Shown: piece by piece, positions 1 through 64,000 of the stretch | How positions within the stretch are numbered: position 1 is the first letter of the stretch | Layout of the letters: each line of letters begins with the position of its first letter | NCBI GenBank assembly: GCA_046344715.1 | Contig: JBKDKX010000006.1 | Span: 96,826 to 160,825, forward strand | DNA: 64,000 nt | Direction of reading: 5' to 3' | Source: Alphaproteobacteria bacterium | GTDB taxonomy: Bacteria; Pseudomonadota; Alphaproteobacteria; Rickettsiales; SXRF01 | The notes under the pieces: model-generated | Databases searched by the model: none | What the model was told of the DNA's origin: nothing | Seen by the model: only the letters and a program-made list of their open reading frames with translations | Program-made: the position numbers and the translations under genes

Positions 1-1453
1 CCGCCATTGCCGGATTATCGCGGTGACGCGCCACAAACTCCGTCGCCGGATGGAAGAAGGAACGCAAATACCGCCCCATGTTATACGCAAGCTTACGGCC
101 GACGAGGTCAAGCGCCTGAATACCGTTCGTGCCTTCATAGATCATGGTGATGCGCGCATCACGCATATATTGCTCAACGCCATATTCAGTAATAAAGCCA
201 GCACCGCCATACACCTGCACGGTGTGTGAGGCCATCTCGAAGCCACCATCGGTGAGATAGGATTTGGTAACCGGCGTCATAAGCTGCACGAAATCATCAC
301 ATTCCTGCTGCACATTTTTATCCGGGTGGCGATGCGCCAGATCAATTTTGAGTGCCATCTCCATCGCAAGCGCACGCGCGCCTTCACAGAAGGATTTCTG
401 CGTTAGAATCATGCGGCGCACATCAGGATGCACGATGATGGGGTCGGCTGGTTTATCCGGCATTTTTGCACCGGTGAGTGCACGCATCTGCAAACGGTCT
501 TTCGCATAGCTAAGCGCATTCTGATATGCCACTTCGGCAATGCCAAGACCCTGCACGCCTACATACAGGCGGGCGGCATTCATCATGGTAAACATGGCGC
601 GCATGCCTTTGTGTTTCTCACCTACCAGATAGGCTTTGCAACCTTCATACGTCATCACGCAGGTGGGAGACGCATGAATACCCATTTTGTGCTCAATGCC
701 GTCGCAGCGTACCTTATTGCGCTCGCCAATTGAGCCATCTTCATTCACATGGAATTTGGAGGAGATAAAGAGCGAAATACCTTTAATGCCAGCAGGCGCA
801 TCCGGCAGGCGCGCCAGAATCAAATGCACAATGTTTTCAGTCATCTCATGCTCACCTGAAGAAATAAAAATCTTACCGCCGGTGATGCTGTATGAGCCGT
901 CCGCATTGGGTTCTGCTTTCGTGCGAATAAGCCCTAAGTCCGTGCCGGCCTGTGGCTCAGTTAAGCACATCACGCCCGACCAATGACCAGTAACCATCTT
1001 CGGCAAATAGCGTTTTTTGAGATCATCGGAAGCATGCTGAATGATCGCGTTATATGCACCGTGCGAAAGCCCGGGCGTTAAACCAAATGACAGGTTAGAG
1101 GAACACACCATTTCCATCAGCGGCATGTTGAGCACATCGGGAAGCCCCTGCCCGCCATATTCAGGATCACAAGTGAAGGACGGCCAACCACCTTCCACAT
1201 AAGTGGCGTACGCTTCCTTGAAACCATCCGGCATGGTAACCACGCCATCTTTATATCTAAGCCCCTGCTTGTCCGCCGTTTGGTTGAGTGGAAACAGCAC
1301 TTCTTCACAATATTGAGCGGCTGCTTCCAACACCGGATTCATCAAATCCGGCCCGGCATCTGCAAAACCCGGCACATCTTTATACTGGCTAATATTCAGG
1401 TAATCATTCAAGATAAACTGGAAATCACGTACGGGTGCTTTGTATACGGGCAT
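1..1453 (-). CDS. Acyl-CoA dehydrogenase, long FadE-like form; the 3' end runs off the window
   Basis: Missing from the ORF track because there is no stop inside the window. Hand translation of the minus strand from the ATG at 1453-1451 stays open to base 1: MPVYKAPVRDFQFILNDYL...CLTEPQAGTDLG...KIFISSGEH...MIYEGTNGIQALDLVGRKL. These are typical ACAD motifs. Confidence 0.85.
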   Translation of the reverse strand, partial: MPVYKAPVRDFQFILNDYLNISQYKDVPGFADAGPDLMNPVLEAAAQYCEEVLFPLNQTADKQGLRYKDGVVTMPDGFKEAYATYVEGGWPSFTCDPEYGGQGLPDVLNMPLMEMVCSSNLSFGLTPGLSHGAYNAIIQHASDDLKKRYLPKMVTGHWSGVMCLTEPQAGTDLGLIRTKAEPNADGSYSITGGKIFISSGEHEMTENIVHLILARLPDAPAGIKGISLFISSKFHVNEDGSIGERNKVRCDGIEHKMGIHASPTCVMTYEGCKAYLVGEKHKGMRAMFTMMNAARLYVGVQGLGIAEVAYQNALSYAKDRLQMRALTGAKMPDKPADPIIVHPDVRRMILTQKSFCEGARALAMEMALKIDLAHRHPDKNVQQECDDFVQLMTPVTKSYLTDGGFEMASHTVQVYGGAGFITEYGVEQYMRDARITMIYEGTNGIQALDLVGRKLAYNMGRYLRSFFHPATEFVARHRDNPAMA

Positions 1454-1512
1454 AAAAACCTCAGAATTATGAAGTTTTATGGTAGCAAATCGACGCTAAG
1501 AAAGCGTTAAGT

Positions 1513-2580
1513 TCACGCCTTCAAAACGCGGTTTTTACGGTTATATTGCATGGAAGACCAAAGGGATAACAGGATAAAGCCCAGCCCAATCAACCCTGTG
1601 ATAATCTCTGACACATGCATGGTCATAGATAGTAGCATGATGGCCGCCAGCGCCCCGATGCCCCAATGCGCGCCGTGCTCCAGATACACATATGCATCTA
1701 GCGTACCTTTACGCACCATGTAGATTGTCATCGAGCGCACAAACATCGCTCCAATACCCAACCCGATCATGATAATTACCACATCTTTGCTTATGGCAAA
1801 CGCGCCAATCACGCCGTCGAGCGAGAAGGATGCATCGAGCAACTGCAGATACATAAAGCCCATAAAACCGGCATAACCCACTGATTTTGTAGCGTGCTCC
1901 GCTGCATCCTCACCACCGCCACACAAGGTAGTAAGGCTGCCAATCGCCACATACAATACCACGCCGATAATGCCTGCAAGCAGCGCACCATGTTGTTCAT
2001 GTTCCGGTAATAGAGATTGCATAATAAGCAGCAAGGTAATCGCCACAATCACCTCGGCTGATTCCAGCTTGCCTACTTTGGCGAGCTTGCTCTCCAGCCA
2101 GTGTATCCAGTGAATATCCTTGCCTTCATCCAGCACGAATTTCAGGAACACCATAAGCAGAAACATGCCGCCGAAAGCCGCAATCGCAATGTGTGAATCC
2201 AGGACGTGTTTGCTATATTCATCGGGCTTTTCCAGCGCCAGATGCCCCACATCCCACAATGGCAGACCGGTAGCAAATGCCACAATAACCAGCGGGAATA
2301 AAAACCGCATACCAAACACCGCGATTAAAATACCCCATGTCAAGAATCGCTGCTGCCATTTCTCGCTCATATGACGCAGCACCGTGGCATTCACCACAGC
2401 GTTATCAAACGAGAGGGATACTTCCATGATGGTAAGGAGTGTGGCGATAATCAGGCCATTCACACCCGCCCACATATAAGCAAGTACCAGCCCAACGATG
2501 GTAACGATGAAAGAGAGGGTGAAGTATTTCATAAACCCCGCATAAGCGAAGCGCATTGCGGGGTCCGGTTCGCTAAACAT
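1513..2580 (-). CDS. TerC/DUF475-family integral membrane protein
   Basis: 355-aa multi-pass membrane ORF with an EVSLSFDNAVVNATVL motif that I associate with the TerC/DUF475 family. Confidence 0.6.
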   Translation of the reverse strand: MFSEPDPAMRFAYAGFMKYFTLSFIVTIVGLVLAYMWAGVNGLIIATLLTIMEVSLSFDNAVVNATVLRHMSEKWQQRFLTWGILIAVFGMRFLFPLVIVAFATGLPLWDVGHLALEKPDEYSKHVLDSHIAIAAFGGMFLLMVFLKFVLDEGKDIHWIHWLESKLAKVGKLESAEVIVAITLLLIMQSLLPEHEQHGALLAGIIGVVLYVAIGSLTTLCGGGEDAAEHATKSVGYAGFMGFMYLQLLDASFSLDGVIGAFAISKDVVIIMIGLGIGAMFVRSMTIYMVRKGTLDAYVYLEHGAHWGIGALAAIMLLSMTMHVSEIITGLIGLGFILLSLWSSMQYNRKNRVLKA

Positions 2581-2614
2581 TCTGAATTAATTATTTGCAT
2601 GATTCTTTTTCCTA

Positions 2615-2640
2615 AAACCAGACCCCGCCATTCGGCGGGG
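2615..2640 (-). terminator. GC hairpin (ccccgcc/ggcgggg) downstream of the 3-hydroxyacyl-CoA dehydrogenase gene; the 26-nt sequence recurs at 25877-25902
   Basis: aaaccagaccccgccattcggcgggg contains a 7-bp GC stem with a 4-nt loop. On the minus strand it is followed by tctggtttt. It lies between the stop at 2650 and the next gene's start at 2580. Confidence 0.55.
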
Positions 2641-2649
2641 CTTACATCA

Positions 2650-5007
2650 TTAGTTCCTCAGCGGTTTGCCCGTAGTCAGGATATGCTCAATGCGCGCTAG
2701 TGAATCTTTATGCTTCACCAGCTCCATGAAGGATTCAAACTCAAGGTCAAGAAGTTGCTGCTCGGTCAGCGGCTCGGACATATCGGTATCACCACCGGAA
2801 AGTACCACCGCCAGATGCTTACACACCACCACATCATGCGGTGTTGCTTTGCCTGCTGCCTTGAACCCATCCACCGCCATGTTCATCGCAACCTTGGCAG
2901 ACTTGCCCGGCAGATGCAGCACAGACTGTTCCGGAGTTTTATAATCTTTCGCCATTTCCAAGCAGCGCGCTTTGGCATCAGCCAGCACGCGCACGCGGTT
3001 CATAGTTATACCATCCGTCTCGCGGATGATTTTCATATCACGCGCTTCTTCAGCTGACATGCACACTTTGGCGGTAGCAATCGCTTCAAATACTTTGGTG
3101 ATGGCAGGCATGGCACCACCTGTTGCCATCAAATTGCCGATCATCCCCCCTGAAGAACCTTTGTTTTCCCCAAGCTGGCGAATGAGCATCTCCTTACAGC
3201 CGCCCCACGCCGGGATCAGGCCAACACCCACTTCCACCAACCCTGCATAGGATTCGATATGCGCCTGCACCGCATTGGAATGCAGCACGATCTCGCAACC
3301 ACCCCCAAGCGCACGGCCCGTGAGCGATGCCACCACAGGGAACGGTGCATATTTAAGTGCCATCACCGCGTGCTGGCCAGCACGAATCACTTCGCCAATC
3401 TGTCCCCATGCTGCAATATTTGCTGCCATCAATACGAAGCCGAGGTTCGCACCAACAGAGAAATTATCCGCATCATTGCCAACCACTAAGCCTTTGAAAT
3501 TCTGCTTCACCGTGCCGATGGATTGCTCGATCATCGAAAGAATATCCGGATCCACCGAGTTCATTTTTGATGTGAGTTCTAAACACGCAATGCCATCACC
3601 CAAATCCCACAGTGATGCTGAAGCATTCTTCGCAACCGGCTTGGTGGTGAGCTTAATATCAGAAACCATCAGCGAACCACTCGGCGGGATAATCGCCTCA
3701 TACTGGCCACCAATAGTGAAGGCCTGGCGCCTGCCAGCTTCTGCGCCATACAGTTTTTTGCCGCGTGCTTTTTCGATGATCGCAGGAACGGACTTACCAT
3801 CCGCCTTCAACTGGTCGGCAAACCAATCTACGCCCAGGCGGTCAATCATTTCAAATGGGCCGTACTTCCAGTTATAACCCATCTTCATTGCATCATCGAT
3901 ATCGGCGATATGGTCAGAAATTTCCGGTACCAGTGACGCCGCATAATGCAGCGTGCCAAGCAATACAGAGCGTGCATACTGCCCGCCAATATCCTTATGC
4001 GACATGAGTGCGGCCATGCCGGATTTTGCTGCCTCAATACTCGCGAGCTCCACCTTTTTCGGTTGCGTATAATATTCGCCGGTTTGCAGATTGATGACTT
4101 CTTTTATCTTTTTGTCATCCACCTTGTTCACGCGATAAAAACCACCTTTGCCTTTGCGGCCGGTGTAGCCATCCGCGATCATTTTGGTGACCAGTGCGGG
4201 CTCCTGATACGCCGTATTGAATGCATCGCTCGCCGGAAGCGTTGCTTTCATTTCACGCGCAATCAGCGGCATCAAATCAATACCGATGAGGTCAAACAAC
4301 CCGAACACGCCGGTCTTTGGAATACCAACAGGCTTGCCCATCACCGCATCGGCCTGTTCAACTGTAATGCCGAGGCGAATCGCTTCCGTCAACCCCTGCA
4401 TCAGCCAGTACACGCCAATACGGTTGGCGATAAAGCCCGGCGTATCCTTGCAATGCACCACGCCTTTGCCCAAATGCACATCAGCGAAATTGCAGATAGC
4501 ATCAAAGGCCGGTTTCTCGCACGCACCCTGCACCACTTCTAGCAAGCGCATATAGCGCGGCGGGTTAAAGAAGTGGGTGATCATGAAATGTTTTTTGAAG
4601 CCGTCAGAGAAGCCTTTGGTTAGCTCATGCAGTGGAATGGTGGAGGTGTTGGAAGAAACCACCGCATCAGGCTTACGTACCGACTCGATCTTTTTATACA
4701 CATCATGCTTTACTTCCAGCTTTTCGAGCACCACCTCGATAATCCAGTCGCAGTCGGCCAGCAGCTTCAAATCATCTTCCAGATTGCCACAGGTGATCAG
4801 CTTGGCGCGGTCTTTATGTACAAAACCGGCGGGGCTGGCTTTAAGCTGCTTTTCTACAGCAGATTCAGTGAGTTGGTTACGATTTGCGGCATCTTTAGGC
4901 ACAATATCGAGTAAAACCACCTTGGTGCCCGAATTAGCGACCTGCGCGGCAATGCCACTGCCCATCACACCCGAACCCAAAACACCCACTTTTTTGATAT
5001 TTGCCAT
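2650..5007 (-). CDS. Bifunctional 3-hydroxyacyl-CoA dehydrogenase / enoyl-CoA hydratase (dehydrogenase domain N-terminal)
   Basis: 785 aa. N-terminal Rossmann motif VGVLGSGVMGSGIA, a HACD-type middle region, and a C-terminal crotonase-like ALGGGCEIVLH. An aagga SD lies upstream of the ATG. Confidence 0.85.
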   Translation of the reverse strand: MANIKKVGVLGSGVMGSGIAAQVANSGTKVVLLDIVPKDAANRNQLTESAVEKQLKASPAGFVHKDRAKLITCGNLEDDLKLLADCDWIIEVVLEKLEVKHDVYKKIESVRKPDAVVSSNTSTIPLHELTKGFSDGFKKHFMITHFFNPPRYMRLLEVVQGACEKPAFDAICNFADVHLGKGVVHCKDTPGFIANRIGVYWLMQGLTEAIRLGITVEQADAVMGKPVGIPKTGVFGLFDLIGIDLMPLIAREMKATLPASDAFNTAYQEPALVTKMIADGYTGRKGKGGFYRVNKVDDKKIKEVINLQTGEYYTQPKKVELASIEAAKSGMAALMSHKDIGGQYARSVLLGTLHYAASLVPEISDHIADIDDAMKMGYNWKYGPFEMIDRLGVDWFADQLKADGKSVPAIIEKARGKKLYGAEAGRRQAFTIGGQYEAIIPPSGSLMVSDIKLTTKPVAKNASASLWDLGDGIACLELTSKMNSVDPDILSMIEQSIGTVKQNFKGLVVGNDADNFSVGANLGFVLMAANIAAWGQIGEVIRAGQHAVMALKYAPFPVVASLTGRALGGGCEIVLHSNAVQAHIESYAGLVEVGVGLIPAWGGCKEMLIRQLGENKGSSGGMIGNLMATGGAMPAITKVFEAIATAKVCMSAEEARDMKIIRETDGITMNRVRVLADAKARCLEMAKDYKTPEQSVLHLPGKSAKVAMNMAVDGFKAAGKATPHDVVVCKHLAVVLSGGDTDMSEPLTEQQLLDLEFESFMELVKHKDSLARIEHILTTGKPLRN

Positions 5008-5255
5008 AGAGTTAAATCCTTAATGAAGCTGCATGAAACAGGATTAGCAGATTTTTAAGACAGAGCATAGCGAAACTAACTTCATGAAACCTTAATAAAA
5101 AGTCCGTAAATTTGCGTTAATATTAAGACCTCAACGAGGAACCGGAATGGTCTGAAGAACATAAAGAAACACTGAGCAGTGAACTTGCCAGATGGCACAA
5201 ACTGGAACAACAACGCGCAGCAAGAGAACGTAATTAAAATTTATAAAGGATTTAT

Positions 5256-5990
5256 ATGAACGAAAAAAACTCAGCAAACCACATTTCAACCACAGTGGGC
5301 GGTTATGATGTAACAATTAGCCTGCAGCAAAATAAGAATTTCATTGTGCATGCAAAAAATCAGGCCGTATCCATATTATTATATAAGGCCGCGAAGGAAG
5401 CATTGGGTGACAATGTAAAATTTCCTGAGCATACTGGTTTCTTGTATGGCAACTTTGAGGTAAGTTCCATGCCGGTAACAGGACATGCTATAAGTGCTGC
5501 AGATATATCAGCAATAGCGAGCGCAGTGAATGCAGAGTATCCGAATCGTAAAGCCATTATTGACGCAACACTAGAGGCACGAAAGTACTTTACCGAAGCT
5601 GAGAAACATGAAGAAGCACTAAAGAAGGCGCATGATGTGGTAGATCATCTGGCAGGGGTTACAGAACATTATATGCGTGATAAAGGCACTCCCATAACGC
5701 TACCTGAAACCAGAGCGCTCGCACATAAAATGGCGGAAGCGTATGTTGCGGATGCAAAGATTGCTAAAAAAGCCGATGCTGCACCAAAGAATTTATCATC
5801 AAAAGAAGCGCGTGATGCGGTAATGCATATGGCAGGTGTCGCTCAGAAATTTCTGAATGAGATTGGCAAACCAATAGATAATCAGGAATTACAGGCATTA
5901 GTTGATAAAATGGCTGAGGCGCATATTAAGGATTCGTCCATTAAGAGTAGAATTAATACCTCGGGGAGCGAGCTAACTATTAGGGTGTAA
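5256..5990 (+). CDS. Hypothetical protein with an internal duplication of about 45 aa
   Basis: 244-aa ORF in an AT-richer insert. Two related segments are AHDVVDHLAGVTEHYMRDKGTPI..ALAHKMAEAYVADAKI and ARDAVMHMAGVAQKFLNEIGKPI..ALVDKMAEAHIKDSSI. I do not recognise a family. Confidence 0.5.
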   Translation: MNEKNSANHISTTVGGYDVTISLQQNKNFIVHAKNQAVSILLYKAAKEALGDNVKFPEHTGFLYGNFEVSSMPVTGHAISAADISAIASAVNAEYPNRKAIIDATLEARKYFTEAEKHEEALKKAHDVVDHLAGVTEHYMRDKGTPITLPETRALAHKMAEAYVADAKIAKKADAAPKNLSSKEARDAVMHMAGVAQKFLNEIGKPIDNQELQALVDKMAEAHIKDSSIKSRINTSGSELTIRV

Positions 5991-6035
5991 TGAATCCGGC
6001 CGCGTAAATATTGATATATAACTTGGCAATACATA

Positions 6036-6506
6036 ATGTTTGGAAGACACCCTGAAACGCCACCACCTCCTGCTGATCCGGAAGGCACCATACGCATCGG
6101 TGGTGTGCGGGTAAGCGTTAAGGCAGAGGCAGACCACATAGCGGTCACACTGCACGACAAGCGCATCTTACATTATAAATTATTTACGGTTATCGACGCA
6201 CACCTTCACGAAAAAGGCTTCAGGCTCATCTCGGGCTCAATCAGGCAAACGGGGATGGAACGGCAAGGCATTTCGTTGATAAGCCAAGCATCATTATCCT
6301 GCATAGCACACAGGAAAATACGATGCCACTCACAGCAGAATCCATTGAAACTTGTTGCAAGGAGCTGTCAGAACGCATTCCCGATTCAGGCAAACTCACG
6401 GAAGCATTTGGAAATGTCGAACATCGCAGGAGAAACGAAGCAATTACTGAAAGATTTCGAACAAATGGCGGACAAGGAAGGGCTTGAATATGAAATTTTG
6501 GGATAA
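6036..6506 (+). CDS. Hypothetical protein, possibly degraded
   Basis: 156-aa ORF. The second half reads poorly, and an alternative 55-codon frame (MPLTAESIETCCKELSERIPDSGKLTEAFGN...) overlaps it from about 6322, so frame integrity is doubtful. Confidence 0.3.
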   Translation: MFGRHPETPPPPADPEGTIRIGGVRVSVKAEADHIAVTLHDKRILHYKLFTVIDAHLHEKGFRLISGSIRQTGMERQGISLISQASLSCIAHRKIRCHSQQNPLKLVARSCQNAFPIQANSRKHLEMSNIAGETKQLLKDFEQMADKEGLEYEILG

Positions 6507-6942
6507 ATTTAAGGACAAGAAAAGAAGCAATCAATTCACGCTCGATGCAACATCGCGCAAAGCCGAAGAGCTTGTGTTTATTGTAAGGGATATTGAGATA
6601 GCCGTAAAGAAATTGTCCGCAAATGAAGGTATTGCTGAAGTACATTTTCGCGGTGGCACGGAAGACGAGCGAAGCAGCCTCTCTACATTATTGCTAACAA
6701 AGATCCCAGATGAATTCGGTTATGCAATGCGTAGCGGGAGTCCAGTCAGCGGAGACCCAGAAGTTAGGCGCACAGCAAGATATGATGAAGATTACATACT
6801 CTTTAGCTCTCCAGATGATGTCCCATTGGTTGATTTCCGAAATCCAGCTCCAACAAAACCACCCGTGACCTTCGAGGTGCTAAGCCATGCCGCAGAAAGT
6901 ATTGAACGGAAGTATAAAAGCAGGATTTTAGGCGAAGGCTAA
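6484..6942 (+). CDS. Hypothetical protein
   Basis: 152-aa ORF (MNMKFWDKFKDKKRSNQF...). Its stop overlaps the stop of the convergent thiolase gene. No recognised motifs. Confidence 0.4.
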   Translation: MNMKFWDKFKDKKRSNQFTLDATSRKAEELVFIVRDIEIAVKKLSANEGIAEVHFRGGTEDERSSLSTLLLTKIPDEFGYAMRSGSPVSGDPEVRRTARYDEDYILFSSPDDVPLVDFRNPAPTKPPVTFEVLSHAAESIERKYKSRILGEG

Positions 6943-8063
6943 ATCTTCTCCAGCACCGTCGCCATACCCATGCCACTACCCACACACAGTGCAGAAAGCG
7001 CATATTTTTTGCCATGCTTATGAAGTAGCTGCGCAGCCTTACCGGTCACACGCGCACCTGAAGCACCGAGCGGATGGCCGATAGCAACCGCCCCGCCATC
7101 AATATTGAGTTTGCTCTCATCAATGCCGAGTTCTTTAATCACCGACATCGCCTGCACCGCAAATGCTTCATTGAGTTCAATAATATCAATATCAGCAAGG
7201 GTAATACCAGCACGTTTCAGTGCCTTGAGTGTGGCTTCCACCGGCCCAAGCCCCATGATCTCCGGCTCCAAGCCAGAAACCGCCATGCTTTTAATGCGGG
7301 CGAGTTTAGGCAGTTTGTGCTTATCGGCATAGGCCTCACTGGCCACCATCACCACCGATGCGCCATCCGTAACCGGCGAAGATGTGGCAGCGGTTACGGT
7401 GCCAGCAGCATCAAATGCCGGTGCAAGTGTTGCCATTTTCTCTAAGGTGGTATCAGCCCGCACGCACCCATCCACACTTACGGTTTCTTTTCTGTGGATA
7501 ATATGGATAAGCTCGCCTGATAAATCAGCTTTTGCGGCCTTAACATGGCTGGCGAGTGCAAATTTTTCTTGGCTCTCACGAGCGATATTATATTTCTTAG
7601 CGAGGTTTTCTGCCGTGAGTCCCATCGATAAATAGGCATTAGGCATCACCTCATACAAATCCGGATTCGGTGATGGGTTAAAACCACCCATCGGAATGCG
7701 CGACATGGACTCCACACCCGCAGCAATGAATAACTCGCCCGAACCGGTAACAATTTTCCCAGCAGCCATGTGCACCGCTTCCATGGACGAACCACACCAA
7801 CGGTTAATGGTTGAGCCAGCAACAGTAAGCGGCAAGCCTGCAAGCAGCGCGGTCATGCGGCCAATATTGAATCCCTGCTCACCTTCGGGGAACGCACAGC
7901 CCACGATCATGTCTTCAATGTCAGCAGTGTTGAATGATGCTTTAGCCAGCACACCTTTAACCACTTGTGCCAGCAAATCATCCGGGCGCATTTTGGCGAG
8001 CTGGCCTTTATTGGCAGGGGTAAACGGCGAACGCCCATAGGCGCAGATTACGGCATTTTGCAT
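6939..8063 (-). CDS. Acetyl-CoA C-acyltransferase (thiolase)
   Basis: Thiolase motifs INRWCGSSMEAV (active-site Cys) and the C-terminal GHPLGASGARV...CVGSGMG. I moved the start to M38 (MQNAVICAYGRSPF, ATG 8063-8061, ggagag SD). The track's 37-codon extension reads through a palindromic repeat. Confidence 0.85.
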   Translation of the reverse strand: MQNAVICAYGRSPFTPANKGQLAKMRPDDLLAQVVKGVLAKASFNTADIEDMIVGCAFPEGEQGFNIGRMTALLAGLPLTVAGSTINRWCGSSMEAVHMAAGKIVTGSGELFIAAGVESMSRIPMGGFNPSPNPDLYEVMPNAYLSMGLTAENLAKKYNIARESQEKFALASHVKAAKADLSGELIHIIHRKETVSVDGCVRADTTLEKMATLAPAFDAAGTVTAATSSPVTDGASVVMVASEAYADKHKLPKLARIKSMAVSGLEPEIMGLGPVEATLKALKRAGITLADIDIIELNEAFAVQAMSVIKELGIDESKLNIDGGAVAIGHPLGASGARVTGKAAQLLHKHGKKYALSALCVGSGMGMATVLEKI

Positions 8064-8076
8064 AGACTCTCCTTGT

Positions 8077-8159
8077 GTCATCCCTGCGCAGGCGGGGTCT
8101 AATCCTCCTCTTGCGCTGGCATGTGTGGCGATAGGGATTCCCGCCTTCGCGGGAATGAC
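8077..8159. repeat. Palindromic intergenic element of about 83 bp with GTCAT...ATGAC termini (family 1)
   Basis: Left arm gtcatccctgcgcaggcggggtc. The right arm gggattcccgccttcgcgggaatgac is the reverse complement of gtcattcccgcgaaggcgggaatccc. Each arm holds its own small hairpin. A half copy lies at 58547-58575. Confidence 0.7.
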
Positions 8160-8218
8160 AGTATAATTTAGCAAAAAACCCTTACTTTTTCGTTAGTTTT
8201 TGCTAGATTGCCCTGCCT

Positions 8219-9226
8219 ATGAACCAGTTTGAAACCGATATTGTGATTGTTGGCGCAGGCCCTGTGGGGCTTTTCGCCATTTTTGAGGCTGGCATGCTTA
8301 AAATGCGCTGCCATGTGGTTGATACGCTTGAGGCCATTGGCGGGCAGTGTGCCGCACTTTACCCCGAAAAACCAATTTACGACATTCCCGCCTACCCCTC
8401 CATTATGGCGGCGGAACTCATCAACCGGCTGGAAGAACAGGCTGAGCCGTTTGCGCCGGTCTACCATCTCGGCCAGCGTGTGGATAAGGTACAAAAAACC
8501 GCATCAGGATTCAGTGTGGAAACTTCCACCGGCAACTCCATCAGCTGCAAAGCCATCATCATCGCAGCAGGTTGCGGCGCCTTCGGGCCGAACCGCCCAC
8601 CGCTTGAGAAACTCGAAAGCTATGAAGGCAAAAGCGTATTTTATCTGGTGAACAAGCGCGAGAATTTCCGCGGCAAAAAAGTGGTGATTGCTGGCGGCGG
8701 CGATTCCGCAGTAGACTGGGCAATATCTCTTTCTGAACTCACCGAAAAATTATACGTGGTGCACCGCCGCGATAAATTCCGCTGCGCGCCGGAAAGTGCT
8801 GATAAGATGAAAGCGCTCGCCGATGCCGGAAAAATTGAAATGGTTGTACCTTACCAGCTGCATAGCTTAGAAGGCGCAAATGGGCAGCTTTCCGCCGTAA
8901 ATGTGGCAACACTTGATGGACAAGTGAAGAAGCTCGATGCCGACACGCTCCTTCCCTTCTTCGGTCTTGCGATGGAGCTGGGGCCGATTGCCGCCTGGGG
9001 GCTTAACCTCAACATGAACCATATCACCGTGAAGCAATCCACCTGCGAAACCTCCGCGCCGGGAATTTTCGCTATTGGTGACATCGCGACCTATGAGAAT
9101 AAACTAAAACTCATCTTATCAGGCTTTTCAGAAGCAGCCTCTGCCGCTCATGCCGCTTATAAGCTGGTACATCCGAATGAAGCGCTGCACTTTGAATATT
9201 CTACATCCAAAGGTGTTCCCGCATGA
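8219..9226 (+). CDS. Thioredoxin-reductase-like ferredoxin--NADP(+) reductase / FAD-dependent oxidoreductase
   Basis: 335 aa. FAD motif [31 protein letters not shown], and a second dinucleotide motif [14 protein letters not shown]. Confidence 0.7.
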
Positions 9227-10080
9227 GCGCAAAAATCATTGATGGCAAAGCCTTCGCCACAAAACTCCGCACTGATATTGCGACTCGCGTTGCCAAGCTG
9301 AAGGCGGAAAAAGGCATTACACCCGGCCTTGCCGTGGTGCTTGTGGGCAACGACCCAGCCAGTGAAGTGTACGTAAAAAGCAAAGGTAAACAGACGCTGG
9401 AAGCCGGCATGAATTCCTACGAATTCAAATTGCCGGAGACAACCACCGAGGCACAACTCCTTGAAAAAGTGCGTGAACTCAATAATAATCCACAGGTGCA
9501 TGGCATACTTGTGCAACTACCGCTTCCAAAACATATTAATGAAGATGCTATCATCAACGCCATCTCGCCAGATAAGGATGTGGATGGATTCCATGTGATC
9601 AATGCAGGACGCTTAGCAACCGGTCAGGAAGCCTTTGTGCCCTGCACACCGCTCGGCTGTTTAATGCTGCTGAAAGATACGGTTGGAAATCTCGCGGGTA
9701 AACACGCTGTAGTCATTGGCCGCTCCAACATTGTAGGCAAACCTATGGCAGCCTTGCTGCTCAAGGAAAGCTGTACCATTACCATTGCCCATTCCAAAAC
9801 CGCCAACTTGCCGGATGTGGTAAAACTCGCCGATATTGTAGTTGCTGCCGTTGGCCGCCCTGAGATGGTGAAAGGCGAGTGGCTTAAGCGCGGTGCCGTG
9901 GTGATCGATGTGGGGATAAACCGGCTAACCATGCCAGATGGCAAGACAAAACTGGTGGGCGATGTGGATTTTGAGAGCTGTTCAAAGGTGGCATCCGCCA
10001 TTACCCCTGTGCCCGGTGGCGTCGGCCCCATGACCATCGCCTGCCTGCTGGAGAATACGTTAAAGGCAGCAAATAAATAG
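9223..10080 (+). CDS. folD: Bifunctional methylenetetrahydrofolate dehydrogenase/cyclohydrolase
   Basis: 285 aa. KIIDGKA..., [34 protein letters not shown]. The start overlaps the upstream stop (ATGA). Confidence 0.9.
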
Positions 10081-10174
10081 AAATATCAGAATGTTGTATT
10101 GTTTAATCATACTGTAATATTCCGATTCCTACTCTATGCTACAATCATAAGGCAAACAAGGAGTATAAACAAAC

Positions 10175-10510
10175 ATGTCAAGACAGCACTCTCACGCTGA
10201 AGGCATATTGCCGCCAAACGTTCTAGACATCATAAGGCACTATGATGAACAGCTCGCTAAGGCCGATAAGAAGGCAGACGCTGAATACCCAACACGAATT
10301 AGTTGGAATGAGTTAGCCCAAGCTGCCGTGCGTTTAGCAAAAGATGATAAAACAGCGAATGGGTGGATTGCGGGTGGATCTATACGAAGGATCATTGAGG
10401 ATATGGAAGATCGCCTCCCAGCACATATCGATAAGCAAATCCTTACATCTTTTGTTGAAGATGTTGTGACGATATTGCAGGCAAAAGCTGTAGCAAGGCA
10501 GACGCCTTAA
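10175..10510 (+). CDS. Hypothetical protein (orphan)
   Basis: 111-aa ORF after an AT-rich spacer. Its stop abuts the stop of convergent mltG with no spacer. No recognised motifs. Confidence 0.4.
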   Translation: MSRQHSHAEGILPPNVLDIIRHYDEQLAKADKKADAEYPTRISWNELAQAAVRLAKDDKTANGWIAGGSIRRIIEDMEDRLPAHIDKQILTSFVEDVVTILQAKAVARQTP

Positions 10511-11500
10511 TCACTTCCCCTTCTTCTGCCCGCTCAGCACTTTCCGGTATTGCTGCACATAGGCGTTGTGCTGGCTGAGGGTTTCAGAAAAATTATGCCC
10601 TCCGGTGCCGGTGGCCACAAAATAGAGCTCCTTAGTATCCGGTGGATTTAATACCGCTTCAATAGATGCACGCCCGGGGTTGGCAATGGGTGCAGGCGGC
10701 AGGCCTGCATATACATACGTGTTATACGGTGAATCATATTGCAGGTCTTTTAGCGTTAATGCCTGCTTGAGTGGCCCTTTATCTTTTTCTACACCATACG
10801 CCACTGTGGGGTCAGATTGCAGCTTCATGCCCAACTTCAAACGGTTGACGAACACCGCCGCCACTCGTGGCCGCTCGGAGGCCACACCGGTTTCTTTTTC
10901 TACAATCGAGGCCAGCACCAATGCTTCTTCCACCGTGCGTACTGGCAGGTTTGCCTTACGCTTCGGCCAGACTTCTGCAAGCAATTCCTGCATGGCGGCC
11001 TGCATCCGCGCCACCACCTGTTGACGGGTGTCACCATAGGTAAAATGATAGGTTTCAGGCAGGAGCGTGCTTTCTTTTATGCCTTGTGGAACAGCGCCTT
11101 CCAGCACCGCTTCTTGCTGCAATAGTGCCATGATTTCCGGCACTGTGAGACCTTCCGGAAGTGTGATTTTGTGCACCACCACCTCACCGCTTGCTACCAT
11201 CTCCATCGCTAAACGTGGAGAGGTACCGGCGGGGAAAGCATATTCTCCGGCTTTGAATTTACGGCCATCACCCGTTGCCGCAGCAATAGCTTTGAACAGT
11301 AGCGGATGGCGTATAACACCTTTTTCCGCCATATGATCAACGATGGCCTGAAAGCCCATACCTTTTTTGAAAATGATGTTGGATGGTTCGGCAAGCGGGC
11401 CTGCGGCATCATAATAATATTTCGTGTAGGCAGCGGTTGCTGCACCAATCATTACCAATATTACAATGACTCTGGAAAATTTCTTCGCAGTCTGACGCAT
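10511..11500 (-). CDS. mltG: Endolytic murein transglycosylase (YceG-like)
   Basis: 329 aa. N-terminal TM segment and YceG-type LASIVEKETG...VFVNRL...LQSDPTVAYG. The start overlaps the fabF stop (TGATG). Confidence 0.85.
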   Translation of the reverse strand: MRQTAKKFSRVIVILVMIGAATAAYTKYYYDAAGPLAEPSNIIFKKGMGFQAIVDHMAEKGVIRHPLLFKAIAAATGDGRKFKAGEYAFPAGTSPRLAMEMVASGEVVVHKITLPEGLTVPEIMALLQQEAVLEGAVPQGIKESTLLPETYHFTYGDTRQQVVARMQAAMQELLAEVWPKRKANLPVRTVEEALVLASIVEKETGVASERPRVAAVFVNRLKLGMKLQSDPTVAYGVEKDKGPLKQALTLKDLQYDSPYNTYVYAGLPPAPIANPGRASIEAVLNPPDTKELYFVATGTGGHNFSETLSQHNAYVQQYRKVLSGQKKGK

Positions 11501-12756
11501 CAGACGCGCTTGAACACTACGGAAGCATTCGTGCCACCAAACCCAAACGAGTTGGAAAGCGCGGCATTCACTGTGCGCTGCTTTGCGGTGTGCGGCACGA
11601 GGTCAATGTCACATCCTTCGGATGGATCATCCAGATTGAGTGTCGGCGGCACCGTGTTATGCACGATGGAAAGCACGGCAAACGCAGCCTCAACCGCACC
11701 GGCTGCACCGAGCAGATGGCCGATGGCTGACTTGGTAGAAGACATAGAAATTGTATTCGCTGCATCACCAAACAGGCGCTTTACCGCACCAAGCTCGATT
11801 TCATCACCCAGCGGCGTCGATGTGCCGTGCGCATTTACATAATCAACATCGGATGGATTTAAACCCGCGCGATTCAATGCTGCCTGCATGGCGCGGAACC
11901 CGCCGTCACCCCCTGGGGCTGGCGCAGTGATGTGATACGCATCACCCGACAAACCATAGCCAACAATTTCAGCATAAATTTTTGCGCCGCGTTTTTTCGC
12001 GTGTTCATATTCTTCCAGCACCAATATGCCTGCACCCTCACCCATCACGAAACCATCCCGGCCTTTGTCCCACGGGCGGGAGGCTTTTTCAGGAGTATCA
12101 TTATAGGAAGTGGAAAGTGCGCGAGCAGCAGCAAAGCCTGCAAGGCCGATGCGGCAGATGGTTGCTTCCGCACCACCCGCCACCATGATATCCGCATCAC
12201 CAAACTGTATGAGGCGGGATGCATCACCAATGGCGTGTGCGCCAGTGGAGCATGCTGTTACCACGGAATGGTTCGGGCCTTTGAAGCCATATTTTATAGA
12301 TACCTGACCAGATGCCAGATTGATAAGACATGCCGGAATGAAGAATGGGCTCACACGGCGCGGGCCTTTTTCTTTCATCAGCAATACGGTTTCTTCAATA
12401 GCATTCAGGCCACCAATACCGGAGCCAATCATTACACCGGTGCGGAGCTTTTCTTCTTCGCTCAAAGAGGCAATGCCTGCATCTTCCACCGCTTCAGTCG
12501 CCGCGCCAAAAGCAAAATGGATGAAATCATCCATTTTCTTTTGCTCTTTAACTTCAATGTAATTATCGGCATTGAACTGGCCAGCTTCCAGCCCACGCGG
12601 CACTTGCCCCGCAATGCGCGCCGGAATGTCAGACACATCAATACGCGTAATGGCAGATAAGCCGGATTTAGACGCTATCAGATTATCCCACGTGGTTTTA
12701 ACCCCGCAACCCAGCGGTGTAACCAAACCCATACCCGTGATAACGACTCTTCTCAT
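11500..12756 (-). CDS. fabF: Beta-ketoacyl-ACP synthase II
   Basis: 418 aa. RRVVITGMGLVTPLG, active-site ACSTGAHAIG, HGTSTPLGD, NSFGFGGTNASVVF. Confidence 0.9.
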   Translation of the reverse strand: MRRVVITGMGLVTPLGCGVKTTWDNLIASKSGLSAITRIDVSDIPARIAGQVPRGLEAGQFNADNYIEVKEQKKMDDFIHFAFGAATEAVEDAGIASLSEEEKLRTGVMIGSGIGGLNAIEETVLLMKEKGPRRVSPFFIPACLINLASGQVSIKYGFKGPNHSVVTACSTGAHAIGDASRLIQFGDADIMVAGGAEATICRIGLAGFAAARALSTSYNDTPEKASRPWDKGRDGFVMGEGAGILVLEEYEHAKKRGAKIYAEIVGYGLSGDAYHITAPAPGGDGGFRAMQAALNRAGLNPSDVDYVNAHGTSTPLGDEIELGAVKRLFGDAANTISMSSTKSAIGHLLGAAGAVEAAFAVLSIVHNTVPPTLNLDDPSEGCDIDLVPHTAKQRTVNAALSNSFGFGGTNASVVFKRV

Positions 12757-12900
12757 AAGCGAGCCCTATGTAATGCCATTTGGAAATTCAATATAATGAG
12801 GCAAATGCAAGGCCGCGAGTATTTTTTAACCGGAGCGTACACATTAGTACGTGAGGATTCAAAAATACGAGCAACGCAGCAGTTGCCCATTAGATTGGAT

Positions 12901-13143
12901 TTAAGCCGCTTTAGCGTGGCTTTGGATGTAGCTTACTGCATCCTGAAGCGTCAGGATTTTTTCTGCCGCATCATCAGGAATTTCAATGTTGAATTCTTCT
13001 TCAAACGCCATAACCAGCTCTACGGTGTCGAGACTGTCTGCGCCAAGGTCATCAATAAAGCTTGCTTCTAAAACTGCTTTGGCTTCATCAACGCCGAGAT
13101 GTTCAACAACAATCTTCTTCACGCGTTCTGCAATATCACTCAT
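12901..13143 (-). CDS. acpP: Acyl carrier protein
   Basis: [19 protein letters not shown]...[19 protein letters not shown] (phosphopantetheine Ser in DSLD). I chose the ATG at 13143 because aagga lies 8 nt upstream. The track start at 13152 has no spacing for an SD. Confidence 0.9.
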
Positions 13144-13314
13144 GGTGTTCATCCTTGATAGTTAATAATCTCAACGAGCCGCAGACAATAACCAACCTGC
13201 TTAAAACGTCAAGTGATTGATTGGAGGTAGCATAAGCGTCTGGGTTTGTGAAGGAAAAAAGGCATTTTGGATTGGGCATTAGTGGATTAGAGAATAAAAA
13301 AAATCCCTAATGCC

Positions 13315-14049
13315 TCACGCCATATACATCCCGCCGTTAATATGCAGCGTCTGGCCGGTGATGTAGGCGGCCTCATCGCTTGCCAGATATAATGCGCCCG
13401 CTGCAATTTCCGCAGCATTGCCCATGCGACCAAGCGGAATATTGTTGTTGATTTTTGCTTTCTGATCTTCGGTCAGTATTTCCGTCATGCTGGTAGCGAT
13501 GAAACCAGGAGCAATGCAGTTCACCGTAATCCCGCGCGATGCAATTTCCTGCGCGAATGATTTCGCCATGCCAGTGAGTCCTGCTTTACTCGCGCAGTAA
13601 TTCGCCTGCCCGGGGTTACCTGTGTGACCAACTACTGACGTAATATAAATGATGCGGCCATGCCTGCGTTTCATCATGCCTTTCATGCAGGCACGGGTGA
13701 GTTTGAAACTCGCGGTGAGATTTACATCCATCACCTGCTGCCATTCCTCATCTTTCATGCGCATGCTCAGATTATCCCGCGTGACACCGGCATTGCAGAT
13801 TAAAATATCCAGCCCACCGAGTTTTTCTTCCGCTTCTTTGATGAGGTTTTCCACCGTATCAAGCGCAGAGAGGTTGCACACAATAGGAATGCTTCCAGAA
13901 AGTTTCGCCGCTGCGCTTTGCAACTTTTCTGCATTGCTGCCGGAGATAGCAATGGTTGCGCCTGCATCATGCAGAGCTTTTGCGATTTCACCGCCAATGC
14001 CACCGCTTGCGCCAGTGATGAGTGCTTTTTTACCTGAGAGAGAGAACAT
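13315..14049 (-). CDS. fabG: 3-oxoacyl-ACP reductase
   Basis: 244 aa SDR. ALITGASGGIGGEIA, NAGVTRD, YCASKAG, and the C-terminal GQTLHINGGMYM. Confidence 0.9.
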   Translation of the reverse strand: MFSLSGKKALITGASGGIGGEIAKALHDAGATIAISGSNAEKLQSAAAKLSGSIPIVCNLSALDTVENLIKEAEEKLGGLDILICNAGVTRDNLSMRMKDEEWQQVMDVNLTASFKLTRACMKGMMKRRHGRIIYITSVVGHTGNPGQANYCASKAGLTGMAKSFAQEIASRGITVNCIAPGFIATSMTEILTEDQKAKINNNIPLGRMGNAAEIAAGALYLASDEAAYITGQTLHINGGMYMA

Positions 14050-14132
14050 AGAAACGTCCTTATCGATTGATTGCTATTTATATAACTCCAGAAATAGGAT
14101 AGGTCGTTACGAGACGCAAGCAAAGACCTTAA

Positions 14133-14609
14133 ATGAAATCAACAGATCTAAGAAACTCTCTAAAAGGAATCCTCTATCCATATCTTGAAAGCAAAGGCTT
14201 TACGAGAGACAAACAGCTGTCATCTCTTGATGTAGTGTTTAGAAAAACGCACGGTGACAAATTATATATATGTGAAATCCGGTGGGATAAATATCAGCGG
14301 CCAGCGTTCACAATAAGTACGGGTTATGGAAATATCACATCTGCCATGACAAAATGGGGATATGCCTCTCCGGCGGACATTATTGCAAATTCGCTTGAAT
14401 ATCACTGTTCACTTAATTCAGGCACAGGGGCATTCTGTCATTGGTTCACACAAAAAAACAGCCTGTGGCAACGCATATTGTTGAAGGGCAAATATCGCAG
14501 TGCTGATGAGGTTGTTTCGCAGTGCATGTCCCTGTTTAAAGAAATAGAAATATTTTGGGAGTCAGGAACACTTGGCCCGCACTGCCACACAATCCCCACT
14601 AATCGTTAA
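14133..14609 (+). CDS. Hypothetical protein, tentatively DUF4304-like, on the opposite strand between fabG and fabD
   Basis: 158-aa AT-richer ORF. The pattern LYPYLESKGFTRDKQ..VFRKTHGDKLYICEIRWDKYQRPAFTISTGYG resembles my memory of DUF4304 (GF.r....F.R.....i.fq.sky....f.i..G). Its stop overlaps the fabD stop (TTAA). Confidence 0.4.
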   Translation: MKSTDLRNSLKGILYPYLESKGFTRDKQLSSLDVVFRKTHGDKLYICEIRWDKYQRPAFTISTGYGNITSAMTKWGYASPADIIANSLEYHCSLNSGTGAFCHWFTQKNSLWQRILLKGKYRSADEVVSQCMSLFKEIEIFWESGTLGPHCHTIPTNR

Positions 14610-15547
14610 ACTTCCTGCTTAAGTGCCTCTAAATCAGCCGGCGTGCCAACATTCAGGCTTTGCATCTCCGGCGCATTGCGCTTGTTGAGGCCGGAGAGCA
14701 CTTTGCCAGCGCCGATCTCGATGGTGCGGGTGACGCCCTGGTTCCATAGATATTCAATGGATTCACGCCAACGCACCACGCCCGTTACCTGATCTACGAG
14801 TAATTGGCGGAGCATTTCAGGGTTGCTTTCTGCCTTAGCCGTCACATTCGCCACCAATGGCACGCATGGACTTGAGAATTTTGCGGTAGCCAGCGCTTCG
14901 GCCATCACGCCAGAGGCCGGAGCCATCAGCGCGCAGTGGAACGGCGCGCTTACATCGAGCAGCACGGCGCGTTTAATGCCTTTGGCCTTCGCAATTTCCA
15001 CAGCACGGTCGATTGCCACTTTCGCTCCACTAATCACCACCTGCCCTGCCGCATTATCATTCGCCACCGAACATATATCGCCTTGAGCTGCTTCCTTGGC
15101 CACCTCTTCCGCCTGTGCGAAATCCGCCCCAATGAGCGCTGCCATTGCGCCTAATCCTTTAGGCACTGCCTGTTGCATCGCCTTGCCACGCAGGCGAAGT
15201 AGGCGTGCCGTATCAGTAAGGCTCAATGCTCCTGCCGCGCATAGTGCCGAATATTCACCGAGAGAGTGGCCGGCCACGAATGCGGCTTGCGTTTTCACAT
15301 CAAACCCATGCTCGCGCTCCAGCACGCGCAGCACAGCAATCGAGGTTGCCATAATGGCCGGCTGGGCATTTTCGGTTGAGGTCAGGGCTTCCTGCGAGCC
15401 TTCAAAAATAACGGCGGAAAGCTTTTCGCCAAGTGCGGTATCTACCTCTTCAAATACTTCACGGGCACTGGCAAACTGCGCCGCCATATCCTTGCCCATA
15501 CCAACGACCTGAGACCCCTGACCGGGGAAAAGCAGTGCTTTTTTCAT
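14606..15547 (-). CDS. fabD: Malonyl-CoA-ACP transacylase
   Basis: MKKALLFPGQGSQVVGMG, active-site GHSLGEYSAL. The start is moved to ATG 15547 (aagga SD). The track start at 15580 adds 11 unsupported codons. Confidence 0.9.
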   Translation of the reverse strand: MKKALLFPGQGSQVVGMGKDMAAQFASAREVFEEVDTALGEKLSAVIFEGSQEALTSTENAQPAIMATSIAVLRVLEREHGFDVKTQAAFVAGHSLGEYSALCAAGALSLTDTARLLRLRGKAMQQAVPKGLGAMAALIGADFAQAEEVAKEAAQGDICSVANDNAAGQVVISGAKVAIDRAVEIAKAKGIKRAVLLDVSAPFHCALMAPASGVMAEALATAKFSSPCVPLVANVTAKAESNPEMLRQLLVDQVTGVVRWRESIEYLWNQGVTRTIEIGAGKVLSGLNKRNAPEMQSLNVGTPADLEALKQEV

Positions 15548-15740
15548 GTGTTTTCCTTTGTTAGCGCTTTGATTGTCCATAACATTCCGTTTAAGAGGCG
15601 GTCTTTGTAGCCTAAAGCCTTAGTTTTGGCAACAATTCCGCTTGCAATCAGGGGTAAAATGGCTATTAGTTATAGCCCTTTTTATCCACAGGCTGTTGCT
15701 CGTGGTAAAATATATATTACATTCAGGAGTTTATACCACT

Positions 15741-16133
15741 ATGGCTTTATACGAAAGTACATTCATCACCCGTCAGGATCTGTCACGTCAAGACGTGTCT
15801 AAGATCGCTGATACACTCGGTGCGATCATCGAGCAGGGCGGTGGCAAGATCGTAAAGAACGAGTATTGGGGCCTCAAAACCCTCGCTTACAAAATCAACA
15901 AGCATCGCAAAGGGCATTACAATATGCTAGCGATTGATACGCCTGCCGCTGCGCTCAATGAAATGCAGCGCAATATGGGCATCAATGAAGATATCGTGCG
16001 CTCACTCACCATCCGCGTGGACGAAATCGAAGAAGGCCCATCTGTACAGATGCAGCAAGCACGCGGCCGCGATGAATATACGCCTGCGGAAGCAGATGTT
16101 GTTGAAGCCATTGTAACTGACGAGGCATTGTAA
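15741..16133 (+). CDS. rpsF: 30S ribosomal protein S6
   Basis: [19 protein letters not shown]...[13 protein letters not shown] at 15741 with an aggag SD at 15725-15729. The track start at 15642 is an upstream artefact. Confidence 0.9.
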
Positions 16134-16134
16134 T

Positions 16135-16398
16135 ATGAGAGAGAACACCCAAAGAACCCAGGACGCAGGCGCAGGCCGTAAAGTATTTTTCCGCCGCAAA
16201 AAAACCTGCCCACTCACCGGCAACAACGCGCCAAAGATTGATTATAAAGACGTGAAACTGCTTTCACGCTTTGTGTCTGAGCGTGGCAAAATTTTGCCAT
16301 CACGCATCACTTCCGTGTGCCATAAAAAGCAGCGCGAACTGACCACTGCAATCAAACGCGCACGCAACCTTGCACTGCTTCCCTTCGTAACGAAGTAG
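16135..16398 (+). CDS. rpsR: 30S ribosomal protein S18
   Basis: 87 aa. [12 protein letters not shown]...[41 protein letters not shown]. Confidence 0.9.
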
Positions 16399-16422
16399 GC
16401 AAGTCTACACTTCTTTATTTGA

Positions 16423-16464
16423 GGCCTCCGGTTTTTATGATACACCGGAGGCCTTATTATTTTG
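16423..16464 (+). terminator. Rho-independent terminator or attenuator after rpsR
   Basis: Perfect 9-bp stem ggcctccgg / ccggaggcc (16423-16431 and 16445-16453) followed by ttattattttg. Confidence 0.65.
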
Positions 16465-16469
16465 TGCAT

Positions 16470-17405
16470 ATGATTTCTAAACACACCATTGCTATATCAT
16501 TACTGCCTGCCCTTACCTCCTCCGGCATTTTCTTGTTAATGCTTGCTATTGGTCTGGGTTTTCCATTTCTGTTTTTATCGCTATTACCCATTTTTTCGGT
16601 TGGCTTCGGAAAAAACCCACGCCACGCGCTGGAAGCAACATTAATTGCATCTGTTGTGATTATAATGCTCACGGGTGCTTTATCACTCGGCGTGATGTTC
16701 GTTTTTTTTCTTGGCTTGCCGGCGTGGTACTTCTGCCACCTTGCACGCCACGCGCTACAGTTTGGCGAACATAAAATATGGTACCCCATCGGCAATATCA
16801 TGGCGCAGTTAAGCGTCTATGCCTGCGTACTTATTGGTATGGCCGTGGTATATTATGCGTCCGAAACCGGTGGCATTACCGCCGTGGTAAGCACCAAAAT
16901 CCGCGAAGCATTCACTGAAATGCCCGCCGAGTATGACACGATGGTGGATACCATCGCCAATCACTGGAACTTCCTGATTTTCTCTATGCTCGCCTGGATG
17001 TGGGGTGCCGCGCTCTATGGCCACGCATGGCTTGCAAACAGACGCCTCGTACAAACAGGCAAGGCACTACGTGACAGTTTAGCCGTCACCGTTTTTGCCA
17101 TGCCAGGCTGGATGCTTTATCTTTTGTTTGTTGCCGCACTTGCATCGCTTATTGGAAGCGAGTCCATGCAATTTGCTGGGAAATCCTGCTTCACTACCTT
17201 GCTGCTCCCTTATTTCTTCTTAGGCCTTGCCATTATACACCGCAGCTCTGCCCAGTGGCCAAACCGCCGTTTCTTCTTGTTTTTTATATATTTAATGATA
17301 GCCAGTCAGCTATGGATGATGGCCATCATTGCAGGAATTGGCTTTGTTAACCATCTCCTGCAAATCAATAAACGCTTGTCTTCCGGTCAGATTTCCCCTA
17401 AATAG
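16470..17405 (+). CDS. Multi-pass membrane protein (the conserved rpsR-rplI neighbour in alphaproteobacteria, DUF2232-like)
   Basis: Hydrophobic ORF of about 311 aa. The start is moved to ATG 16470 because the track start at 16419 lies inside the terminator hairpin. The family name is from memory of synteny only. Confidence 0.55.
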   Translation: MISKHTIAISLLPALTSSGIFLLMLAIGLGFPFLFLSLLPIFSVGFGKNPRHALEATLIASVVIIMLTGALSLGVMFVFFLGLPAWYFCHLARHALQFGEHKIWYPIGNIMAQLSVYACVLIGMAVVYYASETGGITAVVSTKIREAFTEMPAEYDTMVDTIANHWNFLIFSMLAWMWGAALYGHAWLANRRLVQTGKALRDSLAVTVFAMPGWMLYLLFVAALASLIGSESMQFAGKSCFTTLLLPYFFLGLAIIHRSSAQWPNRRFFLFFIYLMIASQLWMMAIIAGIGFVNHLLQINKRLSSGQISPK

Positions 17406-17475
17406 GCACTCCTTTTCCCGCCGCGGTGGCGCGATAAGTGTATGTAAAACCTCTTAGCTATAGCAGGAGAATGTC

Positions 17476-17934
17476 ATGGAAGTTATTTTATTAGAACGTA
17501 TTGCCCGCCTCGGCGGTATCGGTGACACCGTAAAAGTGAAAAACGGCTATGCCCGCAATTTCCTTATCCCTATGAAAAAAGCGCTGCGCGCTTCTGAAGC
17601 CAACAAAAAATTATTCGAAGCCCGCCGTGCAGAAATTGAAAAGCTGAATGCAGAAAATAAAGCAGCGGCCGAAGCTATTGCTGCAAAACTTGCTGGCAAA
17701 TCACTGACCCTCGTGCGTCAAGCCAGTCAGGAAGGCAAACTCTACGGTTCTGTTACGGTTCGTGATATTGCGGAAGCCCTCAAAGAAGCAGGACATGACG
17801 TGCCAAAAAGCCAGATCGTTATGACCTCTGCAATTAAGACCACCGGTGAGTACTCCGTACGCATCAACCTGCACGCCGAAGTGGTGGTAACGGTTGCTGT
17901 AAACATCTCCCGCCTCGAAGTAGAAGCGGCGTAA
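17476..17934 (+). CDS. rplI: 50S ribosomal protein L9
   Basis: MEVILLERIARLGGIGDTVKVKNGYARNFLIP. 152 aa, with an aggag SD upstream. Confidence 0.9.
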   Translation: MEVILLERIARLGGIGDTVKVKNGYARNFLIPMKKALRASEANKKLFEARRAEIEKLNAENKAAAEAIAAKLAGKSLTLVRQASQEGKLYGSVTVRDIAEALKEAGHDVPKSQIVMTSAIKTTGEYSVRINLHAEVVVTVAVNISRLEVEAA

Positions 17935-17954
17935 GTTAAAGAATAAGGAATAGG

Positions 17955-17980
17955 GAATCGAGTAAAGTATTACTCGATTC
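17955..17980 (+). terminator. Hairpin after rplI
   Basis: 11-bp stem gaatcgagtaa / ttactcgattc with a 4-nt loop, followed by tcaattctc (a weak T tract). Confidence 0.45.
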
Positions 17981-18046
17981 TCAATTCTCAGCTCCCAATT
18001 CCTCTATCCCTTGCCCACCTCAACAAACCCTGTTAGTTTGGGCGGC

Positions 18047-19537
18047 ATGGCACTTGCACTTTCCACATCATCAGAGACTATGTCTGCGACAGCAGAAGAT
18101 ATCGCCTATCGCCAACCACCTGCCAACATTGAAGCAGAGCAGGCGTTGCTTGGCGCGTTACTTGTAAATAACGAGGCACTTGCCCATGTGGGCGATAAAT
18201 TGCGCGCCGAACATTTCTTTGAGCCGCTGCATGCGCGCATCTTTGAAGCCATCCAGAAATTCCACGACAAGGGATTAATTGCAAACCCTGTAACCCTCAA
18301 GCATTTCTTTGATCAGGATGCGGCACTTGCTGATATTGGCGGCGGGGTATACCTAGCCAAGCTCGCTGCTGCTGCCGTGACTGTAATCAACATCTCTGAT
18401 TATGGGCATATGATTTATGATCTGGCACTCAAACGCCAGCTTATCCAGATTGGTGAAGACGTGGTGAATGCAGCCTATCTGCACCAGATGGATGAGCCTG
18501 CACAGCACCAGATAGAAGAAACGGAGCAGAAACTCTTCAATCTATCACTGGAAGGTTCTGGCGATAAAGGCTTCCGCGCTATCCGCCATTCTATCATCGG
18601 TGCGATAAAACATGCAGAATTCGCGCAGAAGCACGATGGCGTTATCGGCCTTACCACGGGATATATTGATCTCGACCGCATCCTTGGCGGTCTGCACCGC
18701 TCCGATTTATTGATTCTGGCTGGCCGACCATCCATGGGGAAAACCGCGCTTGCCACCAACATCGCCTATAATGCGTGCCTGAGCTTATACCAGAAGGCAA
18801 AAGAAAAAAATATTCCAATGAAGGAAGCGGGTTCCGTTGGGTTCTTCTCGCTGGAAATGTCAGCCGAGCAGCTCACCACGCGCTTGCTCTCTTCTGCCAG
18901 TGATTTGAATTCTTCCAACATCCATAATGGCCGCATCAGCAACGAAGAATTTACACAACTGGTACGCGCCAGCAATGAAATGAGTGCGATGCCATTCTTT
19001 ATCGATGACACGCCTGCCCTTTCTATTTCTGCACTGCGCACCCGCGCCCGCCGCTTAAAGCGCATGAATAACCTGCAACTGCTGGTGATTGATTATCTGC
19101 AACTGGCACGCGGCAGCAGTGTTATGTCGCAAAGTAACCGCGTACAGGAAGTATCGGAAATTACACAAGGGCTTAAGGCTATCGCCAAGGAACTGGATAT
19201 TCCGGTCATTGCGCTATCGCAACTTTCACGTCAGGTAGAAAACCGCGGCACCAAAGCACGTGACAAAATCCCGCAACTGGCCGACCTGCGTGAATCAGGC
19301 TCTATCGAGCAGGATGCCGACGTGGTGATGTTCATTTACCGCGAGGAATATTACCTCTCGCGCGAACAGCCGATGGAAGGCACGCCCGAGCACGCGACGT
19401 GGCAAACAGAAATGGATCGCGCCATGAATGTGGCAGAAGTCATCATCGCCAAACACCGTAACGGCCCGATTGATACTGCTCGCCTGCGCTTTGAGGGAAG
19501 ACTCACCAAATTTACCAATCTGGATGAGCATCACTAA
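18047..19537 (+). CDS. dnaB: Replicative DNA helicase
   Basis: PPANIEAEQALLGALL, Walker A GRPSMGKTALA, IDYLQL, and SQLSRQVENR...DLRESGSIEQDADVV. The track start at 18011 is a TTG. I prefer ATG 18047, and ATG 18081 is also possible. Confidence 0.9.
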   Translation: MALALSTSSETMSATAEDIAYRQPPANIEAEQALLGALLVNNEALAHVGDKLRAEHFFEPLHARIFEAIQKFHDKGLIANPVTLKHFFDQDAALADIGGGVYLAKLAAAAVTVINISDYGHMIYDLALKRQLIQIGEDVVNAAYLHQMDEPAQHQIEETEQKLFNLSLEGSGDKGFRAIRHSIIGAIKHAEFAQKHDGVIGLTTGYIDLDRILGGLHRSDLLILAGRPSMGKTALATNIAYNACLSLYQKAKEKNIPMKEAGSVGFFSLEMSAEQLTTRLLSSASDLNSSNIHNGRISNEEFTQLVRASNEMSAMPFFIDDTPALSISALRTRARRLKRMNNLQLLVIDYLQLARGSSVMSQSNRVQEVSEITQGLKAIAKELDIPVIALSQLSRQVENRGTKARDKIPQLADLRESGSIEQDADVVMFIYREEYYLSREQPMEGTPEHATWQTEMDRAMNVAEVIIAKHRNGPIDTARLRFEGRLTKFTNLDEHH

Positions 19538-19543
19538 CGCGCT

Positions 19544-20611
19544 ATGCATAACACCCCTACCCTTGAAGTAAGCCTTGCAGCACTGTCAGCTAACTACGAA
19601 CTGCTCAAATCCAAGCTGGAAGGTCGCCTGTGCGCTGCTGTGGTGAAAGCCAACGCGTATGGCCTTGGCATGGAAGGCGTAAGCAAACATCTCGCAACTA
19701 TTGGCTGTAATCAGTTTTTTGTGGCAACATTTGCAGAAGCTATCGATTTACGCGCTGTGTTGCCCGATGCCATTATTTATGTATTTCAGGGTGTGTTGCC
19801 AAATGAGGAAAAAGAATTCCTGCATCACAATCTCATTCCGGTACTCAACAGCACGGAACAAGTTGCACGTTGGGAGAAAGTAGCCGCTGAGAAAAATGCC
19901 GTGCTGCACGTGGACACCGGCATGACGCGCCTTGGCCTGAATGAAACCGAAGCACTGGCACTTGCTGCCGATAAAGCACGCGTTGCAGCGCTCGGCATCC
20001 GCATGGTGATGAGCCACCTCGCCTGTGCTAATGATGGCGATCTGGAAAAAAGCAATGACCAGCGCATGCGTTTTGAAAAAGCCCTGCATGCATTCCCTCA
20101 GCCAATGTCAGCAAGCCTCGCCAATTCCGCCGGTGTGTTTTTAAGCAAGGATTACCATTATGATATTGCGCGCACGGGCTGCGCTCTCTATGGCATCACG
20201 CCCATCACTGGTACAAACCCGATGCAGCATGTGGCAACCCTCTCTGCTCCTATCCTGCAAATACGCACTCTCGACCGCGATGAAACCGTAGGTTACGGTG
20301 CAACGCACGCTGCGAAAAAAGGCAACCGCATTGCCATTACCGCACTGGGCTATGCTGATGGCATGATGCGCTCACTTAGCAATCGTGGCTTTGCCTATGT
20401 TGCAGGTGAGAAAGTGCCGTTTGTTGGCCGCGTATCCATGGATATGATTGCGCTGGATGTAAGCAATATTCCGGAAGCCAAATTGACAGGCACACGCGCA
20501 GAATTCATCAACGCAAAGCAGGATGTGAATATGCTCACTGCCCTGTGCGACACCATCGGCTATGAAATGTTCACCCGCATGGGTGGCCGCGTAAAACGCC
20601 TTTACGTGTAA
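19544..20611 (+). CDS. alr: Alanine racemase
   Basis: 355 aa. VVKANAYGLG (PLP lysine), MSHLACA, VGYGAT, VSMDMIALDV. Confidence 0.85.
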   Translation: MHNTPTLEVSLAALSANYELLKSKLEGRLCAAVVKANAYGLGMEGVSKHLATIGCNQFFVATFAEAIDLRAVLPDAIIYVFQGVLPNEEKEFLHHNLIPVLNSTEQVARWEKVAAEKNAVLHVDTGMTRLGLNETEALALAADKARVAALGIRMVMSHLACANDGDLEKSNDQRMRFEKALHAFPQPMSASLANSAGVFLSKDYHYDIARTGCALYGITPITGTNPMQHVATLSAPILQIRTLDRDETVGYGATHAAKKGNRIAITALGYADGMMRSLSNRGFAYVAGEKVPFVGRVSMDMIALDVSNIPEAKLTGTRAEFINAKQDVNMLTALCDTIGYEMFTRMGGRVKRLYV

Positions 20612-20655
20612 TTTTTACCCTTCCGGAGCATATCTTCTGCCCCTAGCATCTTGCT

Positions 20656-21129
20656 ATGGAAAACATATTTCCCAATGACACCACCATCACACTTGCAGGC
20701 AAACCATACCGCCTGCGCGCAAGCATTGCGGCACTCTGCGCCATTGAACAGCATCTCAATCTGCCGATTCACACGCTTGCCGAACATACCTTTACTAATG
20801 CACAGGCCGTATTTATTTTACATGCGGGGATTGATGCCGCCGGTTATCAGCCCATTCACATAACTGATGATGAACCACACCTGCATGAATATGCACGCGC
20901 ATTTATTGCAGGTGCCCTTCAGGATAAAACAGAACTCAACTGGCGCGGGATGTTTACAACATTCACAGGCATCATGAACCGCCCCACTGCAGAATTCTGG
21001 AACATTACGCTGGCGGAATATTCACTTATTGTGGAAGGCTTTTGCCTGATGCACGGGCTTGAACCCCACCGCGCCCTTCCCCCCGCAACTTCCCAAGACC
21101 TTGCAGAGATGATAAGAAGGTTCGGGTAA
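20656..21129 (+). CDS. Phage/GTA tail-assembly-chaperone-like protein; appears to fuse RcGTA g10-like and g11-like (rcc01693/TIGR02216-like) segments
   Basis: The N-terminal half ITLAGKPYRLRASIAALCAIEQHL resembles the 'gene transfer agent family protein' pattern (..G....LRLTLGALAELE..L). The C-terminal half NWRGMF..GIMNRPTAEFWNITLAEYSLIVEGF...PPATSQDLAEMIRRF resembles the rcc01693 pattern (LS..eFW.mTPrEl...leG....pl....L..Lm.rFPD). This is recollection only. Confidence 0.5.
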   Translation: MENIFPNDTTITLAGKPYRLRASIAALCAIEQHLNLPIHTLAEHTFTNAQAVFILHAGIDAAGYQPIHITDDEPHLHEYARAFIAGALQDKTELNWRGMFTTFTGIMNRPTAEFWNITLAEYSLIVEGFCLMHGLEPHRALPPATSQDLAEMIRRFG

Positions 21130-21153
21130 CATTAACAAATGTGAATATCAACT

Positions 21154-21675
21154 ATGACTTATAGCAGGAAAACGCAAAATTGCATCAAGTTACTCTTATG
21201 TCTTCTGCCTTTTGCGCTTGTTGCATGGATAATAAAACTATCCTTCAACCTTATGATTGGGGACATCATTACTACCGGTGAAATCAGCAAAACCATAGAT
21301 AGGCGGCATTTAATCTTTACCTATCGTTTAACAAAAGCCATTGGTGCTCAGGAACACATTATCAATCTAGAAGCTATTGCCACAGATGAGTGGACTGGCT
21401 TTCTTTGGGATACCGTGTGTCGTTATGATGATTATGAATATGTAGGCGATCCAGATCCTGACATACTGGTTGGATGGTATTTACGGTTTTCACAAAAAGG
21501 CCGCGATGCTGGCGCAACGTATAATTTTAAGGCTACGGACTACGGAGATGGTATGCGCCCAAATAACCCAGACAGAGAATGGTGCGTGATGCGATCGCAC
21601 GCAATTTTATATAAGCAATCATTCGGGTGGGTATTGATGGACAAGCGAAACATCCCTCGAGGACAAGAGAAATGA
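21154..21675 (+). CDS. Membrane-anchored hypothetical protein (paralogue 1)
   Basis: 173 aa. N-terminal TM segment LLLCLLPFALVAWIIKLSF. It shares W-D-x-V-C-x-Y (FLWDTVCRY) and C...AI..K....L..K (REWCVMRSHAILYKQSFGWVLMDK) with the next ORF. Its stop overlaps the next start (ATGA). Confidence 0.55.
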   Translation: MTYSRKTQNCIKLLLCLLPFALVAWIIKLSFNLMIGDIITTGEISKTIDRRHLIFTYRLTKAIGAQEHIINLEAIATDEWTGFLWDTVCRYDDYEYVGDPDPDILVGWYLRFSQKGRDAGATYNFKATDYGDGMRPNNPDREWCVMRSHAILYKQSFGWVLMDKRNIPRGQEK

Positions 21676-22112
21676 TAAAATATCATATTATGTCAATTAT
21701 CCGTATGCAAAGCAGGTTTTACTGGCTGGTTATATGCTGTCTATGCATCATCGTGCTTTATATGCAATTTCGTATATTTAGCGTTCTGTATGAGCATCGT
21801 GAAAACTACAAATTTGGTTATGCGCTGCACGAAAAATTTATTGATACTGATGTAACAGTCATTCGACTTCATGAATTAACAGATTTTAGTTGGGATAACG
21901 TTTGTTTCTATCCTGATTTTCCAACCGTTCAACGACTGGAATTTCGTAATATTTTTGGAAGTGTTAAATATAATCTGAACGTAACCAGTTATGACCTCTT
22001 TGATCCAAGTCTATCCAGCGTAAAAGCAGCAGAGTGCATAACATCAAAAGAGGCGATCTTCAGAAAACACGGAAATAGATTTTCTTTAGAGAAAACAACA
22101 AAAGGGAACTAA
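21672..22112 (+). CDS. Membrane-anchored hypothetical protein (paralogue 2)
   Basis: The start is moved to ATG 21672, which overlaps the upstream TGA. TM segment FYWLVICCLCIIVLYMQF. Motifs FSWDNVCFYPDF and AAECITSKEAIFRKHGNRFSLEK. Confidence 0.55.
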   Translation: MIKYHIMSIIRMQSRFYWLVICCLCIIVLYMQFRIFSVLYEHRENYKFGYALHEKFIDTDVTVIRLHELTDFSWDNVCFYPDFPTVQRLEFRNIFGSVKYNLNVTSYDLFDPSLSSVKAAECITSKEAIFRKHGNRFSLEKTTKGN

Positions 22113-22113
22113 C

Positions 22114-23037
22114 ATGGCAGACACCACGACCATACCGGATTTTAATCCTATATCACGTGAGGAGATGGAAACAAGAGCGGCAAAAATAGCAGAACAACAA
22201 GGATTCAAAGATCGCTACGATATTGACGCCTTCAGGCACGCATATACCGCTGCAATGATGACCAAATTTCATTTGGGTGATGTTGCAACGGGCACGCTAG
22301 GATATGGCGTAGAATTTATAGGTCTTTGGACTAGAGGAGCAAAAGACTTATTTCAAAGTATTATGGAATTATTTGGCACAGAACATTCTGAATCAGAACG
22401 CGTACATTATGATGAACAATTTCTGGAATCATCCATGGATGCGTTCAACAATGCTGTCGGCATCGCTATTGGTAAAGAAGCATCTTCTGAACAGGAAATC
22501 ATCAAACGAATAACTGAGAAGATTCACAATGGTGAAATTGTTCGTCATCCCAACGAAGTAAAAGACCGCATGAGAAAAGAACGGGAAATTTCTCAGCAAA
22601 ACTTCGTCGCCAACGATACATCATGTCGTGCTGGCAACTTCGACACCTCCTCTCTCATCCGTGCCATTAGTGGCGGCAAGAACAGCCGTATGTCGAGCAA
22701 GCAGATATTTTCCATGTCTGCCGCAGCCTTCGCGCAGGAACTCATCAAATCCCGCAGGCGTTCGCTGGAAAATGATTTGCTGGAACTTCTAAGCGGCGGC
22801 AATGGAAAGAATACCCTGGCACAGGCAGGAAACGGCACCCCCATGGCATCACTAACAAACACATTTGGCGGCATGATTGATAACCTCGTAGGATCGGCCA
22901 TGAACCGCCGCAAAACACGCACATCCACCGCCGAATCTGATCGATCCATTGAAACCAGCCGGAATTGGAACCCTAGCCGCAGCCAGCAACAGGCGATGTT
23001 GGCGGGCTGGGCGCAGCAAGGGAATAGAAACTTATAA
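22114..23037 (+). CDS. Hypothetical 307-aa protein. The N-terminal domain carries DAFRHAY and MDAFNNAVGIAIG motifs (possibly DUF6973-like); the C-terminal half is Gly/Ser/Asn/Arg-rich and low in complexity
   Basis: The ATG lies 1 nt after the upstream stop. There is no signal peptide or TM segment. The motif pair (D/N)AFRHAY ... MD..NN..G..IG matches my memory of an uncharacterised domain found in polymorphic-toxin-type proteins. Unverified. Confidence 0.5.
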   Translation: MADTTTIPDFNPISREEMETRAAKIAEQQGFKDRYDIDAFRHAYTAAMMTKFHLGDVATGTLGYGVEFIGLWTRGAKDLFQSIMELFGTEHSESERVHYDEQFLESSMDAFNNAVGIAIGKEASSEQEIIKRITEKIHNGEIVRHPNEVKDRMRKEREISQQNFVANDTSCRAGNFDTSSLIRAISGGKNSRMSSKQIFSMSAAAFAQELIKSRRRSLENDLLELLSGGNGKNTLAQAGNGTPMASLTNTFGGMIDNLVGSAMNRRKTRTSTAESDRSIETSRNWNPSRSQQQAMLAGWAQQGNRNL

Positions 23038-23041
23038 TCAA

Positions 23042-23102
23042 GTTGCTAGTTGCACCTTGCTGCATTAAAACTACTAGCAACAAACAACTGATAACTAGCA
23101 AC
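23042..23102 (+). repeat. Inverted repeat set gttgctagtt / actagcaac / aactagcaac between the cassette and mlaE
   Basis: 23042-23051 can pair with either 23073-23081 (9 nt) or 23093-23102 (10 nt). It may act as the terminator of the upstream operon or as alternative structures in the mlaE leader (mlaE ATG at 23109). Confidence 0.5.
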
Positions 23103-23108
23103 TAATCC

Positions 23109-23882
23109 ATGAACTTCCTTGCCCCGATTGGCCGACTTACGTTTGATTTCCTTGCCGCTGTAGGCAGGCTTGCCCTCTTCATCTGGGCAGCTATGTCTGG
23201 CCTGCTGCGCCCGCCCTTTTATTTCAAACAGCTTGGCAGGCAGCTGGTGGAGATTGGCTATTACTCCCTGCCTGTAGTTGGCCTTACCGCCATTTTCACC
23301 GGCGCGGTACTGGCACTGCAAAGCTATTCCGGCTTCTCGCGCTTTTCGGCAGAAAGCTCCATCGCCATTGTGGTGGTACTTTCCATTACTCGTGAGCTTG
23401 GCCCGGTGCTTGCCGGCCTGATGGTCGCCGGCCGCATTGGCGCAGCGTACGCCGCTGAGATCGGCACCATGCGGGTTACCGAGCAGATTGATGCACTCAC
23501 CACCTTATCCACCAACCCGTACAAATACCTGGTGCTGCCGCGCCTGCTTGCCGGCATTACCATGCTGCCGGTTTTGGTATTAGTCGCCGACATCATCGGT
23601 GTATTCGGTGGTTATCTGGTGTCCGTGCATGAGCTGGGCTTCAACCCAAGTTCATACATCAAAAGCACGTTTGAATATTTGGAAACTAAAGACGTTGTCT
23701 CCGGCCTTGTGAAAGCATCCGTGTTCGGTTTCATCATCACGCTGATGGGCTGTTATCATGGCTTCCATTCCAAGGGCGGCGCACAGGGTGTAGGTGCAGC
23801 AACAACACATGCCGTGGTATCCGCCTCCATTCTCATCCTGCTTTCAAACTACTTCCTGACCTCTATTTTCTTCACGGATTGA
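23109..23882 (+). CDS. mlaE: Phospholipid/organic-solvent ABC transporter permease
   Basis: 257 aa MlaE/YrbE-type. Motifs LRPPFYFKQLGRQLVEIGYYSLPVVGLTA and ITRELGPVLAGLMVAGRIGAAYAAEIGTMRVTEQIDAL. Confidence 0.85.
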   Translation: MNFLAPIGRLTFDFLAAVGRLALFIWAAMSGLLRPPFYFKQLGRQLVEIGYYSLPVVGLTAIFTGAVLALQSYSGFSRFSAESSIAIVVVLSITRELGPVLAGLMVAGRIGAAYAAEIGTMRVTEQIDALTTLSTNPYKYLVLPRLLAGITMLPVLVLVADIIGVFGGYLVSVHELGFNPSSYIKSTFEYLETKDVVSGLVKASVFGFIITLMGCYHGFHSKGGAQGVGAATTHAVVSASILILLSNYFLTSIFFTD

Positions 23883-23883
23883 T

Positions 23884-24423
23884 ATGGCAACACTCATTCC
23901 GCTTCAGCGTATTGAACAAAAAATCCTGCTGATTCGTGGGCAGAAGGTACTGCTGGACTCCGACCTCGCCGAACTTTACGGTGTCCCTACCAAGCGCCTG
24001 AATGAACAGGTAAAACGTAACATTGAGCGTTTTCCTGGGCATTTCATGTTTCAGCTTACTGAAGAAGAACTCGAAAATTGGAGGTCGCAAATTGCGACCT
24101 CCAATCCTAATGCAAAAATGGGTCTGCGGCGCGCCCCTTACGCCTTCACCGAACATGGCACTTTGCAGGCTGCCAATGTTATCAATTCTCCGGCAGCCAT
24201 CAAGGTAAGTATCCTCATCATAGAGGCATTCCTTAAACTGCGCCAGCTAACCGCCAGCCAATCTGCCATACTCAAAAAGCTGGAACAGCATGAAAAACAG
24301 ATTGGGTATTTATTCAATTTGTTAAAAGAAATGGCTGATGCACCCACAGAACCACAGTATAAATCGCACCGTATTGGTTTTCTGAAAGAAGATAAAAACA
24401 AGCAAAGGCTGAGGAAACAATGA
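23884..24423 (+). CDS. ORF6N (KilA-N-related) domain protein
   Basis: IEQKILLIRGQKVLLDSDLAELYGVPTKRLNEQVKRNIERFPGHFMFQLTEEELENWRSQIATS...APYAFTEHGTLQAANVINSPAAIKVSILIIEAF is the classical ORF6N pattern. The ATG lies 1 nt after the mlaE stop, and its stop overlaps the mlaF ATG (ATGA). Confidence 0.8.
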   Translation: MATLIPLQRIEQKILLIRGQKVLLDSDLAELYGVPTKRLNEQVKRNIERFPGHFMFQLTEEELENWRSQIATSNPNAKMGLRRAPYAFTEHGTLQAANVINSPAAIKVSILIIEAFLKLRQLTASQSAILKKLEQHEKQIGYLFNLLKEMADAPTEPQYKSHRIGFLKEDKNKQRLRKQ

Positions 24424-25187
24424 CCACCCCTAAAATCGAACTTCAGGGAGTATACAAAGCCTTCGGCAGCAAGGTGGTGCTGGACGGCATTGACCTCACC
24501 GTTGAAAAAGGCCAGTCGCTGGTGGTCATCGGCGGGTCGGGCTCGGGCAAGTCTGTACTCATTAAATCTATCCTTGGCATTGTTACACCTGATAAGGGTA
24601 GTATTAAAATTGATGGTCAGGAAGTGACAAAATTCTCCTTCCGCGAACGCCAGGAAATCATGCGCAAATTCGGCATGTTGTTTCAGGGCGGTGCGCTGTT
24701 TGATTCACTACCGGTGTGGGAAAATATCAGCTTTGCGCTGCTGCAAAACCATCAGGTAAATAAAAAACAGGCCAAAGAATTGGCGGTAGAAAAACTAAAG
24801 GCCGTGGGGCTGGGCGCGGATGTGGCCAACCTCTCGCCGTCGGAACTCTCTGGCGGTATGCAAAAACGCGTGGCACTTGCGCGCGCTATTGCGGCTAATC
24901 CGGAAATTATTTTCTTTGATGAACCGACCACAGGGCTAGACCCCATCATGGCGGATGTCATCAACCACCTCATCGTGAAATGCTCCAAGGAGCTGGGTGC
25001 CACCACAGTTACCATTACGCATGATATGGCAAGCGTGCGCACCATCGCCGAACGCGTAACGATGATTTATAAAGGCAAACTCATCTGGAATGGTGATGTA
25101 AAAAACATCGACCATAGCGGCAACGAATATGTGGATCAATTCGTCCATGGCCGCGCTGAAGGACCGATTACCGCGGCGGTGCGTTAA
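24420..25187 (+). CDS. mlaF: Phospholipid ABC transporter ATP-binding protein
   Basis: 255 aa. Walker A GGSGSGKS, signature LSGGMQKRVALARA, Walker B IIFFDEPTTGLD. Confidence 0.85.
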   Translation: MTTPKIELQGVYKAFGSKVVLDGIDLTVEKGQSLVVIGGSGSGKSVLIKSILGIVTPDKGSIKIDGQEVTKFSFRERQEIMRKFGMLFQGGALFDSLPVWENISFALLQNHQVNKKQAKELAVEKLKAVGLGADVANLSPSELSGGMQKRVALARAIAANPEIIFFDEPTTGLDPIMADVINHLIVKCSKELGATTVTITHDMASVRTIAERVTMIYKGKLIWNGDVKNIDHSGNEYVDQFVHGRAEGPITAAVR

Positions 25188-25253
25188 TCCCTGCATTTAT
25201 TGCGGGGTCTGGTCGCCTTTGCATAATAAATTCATTTCACTTAATAGGATCAA

Positions 25254-25853
25254 ATGATTCCTGACATAATTTCAAAATTACAGCAAACTATTAGCAATGG
25301 GATTAAGACTGAAGCACAGGTCGTTTATGTCCTTGTGCAAATACGTAAGATTTTGGAGCAACAGGGCAATGCAGCACAACAATATGAGTATCTAAAATTT
25401 TACTGTGATTGGGCATTACATACAAAATTGAGCGGCAGATTCACTCAAACCATTTTGCAGGATTTTAACAGTGCTAATATAGAACTAAGAAATGGCTTAG
25501 AATTACATGAATTGCCAAAAAATCTTCAATCTCAAATCGAGCAAATTATAAAGATGCAGAAATTCCGAGAAGAGTTATCAAACTTCTCACTGGCAAATGA
25601 TTTGCCATCGTTGGATAGGGGTGGTGGTGGTTGGCCACATTTTCTACATCTCTATGCAAAAATTATAAAAGATTCCCCCTTAGAAATGAAGGCCGATAAT
25701 ACTACAGTAAGTATTGAAAAAGTGATTGTTGATGTCGAATTGGCTCAGGAAATACAACACCATCAGCAATATTATAAAGTGAAGTGGACGATTTTTGATA
25801 GAAACGGAAGCCACGGAACGCTTTTTGTTATCAACTCTTTTACCGTCAATTAA
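25254..25853 (+). CDS. Hypothetical protein (orphan, AT-rich)
   Basis: 199-aa ORF with no TM segment or signal peptide. No recognised motifs. Confidence 0.45.
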   Translation: MIPDIISKLQQTISNGIKTEAQVVYVLVQIRKILEQQGNAAQQYEYLKFYCDWALHTKLSGRFTQTILQDFNSANIELRNGLELHELPKNLQSQIEQIIKMQKFREELSNFSLANDLPSLDRGGGGWPHFLHLYAKIIKDSPLEMKADNTTVSIEKVIVDVELAQEIQHHQQYYKVKWTIFDRNGSHGTLFVINSFTVN

Positions 25854-25876
25854 ATTATTATTCTCTATGACGGATT

Positions 25877-25902
25877 AAACCAGACCCCGCCATTCGGCGG
25901 GG
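25877..25902. terminator. Bidirectional GC hairpin between convergent genes; identical 26-mer to 2615-2640
   Basis: aaaccagaccccgccattcggcgggg, with stem ccccgcc/ggcgggg at 25885-25902. Confidence 0.55.
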
Positions 25903-25905
25903 GTA

Positions 25906-26715
25906 TTAAGCAGCCAGCCTCTCGCGTTTTTCACGCGGTGGGTTTTCCACCATCTTCTTCGGATTAAACAGCAGCGGCTTACGGTGATGGTTGCCGTGAT
26001 AGTAAAGCCCAAACCACAATAGATTTCCCAGCTTGGTATACAACGTATCATCGCGGTTTACGGCGTATGTCTTGCCGTTCTCATCTTTAGGGTGTGAATA
26101 GTAATTCACATGAGAGAATATCCAGTGGTTGAACAGGTATGACGGTACATACAGCCATAAAAACAACGCAGGCCCCAGCAAGAAAAACCAGAACAGCACA
26201 TTGCACGCTGCCATCGCAAGAAACACTGGCTTTAATATGCGATGCAAAATGATAGTGCGTTTTGTTTCGCCGTAATGTTCACGATAACGCTCGGTTACTT
26301 TCTGTGAAGACTTAAGGAACATGTGCTTCATGAATTGCATAAATGTGTAGTCCGCTGGCGGGTGCGGATCATAGCGCAAATCATCGGAATAATGATGATG
26401 CATCAGGTGAATCAACTTCCAGCCCATGAAGCCCCAGAGTTGGTGTATTCCCGCCACTTCACCTGCCACCACATTCATCCATCGCGGTTTAAAACTACCA
26501 TGGCACGCATTATGGATAAACACCGCTGAAAGCCCACCAATATAGATTGCGGGCAGAATTAATAATGGATGCCACCATGCAAACGAATAACTAAAAAATT
26601 CTGGTGGGCGGATGTTATAAAGCAACGCACACAGCACTGCAGATGCCAGCAAATGCAGCGCAAACGAGCGAATATGCAAATAAGGATCCTGATAAAAACG
26701 CTTAAGTAGAGGCAT
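25906..26715 (-). CDS. Membrane fatty-acid desaturase/hydroxylase family protein
   Basis: 269 aa with three histidine boxes, HNACHGS, HLMHHHYSD and HGNHHRKP, plus TM segments. It lies 6 nt downstream of the secA stop. Confidence 0.7.
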   Translation of the reverse strand: MPLLKRFYQDPYLHIRSFALHLLASAVLCALLYNIRPPEFFSYSFAWWHPLLILPAIYIGGLSAVFIHNACHGSFKPRWMNVVAGEVAGIHQLWGFMGWKLIHLMHHHYSDDLRYDPHPPADYTFMQFMKHMFLKSSQKVTERYREHYGETKRTIILHRILKPVFLAMAACNVLFWFFLLGPALFLWLYVPSYLFNHWIFSHVNYYSHPKDENGKTYAVNRDDTLYTKLGNLLWFGLYYHGNHHRKPLLFNPKKMVENPPREKRERLAA

Positions 26716-26721
26716 TAGAAT

Positions 26722-29391
26722 CTACGCAATCGCCCCATGACAATGTTTATATTTTTTTCCTGAACCGCAGGGGCATGGCTCATTGCGGCCTATCTTATCA
26801 GAGTTTGCGGGCGCATTCTGCGCTGCTTCTCCATCATCACCACCGGCCGGATCCTGGCGACTTTCGAACATTTTACGTGGTCCGCTCATCGGTGCAATGC
26901 CTTCCGGCCGCTCCACATGAATTTCAAGATGCGAGAGACGACTGATGACCAGCTCTCGCAGGTAATTCAGCATCTGCTCAAACAGTGAGAAGGCTTCCTG
27001 CTTATATTCATTGAGCGGATCACGCTGGCCATAGCCTCGCAGATGGATACCCTGACGCAGATGGTCAAGCGACAGCAGATGATCTTTCCACAATTGATCG
27101 AGCGTTTGCAGCAACACACGTTTTTCTGCCATGCGCATCAGTGGCGCGCCATATTTCTCTTCTTTGCTCACAAAATGTGCAGCTGTTTCTTTGTTCAGGC
27201 GTTCGAGAATTTCGGCATCAGCGATGCCCTCTTCTTTCGCCCATTCAATCACAGGAAGTTGCAGGCCGTATACGCGGTATACTTCCTTCTGCAAATCCTC
27301 AGTTGACCATTCTTCCGCATAGGATTTTGCAGGAATGTGCGCAGACACATAATTGCCATTTATTTCTTCGCGCATTTCAGTGATGGTATCAGCCACTTCT
27401 TCTGCTTCCATCAGCTCAATGCGCTGCTCGTAAATCACCTTACGCTGATCGTTCATCACGTCGTCATATTTCAGCAGGTTTTTGCGAATTTCGTAGTTGC
27501 GGGCTTCCACTTTCTGTTGCGCGCGCTCAATGGCGCGGTTCATCCAAGGATGGAAAATCGCTTCGTCTTCCTTCATGCCAAGTTTCTGCAGCAAGCCATC
27601 AATGCGCTCTGAACCGAAAATACGCATGAGGTCATCTTCCAGCGACAGGAAAAATTTAGATGCACCCGGATCACCCTGACGACCGGAACGGCCACGCAAC
27701 TGGTTATCAATGCGGCGTGACTCATGCCGCTCAGTGCCTATAACATACAGCCCACCAGCAGTAAGTACCTGCTGTTTGGCTTCTGCCACTTCACTGCGTA
27801 TTGCAAGAATTTTTGCTTCTTTTTCTGCGCCATCCGCCATATCGGCGATGTCTTTGGCCACGCGCATCTCCGGATTACCGCCGAGCATAATGTCGGTGCC
27901 GCGGCCAGCCATGTTGGTGGCGATAGTCACCGCGCCCGGACGTCCCGCCTGTGCGATAATATAGGCTTCCTGCTCATGGTAGCGTGCGTTTAGCACCTGA
28001 TGTTTGATTTTTTCCTTGGTGAGCAGCTTGGAGAGATATTCCGATTTTTCAATAGAAACTGTACCCACCAGTACCGGCTGGTTGCGCTCATAGGCTTCCT
28101 TGATTTCGCGAATCACCGCGCGGTATTTTTCAGCAGCGGTGCGATAGATTTCATCGTGATGATCGATACGAAGCACATTGACGTTGGTTGGAATTTCAAT
28201 CACTTCCAACTTATAAATATCGTGGAACTCCCCCGCTTCGGTCATCGCCGTACCGGTCATACCCGCCAGCTTCGGATACATGCGGAAATAATTCTGGAAG
28301 GTGATGGAGGCCAGCGTTTGGTTTTCGTTTTGAATTTTCACCTGTTCTTTGGCTTCCAGTGCCTGATGCAAGCCTTCGGAATAGCGCCTTCCTTCCATCA
28401 TGCGGCCAGTGAATTCATCAATAATGATAACCTTGTTATCCTTCACGATGTAATCCACATCTTTAGAGAAAATCACATGCGCCTTCAGCGCCTGATTGGC
28501 ATGATGCACCAGCGACACATTGCCAATATCATAAAGCGATGTGCCCTCAGGCAACATGCCAGCAGCCTCCATAATCGCTTCGACATGGCGTGTACCCGCT
28601 TCTGTTAAGGTCACAGAACGATGCTTTTCGTCTTTCTCATAATCTTCCGGTTTTACCTGACGGATAATTTTATCTACCTGATTGTACAGCTCGGAATTAT
28701 CTTCCGTTGGCCCTGAGATAATGAGTGGTGTACGCGCTTCATCGATTAAAATAGAATCCACCTCATCAACGATGGCATAATGAAACGGGCGATGCACCAT
28801 CTGTTCGCGCACGAATTTCATGTTATCGCGCAGATAATCAAAGCCTAATTCATTGTTGGTGGCGTAGGTAATGTCGCAATTATACTGCGCCTGACGTTCA
28901 TCATCTTCCAGCCCGTGCACAATACAACCCACCGTAAGGCCAAGGAAGGTATAAATCTTGCCCATCCACTCCGCGTCGCGTTTGGCAAGATAATCATTTA
29001 CCGTTACCACATGCACACCTTTTGCAGGAAGCGCATTAAGATAGGCAGCCAAGGTAGATACCAGCGTTTTACCTTCGCCGGTTTTCATTTCAGAAATCAT
29101 GCCTTTATGCAGCACCATGCCACCGACCAACTGCACATCGAAATGGCGCATGTTGAGCACGCGCTTGCCTGCCTCACGCACGGTGGCAAATGCATCTACC
29201 AGCAGATCATCCAGCGTCTCGCCACCCGCCAAACGCTCACGGAGCCATGTGGTGCGGCCACGCAATTCATCATCTGAAAGACGCTGCATCTGCGGCTCAA
29301 GCGCATTGATTTGCTGCACCTTTGCCTGCAGGGATTTTACGAAACGGTCATTGGCTGAACCGAAGATTTTCTTGGCGATATTTGATAGCAT
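26722..29391 (-). CDS. secA: Preprotein translocase ATPase
   Basis: [41 protein letters not shown], and the C-terminal zinc motif [14 protein letters not shown]. The start is moved to ATG 29391; the track's 22 extra codons are unsupported. Confidence 0.9.
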
Positions 29392-29531
29392 AAAACAATG
29401 ATAATTTACGGTGAAAGAGAGATAATGCCTAAAAGCTCGTAAGTCAATGGTAGCCACTACTACTTCCTTGCAAACTGTTGGTTTTTGATTATAACCTCAA
29501 ATACAAACATGACAGCCATGGAGCACACGCA

Positions 29532-29909
29532 ATGAAAAAATTAGCAATTTCTTCCTCAATAATTGCATTATTTCTGATGCTTGCCGGATGCGGACCGACA
29601 ATATCTTACACTGATACTGAGCTCGAAGCTATGCTACCTAAGGAAGCCCTTACAAAGGGAGGATTTAATAAGAGCTTTCTAATTATGTCAATGCGCACAT
29701 GTTTGCTTGATGCCAAGTATATAAAATTAAATGACAATGAAGCAAAAACCTTCTGTCAATGTACGATAAAGGGCAACACAGAGGAGTTTACCCTTGAGGA
29801 AGTAATGTACATGGGCACTGCTGTTGAAACAAATAATCAGATTCCGGATAATCTTGTAAAAAAGCACGCAAATGTTGCAGCCCGCTGCATGCGGTTGATT
29901 TCTAATTAG
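29532..29909 (+). CDS. Small lipoprotein, function unknown
   Basis: MKKLAISSSIIALFLMLAGC lipobox. ATG at 29532 rather than the track's 29478. Confidence 0.55.
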   Translation: MKKLAISSSIIALFLMLAGCGPTISYTDTELEAMLPKEALTKGGFNKSFLIMSMRTCLLDAKYIKLNDNEAKTFCQCTIKGNTEEFTLEEVMYMGTAVETNNQIPDNLVKKHANVAARCMRLISN

Positions 29910-29943
29910 CCTATATTTTTAACCCTATTTCTTGGATATTATT

Positions 29944-30903
29944 ATGATCTCAAAAAATATTTTCACCGCTATTTTTCTTACCGGTACAATACTCGCTTCG
30001 CCATCTTTTGCACAAGAAGCACCTGAAACTGCTGCCGAAAAACCCGCTGAAGCAGCGGCAGCTCCCGTAGCGGCAAAACCTGCAGCCTCTGCACAAAGCA
30101 GCGATTTTACGATCATCAAAATAGGCAGCGACGAAATTAAAAATTCCGAGGTGCAGGATGTATGGAAAAACCTGTTTACTGGCGATACTGCTCCTGATTT
30201 CGCGAGCTTTGATGAAAATATCCGCCAGAATGTGCTGCGCGGTATGGTGTCAGAACGTTTAATTGCACAGGAAGCTGTAAAAGCTGGTTATGATAAAAAT
30301 GCAGAAGTACTGAAGAAAATTGAAGCGATGAAGCAACAGGTTGTCATGCAGAGCTTTATTGAAGATAAAGCAAAAAATCTGGTGGCTGAAAAAGACGTAA
30401 AAGCACTCTATAACCAGAAGGCCAAAGAGGCTAAAGGTCTGGAAGAAGTGAAAGCCCGTCATATTTTAGTGGCGAACGAAGATGAGGCAAAAAAAATCGC
30501 TGAAGAAATTAAAAAAGGTGGTGATTTTGATAAAATCGCCAAAGAAAAATCTACCGATAAAGGATCAGGAGCACAGGGTGGTGATCTGGGCTGGTTCTCT
30601 AAGGAACGTATGGTGCCGGAATTTGCTGATGCTGCCTTCAAGCTGAAAAAAGGCGAAGTATCAGAACCAGTAAAATCTGCATTCGGCTGGCATATCATCA
30701 AGCTGGAAGACCGTCGCCCGCTGGCATTTGCAAGCTATGATGATATGAAAGAAAGTCTGCAGGCAGAACTCACCAATAAATCAGTTCAGACCTATGTAGA
30801 AGGCTTGCTCAAAAAAGCTGATATTAAATATTATGGCGCCGATGGCAGCGAAAAACCATTCTCCCGCAGCCTGGCACCTGCTGCTGGCGGTGAGAAGCAG
30901 TAA
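29944..30903 (+). CDS. Parvulin-type peptidyl-prolyl isomerase (SurA/PrsA-like, periplasmic)
   Basis: Signal peptide, then the PpiC domain VKARHILV...FDKIAKEKSTDKGSGAQGGDLGWFSKERMVPEFADAAF...SAFGWHIIKLEDRR. ATG 29944 is preferred over TTG 29932. Confidence 0.8.
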   Translation: MISKNIFTAIFLTGTILASPSFAQEAPETAAEKPAEAAAAPVAAKPAASAQSSDFTIIKIGSDEIKNSEVQDVWKNLFTGDTAPDFASFDENIRQNVLRGMVSERLIAQEAVKAGYDKNAEVLKKIEAMKQQVVMQSFIEDKAKNLVAEKDVKALYNQKAKEAKGLEEVKARHILVANEDEAKKIAEEIKKGGDFDKIAKEKSTDKGSGAQGGDLGWFSKERMVPEFADAAFKLKKGEVSEPVKSAFGWHIIKLEDRRPLAFASYDDMKESLQAELTNKSVQTYVEGLLKKADIKYYGADGSEKPFSRSLAPAAGGEKQ

Positions 30904-30914
30904 GTAATACTACT

Positions 30915-30997
30915 CGTCATTCCGAGGAGCATTAGCGACGAAGCAATCCAGTACACCACCTAACCAACTGGATTGCTTCGCTTCGCTCGCAATGACG
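30915..30997. repeat. Palindromic intergenic element of about 83 bp (family 2, cgtcatt...aatgacg)
   Basis: Left arm cgtcattccgaggagcattagcgacgaagcaatccag. The right arm ctggattgcttcgcttcgctcgcaatgacg is the reverse complement of cgtcattgcgagcgaagcgaagcaatccag. A second copy in the opposite orientation lies at 44302-44381. Confidence 0.7.
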
Positions 30998-31022
30998 AAT
31001 TAATAATGATGGAAAATACCTA

Positions 31023-32258
31023 GTGCCTGAACTTAGCCCCTCCCCCTTCACTCCCGCACATTACCTAACACTTTCGCCCATCGCTGGCGTAACGCTGGCA
31101 ACCGCTGCTTGTGGCATTCGTTATGCAAACCGTACGGATGTGTTGCTTGTGCATCTGGATGAAGGCACGCAGGCCGCCGGGGTATTTACCAAATCACTCA
31201 CAGCATCTGCCTCTGTGCTTGCCTGCCGCGAATCTCTGAAATCAGGCAGCGCTAGGGTGCTGGTAGTAAATTCTGGCAACTCCAATGCTTTTACAGGAAA
31301 ATCCGGCGAAGCATCGGTGAACCGCATTCTTGAAGCTGCGGCGAAAGAATTCTCCTGCAAGCCAGCCGAAATATTCACTGCATCCACCGGTGTCATTGGC
31401 GAAAAATTGCCAGACCACAAAATCACCGATGCACTTCCTACCATAAAACAATCGCTTGCTGCTAACAGCTGGAACGAAGCCGCACGCGCCATAATGACCA
31501 CCGATACCTACCCGAAGATGGCAACTGCCAGCACCGATATTGGCGGCAAAAAAATTACCATCAACGGCATTGCCAAAGGCTCTGGCATGATAGCGCCAGA
31601 CATGGCAACTATGCTGGCCTTCGTATTTACGGATGCCAATATTCCAGCACCTATATTGCAGGAGTTGTTAGCCACCGCCAATGAATCCACCTTCAATTGC
31701 ATCAGCGTGGATGGTGACACCTCCACCAGCGATACGTTGCTGTTATTCGCCACAGGGAAAGCAGAAAATGCTGCACCAAAGTCAGCATCTGACCCTGCGC
31801 TTGCCGCATTTGCCATCGCGCTGCATGGCGTGCTGCATGAACTCGCACAACATGTAGTAAAAGACGGCGAAGGCGCAGAAAAATTAGTGACGATTACCGT
31901 TTCCGGCGCCGCCACAGAAATGGCTGCCAAACGCATCGGCATGAGTATCGCCAATTCGCCGCTGGTGAAAACCGCACTCGCTGCATCGGATGCCAACTGG
32001 GGGCGCATCGTGATGGCAGTGGGCAAAGCGGGCGAACGCGCCGACCGCGACCGGCTAGCCATAAAAATTGGCGGCGTGGTGGTGGCAGAATATGGCGAAG
32101 CCGCACCTGATTACAAAGAATCCCTCATCAGCGAACATATGCAGGGGCGCCACATAGATATTCAGGTGGATGTTGGCGTGGGCAACTGCAAAGCCACAGT
32201 ATGGACGTGCGACCTCACCCATCGTTATATAGATATCAATGGGAGTTACCGTACCTAG
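31023..32258 (+). CDS. argJ: Bifunctional glutamate N-acetyltransferase / amino-acid acetyltransferase
   Basis: 411 aa with a GTG start. AKGSGMIAPDMATMLAFVFTDA (autocleavage-site TML), SVDGDTSTSDT, ANWGRIVMAVG, and C-terminal INGSYRT. Confidence 0.88.
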   Translation: MPELSPSPFTPAHYLTLSPIAGVTLATAACGIRYANRTDVLLVHLDEGTQAAGVFTKSLTASASVLACRESLKSGSARVLVVNSGNSNAFTGKSGEASVNRILEAAAKEFSCKPAEIFTASTGVIGEKLPDHKITDALPTIKQSLAANSWNEAARAIMTTDTYPKMATASTDIGGKKITINGIAKGSGMIAPDMATMLAFVFTDANIPAPILQELLATANESTFNCISVDGDTSTSDTLLLFATGKAENAAPKSASDPALAAFAIALHGVLHELAQHVVKDGEGAEKLVTITVSGAATEMAAKRIGMSIANSPLVKTALAASDANWGRIVMAVGKAGERADRDRLAIKIGGVVVAEYGEAAPDYKESLISEHMQGRHIDIQVDVGVGNCKATVWTCDLTHRYIDINGSYRT

Positions 32259-32264
32259 TTGATT

Positions 32265-32291
32265 TGTCATTGGTCATGTGTCATTGGTCAT
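32265..32291 (+). repeat. Tandem 13-mer tgtcattggtcat (x2) in the mutT leader, complementary to the mutT start region
   Basis: Copies at 32265-32277 and 32279-32291. The reverse complement of atgactcatgaca (32314-32326) is tgtcatgagtcat, matching 11 of 13 positions. Confidence 0.7.
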
Positions 32292-32313
32292 TGGCAAATA
32301 AGGATTACTACTC

Positions 32314-32745
32314 ATGACTCATGACAAAAAACCAAAGACTCTCCTCGTAGTCGCCGCTGCACTGATAAATGATAATGATGAGGTGCTGCTGGCACAACGT
32401 CCCGAAGGCAAGCGCCTTGCCGGAAAATGGGAATTTCCCGGCGGCAAGGTGGAAGAAGGTGAATCGCCGGAAGGTGCACTGGTGCGCGAACTGCGCGAGG
32501 AATTGGGCATTGAGGTGGAGGCAGATGATTTAGAGCCTTTCTGGTTTTTATCACATGATTACAGCAAGGAATTTGGCTTTCATCTGTTGATGCCGGTCTA
32601 TACCTGCACCATCTGGCAGGGCGAACCCAAGCCACTGTTCCATAATGCCCTGATGTGGGAACTCCCGCGCGAAATGCATAATGTCGATATGATCGAGGCG
32701 GATGCGGAGCTGGTGGAACGGCTGGCGCACGCGCTGGACGACTAA
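32314..32745 (+). CDS. mutT: NUDIX hydrolase, MutT-like (8-oxo-dGTP diphosphatase type)
   Basis: 143 aa. NUDIX box GKWEFPGGKVEEGESPEGALVRELREELGIEV. Confidence 0.8.
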   Translation: MTHDKKPKTLLVVAAALINDNDEVLLAQRPEGKRLAGKWEFPGGKVEEGESPEGALVRELREELGIEVEADDLEPFWFLSHDYSKEFGFHLLMPVYTCTIWQGEPKPLFHNALMWELPREMHNVDMIEADAELVERLAHALDD

Positions 32746-33542
32746 TCCCGCCACGCCGTCATCGTCACCAGTTCGAAGGTGGCGTTAATACGTTCTGACT
32801 CGTTCAGAAAATTCCGCATATAATGATCGGCCATGGTCATCACCACAGAGCATGGCGTGAGGTTTTTTTGGCTGTGGATAAGTGCATTGGTTTCCCCCAT
32901 CGCACGCAGTTCTTTCAATAGCTTAAGCGGATGTTCATATTCCACATTCAGCAGCTCGGTATCAATCACCGGATGCGAAAATCCTGCCCGCGTAAGAAGG
33001 CTTCCCACCTCTCTTGCATCGACAAAAGGGGATATGCGTGGGCTGATGCCACCGCTGATTTCCATTTCTGCTTTCTCGAATGATTGCCTTAGTTCTTTAA
33101 GCGTTTCGCCACCCGGTATTATGGCAATAAATGCCCCACCCGGTTTAAGTACGCGGCGAATCTGCACCAGTGCCCCAGGTAAGTCATTGACCCACTGCAA
33201 AGATCCAATAGTTATGCACATGTCAAAGCTGTTTTCTGCAAACGGTATAAGTTCTTCATCGGCCACCACGCGCAGGCCGGAGGCTTTTGAAAGCATGCCA
33301 TAGGACAAATCCGTCTGCACCAGTATTCCAATATCACTCCTGCCCGTCAGTTTTTTTGCCAGTGTGCCCGCATGCGCACCTACATCCAGCACCATTGGAA
33401 ATTTTTTATTCAGCTCATCCAGCCGCTCACACACGCGCTGCGCCATTTCCTTAAGCAGGAAATCATCACCGCCCAAGCGTACAGCGCGTTCACGGTGCAG
33501 GCGCACACGTTTGCGATTGAAGATAATAGGATCATTGGTCAT
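32742..33542 (-). CDS. Class I SAM-dependent methyltransferase
   Basis: 266 aa. Motif I VLDVGAHAGTLAKKL and post-I VQTDLS, then LKPGGAFIA. Its stop overlaps the mutT stop. Confidence 0.7.
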   Translation of the reverse strand: MTNDPIIFNRKRVRLHRERAVRLGGDDFLLKEMAQRVCERLDELNKKFPMVLDVGAHAGTLAKKLTGRSDIGILVQTDLSYGMLSKASGLRVVADEELIPFAENSFDMCITIGSLQWVNDLPGALVQIRRVLKPGGAFIAIIPGGETLKELRQSFEKAEMEISGGISPRISPFVDAREVGSLLTRAGFSHPVIDTELLNVEYEHPLKLLKELRAMGETNALIHSQKNLTPCSVVMTMADHYMRNFLNESERINATFELVTMTAWRD

Positions 33543-33587
33543 AGAATGGGTTTTAGCTGCCAGATATTAGATGTTAGGGTTATACTG

Positions 33588-33615
33588 CTAAAACCTAAAA
33601 CCTAAAACCTAAAAC
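33588..33615. repeat. Heptamer tandem repeat (ctaaaac)x4 in a divergent promoter region
   Basis: ctaaaac ctaaaac ctaaaac ctaaaac sits immediately 5' of the comF-family ATG (33618) and 46 nt from the divergent methyltransferase start (33542). Confidence 0.8.
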
Positions 33616-33617
33616 CC

Positions 33618-34316
33618 ATGCTCCTTGACTTCATTTTCCCACCCCAATGCCTGATTTGCCGCAGCCGCGTCGATGCGCACGGCACGCTCTGCCTTGAATG
33701 CTGGAAAAATGTGCATTTCATTACAGAGCCTTACTGCGCCTGCTGCGGCCTGCCCTTTGATTTTGCCATCGGTGAAAATGCGCTCTGCGGCGAATGTATT
33801 CAGCAGCGGCCTAGCTATTCGCGCGCACGCTCAGCCTTTAAGTATGATGATAGCAGCAGCAAACTGGTGACTTCCCTTAAATTTGGTGACCAATTGCACT
33901 TAGCATCTATATATGGGGCATGGCTGGCCAAGGCGGGGCAGGAATTGATTGCCAACAGCGACCTTATCGTGCCAGTCCCCCTGCATTGGAAGCGCTTTGC
34001 CAGCCGGAAATACAACCAGTCCGCGCTGCTGGCCTATGCGCTTGCCAAACATACGCGCCTTCCCGTGCTGCCAGATGCCCTAAAACGTATCAAACCGACA
34101 CAACCACAAACCGGACTCACGCGCAGCGAACGAGAAAAAAATGTTCGCGCTGCATTTGAAGCAAATGCAAAATATACGGATAAGATAAAAGGTAAGTCAT
34201 TGTTACTTATTGATGACGTGATGACCACCGGTGCCACCATCGAACAATGCACAAAAACATTGCTGAAAAATAATGCGGCACATGTAAACGTGCTGACAAT
34301 CGCGCGAAAAATATAA
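33618..34316 (+). CDS. ComF-family phosphoribosyltransferase-like protein
   Basis: N-terminal Cys pairs CLICRS..CLECW..CACCG..CGEC, and the C-terminal PRT motif LLLIDDVMTTGATIEQC. Confidence 0.8.
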   Translation: MLLDFIFPPQCLICRSRVDAHGTLCLECWKNVHFITEPYCACCGLPFDFAIGENALCGECIQQRPSYSRARSAFKYDDSSSKLVTSLKFGDQLHLASIYGAWLAKAGQELIANSDLIVPVPLHWKRFASRKYNQSALLAYALAKHTRLPVLPDALKRIKPTQPQTGLTRSEREKNVRAAFEANAKYTDKIKGKSLLLIDDVMTTGATIEQCTKTLLKNNAAHVNVLTIARKI

Positions 34317-34405
34317 TCAAAAAATTTAGAACAAAATTAACGTCTCTACGATAATCTGAAGTTAATTCCAATGACAAAAAAAATATCGCAACACGGGAGC
34401 AGTCC

Positions 34406-35179
34406 ATGAAAGGATACTTCAGTAAAGTACTTGCCACTCTATTTTTTGCCTTTGCAGCATTTTCTGCTTCGGCACAACCAGCAAAAACCATCACCATCGC
34501 CGCTGATGAATGGTGCCCGATTAATTGCGCCCCAAACAGTAAAGAAGAAGGCATCGGTATTGATCTTGCGCGCAAGGTTTTCGAACCGTTGGGATATAAA
34601 GTTGAATATAAAATTATGCCATGGGCAGAAGCACTGAAGCAAGTGCGCGAGGGCAAAGTACATGCCGTTGTCGGTGCCAGTAGAAGTGATGATAAAACCC
34701 TGATATTCCCTGATAACGCAATTACAGAAATTGTCGATGGTTTTTATGTACGCGCAGGAAGCCCATGGCGTTATCAAGGCGTACATACGCTTAAAAACAA
34801 GCGTATTGGAATTATAGAAGATTATGGCTACGGCGAAATAGTAACCAGTTTCATCAAGAAAAACCAATACACTGCCGGAGCACTCCACATAGCAAAAGGC
34901 AAAACACCCCTTCAAGACAACATCAAGCAACTGCTGGATGCAAAAATTGATGTCCTCGTCGAAAGCAGAATTGTGATGGATTACACGCTAAAAACCTCCA
35001 ATCTTTCCGACAAAATTTTATTAGCAGGCAGTGTGCCGCAGGATCATGTGTATCTGGCCTTCTCGCCTGCCCTGCCGCAATCCAAAGCACTTGCCGCGCA
35101 GTATGACACCGCCATCCGCAGCATGAAAACCAGTGGTGCGCTTAAGCGGATGTATGGCAAATATGGGTTAGTGCCTTAA
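34406..35179 (+). CDS. Periplasmic substrate-binding protein (family 3 SBP-like)
   Basis: 257 aa. Signal peptide ..AAFSASAQP, then TITIAADEWCPINC...GIDLARKVFEPLGYKVEY, typical of polar amino-acid-type SBPs. No permease or ATPase gene is adjacent. Confidence 0.6.
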   Translation: MKGYFSKVLATLFFAFAAFSASAQPAKTITIAADEWCPINCAPNSKEEGIGIDLARKVFEPLGYKVEYKIMPWAEALKQVREGKVHAVVGASRSDDKTLIFPDNAITEIVDGFYVRAGSPWRYQGVHTLKNKRIGIIEDYGYGEIVTSFIKKNQYTAGALHIAKGKTPLQDNIKQLLDAKIDVLVESRIVMDYTLKTSNLSDKILLAGSVPQDHVYLAFSPALPQSKALAAQYDTAIRSMKTSGALKRMYGKYGLVP

Positions 35180-35237
35180 TAAAACTGCTAAGCCAGCAGC
35201 CAATTACTATGAGTGCAGCAGCACGAATCAGCCATGA

Positions 35238-35281
35238 GCGCCGCGAAGCGGCGCGCTATGTGAAAGTCAGCAGACTTTCAC
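35238..35281. terminator. Two hairpins between convergent genes
   Basis: gcgccgc-gaa-gcggcgc (35238-35254) and gtgaaagtc-agca-gactttcac (35260-35281). Confidence 0.5.
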
Positions 35282-35288
35282 GGGCGCA

Positions 35289-37025
35289 TTATATGTTAAA
35301 ATACTTCGCCTGCGGATGATGCACTACAATGGCGGATGTTGACGCTTCCGGATGTAGCTGGAATTCATCCGACAGTTCGATGCCGATTTTATCTGCACCA
35401 AGCAATGTAAGCAAAATTTTCTGGTCTTCAAGGCGCGGACATGCAGGATAGCCGAACGAATAACGGCTGCCGCGATAACCCTGCTTCACCAGCTTTTTCA
35501 TGTCGCGCTCATCTTCATGGCCAAAGCCAAGCTCGGAGCGAATGCGTTTATGGATATATTCGGCGAGTCCTTCCGCCATCTCCACACCCAACCCGTGCAG
35601 GTATAAATAATCCTGGTAACGGTTATTGGCAAACCATTCGCGGCCAATATCCGCCACGCGCTGGCCGGCGGTTACCACCTGCATACCAATTACATCGCGT
35701 TCACCTGCATCTACATCGCGGAAAAAATCAGCAACACAGATGCCTCCATCCTTATCCTGCCGCGGAAGGTTGAAGCGGCCAATTTCCTTGCTGCCTGACT
35801 CATCAAACAAAATCACATCATTGCCCTGCGATGCGCATTTGAAATAGCCGTACGCCGCTTTGGGCTGGATGATGTTATCCTTCTCGGATTCCGAGAGCAG
35901 CCGCACTAAAATAGGCTTCACATCTGTTTCCACCCACTTCCAGTATTCCTCCAGCGACTTGCCGGATTTTTTGAAGCCCCAGTGGAACGTGTACAGCATC
36001 TGCTCATTGAGATAGGGCACAAGCGCGCGCATCGGCACGTTATCAATAACACGTGCACCCCAGAAAGGTGGTGTTGGCACTGACGTTTGTTTCGCCAGCT
36101 CTTCGCGCTTCAATTTTATCGCTTCCAGTTCCACAGGCCGCAGTTCCACCGCTGGCTTTGCTTCATGATTCGCCCAACGTTGTTTAGCTTTTGACGGCGC
36201 TGGCCGGTTATGCTTGCGGTTTTTGACTTCCTGCAAATAGGCATCAAATTGACCGGAGGCAATTTTATTCATGAGGTCGAGCCCATCAAACGCATCTTGT
36301 GCATAAGCCACACGCCCTGGGCCGTAAGCGCTCATGCAGTCTTCTTCCACATAGGCACGCGTGAGCGCAGCACCACCCAGCAGCACCGGCACATCATACC
36401 CAAGCTGCGTTAGTTCTTCCAGATTCTCGCGCATGATGACGGTGGATTTAACGAGCAATCCCGAAAGCCCAACCGCATCCGGTTTGTGCTGCTTTATGGC
36501 TTCCACAATATTGGAAATGGGCTGCTTGATGCCTAGATTCAGCACTTTGTAGCCATTATTGGTGAGGATGATATCCACGAGGTTCTTCCCGATATCATGC
36601 ACGTCGCCTTTCACTGTGGCCAGCACGATTACGCCTTTTTCTTGCCCCTCAACCTTTTCCATAAATTGCTCTAAATAAGCCACGGCCTTTTTCATCGTCT
36701 CTGCCGATTGCAGAACGAATGGCAACTGCATCTTGCCCGCACCAAAAAGCTCACCCACAACTTTCATGCCTTCAAGCAATATGTTGTTAATGATTGCAAG
36801 CGGTGCATGTGTCTTCATCGCTTCTGCCAGATCTTCTTCCAGCCCTTTTTTATCACCATCAATAATGCGTTCTTTCAGCACTTCTTCGATGGTATCGGCA
36901 CGCTCTTTTTTCTTTGCCGCCTCACCGGTGCGCCCTTCAAACAGCGCGATAAAATACTGCAGCGGATCATATGGGTCATCCGGGGTGCCTAGGGGTTTCT
37001 TGGGGATATTGGGGTTTTCGGTCAT
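35289..37025 (-). CDS. metH: Methionine synthase, C-terminal part (B12 cap, cobalamin-binding and AdoMet-reactivation modules)
   Basis: 578 aa. Cap helix bundle, the cobalamin motif GDVHDIGKN...LSGLL, then an activation-domain-like C-terminal half (..RPGYPACP-like FGYPACPRLEDQ). Confidence 0.85.
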   Translation of the reverse strand: MTENPNIPKKPLGTPDDPYDPLQYFIALFEGRTGEAAKKKERADTIEEVLKERIIDGDKKGLEEDLAEAMKTHAPLAIINNILLEGMKVVGELFGAGKMQLPFVLQSAETMKKAVAYLEQFMEKVEGQEKGVIVLATVKGDVHDIGKNLVDIILTNNGYKVLNLGIKQPISNIVEAIKQHKPDAVGLSGLLVKSTVIMRENLEELTQLGYDVPVLLGGAALTRAYVEEDCMSAYGPGRVAYAQDAFDGLDLMNKIASGQFDAYLQEVKNRKHNRPAPSKAKQRWANHEAKPAVELRPVELEAIKLKREELAKQTSVPTPPFWGARVIDNVPMRALVPYLNEQMLYTFHWGFKKSGKSLEEYWKWVETDVKPILVRLLSESEKDNIIQPKAAYGYFKCASQGNDVILFDESGSKEIGRFNLPRQDKDGGICVADFFRDVDAGERDVIGMQVVTAGQRVADIGREWFANNRYQDYLYLHGLGVEMAEGLAEYIHKRIRSELGFGHEDERDMKKLVKQGYRGSRYSFGYPACPRLEDQKILLTLLGADKIGIELSDEFQLHPEASTSAIVVHHPQAKYFNI

Positions 37026-37031
37026 GCTTGC

Positions 37032-37799
37032 TCAATAAACCCCTTCATCGGCAATATCAAGCACGCGCGCGCAATGCTTGCAGTGTACAGCGTCACGGTC
37101 ATGCAGCAAAAGTCCACAATCAGGGCATTTATGGCGTACCTTGTTTGGGCGGAAGACTGTTTGAATCAATCGGATAAACAGTGAAACGCCGAATATCATA
37201 ATAATAACCGCAATCAGCTTTCCGCTGTCACCTTGCAGCGTAATATCACCAAAACCGGTGGTGGTGAGTGTTGTAACTGTGAAATACAGCGCATCAATGT
37301 AATTTTTGATATTAGGGTTGCTTCCCACCTGCGATTCAAACACCACCGCCGTCATAACAAAAATGAAAATCAGAAGGTTGGTAGCGGATAGCATTACGTC
37401 CTCATGCCTCCGGAAAAACGTAAAATCCTGCCGCAGATGTTTCAGCACCGTGTAAGAGCGCAGCAATCTCAGCAGCCGCGCCACACGCAGGAAGGCCATA
37501 TTTTCACCCACCAGCGGCGCCAGCAATGAAATAATAGTTAGTATATCGGCGATACCATAAGGGCTTACAAAAAATGCCGTTTTACTCTTGGCAATCCACA
37601 ACCGCGCCGATACATCAAGCACCACCACCACGCCAATCACCAGATCAAGCATCTCGATCAGCGGCGCACCATAATAAAATGATGAGATAAACAGATAAAA
37701 AACAATCAGCACATCAAATGCCAGCAATGCATAGCGAAAATGTTTAGCGCGTGCGGCGTCGCTTTCATAAAAATATTCGATCTTGGTTTTAAGCGTCAT
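37032..37799 (-). CDS. Six-TM voltage-sensor-type K+ channel with a C-terminal zinc-ribbon-like tail
   Basis: 255 aa. S4-like LRVARLLRLLRS (Arg at every third residue), the selectivity filter TTLTTTGFGD, and the C-terminal CPDCG...HCKHC. Confidence 0.75.
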   Translation of the reverse strand: MTLKTKIEYFYESDAARAKHFRYALLAFDVLIVFYLFISSFYYGAPLIEMLDLVIGVVVVLDVSARLWIAKSKTAFFVSPYGIADILTIISLLAPLVGENMAFLRVARLLRLLRSYTVLKHLRQDFTFFRRHEDVMLSATNLLIFIFVMTAVVFESQVGSNPNIKNYIDALYFTVTTLTTTGFGDITLQGDSGKLIAVIIMIFGVSLFIRLIQTVFRPNKVRHKCPDCGLLLHDRDAVHCKHCARVLDIADEGVY

Positions 37800-37805
37800 G
37801 ATGAT

Positions 37806-38174
37806 TTAATTGCTCGTTGGAAATCCGCGTTCATTCCAGCCGCGCCAACCACCGGCCATCGAAAGCACATTGGTATATCCCATTTTTTGCAAGGAGTCCG
37901 CGGCAAGCGCTGAACGATATCCGCCACCGCAATAAAGCACCATCGGTGTGGCTTTATCCGGCACTTTAGATTCGATATAACACTCGATAATACCCTTGCT
38001 TAAATGCACCGCGCCCGTGATTCTTCCTGCAGCAAATTCTGACTCTTCGCGTGTGTCTATGAGCAGGAAAGGCAAGGATTTATGGATATTTGCCATCACT
38101 TCTTCCGCGCTGATTTCCTTTATGCGCGTTTTTGCATCATCAACCAGTTTTAGAAATGCAGAGTTATGGTTCAT
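37806..38174 (-). CDS. Single-domain rhodanese (sulfurtransferase)
   Basis: 122 aa. Active-site loop LYCGGGYRSA. The ATG overlaps the stop of the upstream metH part (ATGA). Confidence 0.75.
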   Translation of the reverse strand: MNHNSAFLKLVDDAKTRIKEISAEEVMANIHKSLPFLLIDTREESEFAAGRITGAVHLSKGIIECYIESKVPDKATPMVLYCGGGYRSALAADSLQKMGYTNVLSMAGGWRGWNERGFPTSN

Positions 38175-40009
38175 GCCACCTTCTCCATCGGGCTTCTTCT
38201 ATCAAAAATCAAATCTTCCGCCGCTTGCACTTCATGCGCAGGAATTTTGTGCAATGGCTTAATTTTACTCACATGGATAATTGCACCCGTCATGCCACGT
38301 TTTTGTGCATGGTCAAGATACACAGAATTGAGCACATGGCGTGCTGCCGGATTTAAGCCGAATGAAATATTGGATAAGCCCAGAATAATCTGTATATCCG
38401 GCAGTTCTTTGGCAATGCGCTCAATCGCCTCAAGCGTCCAGAGCCCTAGTTTTCGGTCATCTTCGTTGCCAGTGCAGATGGTAAACGTTAGCGGATCAAT
38501 CATCAAATCCGAAGGCGGCAGGCCATAGCCCTCGCAGCAGAATTTATAGAGCCTGTGGGCAATCGCTAGTTTACGATCCACATCCTTCGCCATGCCTTCT
38601 TCATCAATGGTAAGAGCAATTACGGCAGCACCATATTTTTTGGCAAGCTGCATGCGTTTATGTGCGGGTTCTTCACCGTCTTCAAAGTTGATGGAGTTGA
38701 TAATCGCCTTACCGCCATAGAGTTTCAATGCTGCCTCGAGCACCACCAGTTCGGTGGAATCAATCACCAGCGGTGCTGTAACGCTGCCACGCAAGCGCGA
38801 TACCATTTCGCTCATGTCTTTTATCTCATCGCGACCAACAAATGCCGTGCAGATATCCAGCGTGTGCGAACCTTCTTTCACCTGTTCCTTGGCCATGTCG
38901 ATGCAGGTATCCCAATCTTCCCTGTCCTGTGCTTCCTTGAACTTTTTTGAACCGTTGGCATTGCAACGCTCGCCGATGGCAAGAATGGCATTATCCTGCC
39001 GCAGTTCCGTTTGCTGGTAAAGCGAGGCAACCGCTGGTATCCAATGCTGCGTGCGGGCAACTGGCGCAGGGCGGCGTTTGCCGCCTTCCTGACGCGCAAG
39101 CATTGCGTTCAGTGCTGCGATATGGTTTTCATTCGTTCCACAGCAGCCACCAATAATGTTGATGCCGTCCTCTTTCAGAAAACGCTCCATCCAGCGCGCC
39201 ATTTCATCAGGCCCGAGCGGAAAATGCACATGGCCTTCATGCATTTCAGGCAGGCCAGCATTTGGCAGCACTGAAATTTTATGCGGCCAGTTTTGCGAAA
39301 GCCAGCGCACATGATCAGCCATTTCCTGCGGGCCAGTGGCGCAATTTAGCCCCATGCTGAATACATCAAGCGCATCAATGATGGTCGCAGCCGCTGCAAT
39401 ATCGCTGCCCACCAGCATCGTACCTGTTGTCTCTACCGTCACCTGTACCATGATAGGAAGGGTAATACCTGCTTTGTTCATGGCGATTTTTGCACCATTG
39501 ACCGCCGCTTTTATTTGCAGCGGATCTTGCGCTGTCTCAACTAAAAATGCATCCGCCCTGCCTTCAATCAATCCATGCGCCTGCAAGGTAAAGGACGCCT
39601 CCAGCGCATCATAATCAATATGACCAAGACTCGGCAGTTTTGTCCCCGGACCAATGGCACCCACTACAAAACGCTCTCTGCCATCATGCGCAAATTCTGC
39701 AATCGCCTCATGCGCCAGCTCGCAAGCACGGCGGTTGATTTCCAAGGTTTTATCGGAAAGTTCAAATTCACCCAGCGTGATGGATGAACCGCCAAATGTA
39801 TTGGTTTCCACCGCATCTGCACCTGCTGCTAAATATTTTTTATGCACATCGCGCACAAAATCCGGCCGCGAGAGATTGAGGATTTCTGAGCAGTTTTCCT
39901 GCCCCCAGTAATCCTTCTCCACGTCAAGGTTTACGGCCTGAATCTGCGTTCCCATCGCCCCATCGAGCAGCAGCACCTGTGATTCAACAAATTCAGAAAA
40001 ACGGCTCAT
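38171..40009 (-). CDS. metH: Methionine synthase, N-terminal part (homocysteine S-methyltransferase and pterin-binding modules)
   Basis: 612 aa. LLDGAMGTQIQ, GLNCATGP, IIGGCCGT (Hcy module Zn ligands), then the pterin-binding module ..IGERCNANGSKKF...LDIC...INSI... Confidence 0.85.
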   Translation of the reverse strand: MSRFSEFVESQVLLLDGAMGTQIQAVNLDVEKDYWGQENCSEILNLSRPDFVRDVHKKYLAAGADAVETNTFGGSSITLGEFELSDKTLEINRRACELAHEAIAEFAHDGRERFVVGAIGPGTKLPSLGHIDYDALEASFTLQAHGLIEGRADAFLVETAQDPLQIKAAVNGAKIAMNKAGITLPIMVQVTVETTGTMLVGSDIAAAATIIDALDVFSMGLNCATGPQEMADHVRWLSQNWPHKISVLPNAGLPEMHEGHVHFPLGPDEMARWMERFLKEDGINIIGGCCGTNENHIAALNAMLARQEGGKRRPAPVARTQHWIPAVASLYQQTELRQDNAILAIGERCNANGSKKFKEAQDREDWDTCIDMAKEQVKEGSHTLDICTAFVGRDEIKDMSEMVSRLRGSVTAPLVIDSTELVVLEAALKLYGGKAIINSINFEDGEEPAHKRMQLAKKYGAAVIALTIDEEGMAKDVDRKLAIAHRLYKFCCEGYGLPPSDLMIDPLTFTICTGNEDDRKLGLWTLEAIERIAKELPDIQIILGLSNISFGLNPAARHVLNSVYLDHAQKRGMTGAIIHVSKIKPLHKIPAHEVQAAEDLIFDRRSPMEKVA

Positions 40010-40062
40010 TTTTTATATTCCATGGGCATGACAAGTTTTTAATATGTGCTATATAGAGGCTT

Positions 40063-41451
40063 ATGGCCAAATCCACAACCCAATATACCTGCCAGTCCTG
40101 CGGCGCAATTCATCCCAAATGGTCGGGTAAATGCGACGATTGCGCAGCATGGAACTCGCTGGTGGAAGAAGCTGGCAACGAGACCACGCCTAAAGGCCTA
40201 ACCAGCGGAAAAGGCAAAAAAATTGAGCTTACCACGCTCGATGCCGATACTGAAGAAGCCATGCGTACACTCACCGGCATTGGTGAGTTAGACAGGGTAC
40301 TGGGCGGCGGCATGGTGGCGGGAAGCGCCATTTTAATTGGTGGTGATCCGGGCATCGGAAAATCCACCATATTACTACAGGCTGTATCAGCGGCGGCAAA
40401 AGCGGGCGTGCCGTGCGCGTATATTTCCGGTGAGGAATCAGTAGCACAAATTTCCCTGCGCGCCAAGCGCCTTGGTCTTGCCACCCCTCAGGTAAAACTG
40501 GCCTCTGCCACTTCCGTGCGCGATATTATTTCTACGCTGGATGGCGCAAATCCTCCAGCACTTATGGTGATTGATTCGGTGCAGACCATGTATCTCGATA
40601 ATCTCGATGCCGCACCGGGCACGGTAAGCCAAGTTCGTGCCGCAAGTCATGAGCTTATCAAGCTCGCCAAGAAGCGTGGAATTACGCTTTTCCTCGTGGG
40701 ACATGTCACCAAAGACGGGCAGATCGCAGGCCCACGCGTGCTGGAACATATGGTCGATACGGTGCTCTATTTCGAGGGCGAACGTGGCCACCAGTTTCGC
40801 ATTCTGCGCTCGGTTAAAAACCGTTTCGGCGGCACCGATGAAATCGGCGTATTTGAAATGACGGATATGGGACTAAAAGAAGTCACCAACCCCTCCTCCC
40901 TGTTTCTTTCCTCGCGTGAACACCCCATCAGCGGTGCTTGTGTTTTTGCTGGTATGGAGGGCTCTCGCCCACTTTTGGTTGAGGTGCAGGCACTGGTATC
41001 GCCTTCCTATATGAGTTCGCCACGCCGCGCGGTGGTTGGGTGGGATTCAAACCGCCTGGCCATGGTACTGGCAGTGCTTGAAACCCGCGCTAACATCCGG
41101 TTTTCTGATAAGGAAGTGTATTTAAGCGTGGCGGGAGGTATTAAGGTTTCCGAGCCAGCGGCGGATATGGCCGTTGCAAGTGCACTCATTTCTGCCCTTT
41201 ATGATGCTCCATTGCCAGAATCCTGCGTGATGTTTGGGGAAATTGGCTTGTCAGGCGAAATACGGGCAGTCAGCCGTGCCGATGCCCGCCTTAAGGAAGC
41301 TGAAAAGCTCGGCTTTGCCTCCGCCTATATCCCTAAATCCAGTGCATTTAAGGGTTTGACCCTTGGCATAAAACATGTAGATAGTGTATCCGCTTTGGCG
41401 CGTGAATTGTTTGGTTCCGGTGCCGTAAAGAAAAAAGCCATTCCAGCATGA
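40063..41451 (+). CDS. radA: DNA repair protein RadA
   Basis: Zinc finger YTCQSCGAIHPKWSGKCDDC, Walker A GGDPGIGKST, KNRFG, and a Lon-like C-terminal domain. Confidence 0.9.
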   Translation: MAKSTTQYTCQSCGAIHPKWSGKCDDCAAWNSLVEEAGNETTPKGLTSGKGKKIELTTLDADTEEAMRTLTGIGELDRVLGGGMVAGSAILIGGDPGIGKSTILLQAVSAAAKAGVPCAYISGEESVAQISLRAKRLGLATPQVKLASATSVRDIISTLDGANPPALMVIDSVQTMYLDNLDAAPGTVSQVRAASHELIKLAKKRGITLFLVGHVTKDGQIAGPRVLEHMVDTVLYFEGERGHQFRILRSVKNRFGGTDEIGVFEMTDMGLKEVTNPSSLFLSSREHPISGACVFAGMEGSRPLLVEVQALVSPSYMSSPRRAVVGWDSNRLAMVLAVLETRANIRFSDKEVYLSVAGGIKVSEPAADMAVASALISALYDAPLPESCVMFGEIGLSGEIRAVSRADARLKEAEKLGFASAYIPKSSAFKGLTLGIKHVDSVSALARELFGSGAVKKKAIPA

Positions 41452-41461
41452 GGCGCAGGCC

Positions 41462-42091
41462 ATGATTGAAACCCACCTGAATGTGTTTGATATCATTGTA
41501 CTGGCTATTGTTGGTTTTTCCTGCCTGTTTGCATTTTTCCGTGGGCTCGTGCGCGAGATATTGTCACTGGTAGCATGGATAGGCGCTGCAATTGTTACCA
41601 TGCGCTACTTTCCTGATGCTCTGGAATTCACCAAAGAGCATTTCAAAAGTGAAGCCATGGCTGTTGGTGCTGCCGTTATCGGTCTTTATATTGCCTCGCT
41701 TTTCGCCTTCAGCATCGTCAACTGGATGCTCATCAAAGTTATCAAGCAAGGCGGTGAAGCCGGCATACTTGATAATATGTTAGGCCTTGGATTCGGCGCT
41801 CTGCGCGGCGCATTTATCGTTTCTCTTGGTTTTTTCATGCTAACAATGGTTATGCCAGAAGATGAAGACGACATGCCCAAATGGCTAAAGGAATCGGTAA
41901 CGCGACCTTATGTTGCCAAGGGTTCTGCTATATTGGTGAATGCTGCACCGGAATATTTGAAAGACGTCTCCAAATTGCAGGAACGCGCCAAGACTTACGC
42001 GGAAGAAAATGCTAAATCAGCCGAAGATACAGAATCTGACGCCGAACAGGAATTTGAAAACATGATGAGAAAGAGTCAGCCAGCACGATGA
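41462..42091 (+). CDS. cvpA: CvpA-family membrane protein
   Basis: 209 aa. LNVFDIIVLAIVGFSCLFAFFRGLVREILSL. It occupies the conserved position between radA and purF. Confidence 0.75.
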   Translation: MIETHLNVFDIIVLAIVGFSCLFAFFRGLVREILSLVAWIGAAIVTMRYFPDALEFTKEHFKSEAMAVGAAVIGLYIASLFAFSIVNWMLIKVIKQGGEAGILDNMLGLGFGALRGAFIVSLGFFMLTMVMPEDEDDMPKWLKESVTRPYVAKGSAILVNAAPEYLKDVSKLQERAKTYAEENAKSAEDTESDAEQEFENMMRKSQPAR

Positions 42092-43527
42092 GCACACCTT
42101 TTGATGATAAGCTGCACGAAGAATGCGGCATTTTTGGTATCAGCGGCCATGCAGACGCTGCTGCACATACCGCGCTTGGCCTGCATGCATTGCAACATCG
42201 CGGGCAGGAAGCCGCAGGTATTGTCAGCTGTGACGGCACACAGTTTTACACGCACCGCGCACTTGGCCTTGTAGGGGATAATTTTAATTCCGCCGAGATC
42301 ATTAGCAAACTCAAAGGCCACATGGCTATTGGTCATAACCGCTATTCTACCACCGGCGACACACTGCTTCGCAACGTGCAACCTTTCTCCGGCGATTTCT
42401 CGTTTGGTGGCCTTGCCGTTGCGCATAACGGTAATCTTACCAACGCGATGACACTGCGCAAGCAACTCATTGATGTGGGCTGTTTGTTCCAATCTACTTC
42501 AGACACAGAAGTCATCGTCCACCTCATCGCACTGTCCAAACAAAGCACTATCGAAGACCGGTTGTTTGACGCATTGGTACGCGTAGAAGGTGCTTACTCA
42601 CTCGTAGTGCTGGCCGGTGATCGCCTGATTGGTGTACGTGATCCGCTCGGTGTGCGTCCGCTCGTACTCGGCAAGCTGGGTGATGCGTGGTTGCTTGCCT
42701 CTGAAACCTGTGCGTTTGACATTGTGGGTGCAGACTATGTGCGTGATGTTGAGCCTGGCGAAATGGTGATTATTTCACCACAAGGCATCAAATCCCTGAA
42801 GCCATTTGCAAAAACATCTCCGCGTTTTTGTATTTTTGAATATGTATATTTCGCCCGTCCAGATTCTATCACCGAAGGTTTGAATGTTTATGAAGCGCGC
42901 CAGCGCATTGGTGCAGAGCTGGCTAAAGAAGCTGGCATTCCTGCGGATGTTGTCGTGCCTGTGCCGGATTCCGGAATCCCCGCCGCACTGGGCTATGCCA
43001 AAGCATCCAAGATTCCGTTTGAGCTTGGCATCATACGCAACCATTATGTAGGGCGTACGTTCATTGAGCCGTCAGATCATGTGCGCCACTTGGGCGTGAA
43101 ACTAAAGCATAATGGCAACCGCGCCATGCTGGAAGGCAAGCGCGTGATACTGGTGGATGATTCTATCGTGCGCGGAACTACTTCCAAAAAAATTGTTACC
43201 ATGGTGCGCGACGCAGGTGCAAAAGAAGTGCATATGCGTATCGCGAGTCCGCCTACCACCCATTCCTGTTTTTATGGTGTTGATACCCCCACGCGTGACC
43301 AGTTAATGGCTGCAAAGCATGACGTGCGCGAAATGGCGCGCCTCATCGGTGCTGATAGCCTCGCATTTGTATCGCTGGATGGGATGTACCGCGCCGTATC
43401 TGGCAAAGGCCGCAACAACGCATCACCGCAATTCTGCGACGCCTGTTTCTCTGGTGAATATCCAATCCCACTCACCGATAATGAGAATAGCTCCGGCAGC
43501 AAAAAAGATTTGTTCTCCGAGGTGTAA
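42088..43527 (+). CDS. purF: Amidophosphoribosyltransferase
   Basis: HEECGIFGI (N-terminal nucleophile Cys), GHNRYSTTG, and the PRT motif VILVDDSIVRGTTS. Confidence 0.9.
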   Translation: MSTPFDDKLHEECGIFGISGHADAAAHTALGLHALQHRGQEAAGIVSCDGTQFYTHRALGLVGDNFNSAEIISKLKGHMAIGHNRYSTTGDTLLRNVQPFSGDFSFGGLAVAHNGNLTNAMTLRKQLIDVGCLFQSTSDTEVIVHLIALSKQSTIEDRLFDALVRVEGAYSLVVLAGDRLIGVRDPLGVRPLVLGKLGDAWLLASETCAFDIVGADYVRDVEPGEMVIISPQGIKSLKPFAKTSPRFCIFEYVYFARPDSITEGLNVYEARQRIGAELAKEAGIPADVVVPVPDSGIPAALGYAKASKIPFELGIIRNHYVGRTFIEPSDHVRHLGVKLKHNGNRAMLEGKRVILVDDSIVRGTTSKKIVTMVRDAGAKEVHMRIASPPTTHSCFYGVDTPTRDQLMAAKHDVREMARLIGADSLAFVSLDGMYRAVSGKGRNNASPQFCDACFSGEYPIPLTDNENSSGSKKDLFSEV

Positions 43528-43529
43528 TT

Positions 43530-43554
43530 GGTCATTAGTCATGCGTCATTGGTC
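43530..43554 (+). repeat. ggtcattagtcat / gcgtcattggtc motifs in the SDR gene leader, complementary to its start region
   Basis: The reverse complement of atgacccatgacc (43588-43600) is ggtcatgggtcat, matching 43530-43542 at 11 of 13 positions. The architecture is the same as at 32265-32326. Confidence 0.65.
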
Positions 43555-43587
43555 TTTAGTATCTATCTTACCCGTGACTAACAACTC

Positions 43588-44295
43588 ATGACCCATGACC
43601 TAAAAAACCGCATCGCGCTGATTACTGGCGCATCACGCGGCATTGGTGCGGCCGTTGCCAAACGTTTTGCTGCGGAAGGGGCGCATGTGATTCTTGCAGC
43701 ACGCAATGTGGCAGGGCTTGAAGAAAACGACGATGCGATACGCGCCGCTGGTGGCAATGCCACACTGGTGCAGTTAGATGTCACCAAGCCTGAGCAAATT
43801 GAAATGCTTGCAAAACAAATAGCGCAGCGCTTCGGCAAACTGGATATCCTGGTGGGTAATGCTGGTATACTGGGTGAGCTTTCACCCATCGCCCACACCA
43901 CACCGGAACATTGGGACAGAGTAATGTCAACCAACCTCACTGCCAATTTCCACTTGCTGCGCCAGCTTGATGCATTGCTTTTATGCTCGGACGCACCGCG
44001 TGCTATGTTTGTCACCTCCGGTGTTGGCTCGCACGTGCGCGCCTATTGGGGGGCCTATGCCATCAGCAAAGCAGCGTTGGAAATGATGGCACGTCTTTAC
44101 GCCGCAGAAAATGCAGACAGCAAGCTTAAGGTAAACATCATTAATCCCGGGCAGGTGCGCACGCATATGAACGCGCAGGCCTTCCCGGGTGCCGACCCGA
44201 TGACGCGCCCTGCAGCAGACAACATCACGGATATATTTGTGACGCTCGCAAGCCCCGCGTGCATCGCCAACGGTGAAACCTTCAACGCGCAGTGA
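43588..44295 (+). CDS. SDR-family oxidoreductase
   Basis: 235 aa. ALITGASRGIGAAVA, GNAGI, YAISKAA. Confidence 0.8.
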   Translation: MTHDLKNRIALITGASRGIGAAVAKRFAAEGAHVILAARNVAGLEENDDAIRAAGGNATLVQLDVTKPEQIEMLAKQIAQRFGKLDILVGNAGILGELSPIAHTTPEHWDRVMSTNLTANFHLLRQLDALLLCSDAPRAMFVTSGVGSHVRAYWGAYAISKAALEMMARLYAAENADSKLKVNIINPGQVRTHMNAQAFPGADPMTRPAADNITDIFVTLASPACIANGETFNAQ

Positions 44296-44301
44296 ATAAC
44301 A

Positions 44302-44381
44302 TGTCATTGCGAGCATCTGTGAAGCAATCCAGTTTTTATTGCTATAGATTGCTTCGTCGCTTAAGCTCCTCGTAATGACGA
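44302..44381. repeat. Palindromic intergenic element, family 2, second copy (inverted relative to 30915-30997)
   Basis: tgtcattgcgagcatctgtgaagcaatccag ... tagattgcttcgtcgcttaagctcctcgtaatgacga. The reverse complement of the right arm closely matches the left arm of the 30915 copy. Confidence 0.7.
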
Positions 44382-44397
44382 CAGAAAGGATGCTCAT

Positions 44398-45096
44398 ATG
44401 GAAACGCTGATTTTCGCATTCGCACGCGCGCTGCGCTCATTGTTCGCCCCCGGGATGATACGGGTGTTTTGTTATTCCGTGCTGCTTACCATCGTGGTGT
44501 TGTGCGTATTCTGGGTAGGTGCCAGTAACATACTGGTGTGGCTTTTTGACCGTCCGGCGGCAGAAAATCTGCCATTTGACATTATGCCGCTGATTATCAC
44601 AGGAGCCACCGGCATTCTCGCATGGTTTTTATTTCCAGGTATCATGCCGGTGATTGTGAATTTCTTTGATGATAAAATTGCCAATATCATCGAGAGACAG
44701 GATTATCCACATAGCCAACCCATCGCCAATCCGGCCTTCTGGCCGGAATTCTGGCACGATGCAAAGTTTTCACTCACCGTACTTGGCATCAACCTGCTAG
44801 TTTTACCGCTATATTTAATCCCTGTTATTAACGCGATATTGTTTTACTGGCTGAATGGCTATCTGCTTGGCAAGGAATTCTTTATCATGACGGCACGCCG
44901 CCACATCCCGCTCATCGAGGCCAAAAAACTCTGGGGCACGCAAAGCCGCACTATCACGGTTGCTGGCATTGCGCTTACTTTTATGGCTACCCTGCCTGTA
45001 TTCAACCTGTTTGCACCCTTCTGGGGCATCGCAGTGATGACGCATATCTACCACCGGAACAAACAAGGCGTAGAAATATTGCCACCTTATAGATAA
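44398..45096 (+). CDS. Multi-pass membrane protein (tentatively EI24/CysZ-like)
   Basis: 232 aa with about four or more TM segments. The family assignment rests only on general resemblance (size, N-terminal FARALRSLF, TM layout). Confidence 0.4.
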   Translation: METLIFAFARALRSLFAPGMIRVFCYSVLLTIVVLCVFWVGASNILVWLFDRPAAENLPFDIMPLIITGATGILAWFLFPGIMPVIVNFFDDKIANIIERQDYPHSQPIANPAFWPEFWHDAKFSLTVLGINLLVLPLYLIPVINAILFYWLNGYLLGKEFFIMTARRHIPLIEAKKLWGTQSRTITVAGIALTFMATLPVFNLFAPFWGIAVMTHIYHRNKQGVEILPPYR

Positions 45097-45111
45097 CATT
45101 GGGAGTTATTC

Positions 45112-45792
45112 ATGAACAAATATCTGGTTATCATACCCCTTATACTCACAGCATGTGCAGGTGAAGATTTCAGCGCAGATTTACTTGCCGGTACAGGACA
45201 TAATGGCGGAAAATTGGCAGAGAATAAATTTGAAATATCAGCACATGGACCAGATCTTCTCAAAGCAAAAGAATATTTTGAGAAGAAGGCAACACAACTT
45301 TGTAATAACAAACCGTACCAGATAAAAGGTTCTGCCCTGCAAAGTTACAGCAGCCGCGAATATGGCGGCACACCTGGTTATTTCATAACCGTTCCGCATA
45401 AAATTATGCAGGGTGTTGTACTATGTGAAGGGTATCAGCCTTCCGCTAAAACGCGCTATACAGTTGGAGAGGTAAAATCCAGTGTACAAGCGCCTTCCAT
45501 ATTCAATAAATACATAAAAGAGGAATTGGAATTCGAGCTTGCAAAGCACGATATGCTGGCGGATTCAGCAGGCGCAAATACTATCAACATCACGGTAACT
45601 GGCTATAAAGCACCTCCAATAGCCGCTGAATTACTCTTTGGTAATTTAGCGCCTCATGCACTCACAACTCAGGTTAATGTAAACGGATCACCGATATCAG
45701 TAACAACTGAAGAAGGCTTAGGTGACGAGGCAAGTTACGTTAATTTCAGCAGTGAACATGCCAAAAATATAGTTAAACAAATGAATAACTAA
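45112..45792 (+). CDS. Lipoprotein, function unknown
   Basis: MNKYLVIIPLILTAC lipobox. 226 aa. Confidence 0.55.
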   Translation: MNKYLVIIPLILTACAGEDFSADLLAGTGHNGGKLAENKFEISAHGPDLLKAKEYFEKKATQLCNNKPYQIKGSALQSYSSREYGGTPGYFITVPHKIMQGVVLCEGYQPSAKTRYTVGEVKSSVQAPSIFNKYIKEELEFELAKHDMLADSAGANTINITVTGYKAPPIAAELLFGNLAPHALTTQVNVNGSPISVTTEEGLGDEASYVNFSSEHAKNIVKQMNN

Positions 45793-45794
45793 TT

Positions 45795-47018
45795 CTAAGC
45801 AGCCTTCCGCATTGCGTCTTTCAGTCCTGCATCCAGCTTATCTAAGAACTGCGTGGTAGTAAGCCACTGCTGCTTGTCAGAGATGAGTGTAGCGAGATCT
45901 TTAGTCATGAAGCCCGCCTCTACCGTATCCACGCACACTTTTTCCAACAACTCAGCGAATGCTTTTACATCCGGCGTGTTGTCGAACTTTGCGCGGTAAG
46001 AAAGCCCGCGCGTCCACGCGAAAATGGAAGCAATCGGGTTCGTGGAGGTTTCCTTGCCCTTCTGGTGCTCGCGGTAATGTCGAGTCACCGTGCCGTGCGC
46101 CGCTTCTGCTTCGATCGTGTTGCCATCCGGTGTCATTAGCACGGAGGTCATAAGCCCTAGTGAGCCAAAGCCCTGTGCCACGGTATCCGACTGCACGTCG
46201 CCATCATAATTCTTACACGCCCACACAAAACCACCAGACCATTTAAGCGCCATGGCCACCATGTCATCAATCAGTCGGTGCTCGTAAGTTAGCTTTGCTT
46301 TTTCAAACTGTGTTTTGAATTCCTTGTCGTACACTTCCTGAAAGATGTCCTTGAAACGGCCATCATAGACTTTCAGGATGGTATTCTTGGTAGAAAGGAA
46401 TACCGGATAATTGCGCATCAGCCCGTAATTCAGGCAAGCGCGCGCGAATCCCCGGATGGATTCATCAAGGTTATACATACCCATCGCCACGCCCGCTTCC
46501 TTGAATTCAAACACTTCATGGGTGATGGGAGCACTGCCGTCCTTCGGCGTGAAGGTCATGGTAAGTTTGCCAGCCGATGGAATTTTGAAATCAGTGGCGC
46601 GATATTGATCGCCGAAGGCATGTCGACCAATCACAATTGGCTGGGTCCAGCCAGGTACTAGGCGCGGCACGTTCTTACAGATGATGGGTTCGCGAAACAC
46701 CGTACCGTCCAGAATATTGCGGATCGTACCGTTGGGAGATTTCCACATTTTCTTGAGATTAAACTCTTTCACGCGCTCTTCATCCGGCGTAATGGTGGCG
46801 CATTTCACGCCCACGCCATATTTTTTGATGGCCTCACCGGCTTCGATAGTGATTTTATCTTCGGTTTCATCGCGCTTCTGCACCGAGAGGTCATAATATT
46901 TCAAATCCACATCGAGATACGGCAGTATTAGCTTTTCCTTGATGAACGCCCAGATAATGCGCGTCATCTCGTCACCATCAATTTCAACGATGGGGGTTTT
47001 TACTTTGATTTTGGACAT
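45795..47018 (-). CDS. icd: NADP-dependent isocitrate dehydrogenase (homodimeric, eukaryote-like type)
   Basis: [23 protein letters not shown]...TITPDE...GTVTRHYR. The start is moved to ATG 47018 (aggaga SD); the track adds 10 codons. Confidence 0.88.
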
Positions 47019-47073
47019 ACTATCTCCTATTTTTCCTATCATTAGCATATATCCTGCGGGGAAAAATGCAAAT

Positions 47074-47088
47074 GCCGCGTGTCGCGGC
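47074..47088 (-). terminator. Hairpin directly after the P450 stop codon
   Basis: gccgcg-tgt-cgcggc, followed on the minus strand by atttgcattttt. Confidence 0.5.
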
Positions 47089-48486
47089 CTAATTTCTGGC
47101 GCGACTGATGCGAACTATCAACGGATGGCGAAGTTTCAGCGAAATCCCGGGCTTCATGCAGTTACCAACTTTGTTGAGCGCCACTACATCAAACCACGGC
47201 AGTAATTTTGCAACCACGGTACGCGCTTCCATATCTACAAAACTGTGGCCGCTGCATTTGCGCGGCCCCAGCGAAAAGGGGAAATATATACCTGGATCAA
47301 TGGATTTTTCAGCATCACCCAGAAAACGCTCTGGAATGAAGCTGTTCGGCTCGCTCCACCATTTTGGATTGCGGTGCATTGTAATATGTGGCACTGCGAT
47401 AACCGTGCCACGCGGAACCTTTAAATCACCAAACTGGTCATCCTCTATTGCCTGCCTGCCTGCCAGCCAGAAGGGTGGGTATAGACGCATGGTTTCCTTC
47501 AACACCACAGACAGATAGTTCATTTCCTGAAGCATGTCATAGGTCAACGCAGCACTATCTGGCATAGCAAGACATGGGGCACAGCTAATGATATCTTCGC
47601 GCAGTTTTTGTTTAATGGCGGCATGATCATCTAGCGCGTACCATATCCACTGCATCATGATAGAAGTGCTCTCAAAACCAGCAAAAACCATGGTTACTGC
47701 GTGGTCGCGTATATCCTTATCAGCAAAATATTCAGGGTTTTCTTGTTGCGCCTTCATGAGTAGGGCTAGGAAATTTTTAGGATCATGAAGCCCTTGCTTC
47801 TTGTATTTTTCGGTTAATTGCAGTAATTGCGCATCAATGTAACTCAATGCGCGGCGAAAACGAAAATACGATGGTGCACACATATATTTTCGCATGTCAA
47901 TTTTGGGGAAAATCCGTAAATTCCTCAGATATTCTATCAGAACCGAATATGCGCTATGCAGGTCTTGTACCGTTTTGTCGTCAATATCCTTGCCGAAGAT
48001 AGTTTTAAGGATAACTTCGGTTGTTATCTTTGCCATTTCTTCGGTGATATTAATATCTATGCTGCCATGCTCGGTGAGTTTCAGCCACTTGTTCTTATAT
48101 TTTTCGCTTACTTCATTTACGATATCAAAATAATCGTGGCTGATGCGTTCACGGCTGAACATCGGCTGGACTTTCGGGCGATCTCTGCGCCATTTCTCGC
48201 CATTACTTACCAGTATCCCTTGGCCGATTGCTGATTCAAACCGTATGTAGGCATCGCTTTTCCGGTAATTCTTATGATTATCAACTAAAACATGCCTGAC
48301 CAAATCAGGATGGTTAAGCAGCAATGTGCGCTGCCCCATGATTTTAACGGCTATAATATCGCCATCCTGCCTTGAGTGTTCCATCACTGCACCAATGCTG
48401 TCACGAATAATAGGAATCGCAAGCCCTATGAAAGGCAATCCCTTAAGTTCAACTACCTTATAGTCTGTTTTTTGCGCTTCCTGCAT
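47089..48486 (-). CDS. Cytochrome P450 (CYP4/CYP102-like E-class appearance)
   Basis: 465 aa. I-helix FAGFESTS, ExxR ETMRLYPP, heme loop [13 protein letters not shown]. Confidence 0.85.
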
Positions 48487-48565
48487 AATCAGAAATGACT
48501 GTTATATCCAACTAAGTTATATATTATATTACAGGTGTTTATAGCAATATGTTCAGGGTAAGTAA

Positions 48566-50125
48566 ATGAGCCAGTCGAAAGAGTGCATCAGCCGATGGAA
48601 AACACTGCTGCCTGAAGGAAGAGTGTTGCCCGAAGCAAGGCTTACAGATTACCAGCAGAACTGCCTAGGGGTAACTAGGCGTATCGTTACCGCAATTCAG
48701 CCACAAACTGAAGCAGAGATTGTAAGTATTATTAACATTGCCAACCAGTATCAGCTTCCAGTGTACACTATCAGCACAGGTCATAACTGGGGTTATGGTA
48801 CCAGTCTGCCCGCAGCTGATGATTGCGCAATACTGGATCTTTCGCGCATGAACAAAATTCTTGCTATGGATGTCGAATTGGGTCTGATTACACTGGAGCC
48901 TGGCGTAACTCAGCAGCAACTATATGATTATCTCCAACAACATAGACTGAATTACTATGTACCCACCACCGGCGCAGGGCCTTCCGCAAGCATCGTAGGT
49001 AATGCTCTTGAGCGCGGATTTGGCATGGCACCGGAAGAGGATCATTTCCGTGCTGTGACATCTATTCGCGCTGTACTCGCAGATGGCAGCATCTATATAT
49101 CACAACTTGCAGCAATCGGCGCAACGCAGGCAGGCGTATGGAAATGGGGAACAGGCCCTTATCTTGATGGCCTGTTCAGCCAGTCCAATATGGGAATTGT
49201 GACGTCCATGCAGATTTCACTGGCAACAAAACCGGAACATACTGAATTATTTGTATTCACCTTGAAGAAACGTCAGGCGATAGAAGAATTTATTTCACCT
49301 ACGCGGCATTTGTTACGTGATGTACCTGGCAACATTGGCAGCATGAAATTTTTTAACAATACCTACCAAAAATTACTTTCCGGTGCGGATGTCCGTAATG
49401 GGCTACTGCGAGAAGCAGAATGGACAGGTTTTGGGCTATTTAGATCAACACACAGCATGGCCTCTTCTATACGCAAACAAATAGGCCAGCGACTAAAGCC
49501 ATATTGCAGCCGTATTATTTTTACAAACGACAACAGGCTAAAAGTACTCAAACATGCAGCAGGTTTTGTAGGGGGAAGTAAAGGACATTTCATTCGTAGT
49601 CAGATTGAACAGGGGCAATATCTGCTGGATCTGGCAAACGGCATTCCCCGCTCTAATGCCATGCGTATTCTGTATCAACATATTCCATCCCCTCAAGATT
49701 TTAATACTGATCCGATTAAAAATGGCGTGGGTCTTATCTGGTATCCACCAATTATTCCCCTCACGAGCGATCATGTGAGAGAATGCGTAGATATGGTCGG
49801 CACTATCTTATCAAAGTATTATTTTCCTCCGGCCATATTATTCACGTCAGCTAACGAAAAATGTGCGATTGGGGCAATCCCTATAATCTATAAAAAACCG
49901 GAAGAGGCAGAAAATGCCATGCGCTGTTATGATGAGTTAGTAAGTCAGGGAAACCGTATCGGTTGCCCACCTTACAGGCTAAACGTGGAGGCTATGAAAC
50001 ATCTACCATCACAACTAGATTCAGGATACCAGACAGTTGCAAAGTCAATCAAACAAGCTCTTGATCCAAAATATATTCTCTCACCTGGAAGATACGATCA
50101 CGGCCAAAAAACTAATAAATCCTAG
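48566..50125 (+). CDS. FAD-linked oxidase (PCMH/VAO-type FAD-binding domain)
   Basis: 519 aa. ISTGHNWGYGTSLP...ILDLSRMNKILAMDVELGLITLEPGVTQQQL is typical of the VAO/4-cresol-dehydrogenase-type FAD domain. It is divergent from the P450 gene across 79 nt. Confidence 0.65.
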   Translation: MSQSKECISRWKTLLPEGRVLPEARLTDYQQNCLGVTRRIVTAIQPQTEAEIVSIINIANQYQLPVYTISTGHNWGYGTSLPAADDCAILDLSRMNKILAMDVELGLITLEPGVTQQQLYDYLQQHRLNYYVPTTGAGPSASIVGNALERGFGMAPEEDHFRAVTSIRAVLADGSIYISQLAAIGATQAGVWKWGTGPYLDGLFSQSNMGIVTSMQISLATKPEHTELFVFTLKKRQAIEEFISPTRHLLRDVPGNIGSMKFFNNTYQKLLSGADVRNGLLREAEWTGFGLFRSTHSMASSIRKQIGQRLKPYCSRIIFTNDNRLKVLKHAAGFVGGSKGHFIRSQIEQGQYLLDLANGIPRSNAMRILYQHIPSPQDFNTDPIKNGVGLIWYPPIIPLTSDHVRECVDMVGTILSKYYFPPAILFTSANEKCAIGAIPIIYKKPEEAENAMRCYDELVSQGNRIGCPPYRLNVEAMKHLPSQLDSGYQTVAKSIKQALDPKYILSPGRYDHGQKTNKS

Positions 50126-52173
50126 AAATTTGCGGTGAGCGTGACATAAAAGCTTCTTCCTATCTCGGTTGGAGAGATATATGTGAATGGTATAAATTCT
50201 TGATGCCGGTCATCAAACAGATTCTGTCCAACAAGGCTTACTTCCATACCATCCTGTATTAGATAAGAAATGCGCGTATCAAAGCGCTGATAGCCATTGA
50301 TATTGGCACGCCCCTTCAGATCATCATTCAGATATAACATATTGGTCATTTCCAGCCCATCTCCAAAAGAATAGGTAGAGAAAATATTGAACATATGCTT
50401 AGGCTGCTTGCCTATGACGGAATAAAAATCTGTCTCGTCTTTCTGATCAATCGTCAGCCCAAGATAACTGTATGCACCAGCTAGCTGCCAATCGTTGGAA
50501 ACATTCCATTTCCCTGACACTTCCAGACCATAAGAATGCCCTGTCTTGCTGTTTGCCGTGGTAAGCGGCCATAAGAGGTATGTGCCCATGTTTACAGGAT
50601 CGCCAAACCGGCCATTGAACAACTTGTCATAGTCATTATAGAAAACCGCAACATCCACAGAAGATGTTTTGGTAGGCTGAATACGATATCCCATTTCGTA
50701 CGCGGTCAGCTCTTCTGAATCAACTGCATCCAGACCTCTGGCAGCAACCAGCGTTGGAATGCCTGCGAAGAAAGGAGCACTGCCAGGAGGTAAAATTGCA
50801 AGACTTAGATGGCCATCATCCGTAAAACGGCTGGGCGTATGCACCGCGCGTGATACCGATGCCCAGACCGTCTGGTCTTCATCCGGCAGCCATGAAATGC
50901 GCGCGCTTGGCTGAATTTCCACGCCTGTGTAATCATTATGCTCAAACTTGGATCCAAGCGTCAGAAACACTTCTTTCTCATAGAGCGGCATTTTATCCTG
51001 CACGAACGCATTAAATAAATTGTCGCTGCGGCGCTGTGGTGTGAGTGCGTATTGCTCAGATGCCGGCGAATTCTCACTGCGTATCAGGCGATATCCCGTA
51101 CCCCACACCACCTCATGATTTTCCCAGCGTGTCCATACGTGCTGGAAGTCTATGTCCAGCGTGCCGGTAGTATCATTAAAGAAAGCGGTTTTTCTGGCGG
51201 CATTATCCACATACATCTGGAGCGATGCCTGTGAATCCTCGGCAAATTCCTCTTCCCACCGCCCCAGCAGGTTAAATCCATTCGCCCTAACACCCTCAGA
51301 CTGCCTTGCATAGCCCGCAGCACCCAATTCAGGAAATGTAAATCCCGTGTTTGCGTCCATGTAGTAAATATCACCTTGCACGGTCAGGCTGCGTGAATCC
51401 GTAATCTGTGAATCACTACGGAATCCTGCCTGACTGCGTTTCCAGGAATCTCCGGCATTCGCGCCTGTCACCGTTTGTTCGGAATCATAGGCACTCTGCT
51501 TGGCATACATGCGTACATAGCCTTTTTCACCCATCTGTGTACCATAACGCCCACCCACAATACCATCCACCTGCGTACCGAAAGCCGCCGTTGCTAGGCC
51601 ACCTTCCGTATCTTCCGTATGTTTAGTGATGATGTTAATTACACCATTTACTGCATTAGCTCCCCACAGCGTTGCCCCTGGGCCACGAATAACCTCGATG
51701 CGATCAATATCTTCAAGCATCGTATCCTGCATGTCCCAGATCACGCCAGAAAACAGCGGTGAATAAACGGTGCGGCCATCAATCAGCACCAGCAGCTTGT
51801 TGGAGAACTGGTCGTTAAACCCGCGCGATGTCACTGTCCAACCGTGAGATCCAGATTTAGTCACCGTAATACCCGGCACCATGCGCAGCACTTCCGGAAT
51901 CACAGTAGCACCTGAACGCTTGATATCATCTTGCGTGATTACAAAAATGGCCGCCGCCGCCTCGGTTTCTTTTTCTGCTCGCTTGGATACAGAGGTTACC
52001 TCAAGCTCGGTAAGCTCCTTGAGTGACATATTTAGGAGATCTTTTGTGGTATATTTTGCTTTCGCGGCATGGGAAACCGCAGGAATGCCTGCAACTAGCA
52101 CGGATGCGACCATGCCAACAAATGCCTTGGATATATCTGAGTACCGCTGGCTATTCTTATTTAATAGCGACAT
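50122..52173 (-). CDS. TonB-dependent outer-membrane receptor
   Basis: 683 aa. Signal peptide, plug motifs LVLIDGRTVYSPLFSG and IEVIRGPGATLWGANAVNGVINIITK, a beta-barrel, and a terminal ..TLTANF. Confidence 0.85.
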   Translation of the reverse strand: MSLLNKNSQRYSDISKAFVGMVASVLVAGIPAVSHAAKAKYTTKDLLNMSLKELTELEVTSVSKRAEKETEAAAAIFVITQDDIKRSGATVIPEVLRMVPGITVTKSGSHGWTVTSRGFNDQFSNKLLVLIDGRTVYSPLFSGVIWDMQDTMLEDIDRIEVIRGPGATLWGANAVNGVINIITKHTEDTEGGLATAAFGTQVDGIVGGRYGTQMGEKGYVRMYAKQSAYDSEQTVTGANAGDSWKRSQAGFRSDSQITDSRSLTVQGDIYYMDANTGFTFPELGAAGYARQSEGVRANGFNLLGRWEEEFAEDSQASLQMYVDNAARKTAFFNDTTGTLDIDFQHVWTRWENHEVVWGTGYRLIRSENSPASEQYALTPQRRSDNLFNAFVQDKMPLYEKEVFLTLGSKFEHNDYTGVEIQPSARISWLPDEDQTVWASVSRAVHTPSRFTDDGHLSLAILPPGSAPFFAGIPTLVAARGLDAVDSEELTAYEMGYRIQPTKTSSVDVAVFYNDYDKLFNGRFGDPVNMGTYLLWPLTTANSKTGHSYGLEVSGKWNVSNDWQLAGAYSYLGLTIDQKDETDFYSVIGKQPKHMFNIFSTYSFGDGLEMTNMLYLNDDLKGRANINGYQRFDTRISYLIQDGMEVSLVGQNLFDDRHQEFIPFTYISPTEIGRSFYVTLTANF

Positions 52174-52257
52174 ACTTCTCCCAACGCCATTAGATGTTTC
52201 ACCTAATGCATTAGAAGAATTTGTTTAATAATGAATTAATACAACGATTAAAACGTT

Positions 52258-53040
52258 TTATGCACGTTCAACAAGGTAAAGCCCTGAATTTTCCTGCTGC
52301 GCAGGCATAAATACCTTCCTTGGCTCGTAGAATCCTTTGACATCAACAGGTTCCCTGTCGTGCGATACCTCTAGTAAATGACTGAGCTGTGATTCTGTGA
52401 TATACCACTTAATATCCGGATGTATCGGGTTTTCCGGCACTTGTACATCCATGCGTATCTTGGTGGTTTTTACACCAAATCCATTTGCCACCAAACGCCA
52501 GTTTCGCGCAAGCGGCAGTGTTGATTTTGCAAAGAGGAAATGTATCTTTGCGTTAATCACCTTCTCGTACATGATGCTACAGAGATTGTAGAAAATATTA
52601 TCATCGCTTCCGCTGTCTTCCATTACAGCAAAACGGGATATCTCACCATGTCTGAAAAGCTTTAACGGATATTCTGGAAATTTATCACGCAGATGGAAAT
52701 CTTTGCCCTCCATCGGTAAATCCCAATTTTCTTCTGGGTCACGGATAGTAAGCCTGCATCCACCAAGACAGAGCTTACCACGCCTTGCAATCAATATATG
52801 ACTCACCTTATCGTATATATCTTCTTCACCACTGAAAAGATCGGTATTGAACATCTTGCGATACATCGCCTCACGCAACACAAAATACTGGTGCAGCAGG
52901 GCGCGATCATCGGTGAATTCGTACACTATCGGTTCATTACCGCCATATGCGTTCGCCAGACGATTGACCATGGTTGCCTGAACGGTTTCAAGGAACGTGT
53001 TGGGTTTTGAGTTATCGCTATGTATGGTAGGCTTGGTCAC
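52258..53040 (-). CDS. LuxI / N-acyl-amino-acid-synthase-like acyltransferase (GNAT-fold autoinducer-synthase superfamily), tentative
   Basis: 260 aa. LREAMYRKMF...EEDIYDKVSHILIARRGKLCLGGCRLTI...HGEISRFAV matches the R..vF / E.D.YD / G..RL / E.SRFav signature I recall for LuxI and NAS enzymes. Confidence 0.45.
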   Translation of the reverse strand: MTKPTIHSDNSKPNTFLETVQATMVNRLANAYGGNEPIVYEFTDDRALLHQYFVLREAMYRKMFNTDLFSGEEDIYDKVSHILIARRGKLCLGGCRLTIRDPEENWDLPMEGKDFHLRDKFPEYPLKLFRHGEISRFAVMEDSGSDDNIFYNLCSIMYEKVINAKIHFLFAKSTLPLARNWRLVANGFGVKTTKIRMDVQVPENPIHPDIKWYITESQLSHLLEVSHDREPVDVKGFYEPRKVFMPAQQENSGLYLVERA

Positions 53041-53122
53041 GGCAGTTAATCCTCTTTATTGAAATTAACCATTTATTAGCAATTTATCCACAGGTCAATA
53101 GGAATTTTTTGCCTATATATCG

Positions 53123-53454
53123 CTATTCTATCACCTCCAGCCTGTGCATGTCTTCTCCAACTTGCTTGATATTATCGAATTTTGACAAATTGTGACTTTC
53201 CGGCAACTCATCATAGGTAAGGGGCTGCCTGTGGATATAGCGTGGCTTATCCACAAATGCGCTCAACTGCTCACGCGGGAGTGCCCATAAAACGGGGTTT
53301 TTTCACGTTTCAGGTATAGTTTCTGTATCCGCTTGCTCACCGCCGTGCCCTGATGCTGAACCGGTAGAGCCGTAAAAATCATCTGCGATTCTAAAACGTC
53401 AATCTCAATACATGTCAGATGAGGGAAGTCATCCACACACTGCGTTATATTATC
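53123..53454 (-). pseudogene. Possible frameshifted gene remnant
   Basis: Two open stretches in adjacent minus-strand frames. 53454-53263 reads ..VDDFPHLTCIEIDVLESQMIFTALPVQHQGTAVSKRIQKLYLKREKTPFYG.. and 53302-53123 reads ..ALPREQLSAFVDKPRYIHRQPLTYDELPESHNLSKFDNIKQVGEDMHRLEVIE*. They overlap at an A6C4 run (about 53303-53294). I do not recognise the family. Confidence 0.3.
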
Positions 53455-53624
53455 TTACGATGTACGCTGCCGCACCTATGCAACAATCGCCCCCTGCAAT
53501 ACAAACCATGCTGTAACGTTAGGTTTGTAGATACGATCCGTTCTGTGCACAACAACGCCAAACTATTGTTGTATATCGGCAGTTATTCACCAAATCACGC
53601 AGATAAATCAACCAGCTCTTGCAA

Positions 53625-54152
53625 TTATTTGGTTTCCACGAGTGTTTTCAAGTTAGCAAGCCCCTTCTCAAACTGTTCACCCACCATTTTTTCACAGTCA
53701 AAAATCAGGCTTGCCAATTTGCCCATGAAGTTGTTTTTGCCGTACATACTCCACGTCACCTCTGTCTGGCCGCTAACATCCTTGAAAGAAAATTCAGCAG
53801 TGCTCTGCCCTGCCATAGGTTCTTTAAAATCCATATCGAAACGAATACGATCGGGACGGCTTTCGGCAATCGTCATACTGCCAACACCTACATCCATGTT
53901 GCCCGCCCAGCTCATTTTTGCGCCGACACCTGCATCGGGCCCTTCAAAATTACTGGTGGCGTTAGGATCGAGCTTTTCCCATGGTGACCATGCTTTCCAG
54001 TTTTGCAGATTATTCACCTGTGCAAATATTTCGCTGGCCGGAGCATTCATAGTAGCAGAACGACTTACCTTAAATTCATCTGGCTGCTGGGATGCAACCA
54101 TAGCAACCGCCGCAATAATAAAAACTACACCGAGCAGAAGTTTCTTAAGCAT
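53625..54152 (-). CDS. SRPBCC (START/polyketide-cyclase-like) family protein with a signal peptide
   Basis: 175 aa. MLKKLLLGVVFIIAAVAMVAS, then ..APASEIFAQVNNLQNWKAWSPW...VTWSM.G.N.FMGK, typical of SRPBCC proteins. The 279-aa plus-strand ORF opposite it is a shadow. Confidence 0.6.
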   Translation of the reverse strand: MLKKLLLGVVFIIAAVAMVASQQPDEFKVSRSATMNAPASEIFAQVNNLQNWKAWSPWEKLDPNATSNFEGPDAGVGAKMSWAGNMDVGVGSMTIAESRPDRIRFDMDFKEPMAGQSTAEFSFKDVSGQTEVTWSMYGKNNFMGKLASLIFDCEKMVGEQFEKGLANLKTLVETK

Positions 54153-54168
54153 ATACTGTCCTTTTTAT

Positions 54169-54873
54169 TTAGAGATTTCTAACGGAGTTACATTTTGTAT
54201 TGAGGGAACCCAAGCCGGTAATAAGCGATTCCGGACTGCCGTCAAATACATCTATTAATGTTGCCATAGCGATATCAGAAGATGCACCACGTTTTCTCAG
54301 CCCGGCAATAATGCCTGCCTTGTCAGCAGGATTTTGTTCCTGACTAAGCTTGGCTGTAAGATCAAAACTCTCAATGGGGATACGAAATCCAGCGATTAAA
54401 TCACGCCATTTGGTAAATGTAGCAGGATCAATTTCCTGCACTTTCCAGCCATCCGCTGCCTCATGTGCGGCAACTAAATCACTAATCTGGGCAGTAAGAT
54501 GTTCGGTATCCATTGCCTGGAGTGTGCCGCGAAATGTTGCATTCACATAATCATATGTTGGAGCGGTTTTACTGCGATCTGGTTTATCGCCTGCAAAGCG
54601 CGCCGTGTACCAACTGGGTGAAATTGCTGCACTCGGACCGCTCACAACAATCGTCACCTTCGCACCATTTTGCAAATAAGGCATGATCGGGTTTTCTTTT
54701 GCCAGATGAAATTCCACCATACCATTGGCGGTTACTCCCTGCCTGAATGTTAAGGGAGCATGCGCCGTGATTGGCCCATCAGGGCTATTCACTGAAATAG
54801 TAGCGAACGGAAAACACTCTATCAATGTTTTGAGTACCCGCGGGTCTTGTTGTTTGAAATGTCCGTAATGCAT
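54169..54873 (-). CDS. FMN-binding negative transcriptional regulator (PaiB family)
   Basis: 234 aa. The N-terminus H..FKQQDPRVLKTLIECFPFATISV...ITAHAPL fits the PaiB pattern. Confidence 0.6.
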   Translation of the reverse strand: MHYGHFKQQDPRVLKTLIECFPFATISVNSPDGPITAHAPLTFRQGVTANGMVEFHLAKENPIMPYLQNGAKVTIVVSGPSAAISPSWYTARFAGDKPDRSKTAPTYDYVNATFRGTLQAMDTEHLTAQISDLVAAHEAADGWKVQEIDPATFTKWRDLIAGFRIPIESFDLTAKLSQEQNPADKAGIIAGLRKRGASSDIAMATLIDVFDGSPESLITGLGSLNTKCNSVRNL

Positions 54874-54890
54874 AACAACAAAAATAAAAA

Positions 54891-54967
54891 TGGTGGGTCC
54901 GGGAGGATTTGAACCTCCTACCCCCGCCTTATCAGAGCGGTGCTCTAACCAAATGAGCTACGAACCC
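54891..54967 (-). tRNA. tRNA-Ile (anticodon GAU), CCA encoded
   Basis: Reverse complement: GGGTTCG TA GCTC ATTTGGTTA GAGC A CCGCT CTGATAA GGCGG GGGTA GGAGG TTCAAAT CCTCC CGGACCC ACCA. The cloverleaf folds by hand: 7-bp acceptor stem, 4-bp D stem, 5-bp anticodon stem, 5-bp T stem. Confidence 0.9.
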
Positions 54968-55102
54968 ATGCCACAGAAGCAGCAAAGAGGCACGGTTTTA
55001 GGGGGCATTCATGCAAAAGTCAAATCATTTGCCGTAATAACCAACCAAATGGTAAGTTATTGAATTTATTGCCATCAAATCATTGATAGAGCATTTTCGC
55101 TT

Positions 55103-56146
55103 TTAATCCGCTGATGAACGGGTAACGCAGTTGCGCCCTTTGTGCTTGGATTGGTACAGCGCGTCATCGGCGCGCTTCATAAGCGTTGGTAACGTATCAC
55201 TTGTGTGGCGGAATTTTGCAACACCCATGGAAACCGTAATTGTACCAAATGTTTCGCCGGTATCTTTGCGTTTAAGCTCTTTGCTTGCAATGGTAGCGCG
55301 AATCATGTCGGCCACTTTCATTGCACCTTCAATAGGCGTTTCCGGCAATATCACCACAAATTCTTCACCGCCAAAACGCGCCACGACGTCGCGGCCTTTG
55401 AGCACCTCGGTCAGCGTACGTGCCACGGTTTTCAGCACTTCGTCACCCAGCAAATGCCCATACTTATCATTAAATTTCTTGAAGAAATCGATGTCGATCA
55501 TGATCAGGCAAAGCTCGGTCTGCTTTTCTTTTGCCACCATCGAAAGTTCATCATACATTTTTTCAAATGTTTTGCGGTTGAATACACCGGTTAAGAAATC
55601 GCGCTGAGCCTCGATCGTCACTTGTTGCAAATTTTTACGCAACACCGTAATCTCTTTCTTGGATTCTTCCAGTTTCTCTGTGATTTTTTCACCGCTCTGG
55701 CGCAGTGTGGTAGTTGCGGTTACCAGTTCTTTGAGGGTGTTTTTGATGTTATCATCTTCAAAATCGACGCTGATTTTTTCGATATATTGGTCAACATCCT
55801 TGTTGTAATTTTTCTGCTCACCGGAAAAGTCGGTGACCACCCGCAGCACATCCTGCAACAATTTCTGCGCAGCAAGCGACGCGTCATCCAGTACCTTCTG
55901 GTTACGGTTACCAACGATATATTTGTTGTAGAGATATTTGCTGGTATCGAGCGTAAAGGGTAATTTGTTAGCGTCGATATTATCAATTTCAGCTGCAAGT
56001 TCTTTGTTTTTTCCTTCCGAATATGCAAACCACACCGCATAATTTTCCGGCGTGGGCCGCACCTTATGCGCGTCCATCAATGTCATGGCTTGCTTGGCAA
56101 GTTCATGATCGTTCAGTTGTACAGGGGCGGATTGCAGAGTGTTCAT
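55103..56146 (-). CDS. Diguanylate cyclase (GGDEF domain) with a coiled-coil-rich N-terminal region
   Basis: 347 aa. DFLTGVFNRKTF...RFGGEEFVVIL, with an RxxD-like I-site upstream of GGEEF. Confidence 0.85.
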   Translation of the reverse strand: MNTLQSAPVQLNDHELAKQAMTLMDAHKVRPTPENYAVWFAYSEGKNKELAAEIDNIDANKLPFTLDTSKYLYNKYIVGNRNQKVLDDASLAAQKLLQDVLRVVTDFSGEQKNYNKDVDQYIEKISVDFEDDNIKNTLKELVTATTTLRQSGEKITEKLEESKKEITVLRKNLQQVTIEAQRDFLTGVFNRKTFEKMYDELSMVAKEKQTELCLIMIDIDFFKKFNDKYGHLLGDEVLKTVARTLTEVLKGRDVVARFGGEEFVVILPETPIEGAMKVADMIRATIASKELKRKDTGETFGTITVSMGVAKFRHTSDTLPTLMKRADDALYQSKHKGRNCVTRSSAD

Positions 56147-56182
56147 TGCACCAAGATTAACGGGTTATAGTTAAAAAACCCT

Positions 56183-57673
56183 TCATTTCACCGGCTTACC
56201 CTCACCAGGCAGCCCAAGTTTCTGCCATAAATCGGTAATTTTACTAACAACTTCCTGATTCATAGCAATTTTCTTACCCCATTCACGGCTGGTTTCTGGG
56301 GGTATTTTATCCGTAGCGTCTAAACCCGCCTTGCCCCCCATGCCAGATTCCGGCGAGGCGAAGTCCAAATAGTCAATCGGCGTGGCGTCAACTAGCGTAA
56401 TGTCCCGCACCGGATCCATACGCGTAGAAACCGCCCACATCACCTGTTTCCAGTCGCGTACATTAATATCATCATCCACCACAATTATCCATTTCGTATA
56501 GATAAACTGTCGCAGGTACGACCAAATCCCCATCATGATGCGCTTGGCATGTCCCGGATAGGCTTTTTTGATGGAAACCACGGCAATGCGATACGAACAT
56601 CCCTCCGGCGGAAGGTAAAAATCAACGATCTCAGGGAATTGCTGTTGTAATAATGGAATAAACACCTCATTAAGCGCCTCACCCAAAACCGATGGCTCAT
56701 CCGGAGGATGCCCGGTATGGGTAGATAAATAAATCGGGTTTTTGCGCATAGTAATGGCGGTGATGGTAAACACCGGAAATTTTTCCACCGAGTTATAATA
56801 GCCCGTGTGGTCACCGAATGGCCCTTCATCACCAAACTCATCGAGCGATACATAGCCTTCCAGCACAATTTCTGCCTCAGCTGGAACTTTCAGCGGCACG
56901 GTCTTGCAATCCACCAGTTCCACCTTATCGCCGCGCAGCAAGCCGGCATATTGATATTCACTCATCGTATCGGGCACAGGCGTTACTGCTGCAAGAATCG
57001 TCGCCGGATCACAACCAATGACCGCCGCAGCCGGAAGCGGCTGCCGCTTTTCCTTACCCCAACGCGCGTAATGCTGCGCACCACCGCGATGTTTTAACCA
57101 GCGCATAAGCGTGGTGTTTTTACCCGTCACCTGCAGGCGATATATACCTAAGTTAAAATTATCTTCAGCTTTATCCGAAGGCCCTTTAGTGACAATAAGA
57201 GGCCACGTAATCAGTGGCGCTGCATCTTCCGGCCAGCAGGTTTGAATAGGAAATTTTGCAAGGTCGATATCATCGCCAGTCAAGACTACTTCCTGACATG
57301 GCGCAGACTTTACCGTTTTAGGTTTCATCGCCATGGCCGATTTAAGGAGCGGCAATAATTCGAGTGCCTCACGCCAGCCTCCAGGCGGCTCAGGTTGGCG
57401 TAGAAACGCGAGTTTTTCACCCAACTCACGCAGTTCATGTGGCTCTCTCCCCATACCCCACGCCACACGCTCGATGGTGCCGAAGAGGTTGATGAGTACT
57501 GGCATTGAGTGACCTGTGACATTCTCAAACAGCACCGCCGGACCTTTTTCACTGATGAGGCGCGTACCTATCTCCGTCATCTCCAGATACGTGGATACAG
57601 GTTCTTTTACCCGTACCAGACGGCCAGTTTTTTCCAAGTGAGCAATGAAATCACGCAGAGAGTTATAGGTCAT
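56183..57673 (-). CDS. ubiD: 4-hydroxy-3-polyprenylbenzoate decarboxylase
   Basis: 496 aa. [22 protein letters not shown]...NLGIYRLQV...FGDHTGYY. Confidence 0.88.
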
Positions 57674-57680
57674 AGAATTA

Positions 57681-58172
57681 CTATAAAAACTTTTCCATCA
57701 ATATGTCATCCACATAAGATCCATCAGCAAGTTTCATGATATGTTTTTCTGTGCCATACGGCTCGAAGCCAACGCTTTTATATAATGACACGACTTCAGG
57801 ATGTAAGGCATTTGCACTAAGTTGCAGCAATTCGATACCCATTTCCTGTGCCTTTAGTATGATTGCTTGCAACATGGCTTTAGCAATGCCCTTGCCCCGC
57901 ATCTCAGGCGTTACATATACAGGGCCAACGTTTGCCTTGTGTTTGAGTTTCATTGAATTATTCGGCATCATTCCGACAAACCCAATCATGGTTTTATCGT
58001 CGAACGCTCCGATCCAAGGACGCTCCATTGCTTTTTCGAAACGGTTTAGCGGCCAATTTACAGCTTCCTCATAGGCAAACAAAAAGCTCTCTGGATGCTC
58101 TTTGAGGCTACGCAGCCGTAGCCCTCTATAGTCTGCTGCATCTTGTTTGGTAAAAGCGCGAAAAGTAATCAT
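57681..58172 (-). CDS. GNAT-family N-acetyltransferase
   Basis: 163 aa. Acetyl-CoA loop [17 protein letters not shown], then ..[11 protein letters not shown]. Confidence 0.75.
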
Positions 58173-58480
58173 GCTTTTATCCTGAATTTCTCTCGTGCTT
58201 CCTGCATCTGAGCCTCAGATGAAAAATATTCCCACACGATACCATTTACATCTTTTTCTTCCCGTAAGGCTCTTTCAGCAGCATCCTCAAACCCAATGTG
58301 CCGCACCACACCCGCCTGCTGCCCTTCCTTGCAAGAAATAGTGAAGTTTAGCAGATCTGTTTTCCACAGTGCGTACCGCCCTTCCACCAGCACAACAGGC
58401 TTACAGCCCAACCGATTGCTATAATCTGCAACGGATGTCGCAAAATCAGAAACGGCAATGGAGATGTGGAAGCGTTTCAT
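58169..58480 (-). CDS. Small VOC (glyoxalase/bleomycin-resistance fold)-like protein, tentative
   Basis: 103 aa. MKRFHISIAVSDFATSVADYSNRLGCKP...HIGFE. It overlaps the GNAT start by 4 nt. Confidence 0.4.
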   Translation of the reverse strand: MKRFHISIAVSDFATSVADYSNRLGCKPVVLVEGRYALWKTDLLNFTISCKEGQQAGVVRHIGFEDAAERALREEKDVNGIVWEYFSSEAQMQEAREKFRIKA

Positions 58481-58537
58481 CTTTTTCTTTCATCATCTCC
58501 GTACAGGCGGAGATTTGGAGCTACACGCACATAATTA

Positions 58538-59290
58538 TCATGAGGCTCTAGACCCCGCAACAAGTGCGGGATGACACTTAGTGTACAACTCATAAAGGGC
58601 CACCGCAGCAGCATTGGATACATTCAGGCTTTCCATGCGGTCACTCATAGGTAGCTTCACCAGATAGTCACAATGTTCGGCAGTCAGGCGGCGCAACCCC
58701 TTGCCTTCTGCCCCCAGCACTAATGCTGTTTTATTATCGAGCTTGGCCTCACCGATGGTTTGTTTCGCATCACCATCCAGCCCAGCCACCCAATAGTCAT
58801 GTTTTTTTAGAGTTTCAATAGCTTGCGAAAGATTGGACACTGAAATAAGCGGTACAATTTCCAGTGCGCTGCTTGCCGTCTTTGCCATGATGCCAGATTC
58901 CGATGGTGCGTTCCTGTCGGTCACAATAACACAACCTGCATCAAAGGCTGCCGCCGAGCGCAGTATCGCGCCCACATTGTGGGGATCAGACACCTGATCT
59001 AAAAGCAATACCGGTTTTTTAATGCCTTCAGAGAGCCACTCATGTAGCGATGGCTGCTGAAGTGGCTCACACTCCACCGCAATACCCTGATGCACAGCAT
59101 CTTTTGGCAGTTGTGATTCCAGTTTGCCAGCATCCACCACCGACACCGTTTTAAGGCCAGCAAATACTCCCTCGCCTATTTCCTTACGGGTATTGGCCGT
59201 AACCAGCACACGTTTGATTTTACGCATGGGGTTAGCTATTGCGGCAAGGGCTGAATGCCTGCCATAGAGTATGTGGGGGCTTTTGCTCAT
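58538..59290 (-). CDS. rlmB: 23S rRNA (guanosine-2'-O-)-methyltransferase, SpoU/TrmH family (RlmB-like)
   Basis: 250 aa. LDQVSDPHNVGAILRSAAAF, LVLGAEGKGLR, ESLNVSNAAAVALYE. The last codons (HPALVAGSRAS) and the stop lie inside a palindromic repeat arm. Confidence 0.8.
   Translation of the reverse strand: MSKSPHILYGRHSALAAIANPMRKIKRVLVTANTRKEIGEGVFAGLKTVSVVDAGKLESQLPKDAVHQGIAVECEPLQQPSLHEWLSEGIKKPVLLLDQVSDPHNVGAILRSAAAFDAGCVIVTDRNAPSESGIMAKTASSALEIVPLISVSNLSQAIETLKKHDYWVAGLDGDAKQTIGEAKLDNKTALVLGAEGKGLRRLTAEHCDYLVKLPMSDRMESLNVSNAAAVALYELYTKCHPALVAGSRAS
58547..58575. repeat. Single arm of the family 1 palindromic element, overlapping the rlmB 3' end
   Basis: The reverse complement gtcatcccgcacttgttgcggggtcta resembles gtcatccctgcgcaggcggggtcta at 8077-8101. 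It contains an internal hairpin, cccgca/tgcggg. Confidence 0.6.
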
Positions 59291-59399
59291 AATTTTCTTA
59301 AGATAATCGGTATGTTAGTAAAAAGCTGATAAATAACCAAATTTGTCATATATCTGTAACAGAGTAGCGGTAATATGGAAGAACTTAATGTGAGGAAAC

Positions 59400-60185
59400 A
59401 TGCCGGAAAACAACCATAAAGAGAAGCTGCTCATATTCATTGTGGCCTATAACGCCTCAAAGCACATTGAAGGCGTATTTGACAGGATTCCTGCTTCTGT
59501 ATGGAATAAGTCCCTCGCCGAGGCCGACATACTCATGATCGATGACTGCTCACCTGACAATACATTTGAAGTAGCCAAAGCGTATGCAGCGCGCACCGGC
59601 AAGACAATTGATATTCAACGCAATGCCACCAATCAAGGCTATGGCGGCAACCAGAAAATCGGCTACCAATATGCCATCGATAAAGGATATGACGCCGTAG
59701 TACTACTGCATGGCGACGGGCAGTATGCCCCCGAACTCATCCCAACACTAGCCACGCCTGCTCTAAAAAATGAAGCAGATGTGGTGATCGGTTCACGCAT
59801 GATTGATAAGAAATCGGCGTTAAAAGGCGGCATGCCGAAATATAAATTCATCGGTAATATTGTGGTAACCGCCATGCAGAATATCATGCTTGGGGTGAAT
59901 CTATCCGAGTTCCATAGCGGCTATCGTGTCTATCGAACCGCTGCCTTGCGCGCTGTACCGTTTCAGGCGAATGCCGATTATTTCGATTTCGATACCGATA
60001 TTCTTATCCAGATGATCGATACACGGCAGCGTTTCCTCGAGATATCCATCCCCACGTTCTACGGCAGCGAAATCTGTCATGTGAACGGGCTGAAATATGT
60101 CAGCAAGATACTCTTCACCACCATGCTTTCGCGCCTGCAGCGCTTAGGCCTGTGCTATTTCAGGAAATTTGATTACAAGCGTTAG
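59400..60185 (+). CDS. Family 2 glycosyltransferase
   Basis: 261 aa. LLIFIVAYNASKHI..., MIDDCSPDNT, LLHGDGQY. Confidence 0.75.
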   Translation: MPENNHKEKLLIFIVAYNASKHIEGVFDRIPASVWNKSLAEADILMIDDCSPDNTFEVAKAYAARTGKTIDIQRNATNQGYGGNQKIGYQYAIDKGYDAVVLLHGDGQYAPELIPTLATPALKNEADVVIGSRMIDKKSALKGGMPKYKFIGNIVVTAMQNIMLGVNLSEFHSGYRVYRTAALRAVPFQANADYFDFDTDILIQMIDTRQRFLEISIPTFYGSEICHVNGLKYVSKILFTTMLSRLQRLGLCYFRKFDYKR

Positions 60186-62062
60186 TGTACAGAAATCAAC
60201 TCGCGACGAACCTTTTTCAGAAACTCCTCTGGGTCCTGGTAGTTAGGCGCATCAATAAATTTTTCGTAGATAGTTTTTACCGGAAATTTGAATAGCGCAG
60301 AATTCATCACGCATGGATGTTCCTTACCCGCCTGCACCGGCTCTGGATTATCGCAGGAAAATGCAAAACCCATTTTTTTAAACCGTGCGGCAGCATACAG
60401 TTCATTGGCAAGTTTCTCCTGAACATCAACGATGTTTTGCATATCCTGCGGATAACGTGCTCGTACCGCTGCTGGAATAATAATATTCAGATAGTTGCGA
60501 TAGGTAGGATCAATCACGATGGTCTTAACATTGGTGTGCTGAAGTCCCAAAATCCACACATTCTGCACGCCATTTAACATACCAAGGCGGTGCATTTCCT
60601 GAAACATGACCTGTACTTCACGTGGATCCATCAGAAACGCCTTCATGCGTAAATCGCTCGGGCTTATCATCATTCTTGGCTTATAGTCAGGAAACGTAGC
60701 CAGATGTTTGGTCAGCAATTGGTATTTGAGGTGTTCGCCCTTAGTCCATAAATGATAGGCAGAAGATAAATCCGTTATTACCACATCATTATTACCAACC
60801 TTATGTTCTAATATTTGCAGCATTTCATCTGTCTGTATTCTTGTTTGCTGGAATTCAGTAAGGCGCAACTGACGCCAGTGCTCCCCCTGCATGTAATAGC
60901 CGAATGATAACATGGCTGTACTGATGCTCAAAACCAGGACAACAGATAGATTGCCCAATTGTGGATATTTACCCACATAAACCGCGCAATGCCTGATGCC
61001 ATAATAAAACAACACCATGAATACTAGCAGCATTGCAATATTACGGCGCGGGGAAGAAAGCGGTACAATTCTGAACCAATAGAATGCGATAGTAACAGTC
61101 ACTATGATGATTATAAGCATCATAATATCTACAGCGCGCAGACGAGAAAGTGCTACCACGCCCACAATACTAAGAAATAACAATGCCAAAAGCGGAATAA
61201 CAATCAGCATCTCCGACTGCATGGCACCACCAATAAACCAAAAGAATCCTGCAATATTTATGTATTCCAGAAAGAATGTTACTATTTTTGCCAGCGTATG
61301 TATCAGCGGCTCTGTATCACGATTAAAGAAAATATGAGACTGGGTAAAATCAATGCCGCCAATCGATTTGAGTAATCCTGTGAACTGCCACAAATAGAAC
61401 AGCCAGAACAGGTGGATACCCCCCCATAAGATCAGCGGCAATATTTTTGAAGGAGCCTTACGGTAAATACTGTTAAGCAAGTGCAAGGCGGTAAACGCAA
61501 CTACAGGTGCAGCCGCAAACTCAGACAACAATGAAAGACTGGTAAAAATAAAATACAGGAGAATATAAAATAGCTTGGGATTTTCCTTGTAGCGATACAC
61601 GCTCCAGATAGCCAGCATACTAAACAGCAGCATTAGCGTATAACCGCGCACCACGTTCGACTGCTCAATCATCAAGCAGGAAAACGCCATAAAAAACGCA
61701 GCAAACAGACCACCATCTCTGCTTTGAAAAAGTTCTTTGCCCAAAAAATACCCAGCCGGAATACACAGCGTTCCGGTAATCAATGAAGGCATACGAGCCA
61801 TCCACGGATCATTCCAGATATTCAACAACCAGTGCCACAGGAAATATCCCAGTATAGGATGCCCATCCTCTGCAAGGTTTACATAGAAAACATCTGCTAA
61901 AGTAGGTTGCATGGCTACATATACATGCCAGATTTCATCATGATAATAATCCCACGCGCCCAAGCCATGGACTCGAGCAAAAACACCAGCTGCGGTAATC
62001 AGGAATAAAAGCAAAAACGTCTGGTAACGCTGCAGGAAACCTTGGTTATTTCCAGAGTTCAT
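60182..62062 (-). CDS. GT-C fold (family 39 / ArnT-PMT-like) membrane glycosyltransferase with a soluble C-terminal domain of about 230 aa
   Basis: 626 aa with more than 10 TM segments in the N-terminal 400 aa. The first loop carries YYHDEIWH (an acidic DE motif). Its stop overlaps the GT2 stop. Confidence 0.6.
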   Translation of the reverse strand: MNSGNNQGFLQRYQTFLLLFLITAAGVFARVHGLGAWDYYHDEIWHVYVAMQPTLADVFYVNLAEDGHPILGYFLWHWLLNIWNDPWMARMPSLITGTLCIPAGYFLGKELFQSRDGGLFAAFFMAFSCLMIEQSNVVRGYTLMLLFSMLAIWSVYRYKENPKLFYILLYFIFTSLSLLSEFAAAPVVAFTALHLLNSIYRKAPSKILPLILWGGIHLFWLFYLWQFTGLLKSIGGIDFTQSHIFFNRDTEPLIHTLAKIVTFFLEYINIAGFFWFIGGAMQSEMLIVIPLLALLFLSIVGVVALSRLRAVDIMMLIIIIVTVTIAFYWFRIVPLSSPRRNIAMLLVFMVLFYYGIRHCAVYVGKYPQLGNLSVVLVLSISTAMLSFGYYMQGEHWRQLRLTEFQQTRIQTDEMLQILEHKVGNNDVVITDLSSAYHLWTKGEHLKYQLLTKHLATFPDYKPRMMISPSDLRMKAFLMDPREVQVMFQEMHRLGMLNGVQNVWILGLQHTNVKTIVIDPTYRNYLNIIIPAAVRARYPQDMQNIVDVQEKLANELYAAARFKKMGFAFSCDNPEPVQAGKEHPCVMNSALFKFPVKTIYEKFIDAPNYQDPEEFLKKVRRELISVH

Positions 62063-62083
62063 GCGGCGTTACCAGAGTATCAA

Positions 62084-64000
<1,917 letters not shown>

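Follow-up and report, generated by a model that had tools for sequence, protein, structure and literature searches.

An apparent tail chaperone/tape-measure islet of a diverged gene transfer agent, with a swappable head domain and candidate partner proteins, in an uncultured 'Rickettsiales'-labelled alphaproteobacterium

Introduction

Some phage tape measure proteins carry built-in cell-wall hydrolase domains, among them Pb2 of phage T5 and the TMP of mycobacteriophage TM4, and the tape measure can itself be a target, as it is for HK97 gp15, a superinfection-exclusion protein. A modular arrangement of another kind is found in the bactericidal type IV effectors of Xanthomonas, in which variable N-terminal toxins are joined to a conserved C-terminal VirD4-binding domain. 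The described system that bears most directly on the locus analysed here is the tail of RcGTA, the gene transfer agent (GTA) of Rhodobacter capsulatus.

In RcGTA, the tape measure protein has a long N-terminal alpha-helix with 12/13-residue repeats; it is ejected into the periplasm, and its C-terminal domains adjoin the baseplate iris (PMC7296036). GTA genes occur widely in Rickettsiales and related symbionts, where they evolve under purifying selection and where GTA function is unknown; in Rickettsiales the genes are spread over several clusters, and parts of the tail are 'missing or undetected' (PMC9254644). Recognition of an incoming tape measure from the recipient side also has a precedent: Ltp, a lipoprotein from phage TP-J34, is directed at the tape measure protein of the incoming phage (Bebeacua et al. 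2013, as cited in PMC3952083).

Here, we analyse a unit within a 64 kb stretch of DNA (the window) from an uncultured alphaproteobacterium labelled 'Rickettsiales'. The unit appears to be an operon-like islet of a diverged RcGTA-type tail.

Organization and base composition of the unit

The unit consists of a chaperone gene followed by three open reading frames, ORF1 to ORF3 (Table 1). The original prediction had recognized these three ORFs and both of their junctions, and direct reading of the coordinates bears it out: ORF1 and ORF2 overlap in an ATGA at 21672-21675, and the stop codon of ORF2 (TAA, 22110-22112) is separated by a single C (22113) from the ATG of ORF3 at 22114. ORF3 as a whole spans 22114-23037 and encodes 307 aa. 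The limits first drawn were too narrow, for the unit starts at 20656 and includes the chaperone gene, whose stop codon (21127-21129) lies 24 nt before ORF1.

Table 1. Coordinates and main features of the unit (positions within the window; GC3, GC at third codon positions)
Feature	Coordinates	Strand	Remarks
Tail assembly chaperone (TAC), GTA type	20656..21129	+	157 aa; native GC 0.50
ORF1	21154..21675	+	173 aa; signal-anchor helix about residues 8-40; exported domain with C89 in W..VC and second conserved Cys C144; GC 0.42
ORF2	21672..22112	+	146 aa from ATG 21672; architecture as ORF1; C78, C122; GC 0.345
ORF3 head, residues 1-165	22114..22608	+	variable DUF6973, all-helical; GC 0.41, GC3 0.345
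ORF3 C-terminal module, residues 166-307	22609..23037	+	tape-measure-like, conserved; GC 0.54, GC3 0.60
Low-GC block, ORF1 + ORF2 + head	21154..22608	+	from composition profile and per-gene GC/GC3
Conserved intergenic element upstream of mlaE	23041..23103	.	GTTGCTAGT + two copies of ACTAGCAAC

The segment made up of ORF1, ORF2 and the ORF3 head is compositionally foreign and has flanks of native GC (0.50-0.54) on both sides, with the lowest value of the unit in ORF2. At the position of this block the gene content differs among related genomes, and we presume the block to be an exchangeable cassette.

An inverted repeat had been taken to close the cassette on its 3' side. The repeat itself is present at 23042-23081, where GTTGCTAGT (23042-23050) pairs with ACTAGCAAC (23073-23081) in arms of 9 nt around a loop of 22 nt, and an extra direct copy of ACTAGCAAC lies at about 23094-23102. 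The closing role fell away. The repeat has no T-run and does not look like a terminator, and in one related genome, in which the stretch is 83% identical, the changes in the arms are non-compensatory. For both reasons a terminator was rejected, and the repeat looks like a conserved element upstream of mlaE rather than a cassette-closing hairpin; it probably lies outside the cassette.

A fused tail assembly chaperone

By its profile matches, the first gene of the unit is an in-frame fusion of the GTA tail assembly chaperones g10 and g10.1. Each half of the single protein stays below the Pfam threshold when searched alone: the N-terminal part (residues 10-65) matches Phage_TAC_11 with E = 0.0035 and 17.8 bits vs a cut-off of 27.8, and the C-terminal part (residues 112-156) matches Phage_TAC_6 with E = 0.057 and 14.3 bits vs a cut-off of 23.4. 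Across the chaperone family, all 10 of 10 members match these two families and no other, with best E values of 1.8e-8 and 5.2e-8, respectively. Comparison with the Paracoccus GTA proteins by hhalign gave a probability of 95.8% (E = 7.6e-9) for g10 and of 90.7% (E = 1.2e-6) for g10.1.

Both TAC domains lie within a single uninterrupted ORF of 157 aa, whereas Paracoccus has two overlapping ORFs. An arrangement of two overlapping ORFs with a programmed frameshift, like that of the phage lambda G/GT chaperones, is absent from 20656-21129. The protein has no transmembrane (TM) helix by Kyte-Doolittle hydropathy, and tblastn against phage records and plasmids returned no match to it.

A tape-measure-like protein with a variable head

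The head of ORF3 matches Pfam DUF6973 (PF22322) with E = 7.7e-9 and 35.6 bits vs a gathering cut-off of 27, in agreement with the family named for it in the original prediction, and the cut-off is also passed by the relatives P0023, P0033 and P0048. The two motifs described in the original prediction are found in the protein as DAFRHAY and MDAFNNAVG, and the residues of the pair DxFRHxY and DxxNNxxG are invariant or nearly so across 8 and across 33 sequences. The histidine in the 'HNN' of the second motif as then written is not conserved, and in ORF3 the residue is phenylalanine. The invariant residues of the head are D38, F40, R41, H42, Y44, E67, D109, N112, N113 and G116. Mean identity among the heads of relatives is about 32%, and the best matches in viruses are to DUF6973 proteins encoded by uncultured tailed phages. 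Neither a signal peptide nor a TM helix was found in ORF3. An AlphaFold2 model of the head, built from a 33-sequence alignment, reached a pLDDT of 77.6 and a pTM of 0.71, and the full-length model a pLDDT of 56; Foldseek found no fold match with E<0.1 in the PDB for either.

The C-terminal module reads, in order, as a helix (...SAAAFAQELIKSRRRSLENDLL...), a Gly-rich loop, a second helix (...GGMIDNLVGSAM...), an R/T/S-rich stretch and a terminal helix, WNPSRSQQQAMLAGWAQQGNRNL-COOH, encoded by 22966-23034. AlphaFold2 predicts several shorter helices at low confidence over residues 146-303, with values below 50 in the module. Mean identity among 7 homologues is about 74%. Across three diverged genomes the dN of the module is 0.17-0.25, rising to 0.41 vs the most distant locus, L011, with dS saturated; the comparison gene alr has a dN of 0.10.

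The tape-measure identity of ORF3 is fairly well supported by profile comparison. When 934 six-frame ORFs were searched with a profile built from the last 45 aa in 33 family members, the top foreign matches were the GTA tape measure proteins of Shinella (6.8e-6), Paracoccus (1.1e-4; annotated as a tape measure gene) and Methylobacterium (8.2e-4), and the next match after these three had E = 2. Each of the three aligned with the family profile at its extreme C-terminus. By hhalign, the C-terminus of ORF3 aligns with GTA tape measures at E = 3.3e-4 over its last 27-29 residues only, the homology being confined to about 25-29 terminal residues, and one family member shows a weak Tape_meas_lam_C match (E = 0.027). 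Four GTA tape measure proteins contain the region PFAKGGVV...GLMGEAGAEAIxPL, and its central motif, GLMGEAGAEAIxPL, is absent from ORF3. ORF3 lies downstream of the chaperone gene, the side on which g11 is found in GTA clusters, but two genes stand between. With a g10/g10.1 chaperone upstream and a C-terminus that matches GTA tape measures, the second of the two readings originally offered, a tape-measure-like protein with an enzymatic head, is the better supported.

Searches in other collections returned little. The family has no match in phage or plasmid records or in viral contigs; for the C-terminal module, this covers a profile scan of viral contigs and tblastn against phage records. PHROGs gave nothing consistent for 16 C-terminal-module proteins, NCBIfam gave no match for any of the four unit proteins, a metagenome scan with the module yielded one incomplete contig, and a word-indexed protein search with its profile yielded two fragments only. 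Profile and single-sequence searches of PDB sequences with the C-terminal module, the M15 head described below, the head of locus L016 and the gene next to it gave no match. For the tape measure this negative says little, because no model of the RcGTA tape measure was built (PMC7296036).

Related loci

The family defined by the C-terminal module is rare: a search of 1.84 billion representative proteins gave 53 matches. The module of other uncultured alphaproteobacteria is joined to DUF6973, to an M15 peptidase or to one of two uncharacterised heads, or has no head. More than 10 loci, spread over several genomes, have intact ORFs; some of the genomes have two loci, and the order of a chaperone, small exported proteins, and then a head with the C-terminal module recurs at unrelated chromosomal sites. 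A chaperone gene lies upstream of the C-terminal-module gene, by 0-3 genes, in seven of the nine distinct loci with an upstream flank; it is found there in the window, L002, L003, L011, L013, L014, L015, L016 and the contig of P0002. In L001 and L009 no chaperone gene stands next to the C-terminal-module gene, and both of these exceptions are second copies.

One related locus, L015, retains a further tail gene. Its adjacent tube protein matches Phage_tail_2 with E = 1.4e-36 and has 44-47% identity with the major tail proteins encoded in the GTA clusters of Sphingomonas and Paracoccus. The M15 head of a sister locus scores 24.0 bits vs a Pfam cut-off of 23.2 and has catalytic-type motifs; its gene is preceded by a coupled lipoprotein gene.

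The genes next to the head vary with the head subtype. Heads of the MDxxNN kind have a pair of W..VC proteins (type A) alongside in 2 of 2 loci, and those of the KD[LF]YNN kind have a minus-strand multi-TM gene (type B) in 4 of 4; the sample is small, and L011 holds both partner types. Some of the partner genes of L011 are possible orphans. For L016, a precomputed Pfam label of 'Ivy' (a lysozyme inhibitor) on a gene beside the head gene, at 8394-9494, was not reproduced by our own Pfam scans and is not relied on. The resemblance of the L016 head to lysozymes or transglycosylases ('QESSG...GLYQM') was seen by eye only, and the head has no Pfam match.

The paired membrane proteins

A single strongly hydrophobic segment lies near the N-terminus of both ORF1 and ORF2 (Kyte-Doolittle hydropathy, averaged over 19 residues, of 2.33 and 2.27, respectively), in line with the single TM helix proposed for each at the outset. 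The positive-inside rule gives no decisive signal for their orientation in the membrane. That the two are diverged paralogues with shared motifs, as had been suggested, also held under proper alignment, more weakly for ORF1 than for ORF2. Paralogy is supported because three comparisons point the same way. BLASTP aligns the two proteins with E = 2e-4 and 25% identity over 87 aa. When four homologues from two other genomes are added, the resulting family has F..L, W..VC and a second Cys as invariant features. Finally, a profile of the four foreign members ranks ORF2 (E = 2e-6) and ORF1 (E = 0.1) as the best two non-self matches among 2183 six-frame ORFs, with the next match at only E = 4.8. Family membership is thus firm for ORF2 and weaker for ORF1.

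Considering their position, topology and co-variation with the head, ORF1 and ORF2 may be immunity or partner proteins of the ORF3 head. A role as holin- or spanin-like lysis genes was rejected, because each protein has a single TM helix and a globular two-Cys domain, and because they co-vary with the head subtype.

Proposed function of the islet

We think it somewhat probable that 20656-23037 is a diverged chaperone/tape-measure islet of a scattered GTA of the Rickettsiales type, in which the effector head is swappable and ORF1 and ORF2 are candidates for an immunity or partner role. In such a system, the chaperone would hold the conserved C-terminal module during tail assembly, and the terminal helix would dock, as in RcGTA, where the tail channel meets the baseplate. 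Upon contact with a recipient cell, the tape measure protein would be ejected into the periplasm and carry its N-terminal head along, and the head would act there on the envelope; at least one sister head appears to be a peptidase of the peptidoglycan type (M15). Anchored in the inner membrane, ORF1 and ORF2 would expose a disulfide-capable domain to the periplasm, as cognate partners of the head that most likely neutralize it in cells with the same cassette (self or kin protection). Head and partner genes would be exchanged jointly by recombination, with the conserved chaperone gene and the C-terminal module as anchors. Several points weigh against this reading: capsid, portal, hub and megatron genes were not found in the 64 kb window or in about 189 kb of related loci, the homology to g11 is short and its central motif is missing, the non-head part is small, model confidence for the C-terminal module is low, the searched phage, plasmid and viral collections gave no match, and the head has no fold match in the PDB. 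Kin recipients, moreover, would have the neutralizer, so that the head could not be essential when DNA is delivered to kin. The immunity role of ORF1 and ORF2 and the chemistry of the head are candidate assignments.

The first reading in the original prediction, an effector/immunity module, is compatible with these data: polymorphic heads, the M15 sister head with its lipoprotein gene, partner co-variation and the foreign GC agree with it. The 64 kb window holds no classical secretion system. The original prediction also proposed a search for the cassette beside secretion-system or GTA genes in other genomes; the flanks of the related loci hold no secretion genes, and the g9 tube gene is present in L015.

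Alternative readings

The chaperone and tape-measure identities could be kept and the role of ORF1 and ORF2 read differently, as inner-membrane docking or exclusion factors that recognize the incoming head and are not antitoxins. As docking factors they would admit DNA only where the recipient has the matching allele, so that transfer is kin-restricted; as exclusion factors they would bar its entry, in the manner of superinfection exclusion. This reading accounts just as well for exported proteins that have a membrane anchor and co-vary with the head subtype, and an exclusion protein that targets a tape measure provides a precedent (Bebeacua et al. 2013, as cited in PMC3952083). However, a sister M15 head with catalytic-type motifs suits an enzyme in need of an inhibitor better than a pure recognition tag, and blocking entry into kin would defeat the presumed purpose of a GTA. 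We regard this alternative as rather unlikely.

Perhaps, instead, the chaperone and the C-terminal module have become detached from any particle, the effector pair being exported by another route, such as type IV or type I secretion reading the conserved Gln- and Arg-rich C-terminus, and ORF1 and ORF2 being classical immunity proteins. The varied N-terminal heads, the conserved C-terminal module with its Gln-rich end and the immunity-like periplasmic or membrane neighbours are what such a system would have, the bactericidal type IV effectors of Xanthomonas being the model. In addition, Pfam searches of the 64 kb window found only housekeeping genes around the islet and no capsid, portal, hub or megatron genes, and in about 189 kb of related loci these were likewise absent, g9 and g10 being the only GTA genes detected. 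Yet secretion-system genes (types IV, V, VI and VII) are missing from the window and from the related-locus flanks, the partner gene is specifically a tail assembly chaperone with a tail tube gene kept beside it in one locus, and the terminal helix is in register with that of GTA tape measures. Since the partner is a tail chaperone and ORF3 ends like GTA tape measures, a type IV effector with a conserved C-terminal signal domain, or a type I C-terminal signal, was not retained, and we consider this route improbable. Least probable is a decaying GTA or prophage tail remnant without present function, in which ORF1 and ORF2 are unrelated inserts (morons or small membrane proteins of the lysis type): the isolation of the islet among housekeeping genes, its foreign-GC insert and the rarity of the family would fit, but the ORFs are intact in the many loci noted above, the dN of the C-terminal module is 0.17-0.25 (0.41 vs L011; alr 0.10), translational coupling is maintained, and the same gene architecture recurs at unrelated sites.

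Returning to the chaperone/tape-measure islet with a swappable head, the locus is a candidate for the missing GTA chaperone and tape measure pair of Rickettsiales, a pair that forms an islet of its own and is too diverged for routine annotation to recognize. The swapping of a head together with adjacent exported proteins between close relatives is a signature of effector/immunity or lock-and-key recognition systems. Should this be confirmed, GTA-like particles would bear more than DNA, namely a self/non-self determinant or a weapon, and DUF6973 would gain its first functional context. A bolder proposal, which we hold to be doubtful, is that a GTA-derived tail, with or without a DNA-filled head, serves as an injector of polymorphic effectors, with the tape measure as carrier and its exchangeable N-terminal head brought into the periplasm of neighbouring cells. 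Were this true, cells with a matching cassette would be protected by its membrane proteins and others damaged, which would amount to a new route of interbacterial antagonism or kin discrimination and would explain the purifying selection on GTA genes in lineages of the Rickettsiales type.

Comparison with known systems

The unit shares with the polymorphic toxin/immunity systems (CDI, Rhs, type VI and the Xanthomonas type IV effectors) a conserved delivery module joined to variable effector domains, small adjacent partner genes that co-vary with the effector, a block of foreign composition and, in L011, possible orphans. Unlike in those systems, the conserved part is C-terminal and probably derives from a phage tail, the partner genes precede the effector gene and follow that of the chaperone, and no dedicated secretion system is found nearby.

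The likeness to T5 Pb2 and TM4 TMP is that of a tape measure with an envelope-acting enzyme domain that would be ejected ahead of the DNA; sister loci have an M15 peptidase head. Here, however, the heads are exchanged between close relatives along with adjacent exported proteins; moreover, the DUF6973 head is uncharacterised, and the C-terminal module occurs in no phage of the searched collections. Ltp of TP-J34 (as cited in PMC3952083) and gp15 of HK97 resemble the proposed partners in that small membrane-anchored or lipoprotein factors outside the cytoplasm act on an incoming tape measure. No sequence relationship emerged, and ORF1 and ORF2 differ in lying inside a tail-assembly operon and in co-varying with the tape-measure head.

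The RcGTA-type tail (g9 tube, g10/g10.1 chaperones, g11 tape measure) differs from the unit in several respects. The counterparts of g10 and g10.1 are fused in one frame here rather than encoded by two overlapping ORFs, 0-3 small membrane or periplasmic genes stand between the chaperone and tape-measure genes in this family, some genomes have two tape-measure-like loci, and the islet adjoins no other GTA gene. In comparison with RcGTA g11, ORF3 lacks the central GLMGEAGAEAIxPL region, appears to have a globular N-terminal head in place of the long N-terminal helix, and has a non-head part of about 140 aa vs 216 aa. Nevertheless, the chaperone appears homologous to g10 plus g10.1, the tape-measure-like gene lies downstream of it, g9 is kept alongside in L015, and the C-terminal pattern [FW]xxSx[SG]QxxAxLxxxxxxGxR[NS]x-COOH is in register with the g11 proteins of Paracoccus, Shinella and Methylobacterium.

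A four-gene unit of mixed base composition

The original prediction described three coupled open reading frames, ORF1 to ORF3, downstream of a chaperone-like gene. ORF calling recovered the same positions, and both claimed junctions are present on direct reading (see table). ORF1 begins 24 nt after the stop of the chaperone gene. On the + strand, a terminator-like site is found where alr ends and none within 20656-23037, so the chaperone gene, ORF1, ORF2 and ORF3 look like a single transcription unit. The surrounding gene order runs from ribosomal protein L9, dnaB and alr through the cassette to mlaE, an ORF6N gene, mlaF and, further on, secA. This backbone is shared with MAGs that carry the label 'uncultured Rickettsiales bacterium'. 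Scanned with Pfam, the remainder of the 64-kb window showed only housekeeping and metabolic genes, and no phage, gene transfer agent (GTA) or secretion-system genes. The window does carry fabF followed by yceG/mltG, with no adjoining GTA genes; a canonical Paracoccus GTA cluster (L017) begins directly after fabF-mltG. Elsewhere in the window, three successive ORFs match no Pfam family at E<=1e-5.

The GC content drops from about 0.50-0.54 to 0.35-0.42 over exactly ORF1, ORF2 and codons 1-165 of ORF3. Over the last 142 codons of ORF3 it is back to 0.54 (0.60 at third codon positions, GC3), and the chaperone gene stands at 0.50.

Positions of the cassette, its surroundings and features of related loci
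Feature	Sequence	Position	Remark
Three successive ORFs	window	5256-6942	+ strand; 244, 156, 152 aa
fabF, yceG/mltG	window	10511-12756	
Terminator-like site	window	20588-20608	+ strand
Chaperone gene	window	20656-21129	157 aa
ORF1	window	21154-21675	173 aa
ORF1/ORF2 junction	window	21672-21675	ATGA
ORF2	window	21672-22112	146 aa
ORF2/ORF3 junction	window	22110-22116	TAA-C-ATG
ORF3	window	22114-23037	307 aa
Repeat stretch	window	23038-23108	
ORF6N gene	window	23884-24423	
199-aa ORF and desaturase gene	window	25254-26715	
Paracoccus GTA cluster, fabF-mltG end	L017	1-2194	
ORF1/ORF2 homologues	L003	5845-6237, 6234-6896	tandem pair
Small ORFs	L011	1672-4033	no assignment
Repressor gene	L011	4154-4762	
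ORF1/ORF2 homologues	L011	6322-6792, 6802-7254	tandem pair
M15-head gene	L013	4456-5616	
'Ivy'-labelled gene	L016	8394-9494	

An inverted repeat 3' of ORF3 had been thought to close the cassette. The repeat exists, with arms of 9 nt, a loop of 22 nt and a third copy of the motif: just upstream of mlaE there are two direct copies of ACTAGCAAC and one inverted copy, GTTGCTAGT. The closing role did not hold up, however; the repeat is not terminator-like, and in a related genome (L002), where the stretch is 83% identical, the arm changes are not compensatory. The element looks like a protein-binding or promoter element rather than an RNA hairpin, and probably belongs to mlaE.

Two small insertions lie further downstream. 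The ORF6N / anti-repressor-like gene (Pfam E=6e-33; PHROG 'anti-repressor' E=7e-26; GC 0.457) starts 1 nt past the mlaE stop and overlaps the mlaF start by 4 nt; because mlaE and mlaF are adjacent in L002, it is an insertion inside the mla operon. Between mlaF and secA, a 199-aa ORF (GC 0.358, no family match) and a fatty-acid desaturase gene are both missing from the syntenic L002 and make up a second insertion beside the cassette.

A fused GTA tail assembly chaperone

By itself, the chaperone-like protein of the window gave only sub-threshold matches, its N-terminal part to Phage_TAC_11 ('GTA-gp10') and its C-terminal part to Phage_TAC_6. When a family of ten members was assembled from protein searches and related loci, all ten matched these two Pfam families and nothing else (best E 1.8e-8 and 5.2e-8). 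The reference for comparison was a cluster on a Paracoccus replicon, of the type of RcGTA (the gene transfer agent of Rhodobacter capsulatus), with the order portal, protease, capsid, tube, 'gene transfer agent family protein', tape measure, TIGR02217, DUF2163, peptidase and host specificity protein. In hhalign comparisons the family aligned both to Paracoccus g10 (probability 95.8%, E=7.6e-9) and to g10.1, an ORF overlapping g10 (probability 90.7%, E=1.2e-6). This double alignment identifies the window gene, as judged from sequence, as a GTA tail assembly chaperone in which g10 and g10.1 are fused in one frame.

Just upstream of the chaperone gene in L011, a related locus from a third genome, lie a LexA-like repressor gene (HTH plus Peptidase_S24) and several small ORFs, which hint at SOS-type control or a mobile-element context of the module.

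ORF3: a variable head on a constant C-terminal module

The assignment of ORF3 to DUF6973 was borne out by the Pfam check, the head (residues 1-165) scoring above the family cut-off. Only eight close relatives of ORF3 occur in a collection of 5.8 billion proteins, and when aligned they show a head that varies around the invariant motifs DxFRHxY and DxxNNxxG, and then a C-terminal half that hardly changes; pairwise identity averages 32% in the head and 74% in the C-terminal module (residues 166-307). The dN of the C-terminal module is 0.17-0.25 against L001, L002 and L003 and 0.41 against the most distant locus, L011, compared with 0.10 for alr, 0.35-0.51 for the chaperone and 0.63-1.07 for the head; dS is saturated, so that ratios are rough. 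AlphaFold2, run on a 33-sequence alignment, gave the head a confident all-helical core (pLDDT 77.6, pTM 0.71). This model found no fold match in the PDB, and in a viral library it matched well only 'DUF6973 domain-containing proteins' from uncultured tailed phages.

When 1.84 billion representative proteins were searched exhaustively with phmmer, 53 were returned, many of which align over the C-terminal module alone. The N-termini joined to this module are DUF6973, an M15 peptidase head (L013), an uncharacterised 'MPGRIFIESKP' domain, an unassigned head in L016, and, in proteins of 123-174 aa, no head at all. Scanned alone, the M15 head scored 24.0 bits with Peptidase_M15_3 against a cut-off of 23.2, also matched VanY, and carries SGYR, H-x6-D and a later His. 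A lysozyme-like 'ES...GLYQM' motif can be read by eye in the L016 head, and Pfam gives it no support. One relative (P0008, 283 aa, on a 3.1 kb contig) lacks the conserved terminal helix, its sequence after '...RRKT' being unrelated, likely through a frameshift, pseudogene formation or an assembly error.

DUF6973 is itself a module deployed in several architectures. The representative search included the DUF6973 proteins P0043, P0060 and P0061, and some DUF6973 proteins outside the family end in a repeated 'VK(S/G)YTRxDGTxVxxHxR'; in P0049 and P0052 the domain sits at the C-terminus of longer proteins.

ORF1 and ORF2 are diverged paralogues

ORF1 and ORF2 each have one strongly hydrophobic N-terminal segment and two cysteines in the remaining domain; no hydrophobic segment was found in ORF3 or the chaperone. 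Their proposed paralogy was upheld, with ORF1 the weaker member. The two match each other in BLASTP at E=2e-4, and tandem-pair homologues occur in two other genomes (L003 and L011). A profile of these four foreign homologues ranked ORF2 (E=2e-6) and ORF1 (E=0.1) as the top two non-self matches among 2183 six-frame ORFs. Common to all six proteins are the N-terminal TM helix, the motifs F..L and W[DE]xVC, and another invariant Cys. Neither ORF1 nor ORF2 matches a family in Pfam, NCBIfam or PHROG.

Probable exchange of heads and partner genes

The C-terminal module is encoded 0-3 genes downstream of a same-family chaperone gene in seven of nine distinct loci with upstream flank; the chaperone-linked loci are the window, L002, L003, L011, L013, L014, L015, L016 and the contig of P0002, the closest relative. 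In L015 the chaperone gene adjoins a tail tube gene (Phage_tail_2, E=1.4e-36), whose product shares 44-47% identity with the 'phage major tail protein, TP901-1 family' in GTA clusters from Sphingomonas and Paracoccus. The chromosomal sites of the loci are unrelated to one another, the preceding gene being alr, dapB, ispE, the L28 gene, an aminotransferase gene or mlaC. L001, L002, L003 and L009 come from two MAGs, each with two tape-measure-like genes bearing different heads (after alr and after dapB) and one chaperone gene, which presumably serves both proteins through the conserved C-terminal module.

The stretch between the chaperone and tape-measure-like genes encodes small exported or membrane proteins that vary among relatives. 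There is the W..VC pair in the window, L003 and L011; a minus-strand gene for a multi-TM protein starting 'YWxGKRSxKxAF' in L001, L002, L009 and L011; three paralogous multi-TM proteins in L015; a lipoprotein whose gene stops 1 nt before the M15-head gene in L013; and, in the closest relative, just one gene of 146 aa, alongside a chaperone that is 79% identical but a head that is only 34% identical. For the gene at this place in L016, a precomputed Pfam label 'Ivy' (lysozyme inhibitor) was not reproduced by hmmscan or a PDB sequence search. Every head with 'KD[LF]YNN' (4 of 4) has the multi-TM gene beside it, and both heads with 'MDxxNN' (2 of 2) have the W..VC pair. This co-occurrence, together with the GC profile, suggests that partner genes and head are swapped as one block, bounded by the chaperone gene and the C-terminal module, both of which are conserved.

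Relationship to the GTA tape measure protein

How close is ORF3 to a GTA tape measure protein (g11)? The C-terminal 45 residues of 33 family members, all from outside GTA clusters, were made into a profile and searched against all 934 six-frame ORFs from five GTA loci and the window. After ORF3, its top three matches were the tape measure proteins of Shinella (E=6.8e-6), Paracoccus (1.1e-4) and Methylobacterium (8.2e-4), aligned over the last roughly 25 residues up to the stop codon; the next match had E=2. Sequences of g11 were taken from four GTA clusters. Profile-profile comparison gave a match over the last 27 columns (E=3.3e-4), and the common pattern is [FW]xxSx[SG]QxxAx[LM]xxxxxxGxR[NS]x-COOH. 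One family member also matched Tape_meas_lam_C weakly on the upstream helix (E=0.027).

The homology is nevertheless confined to the short terminal helix. The central conserved region of g11, ...GLMGEAGAEAIxPL..., has no counterpart in ORF3, whose non-head part is just about 140 aa, and neither the 64-kb window nor about 189 kb of related loci showed a further GTA structural gene. Of the original prediction's two readings, its alternative of a tape-measure-like protein is the better supported, through the upstream chaperone and the C-terminal end. ORF3 is best classed, on these sequence features, as a tape-measure-like protein, with a C-terminal anchor helix and a place downstream of the chaperone gene like that of g11, and not as an orthodox g11.

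A possible mechanism and comparison with known systems

The tail channel of RcGTA is filled by a tape measure trimer, whose C-terminal domains lie beside the baseplate iris, and the protein is ejected into the recipient periplasm before DNA (PMC7296036). In an analogous pathway, the fused chaperone would bind the C-terminal module of ORF3 and the terminal helix would be anchored at the baseplate end, a role that would account for the conservation of this helix. The head would travel in the channel at the N-terminus and then be set free in the target-cell periplasm, where it would encounter ORF1 and ORF2, presumably tethered to the inner membrane with the two-Cys domain outside. Because the sister heads include at least one peptidase of the peptidoglycan type, coupled to a lipoprotein, we favour neutralisation of the head, that is candidate immunity, as the role of ORF1 and ORF2. 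They might instead be docking factors for kin-restricted entry, or exclusion factors; exclusion proteins that target the tape measure have precedent (Bebeacua et al. 2013, as cited in PMC3952083), and we consider such roles less likely here than neutralisation. The boldest reading, which we regard as unlikely, is that GTA-derived particles deliver polymorphic effectors whose candidate immunity is encoded in the cassette.

Rickettsiales GTA genes are spread over several genomic clusters, and many tail parts have been reported missing or undetected (PMC9254644). A search of one paper library found no description of a tape-measure-like protein with a polymorphic N-terminal head, of a head swapped along with genes for exported partners that lie between the chaperone gene and the tape measure gene, or of a chaperone/tape-measure pair that stands alone as an islet, in some cases duplicated, in a lineage labelled Rickettsiales. 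The individual parts are of known kinds, namely a GTA chaperone, a tape-measure C-terminus and a Pfam DUF6973 domain; new here are the polymorphic head, the co-exchanged exported partners and the free-standing chaperone/tape-measure islet.

Follow-up and report, generated by a model that had tools for sequence, protein, structure and literature searches.

Methionine synthase (MetH) is a textbook enzyme that works by large movements of tethered domains. In the window analysed here (the whole stretch of 64,000 nucleotides of alphaproteobacterial DNA), its modules are divided between two open reading frames, and genes for a rhodanese and a voltage-sensor K+ channel lie between them. This raises the question of whether the two halves still make up an enzyme, and whether the genes between them belong to it. 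Overall, the locus quite probably encodes a cobalamin-dependent methionine synthase made of two subunits, a form that is fixed in an uncultured lineage of alphaproteobacteria, with the rhodanese and the channel as passengers.

Organisation of the locus

As the sequence-only reading had described, the ORF map gives four intact minus-strand genes in the order metH-N, rhodanese, channel, metH-C (Table 1). The junctions read from the sequence also agree with that description: metH-N and the rhodanese overlap in ATGA (GCA-TGA / ATG-AAC), and the other two junctions of the block are 6-nt spacers, ATCATC and then GCAAGC. Internal promoter-like or terminator-like sites in the four-gene block do not exceed shuffle expectation, and no Rfam element was found in the region, including the gap between metH-N and radA. 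Since no other non-coding space lies upstream of the block, the promoter is presumed to be in this gap; the single promoter-like match, on the plus strand only, is within chance expectation. With four genes so tightly packed and internal signals absent, co-transcription in this genome is the simplest reading.

An assembly error at 37025-38174 had been named as a possible refutation. It is excluded by an identical locus recovered in Logan SRR31514704 and by the same gene order in GCA_964535825.1, a 93%-identical relative; two further runs also keep the four-gene order.

Table 1. Features of the split metH locus (positions in the window).
Feature	Position	Strand	Remarks
metH-N (alpha subunit; Hcy and Fol barrels)	38171..40009	-	612 aa; PF02574 (4.9e-80, homocysteine-binding barrel), PF00809 (1.5e-42, pterin/methyl-THF barrel)
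GLNCATGP, zinc-ligand motif of metH-N	39329-39352
GGCCGT, zinc-ligand motif of metH-N	39134-39151
Alpha C-terminal tail SPMEKVA	38174..38194	-	without counterpart in fused orthologues
Single-domain rhodanese	37806..38174	-	122 aa; PF00581 (7.3e-21)
CGGGYRS loop of rhodanese	37911-37931		aa 82-88
Kv-like 6-TM K+ channel	37032..37799	-	255 aa; PF00520 (3.5e-15), PF07885 (1.5e-16)
S4 segment RVARLLRLLRS of channel	37455-37487		aa 105-115
Filter TTGFGD of channel	37245-37262		aa 180-185
C-terminal zinc ribbon of channel	37071-37127		CxxC-x11-CxxC
metH-C (beta subunit; Linker II helix, cap, B12, AdoMet reactivation)	35289..37025	-	578 aa; PF02607 (5.5e-24, cap), PF02310 (1.7e-20, B12-binding), PF02965 (4.4e-41, reactivation)
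Beta conserved head IPKKPLGTPDDP	36972..37007	-	clade-specific; without counterpart in fused orthologues
Linker II helix YDPLQYFIALFEG...	36894-36971	-	directly after beta head IPKKPLGTPDDP
GDVHDIGKN, B12 motif of metH-C	36582-36608
RYSFGYPACP of metH-C	35436-35465
Divergent intergenic region, metH-N/radA	40010..40062	.	53 nt; ORF map; presumed promoter region
Promoter-like match	39992-40019	+	within chance expectation

The two halves of MetH

The reading that the longer half ends after the homocysteine and pterin modules was borne out by the Pfam matches, with PF00809 matched over its full length (1-244/244), and by TIGR02082, which metH-N covers from position 2 to 612 (668.7 bits). It aligns to residues 45-633 of Thermus MetH (8G3H; E 5e-163), and its motifs GLNCATGP and GGCCGT align with that protein and are conserved, giving the three cysteine zinc ligands of the Hcy barrel. 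The other half likewise carries the B12 cap, the GDVHDIGKN motif and the reactivation module attributed to it; it covers TIGR02082 positions 612-1182 (575.0 bits) and aligns to residues 598-1149 of Thermus MetH (8SSC; E 1e-153). GDVHDIGKN, SGL and GGAAL reproduce the DxHxxG...SxL...GG pattern, and RYSFGYPACP aligns with Thermus RYSFGYPACP of the AdoMet reactivation domain. Compared with single-chain MetH (E. coli; Thermus 8G3H/8SSC; TIGR02082), all five modules and their order are therefore unchanged and no cofactor or substrate motif is missing, but the modules are spread over two polypeptides.

It follows from the profile positions that the halves abut on MetH without gap or overlap. The cut sits at TIGR02082 position 612, after the folate barrel and before the Fol:Cap hinge helix (Linker II), and neither half reaches the cut-off of the single-polypeptide MetH equivalog (1010.85 bits). 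Both halves are 60-72% identical to fused orthologues and keep all MetH motifs; at the cut there are about 25 extra residues compared with these orthologues. On the alpha side, the last Fol-barrel helix (...DLIFDRR) is followed by a 7-residue tail whose pattern, [S/L]Pxxx(A/V)A, recurs in 94 of the 118 N-half clusters. On the beta side, the head IPKKPAGTxDDP has I, P, K, P, G, T, D, D and P nearly invariant across 119 C-half clusters, and this conservation extends to genomes in which the halves are unlinked.

If the two ORFs were the remnants of a decaying metH, or an assembly chimera, their lengths and termini would hardly be expected to persist. Among the best 120 N-half homologues (80-100% identity) lengths run from 573 to 654 aa, with almost all at 609-617 aa, and the best 120 C-half homologues have 570-591 aa; at least 120 protein clusters per half are thus of conserved length. 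Against the 93%-identical relative, and with dS saturated, dN/dS is 0.036 for metH-N, 0.035 for metH-C, 0.063 for the rhodanese and 0.055 for the channel, which indicates strong purifying selection on all four genes. Nothing beyond the unusual gene order speaks for decay or chimerism, a reading of negligible probability that is refuted by purifying selection, conserved lengths and new termini, and identical or similar loci in independent assemblies. The same observations (conserved half lengths, dN/dS about 0.04, the same order in independent assemblies) uphold the earlier view that this is not a recent disruptive insertion. By all these comparative indications, the division of this cobalamin-dependent MetH into two proteins is old and probably functional.

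Distribution of the split

The comparison set consisted of 28 species-level genomes, namely 27 relatives and the present genome, with 15 loci in which the halves are linked. The split was found in 27 GTDB species genomes, which form one clade against fused outgroups at no more than 72% identity. Across the 28 genomes the halves are 64 nt apart at the closest and more than 20-55 kb apart at the widest, on a backbone synteny of radA|metH-N ... metH-C|comF. In GCA_025360605.1 the halves are about 55 kb apart on one contig, in the genome of locus L025 they are about 23 kb apart and inverted, and in about 12 of the 28 genomes they are unlinked. Unlinked halves may occupy different operons, for example hemE-hemH-hemJ-metH-C. 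The Fol|Cap split recurs in at least two other lineages, one of which was shown to be broken at the same residue position (the independent lineage L170-172, with the same break point).

Since the halves can lie so far apart, it might be supposed that after the split they took on partly independent roles, the beta subunit as a free corrinoid/reactivation protein for other methyltransferases or the alpha subunit with other corrinoid donors, which would resemble the dual-use MtgC of roseobacters. The frequent unlinking, sometimes into different operons, is in line with this, and a shared corrinoid subunit has precedent (PMC12478193). However, both halves co-occur in each genome checked, retain the full MetH motif set at the identity to fused orthologues given above, and have no extra partner methyltransferase near either of them. 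Independent roles are therefore considered unlikely, and a single two-part methionine synthase is preferred.

Genes between the halves

The rhodanese was correctly recognised in the sequence-only reading: the PF00581 match, the CGGGYRS active-site loop and the ATG overlapping the metH-N stop are all present. In common with single-domain rhodaneses (GlpE, PspE; PDB 6MXV), it has one domain with a CX4R loop. It is about 60% identical to each domain of 6MXV, where the loop C-GGGY-R is conserved as CGGGFR, and 61-69% identical to rhodaneses of about 123 aa from many phyla; a catalytic cysteine in the rhodanese fold is present and activity is predicted.

The 6-TM channel with its S4-like segment and filter also stands, on Pfam, hydropathy and motifs. 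Hydropathy is consistent with S1-S6, and the protein aligns to KvAP (1ORQ/2A0L) over residues 24-216. In 80 homologues R105, R108 and R111, the TTGFGD filter and the four cysteines are invariant, while R114 is retained in 70 and replaced by H in the rest. Six TM segments, S4 arginines and a K+ filter of the TxGxGD type, together forming a voltage-sensor and pore, are thus common to this channel, KvAP and the MVP family. In contrast to the MVP family, it bears a C-terminal zinc ribbon and falls far below the cut-off of the hyperpolarisation-activated MVP equivalog NF040645 (72.6 vs 300 bits).

Both cargo genes are intact and under selection, and they are probably co-transcribed with metH. It had been suggested that the four genes form a functional module, in which the K+ channel would be physiologically coupled to methionine synthesis. 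The 6-nt spacers, the shared strand, the purifying selection on the channel and the order kept in the 93%-identical relative fit such a module, but operon-like tight packing in one genome is weak evidence for a functional link. When relatives were searched for the metH(N)-rhodanese-channel-metH(C) order, it was present in GCA_964535825.1 and two runs but was not kept across the 15 linked loci. The rhodanese lies between the halves in 10 of these species-level loci and the channel in just 3, scattered on the MetH tree; the channel occurs between metH halves only in this genome, L010, L014 and L162-164, and in L014 without the rhodanese. The rhodanese is the sole cargo in L001, L011 and L022, and L005 has no cargo, only 64 nt with stops in all frames. 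Elsewhere the same spacer holds unrelated genes, some of them in reverse orientation: an alpha/beta-hydrolase, a 2OG-Fe oxygenase, DUF421, a sulfatase-like membrane protein and, on the opposite strand, a retropepsin-like aspartyl protease. The 80 channel homologues (49-60% identity) all lack metH and a rhodanese within 5 kb. With cargo so heterogeneous, and the homologues looked up elsewhere in unrelated contexts, the proposed link of the rhodanese and the channel with metH is not supported, and the four-gene module, which the comparative data largely refute, is highly improbable.

A narrower possibility is that the rhodanese alone is a dedicated accessory of the split enzyme, its placement reflecting selection for co-expression; it could serve as a source or relay of sulfane sulfur for the synthesis of homocysteine, or in the protection or repair of the Zn-thiolate or cobalamin site. 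Its low dN/dS and its frequency in the linked loci are in favour, as is the ATGA overlap with metH-N in this genome, L011 and L022. In GCA_025360605.1 it has gone along with metH-C in the rearrangement and still shares 4 nt with the start of that gene, and in 11 genomes it stands beside either half; a neutral passenger would be expected to persist somewhat less. However, the rhodanese tree is compatible with a single placement in an ancestor and vertical descent from then on, so that the 11 cases are not independent. The gene is also missing from L003, L005, L006, L014 and L026 and from the C-half neighbourhoods of L166 and L167, and the 53 outgroup loci with a fused metH have no rhodanese within 8 kb of it. 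The family is widespread, with no MetH-domain fusions, and the homologues looked up elsewhere adjoin polA or peptidase M19, none being beside metH. An accessory role is therefore unlikely. Of the two passengers, the rhodanese has the longer history and the greater persistence, and the channel is sporadic; GC3 of the cargo genes falls inside the local range.

Comparison with known systems and proposed mechanism

Natural MetH splits with parts separated by unrelated genes, of which the sequence-only reading knew no case, are already on record: BT0180/BT0249 of Bacteroides and three genes of Phaeobacter are examples (PMC7311316, PMC12478193). Burkholderia phytofirmans divides the enzyme as Hcy | Fol-Cap-Cob-Act (BPHYT_RS02310 and RS02305) and Bacteroides thetaiotaomicron as Hcy-Fol-Cap-Cob | Act (BT0180 and BT0249), a two-part metH is also found in Sphingomonas koreensis and Rhodanobacter, and genetics shows that both parts are needed; a Fol|Cap split is not mentioned in this literature (PMC7311316, PMC7857596, bioRxiv 10.1101/2024.10.14.618325). 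As in these cases, a classical MetH is divided here at a domain boundary, and two genes, adjacent or unlinked, supply all modules. Unlike the known break types, Hcy|Fol (Burkholderia) and Cob|Act (Bacteroides/Thermotoga) (PMC7311316), the break lies at Fol|Cap, the third inter-domain linker, and the spacer holds variable cargo genes. The Fol|Cap break point is a new variant among natural MetH splits.

Almost the same cut has been made in laboratory fragments that fold on their own as Hcy-Fol and Cap-Cob-Act pieces: human 1-657 (4CCZ), T. maritima Hcy-Fol (1Q7M), E. coli 649-1227 (1K7Y, 3BUL) and Thermus Cap-Cob-Act (8SSD). Goulding, Postigo and Matthews reportedly found in 1997 that an N-terminal fragment of the E. 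coli enzyme transfers methyl to and from exogenous cobalamin, and that a C-terminal fragment binds cobalamin and undergoes reactivation. Those fragments are engineered pieces, whereas the natural halves bear conserved extra termini.

The scheme considered most probable is as follows. An ancestral single metH was severed where the folate barrel ends and the Fol:Cap hinge helix begins, leaving both substrate sites on alpha, with its Hcy and Fol barrels. Since beta holds the Linker II helix and the cap, B12 and reactivation domains, it would carry the cofactor and repair it in cis. With two separate chains, catalysis would have to depend on intermolecular docking, in which beta would present its B12 domain alternately to the Fol barrel and the Hcy barrel of alpha, as corrinoid proteins do with their methyltransferases. 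Such a mechanism operates in the three-part methionine synthase/MtgBCDE of Phaeobacter inhibens and Ruegeria pomeroyi, where a free corrinoid protein shuttles methyl between separate pterin- and homocysteine-binding proteins; however, its subunits are not descended from classical MetH and its reactivation system is non-homologous (PMC12478193), whereas here the classical MetH origin of both halves is clear, and the B12 domain has kept its fused reactivation domain. From sequence, we infer that alpha and beta associate and have methionine synthase activity, and the conserved new termini may aid the association. After the split, the spacer probably behaved as an ordinary intergenic region, in which rearrangement breakpoints and genes of no relation to metH gathered; here its cargo is a housekeeping-type rhodanese and a Kv-like channel, which are probably not parts of the enzyme.

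According to current structural models, the covalent Fol:Cap linker guides the way in which the domains rearrange (bioRxiv 10.1101/2024.08.29.610163), and severing this linker might therefore impair catalysis, which is a point against a working two-part enzyme. Tentatively, the enzyme could work with Linker II severed because the beta head and the alpha tail provide non-covalent docking in place of the tether. If so, the covalent hinge would be dispensable and the B12/reactivation subunit freed for other partners. The main interest of the split lineage is that it puts the "Linker II hinge" model of MetH to a natural test: the chain is cut at the hinge start in a whole lineage and at least two others, and the pieces are under strong selection even tens of kilobases apart. 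It is a ready-made two-component system for asking whether covalent tethering is needed and how the pieces find each other.

Annotation and metabolic reconstruction are also affected by a two-part MetH. The NCBI labels of the halves are "homocysteine S-methyltransferase family protein" and "B12-binding domain-containing protein", and automated pipelines may therefore score these organisms as lacking MetH.

Organization of the split metH locus

Methionine synthase (MetH) is encoded in the window by two genes, one for an N half (alpha) with the homocysteine (Hcy) and folate (Fol) barrels and one for a C half (beta) with the Linker II helix and the Cap, B12-binding (Cob) and activation (Act) domains; a rhodanese and a Kv-like K+ channel lie between them. 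According to the ORF list the four ORFs run consecutively on the same strand. The stop codon of metH-N overlaps the rhodanese start (GCA TGA / ATG AAC, read from the sequence), and the remaining two junctions are 6-nt spacers, ATCATC and GCAAGC. The ORFs, domains and spacing described in the sequence-only reading were borne out by the ORF list, the sequence and Pfam/NCBIfam, and every motif that it quoted was located in the translated ORFs. An assembly artefact was ruled out, since an independent Logan assembly carries an identical copy of the locus and the same four genes occur in unchanged order in a 93%-identical relative (GCA_964535825.1) and in two more runs. No rRNA was found in the window.

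Features of the metH locus in the window and of selected loci on related (L008-L026) and additional (L166-L170) contigs
Feature	Sequence	Positions	Strand	Description
metH-N	window	38171-40009	minus	612 aa; Hcy S-methyltransferase and pterin-binding domains (Pfam); TIGR02082 positions 2-612 (NCBIfam)
rhodanese	window	37806-38174	minus	122 aa; Pfam
channel	window	37032-37799	minus	255 aa; Ion_trans and Ion_trans_2 (Pfam)
metH-C	window	35289-37025	minus	578 aa; B12-cap, B12-binding and activation domains (Pfam); TIGR02082 positions 612-1182
metH-N upstream spacer	window	40010-40062		53 nt
tRNA	window	54894-54967		Rfam
rhodanese/sulfatase frame	L008	9793-12021		multi-TM/sulfatase-domain protein (PF00884)
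sulfatase-like protein	L026	2228-4087
toxin-antitoxin genes	L015	5108-6083		ParD-like antitoxin, YafQ-like toxin, ~150-aa ORF
HicB-like ORF	L167	3582-4004		overlaps metH-C start
haem genes and metH-C	L166	1513-5752		4-nt overlap
split metH	L170	5001-8817		P0249, 639 aa, and 613-aa partner
N half alone	L169	5001-6887		P0247, 628 aa

Break point and new termini

Split and fused proteins were aligned across the junction. Fused enzymes read ...AEDLIFDRR-xxGYDPLQAFIALFEGR..., while alpha of the split clade ends ...AEDLIFDRR followed by SPMEKVA and beta begins MTENPN-IPKKPLGTPDDP-YDPLQYFIALFEGR... Therefore, the cut falls after the last folate-barrel helix and before the opening residue of the Fol:Cap linker helix, which is Linker II in the Thermus enzyme. 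By alignment to that enzyme, the DPG residues targeted for mutation in the Koutmos laboratory fall within the segment retained by beta. The cut has gained about 25 conserved residues: a 7-residue tail, [S/L]Pxxx(A/V)A, ends 94 of 118 N halves, and I-P-(K)-K-P-x-G-T-x-D-D-P ahead of YDPLQY is nearly invariant (119 C-half clusters). This conservation is also seen where the two genes stand far apart.

During catalysis the B12 domain of MetH must reach three partners in succession: the Fol barrel, the Hcy barrel, and the activation domain. Independent folding is known for fragments that correspond to alpha and beta (PDB codes: 4CCZ, 1Q7M, 1K7Y, 3BUL, and 8SSD), and the E. coli fragments of Goulding et al. 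(1997) reportedly perform the corresponding partial reactions. Alpha and beta may form a non-covalent, possibly transient complex, in which beta would carry cobalamin and use AdoMet to repair it in cis. Methyl groups would then be transferred through docking between the two proteins, as happens in MtgBCDE and other corrinoid-protein systems (PMC12478193), and the conserved new termini are candidate docking elements.

Age of the split and selection on the two halves

For the N half, the best 120 homologues, at 80-100% identity, measure 573-654 aa, nearly all 609-617 aa, and have the two N-terminal domains only; for the C half, the best 120 measure 570-591 aa without exception. When one genome per GTDB species was scanned, the split N half occurred in 27 genomes, recorded as "Rickettsiales bacterium" or "Alphaproteobacteria bacterium" MAGs, and the split genomes formed one clade in a neighbour-joining tree. 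In the other 53 matches (67-72% identity; Rhodospirillales, Kiloniellaceae, Zavarzinia, Elstera, and others) the C-half match came directly after the N-half match, and eight of these outgroup loci, once translated, were single ORFs of 1162-1174 aa or open to the contig end.

Between the window and the 93% relative, dS is 1.1-1.9, with synonymous sites saturated, and dN/dS comes to 0.036 (metH-N), 0.035 (metH-C), 0.063 (rhodanese) and 0.055 (channel), compared with 0.046 for radA. Given such low values, all four are functioning genes, and there is no decay in either MetH half. The complete set of MetH modules and motifs is spread over alpha and beta, and both halves are under strong selection and kept even when unlinked. 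Overall, the comparison of sequences indicates that the split is an old, fixed, and functional feature of the lineage.

Relation to other split methionine synthases

MetH is often split in nature; a split MetH was the only good candidate in 9 of 35 bacteria of the GapMind test set (PMC7311316), and a two-part metH has been reported in Sphingomonas koreensis (PMC7857596). The Burkholderia type separates Hcy from the rest and the Bacteroides type separates Act from the rest, with unlinked genes, whereas MetH in the window is cut between Fol and Cap; Phaeobacter/Ruegeria have a three-part system (PMC12478193). In the literature searched, where the phrase "split MetH" matched mostly noise, neither a Fol|Cap split nor a MetH-rhodanese link was found described. 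Therefore, this appears to be a new break position and not a new kind of enzyme. Linker II has been argued to be the hinge orchestrating MetH rearrangements (bioRxiv 10.1101/2024.08.29.610163), and in the split lineage this hinge is naturally detached from the folate barrel; hence its specific interest beside structural work on Linker II, which rests on the hinge-cut two-subunit MetH and not on the genes in between.

A wider search, exhaustive over 50%-identity representatives, gave other Hcy-Fol proteins of 600-660 aa at 41-50% identity. One of them, P0249, has a Cap-Cob-Act protein 55 nt downstream that starts MPYSNE-YDPLQAF, with the same break point as in the window and an unrelated context. 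Another, P0247, is an N half alone near a B12-binding/MeaB protein. These two N halves are 49-50% identical to that of the window and represent two further lineages with an Hcy-Fol-only protein; thus, the Fol|Cap split arose more than once. The alpha protein of L170 also bears a 30-residue low-complexity tail.

Variable gene content between the halves

Gene maps of 27 genomes and the window, with Pfam searches of the intervening ORFs, showed a conserved backbone of purF-cvpA-radA on the metH-N side and comF-methyltransferase-mutT-argJ-ppiC on the metH-C side. The gap is empty in the related locus L005 (64 nt, all frames stopped). It holds a rhodanese only in L001, L011, and L022, a rhodanese and further genes in L002, L007, L009, and L020 (a 2OG-Fe(II) oxygenase in L002; DUF421 in L007), an α/β-hydrolase in L003, a rhodanese, channel, and hydrolase in L010, and a small zinc-ribbon ORF and channel in L014; L006 and L007 carry a retropepsin-like aspartyl protease on the opposite strand. 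In L008 the rhodanese shares a frame with a sulfatase-like membrane protein, either through a genuine fusion or through a frameshift in sequencing, and the corresponding position in L026 is occupied by the sulfatase-like protein without a rhodanese.

The sequence-only reading had suggested co-expression of rhodanese and channel with methionine synthesis, in one tightly coupled operon. Gap content differs among the 15 linked loci, window included: the rhodanese is present in 10 and the channel in three, which are dispersed over the MetH tree. What stands of that interpretation is the old and functional split, as judged by lengths, clade, and dN/dS, and a likely co-expression, but not a metH-rhodanese-channel functional unit.

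Some 12 genomes had no C half within 8 kb of the N half; where traced, it lay on the N half's own contig. It is ~55 kb off in GCA_025360605.1, with a rhodanese immediately upstream of metH-C (4-nt overlap), ~23 kb off and inverted in the L025 genome, and behind hemE-hemH-hemJ in an L016-type genome. Since the comF-side neighbours stay with metH-C in every traced unlinked case, the gap between the halves has been a site of insertion and rearrangement. In one sublineage (L166) metH-C follows hemE-hemH-UPF0093 (HemJ-like), so that the B12-binding half sits in a tetrapyrrole (haem) gene cluster.

Toxin-antitoxin genes lie directly upstream of metH-N in L015, L025, and L017, where the halves are unlinked, and a HicB-like ORF adjoins metH-C in L167. 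These fit a variable region, with mobile addiction modules beside the halves at places of broken synteny.

Rhodanese and channel as probable passengers

The six-TM channel aligns with KvAP over residues 24-216. All 80 homologues on metagenome contigs (49-60% identity) share an invariant TTGFGD filter, three invariant S4 arginines and, directly after S6, an invariant C-terminal CPxCGLxxHDxDAVHCKHCG (CxxC-x11-CxxC, zinc-ribbon-like); neither a metH half nor a rhodanese lies within 5 kb of any of them. The family is widespread, stand-alone, ~250-aa and Kv-like, and we know of no characterised channel with such a tail.

The rhodanese is ~60% identical to either domain of PDB 6MXV and 61-69% identical to single-domain rhodaneses of ~123 aa that occur in many phyla. 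Its N-terminal helix FLKLVDDAKTRIKE and CGGGYRS loop are conserved at 60-69% identity in distant phyla and in both 6MXV domains; it belongs to an unusually well-conserved, uncharacterised single-domain subfamily. Two homologues looked up elsewhere adjoin polA, peptidase M19, and other genes. A Rosetta-stone fusion with MetH domains was sought among the best 120 homologues, all of which are single-domain; the sole fusion seen is that with the sulfatase-like protein of L008.

Repeated independent capture of the rhodanese between the halves would have argued for function. In a neighbour-joining tree, weakly resolved given the 120-aa length of the protein, the metH-gap members fall in two adjacent basal groups, with L009 apart on a long branch. 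Repeated capture was rejected, as the tree fits one ancestral placement, within one subclade, and vertical inheritance thereafter; with a single placement, the 11 metH-linked rhodanese cases are not independent evidence. Recent horizontal insertion of the two genes was also rejected, their GC3 (rhodanese 0.47, channel 0.50) lying inside the local gene range of 0.37-0.58.

Transcription of the locus

With gaps of 6 nt and an ATGA overlap there is no space for separate promoters, so the four genes probably share one transcript and are likely co-expressed in the window. In general the halves need not be transcribed together, because relatives have intervening genes on the opposite strand or unlinked halves. 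Internal promoters and terminators were discounted, their number being at or under shuffle expectation, and a riboswitch or other RNA element over the operon was rejected after an Rfam search of the whole window at gathering thresholds, which returned a single tRNA only; the spacer upstream of metH-N, moreover, spans just 53 nt. The starts of metH-N and radA diverge across the short spacer upstream of metH-N, so that both promoters would sit inside or overlap it.

Follow-up and report, generated by a model that had tools for sequence, protein, structure and literature searches.

We analysed a window of 64,000 nt, the whole stretch taken from contig JBKDKX010000006.1 of an uncultured alphaproteobacterium, and compared it with 44 related loci (L-numbered), all from uncultured genomes of alphaproteobacteria. 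The features at the locus are as follows.

47089-48486, minus strand: P450, open reading frame of 465 aa
48487-48565: divergent P450/oxidase intergenic region, 79 nt
48566-50125, plus strand: FAD oxidase, open reading frame of 519 aa
50122-52173, minus strand: TonB-dependent receptor, open reading frame of 683 aa
52258-53040, minus strand: acyltransferase of 260 aa resembling N-acyl amino acid synthases (called NAS here), open reading frame with GTG start; core gene of the cluster
53129-53553, minus strand: remnant of an LCM-type methyltransferase pseudogene, located by tblastn with intact proteins of sister loci
53230-53255: palindrome, candidate operator, unique in the window
53625-54152, minus strand: SRPBCC (Polyketide_cyc2) protein, 175 aa, Pfam PF10604, E = 3e-12

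The list of open reading frames agreed with an earlier note on this DNA in the position of the four genes, the motifs quoted from their translations, the 84 nt separating the acyltransferase gene from the receptor gene and the gap of 79 nt from which the P450 and oxidase genes diverge. The oxidase and receptor genes overlap at their stop codons on opposite strands, as the note had described (TAG at 50123-50125 and receptor stop at 50122-50124). Pfam domains were found in the P450 (p450, E = 4e-76), the oxidase (FAD_binding_4, E = 5e-25) and the receptor (Plug, E = 8e-22). A Shine-Dalgarno sequence of good quality, AAAGAGGA, precedes the GTG start of the 260-aa gene, and the N-terminus of its product agrees with those of homologs. 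The suggestion that all four genes are AT-richer than their flanks held only weakly: the GC content was 0.45 for the P450, 0.449 for the oxidase and 0.444 for the 260-aa gene, but 0.485 for the receptor, against a window mean of 0.483 (sd 0.029), and genes beyond the cluster, at 53.6-56.1 kb, were likewise at 0.46. The same UbiD, GGDEF and membrane-protein genes flank the cluster even where NAS is only 62-64 % identical, which rules out a recent island. The genes that we inspected at 42-58 kb included no LuxR, NRPS or PKS, in line with the earlier note for that interval. The cluster itself holds neither an exporter nor an acyl carrier protein, an acyl-CoA ligase or a redox partner for the P450.

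We found that the 260-aa protein, with a GNAT fold, belongs to the FeeM-type NAS superfamily as one of its remote members. Its AlphaFold2 model (pLDDT 82.5) gave LasI (E = 1.3e-7), FeeM (2g0b), BjaI and MesI as top Foldseek matches in the PDB. The protein itself had no match in Pfam, and the only curated model that it matched, far below threshold, was TIGR03694, the NAS of exosortase systems (E = 6e-4, 19 bits, cutoff 112). At the level of the family, Pfam FeeM was matched by 19 of 47 close members and by 49 of 73 in a wider, diverse set, and Acetyltransf_5 (the OlsB/hemolysin family) by 36 of the 73. A search of structures with the family profile recovered no FeeM or LuxI by sequence below E 0.01. 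The LuxI/NAS-type motifs RLRE..Y, E.D..DK, ARRG.L..G.RL and EISRF are invariant or almost invariant in the family, and E41, D74, D77, K78, R86-G88, R96, E111, H131 and S135 are invariant in the alignment. The earlier label "LuxI/NAS-like" is thus right for the LuxI/FeeM-fold superfamily, as judged from the model and Pfam, but not for a LuxI-type acyl-homoserine lactone (AHL) synthase proper, as Autoind_synth was touched by only 2 of the 73 members. The family is rare, with 569 cluster representatives among 1.84 billion proteins, and OxzA-like acyltransferases are only its remote relatives (hhalign probability 56-78 %).

The receptor scored 623.7 bits against the NCBIfam model NF053590 ("TOL_0244 family"), just under the cutoff of 645, and its next-best curated models were siderophore and B12 receptors, chiefly through the N-terminal plug region. 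For this receptor family, experimental data come solely from one member, which a long-chain alkane induces in Thalassolituus (PMC6304351). We found no terminator-like site between the NAS and receptor genes and no riboswitch upstream of the receptor; the two genes are probably cotranscribed. NAS adjoins a receptor of the TOL_0244 type in 30 of 44 loci, and the figure is 15 of 20 when loci with at least 4 kb on both flanks are counted. Neighbourhood comparison, which the earlier note had proposed, found the pair in many chromosomal contexts, with varied gene orders, orientations and flanking genes and with NAS identity down to 33-45 %. A look-up seeded with the receptor gave the same set (methyltransferase-NAS-P450-receptor, in L024). 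The four genes had been regarded as one cluster, and orthologs of all four indeed lie together in L001, L002 and L003, as they do in L011 with a different P450. This recurrence in other genomes argues that the four-gene arrangement is not accidental. The conserved core consists of NAS and the receptor, while the P450 and oxidase are interchangeable tailoring genes. We found no paper describing a NAS paired with a TonB-dependent receptor.

The oxidase belongs, among FAD-linked oxidases and dehydrogenases, to the VAO/PCMH subgroup that oxidises 4-phenols, the mechanism of which is described in PMC7617285. Its best matches in the PDB were 9fge/9ffk (E ~1e-57) and PchF (1dii, 2e-53), followed by eugenol oxidase and VAO. 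Residues Y77 and Y470-R471 align with the phenolate-binding Tyr/Tyr/Arg, only Y470-R471 being seen directly (PCMH Y473-R474), and the triad is invariant across 7 of 7 oxidase orthologs. The covalent-FAD Tyr384 of PCMH corresponds to Asp382, and the cap domain (residues ~250-368) has no alignment to characterised enzymes. The earlier assignment to the VAO family stands, but a generic alcohol or amine oxidase does not fit the phenol subgroup and the retained triad. Membership of this subgroup suggests a phenolic, tyrosine-type head group, though the substrate could be some other phenol.

The P450 has no fused reductase. Its nearest solved structures are CYP3A4/3A7 (3A4, E = 2.5e-42), then CYP170A1, CYP97 and CYP4B1, and P450 BM3 matches only at ~1e-20. 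"CYP4/CYP102-looking" was therefore a loose description, and assignment as a fatty-acid hydroxylase is unsupported by the closest solved relatives. The P450 occurs in 12 NAS loci, the window and 11 others with orthologs of 48-86 % identity. Sequence blocks of the intergenic region between P450 and oxidase recur in L001 and L002 on visual comparison of the three sequences.

Across the sister loci, the variable genes near NAS encode methyltransferase, P450, FAD oxidase, desaturases, cyclopropane synthase, PhyH dioxygenase and an oxazolone-synthetase homolog, with FA_desaturase, CMAS, PhyH, Haem_oxygenas_2 and LCM methyltransferase found at the same position. A ThiF-nitroreductase fusion that matches the "Rv1355c family" (TrzS) adjoins NAS in L012 and L032. 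The oxazolone synthetases OxzB/TrzS, which act on N-acyl-Tyr/-Phe/-Trp, have this same architecture (bioRxiv 10.1101/2020.06.11.147165; PMC10404671; PMC12856293). In L009, a prephenate dehydratase gene lies 36 nt past NAS. The oxidase, the fusion and the methyltransferase are mutual alternatives among loci, and no case of the oxidase with an intact methyltransferase was found in the 44 loci. The phenol-subgroup oxidase and the OxzB/TrzS-like enzyme of two loci point to an N-acyl-tyrosine-type product, each clue being present in a minority of loci (oxidase 7, fusion 2). Judged from the neighbours only, the amino-acid substrate is most likely tyrosine or another aromatic.

The degraded region that the earlier note had placed beside the cluster, upstream of NAS, is the pseudogene of a former cluster gene for an LCM-type SAM-dependent methyltransferase. 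In tblastn with intact methyltransferases of ~300 aa, residues 6-38 fell at 53553-53464 and residues 209-297 at 53391-53129 in different frames; the central ~170 codons, including the SAM-binding motif, are missing. Intact versions (Pfam LCM, TIGR00027) lie beside NAS, mostly just upstream, in 14 sister loci. The palindrome TGTGGATA-N10-TATCCACA, a candidate operator, precedes the NAS start by about 190 nt. It is unique in the window (0 expected) and is likewise found upstream of NAS in L001, L002, L028 and L029; an extra half site is located at 53084-53092. The SRPBCC protein has a hydrophobic N-terminus (signal or anchor) and adjoins the cluster in L001, L002 and L029, but follows the P450 in L004, so its position differs. 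It is a possible cluster-linked carrier of a hydrophobic ligand.

In several sister loci (L012, L014, L016, L022, L035 and L044) the receptor gene is followed by one for a YfiR-like protein with DUF4154 and then by one for a histidine kinase. All three are also present in L018, with DUF4154 and kinase beyond NAS, and the trio occurs without NAS in L025-L027. CHASE8, the periplasmic domain of YfiN that is under YfiR control (PMC8085984), was recorded in the kinases of two loci (L025 and L027). This placement of the receptor family suggests a role in sensing the compound. A search of the 64-kb window found no homolog of DUF4154 or of the kinase, and because the relay is not adjacent here, uptake or recovery alone is equally possible.

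We therefore propose, with a probability of about 50 %, that the cluster combines biosynthesis of a tailored lipoamino acid with a dedicated outer-membrane receptor. The earlier proposal that the genes make, oxidise and re-import an N-acyl compound is in its general form the best reading, to which we add sensing as an alternative to uptake. The chemical steps and the role of the receptor are predicted from sequence and context. Given its family, fold and neighbours, NAS would move a fatty acyl group from acyl-CoA or acyl-ACP onto an amino acid at its alpha-amino group. The PCMH/VAO-type flavoenzyme would bind the phenolate and take hydride from the benzylic carbon (C-beta of tyrosine), and the resulting p-quinone methide would give an alpha,beta-dehydro (enamide) form or, by hydration, a beta-hydroxy form. 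The net result would be the same two-electron oxidation as that of N-acyl-tyrosine by the nitroreductase-type oxidases TyzC and OxzB. The P450 may oxidise the product further, on the acyl chain or ring, and the ancestral cluster would have methylated it through the LCM-type enzyme, a step lost here with the pseudogene. The receptor, probably cotranscribed with the synthase, would recognise the compound at the cell surface once it has been released, alone or in a complex. In sister loci it probably feeds a YfiBNR-like relay, and the compound would be a self-made signal.

The genes could instead serve to take in and degrade a hydrophobic or phenolic compound from outside. The receptor would import an alkane, an alkylphenol or a host lipid, the P450 would hydroxylate it, the PCMH-type flavoenzyme would oxidise it, and the GNAT-fold protein would conjugate or detoxify an intermediate. 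We regard this as unlikely. The receptor nearly reaches the cutoff of a family whose namesake is sevenfold up on n-C28 alkane in Thalassolituus (PMC6304351), and PCMH, VAO and eugenol oxidase are enzymes of phenol catabolism (PMC7617285). A FadB-like beta-oxidation gene also adjoins the receptor in L006, L007, L013, L017 and L024, but this looks like lineage synteny because the same TPR gene accompanies FadB. Against breakdown, the P450 and oxidase are dispensable from the synthase-receptor core, their replacements are biosynthetic (methyltransferase, desaturase, cyclopropane synthase and oxazolone synthetase), and no aldehyde dehydrogenase, ring-cleavage genes or PchC cytochrome subunit lies nearby.

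Quite unlikely is a lipophilic metallophore, in which an N-acyl aromatic amino acid, oxidised to a catechol or enamide chelator, would bind iron or another metal and be recovered through the receptor. Siderophore loci classically join a biosynthetic gene and a TonB-dependent receptor in one transcript, the plug-region matches to siderophore and B12 receptors fit this reading, and a P450 acting on a phenol could give a catechol. However, the three intergenic regions hold no Fur-box-like site (at least 13/19), and no ABC importer, periplasmic binding protein, reductase or exporter adjoins. Several sister clusters carry a methyltransferase alone or lack any oxidase, and the receptor family is tied to the YfiR-like/histidine kinase relay rather than to transport genes.

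The cluster might also serve the synthesis of membrane aminolipids: an OlsB-like N-acyltransferase would supply a lyso-aminolipid, and its hydroxylation, desaturation or methylation would help to remodel the envelope. The receptor would then be a bystander or have an unrelated function. The Acetyltransf_5 matches in the family and the OlsB match of the L022 homolog (E = 9e-4) are consistent with this. Ornithine-lipid modification uses desaturase-/hydroxylase-type enzymes and methyltransferases, and such genes are among the neighbours. We nevertheless consider it improbable: no OlsA/PlsC-type O-acyltransferase is linked to NAS, the phenol-specific oxidase and oxazolone-synthetase homolog misfit ornithine or glycine lipids, and the tight, order-independent link to one receptor family would go unexplained. 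A LuxI-type "solo" that makes an AHL with SAM and either acyl-ACP or acyl-CoA as substrates is highly improbable, despite the LasI, BjaI and MesI matches and the parallel motifs, given the Autoind_synth count, the lack of a LuxR at 42-58 kb or of one recognised among recurring sister-locus neighbours, and neighbouring enzymes that are predicted to act on a carboxylate or a phenol-bearing amino acid.

The proposed lipoamino acid pathway resembles known systems in parts. The oxidase shares FAD_binding_4 and the triad with the VAO/PCMH 4-phenol oxidases and dehydrogenases (PchF, VAO, eugenol oxidase and VAD; structures of PchF and of the VAD type matched at E = 1e-53 to 1e-57), but differs in its cap, in the Asp replacing Tyr384, in having no cytochrome subunit gene and in a biosynthetic context rather than lignin or cresol catabolism. 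The receptor falls just short of the family of TOL_0244 (Thalassolituus oleivorans), which together with OmpS (Alcanivorax dieselolei) is linked to alkane sensing and uptake; both are proposed to sense or take up molecules of very high hydrophobicity (PMC6304351). The ligands of both were inferred solely from expression or mutant data, and no NAS gene has been reported with them.

The receptor/DUF4154/kinase module of the sister loci parallels outer-membrane YfiB, periplasmic YfiR and CHASE8-bearing YfiN of YfiBNR (TpbB) in Pseudomonas aeruginosa (PMC8085984). Its outer-membrane partner is a TonB-dependent receptor instead of an OmpA/Pal-like lipoprotein, its output a histidine kinase instead of a diguanylate cyclase, and it is not adjacent in the window itself.

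In the oxazolone pathways OxzAB (Pseudoalteromonas rubra) and TyzACB/TrzAS (Mycobacterium tuberculosis), a LuxI/FeeM-fold acyltransferase makes N-acyl-Tyr/-Phe/-Trp and a flavin oxidase desaturates C-alpha/C-beta (PMC10404671; PMC12856293; bioRxiv 10.1101/2020.06.11.147165). L012 and L032 pair the NAS family of the window with the OxzB/TrzS-type fusion, and the roles suggested for the products, in stress or signalling, are similar. The window, however, has a PCMH/VAO-type flavoenzyme and a P450 in place of the ThiF cyclase and nitroreductase oxidase, the OxzA-like proteins of canonical oxzAB operons are only remotely related, and the oxz, tyz and trz papers mention no receptor ("TonB" 0 times).

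The classical FeeM-type products are long-chain N-acyl tyrosines, which are then oxidised by a flavoenzyme (FeeG; PMC11959600). The 260-aa protein shares the fold (2g0b among its best PDB matches) and motif layout of these synthases, and FeeM is the commonest Pfam match in its family, although the protein itself lies below the Pfam and NCBIfam thresholds. The cluster has no recognised ACP, acyl-ACP synthetase, FeeG-type decarboxylase or exosortase; the partner of NAS in the window is a TonB-dependent receptor. A NAS with its own TonB-dependent receptor may represent a new way to sense or recover a lipid-like signal.

We recovered in the ORF list, with exactly the same boundaries, the four genes that an earlier note had read as a cluster of a LuxI/NAS-like acyltransferase, a TonB-dependent receptor (TBDR), an FAD oxidase and a P450. 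The spacings also agreed: the acyltransferase gene (NAS, a FeeM-type N-acyl amino acid synthase-like protein) lies 84 nt from the receptor gene, and the divergent P450 and oxidase genes are 79 nt apart. As described, the oxidase and receptor genes overlap at their stop codons (TAG at 50123-50125 and, on the opposite strand, 50122-50124), and Pfam confirmed the p450, FAD_binding_4 and Plug domains of the P450, oxidase and receptor.

Features of the cluster and its upstream region in the window
47089-48486, minus strand: P450, 465 aa
48566-50125, plus strand: FAD oxidase, 519 aa
50122-52173, minus strand: TonB-dependent receptor, 683 aa
52258-53040, minus strand: NAS, 260 aa
53084-53092: further half site of the DnaA-box-like palindrome
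53230-53255: palindrome TGTGGATA-N10-TATCCACA, about 190 nt upstream of NAS, unique in the window
53625-54152: SRPBCC/Polyketide_cyc2 protein with a hydrophobic N-terminus, accompanying the cluster in the sister loci L001, L002 and L029

The window protein itself has no Pfam match at E <= 0.1, and it matches the exosortase-associated N-acyl amino acid synthase family TIGR03694 at only 19.3 bits (E 6e-4; curated cutoff 111.95). This sub-cutoff score, together with the lack of any recognised exosortase or PEP-CTERM gene near NAS in the mapped loci, led us to reject a PEP-CTERM/exosortase-associated acyltransferase. We found 96 clear homologs, almost all unannotated and metagenome-derived. The family is rare, since an exhaustive profile search at E <= 1e-3 returned only 569 cluster representatives among 1.84 billion. 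An alignment of 47 homologs has the conserved core YEFT.D..LLHQYY.LRE.MY, EED..DK.SHILIARRG.LC.GG.RLT.RE.DE, LPME and HGEISRFA. The Pfam FeeM family (PF21926, GNAT clan) is matched by 19 of 47 close relatives and 49 of 73 wider ones (best E 5.8e-9, most under the gathering score), and Acetyltransf_5 (OlsB family) by 36 of 73 diverse members. Autoind_synth is matched by only 2 of the 73 (best E 1.5e-4) and not by the window protein.

An AlphaFold2 model built from the 47-homolog alignment (pLDDT 82.5, pTM 0.73) has the GNAT-derived fold common to FeeM and LuxI-type synthases. Its Foldseek matches in the PDB were LasI (E 1.3e-7), FeeM (1.1e-6) and BjaI (4e-6), with target TM-scores of about 0.6, and generic GNATs ranked below them. 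The tie to solved structures is visible by fold comparison only, because the family profiles (A1, A3) gave chance-level matches to PDB sequences (BjaI, E 0.02). The fold and the Pfam matches of its relatives thus bear out the acyltransferase assignment as far as the FeeM/NAS superfamily, but not LuxI proper. Judged by sequence and model, the protein appears to be a remote, unclassified branch of this superfamily, and its predicted activity is N-acylation of an amino acid from acyl-ACP or acyl-CoA.

To map the neighborhood, we located homologs of every window gene and every recurrent neighbor across NAS loci. A scan of one genome per species gave 23 loci, all from metagenome-assembled genomes labelled Rickettsiales, Alphaproteobacteria or Pseudomonadota, and a metagenome scan gave 23 further loci, two of them duplicates. 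NAS adjoins the same TBDR family in 30 of 44 loci, and in 15 of the 20 where both flanks are at least 4 kb. Gene order, orientation and flanking genes vary between these loci, and NAS identity falls to 33-45 %; given this variation, the pairing appears to be more than inherited synteny. A receptor-seeded look-up on a 2-Mb Rickettsiales contig (L024) again found the order methyltransferase-NAS-P450-TBDR. All four window genes occur together as orthologs in L001, L002 and L003, and in L011 with a different P450. The neighborhood is therefore conserved at its NAS-TBDR core, while the P450 and the oxidase are variable.

Genes recurring around NAS in the comparison loci
14 loci: LCM-type SAM methyltransferase, mostly directly upstream of NAS
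12 loci: P450
7 loci: FAD oxidase
6 loci: FA_desaturase-type enzymes
L012, L032: ThiF-nitroreductase fusion beside NAS
L040: CMAS cyclopropane synthase
L035: PhyH dioxygenase
L022: Haem_oxygenas_2 protein
L044: second NAS copy
L009: prephenate dehydratase, 36 nt after NAS

This gene set looks like that of a small biosynthetic cluster whose tailoring steps can be exchanged for one another. We recognised no exporter, acyl carrier protein or P450 redox partner in the window cluster. In L044, a metagenomic contig, the tandem NAS paralogs (500-1153 and 1334-1942) are 50-51 % identical to the window protein and are followed by methyltransferase-TBDR-DUF4154-histidine kinase. A FadB-like 3-hydroxyacyl-CoA dehydrogenase/enoyl-CoA hydratase (~780 aa) and a large TPR protein adjoin the TBDR in L006, L007, L013, L017 and L024; the FadB-like gene of the window (2650-5007, minus strand) lies 45 kb from the cluster, and these neighbors are probably lineage synteny.

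The degraded region beside the cluster proved to be real. Intact methyltransferases matched it by tblastn at 53553-53464 (aa 6-38) and 53391-53129 (aa 209-297) in different frames, and the central ~170 codons, including the SAM-binding motif, are missing. The window therefore holds a methyltransferase pseudogene. The methyltransferase is gone entirely from the closest relatives, L001 and L002, while the more distant L029 keeps SRPBCC-methyltransferase-NAS. Across the loci, the oxidase occurs in 7, the methyltransferase in 14 and both in none (Fisher's p 0.03, uncorrected for phylogeny). The window lineage has evidently swapped one tailoring step for another. With the methyltransferase caught in the act of loss, the interchangeable tailoring genes offer a natural experiment in small-molecule diversification. 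N-acyl alanine methyl esters of Roseovarius could be the product type of the ancestral methyltransferase and NAS pair; this is only a lead, because the paper describing them does not name the biosynthetic genes.

The oxidase matches FAD_binding_4 (PF01565) at E 5.5e-25. Its best solved relatives are the vanillyl-alcohol dehydrogenase/oxidase-type enzymes 9fge and 9ffk (~1e-57), followed by PchF of p-cresol methylhydroxylase (PCMH; 2.3e-53), eugenol oxidase (~1e-40) and vanillyl-alcohol oxidase (VAO; ~1e-32), which places it by sequence in the 4-phenol-oxidising VAO/PCMH subgroup. In the HMMER alignment, Y470-R471 align with Y473-R474 of PCMH. The tyrosine of the GYG motif, Y77, is also present, and we take it to be the first tyrosine of the triad, equivalent to VAO Tyr108 and PCMH Tyr95. 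All three residues of this Tyr/Tyr/Arg phenolate-binding triad are invariant in 7 oxidase orthologs. In 4-phenol enzymes, covalent FAD is attached through an 8-alpha-O-tyrosyl link in dehydrogenases and an 8-alpha-N3-histidyl link in oxidases. The FAD-linking Tyr384 of PCMH is replaced by Asp382 in the window oxidase in the same alignment, so the tyrosine for the dehydrogenase-type covalent link is not kept. The subgroup and the kept triad suggest that the substrate is likely phenolic, and N-acyl-tyrosine is the obvious candidate in a NAS cluster. The oxidase would attack its benzylic carbon, which is C-beta, to give an alpha,beta-dehydro or beta-hydroxy derivative. We infer the aromatic head group from neighbors that are found in a minority of loci. 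The P450 had been called CYP4/CYP102-like, which holds only as a broad class: the nearest solved structures are CYP3A4/3A7, CYP170A1, CYP97 and CYP4B1, with P450 BM3 far down the list.

The receptor scores 623.7 bits on the NCBIfam model NF053590 ('TOL_0244 family'), whose cutoff is 645, in a match that spans positions 1-603 of 604. The model is named after a Thalassolituus protein that is sevenfold induced on the n-C28 alkane (PMC6304351). The Plug domain starts at residue 70, straight after the signal peptide; Pfam found no STN signalling extension, and we saw no sigma or anti-sigma genes near the receptor in the window or the mapped loci, which argues against a FecA-type signalling transducer. 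No B12 or other riboswitch was found ahead of the receptor at E <= 1.

We found a different kind of partner in other loci. Outside the NAS clade, TBDR-seeded look-ups gave loci in which a receptor of the same family comes first, then a DUF4154 (YfiR-like) protein and then a histidine kinase, with CHASE8 and HAMP on record for the kinases of L025 and L027 and CHASE8 for those two only.

Receptor-DUF4154-histidine kinase modules in receptor-seeded loci
L025, 6791-12542
L026, 5888-12696
L027, 7986-16881

A MarR gene follows the module in L025 and L026, and the receptor is present three times in L027. Directly upstream lies a divergent FA_desaturase gene in L025 and L026, and a stand-alone ThiF gene in L026. 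In L012, L014, L016, L022, L035 and L044 these three genes come after the NAS cluster; L018 also has all three, with NAS lying between the receptor and the DUF4154-kinase pair.

We also analyzed the DNA flanking the cluster. The palindrome upstream of NAS is a candidate operator. Palindromes of its DnaA-box-like half sites are kept upstream of NAS in L001 (989-1013), L002 (9785-9809), L028 (116-142) and L029 (1953-1978, within the 3' end of the intact methyltransferase gene), and the window has 8 copies of the half site TGTGGATAA, where 0.71 would be expected. A replication origin was rejected, as cumulative GC skew does not turn there. Promoter and terminator scans of the cluster were not above shuffled expectation and gave weak hints only. 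Among these is a perfect 6-bp GC hairpin (GCCGCG-TGT-CGCGGC, 47074-47088) that lies exactly between the P450 stop and the icd start region and looks like a bidirectional terminator. The SRPBCC protein, whose gene lies after the P450 in L004, may be a carrier for a hydrophobic ligand.

The AT-richness ascribed to the four genes is present but mild (GC 0.444-0.485; window mean 0.483, sd 0.029), and genes beyond the cluster are equally low. Recent horizontal acquisition was rejected, since the GC deviation is within ~1.3 sd. The sole RNA gene found in the window, tRNA-Ile(GAT) (54891-54967, minus strand), has a PaiB-like gene on one side and a GGDEF gene on the other. We saw no integrase near the cluster, though this tRNA gene is 1.9 kb beyond it. 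A recent island is disfavoured because the same neighbors (UbiD, GGDEF, membrane protein) are kept in L002 and L005.

Taken together, the most likely reading, to which we give a probability of roughly 0.5, is that the product of the cluster is a tailored N-acyl aromatic amino acid, recognised by the probably co-transcribed TBDR. Between sensing of this product and its simple recovery, the link to a YfiR-like protein and a kinase in sister loci favours sensing. We consider it doubtful that these parts form LuxR-independent cell-cell signalling, in which a FeeM-type synthase would make lineage-tailored N-acyl aromatic amino acids perceived through their own TBDR, a YfiR-like protein and a CHASE8 kinase. 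If true, AHL quorum sensing would have a counterpart that is energy-coupled and works at the outer membrane, with tailoring-gene swaps diversifying the signal.

Import and catabolism of exogenous hydrophobic phenolics is an unlikely alternative reading of the receptor and the 4-phenol oxidase, which stand in the window beside a synthase that most mapped loci pair with this receptor family. A lipophilic metallophore is likewise improbable and ranks after it; the product would again be matched to a TonB-dependent receptor, and none of the three intergenic regions contained a Fur box with at least 13 of 19 matches. Membrane aminolipid synthesis with an unrelated receptor would suit the OlsB-family matches, has the recurrent NAS-TBDR adjacency to explain, and seems quite improbable. 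A true AHL synthase has very little probability despite the LasI-like fold, given the 2 of 73 Autoind_synth matches and the lack of any LuxR-type gene, which the earlier note had remarked on, at 42-58 kb of the window or, as far as recognised, in sister loci.

Lipoamino acids such as N-acyl amino acids, together with oxazolones and related compounds, are widespread among bacteria, and the oxazolone literature states explicitly that their physiological role is still unknown (PMC12856293). A synthase linked in the genome to one specific outer-membrane receptor, and to a periplasmic/inner-membrane sensor pair in sister loci, gives a testable hypothesis of lipid perception or recovery. A receptor family so far tied only loosely to alkanes would thereby gain a ligand class, and 4-phenol oxidases of the PCMH/VAO type would be extended beyond catabolism to a biosynthetic role. 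The clusters are carried by uncultured alphaproteobacteria that bear the label Rickettsiales and have a largely unexplored chemistry.

Neither lipoamino-acid clusters built on NAS nor 4-phenol oxidases are new as kinds. We found no published description of NAS with a TonB receptor, of DUF4154 with TonB, or of YfiR with a TonB receptor and a histidine kinase. What appears new, with no describing paper found, is the rare NAS family itself, its conserved coupling to a dedicated TBDR, often with a YfiR-like/histidine kinase module (CHASE8 on record in two loci), and the tailoring role of this P450 and of a PCMH/VAO-type enzyme.

The closest known sensing system is YfiBNR, in which YfiR represses YfiN, whose periplasmic domain is CHASE8, and the outer-membrane YfiB lifts the repression (PMC8085984). 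Sister loci have DUF4154 and the kinase beside an outer-membrane component, whereas no homolog of either was found in the 64-kb window. By analogy, the TBDR would stand in for YfiB in such an envelope relay.

The closest biosynthetic systems are OxzAB, TyzACB and TrzAS, with a ThiF-like cyclase and a nitroreductase-type oxidase beside an acyltransferase. The window lacks both enzymes; only the sister loci L012/L039 and L032 have them. The gene adjoining NAS in L012 and L032 encodes a 654-aa ThiF-nitroreductase fusion matching the NCBIfam 'Rv1355c family'. Rv1355c is TrzS, which shares its architecture with OxzB. Each of the two takes N-acyl-Tyr, -Phe or -Trp produced by an acyltransferase of the FeeM/LuxI fold and turns it into an oxazolone, with ATP-dependent cyclisation and a flavin-dependent desaturation of C-alpha/C-beta (bioRxiv 10.1101/2020.06.11.147165; PMC10404671; PMC12856293). 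In three canonical oxzAB-type comparison loci, from Nitrosococcus wardiae and two other genomes, the fusion lies beside FeeM/Acetyltransf_5 acyltransferases. The oxazolone synthetase adjoins an RND transporter in L051 (7106-10192) and PEP-CTERM-domain proteins in L052 (8774-9580) and L053 (7507-8463), the latter echoing the published NAS-exosortase link. These OxzA-like acyltransferases are only remote relatives of the NAS family (hhalign probability 56-78 %), which rules out NAS as OxzA itself and argues for a sister family recruited to the same kind of chemistry. The PCMH-type oxidase of the window looks like a functional analogue of the TyzC/OxzB oxidase.
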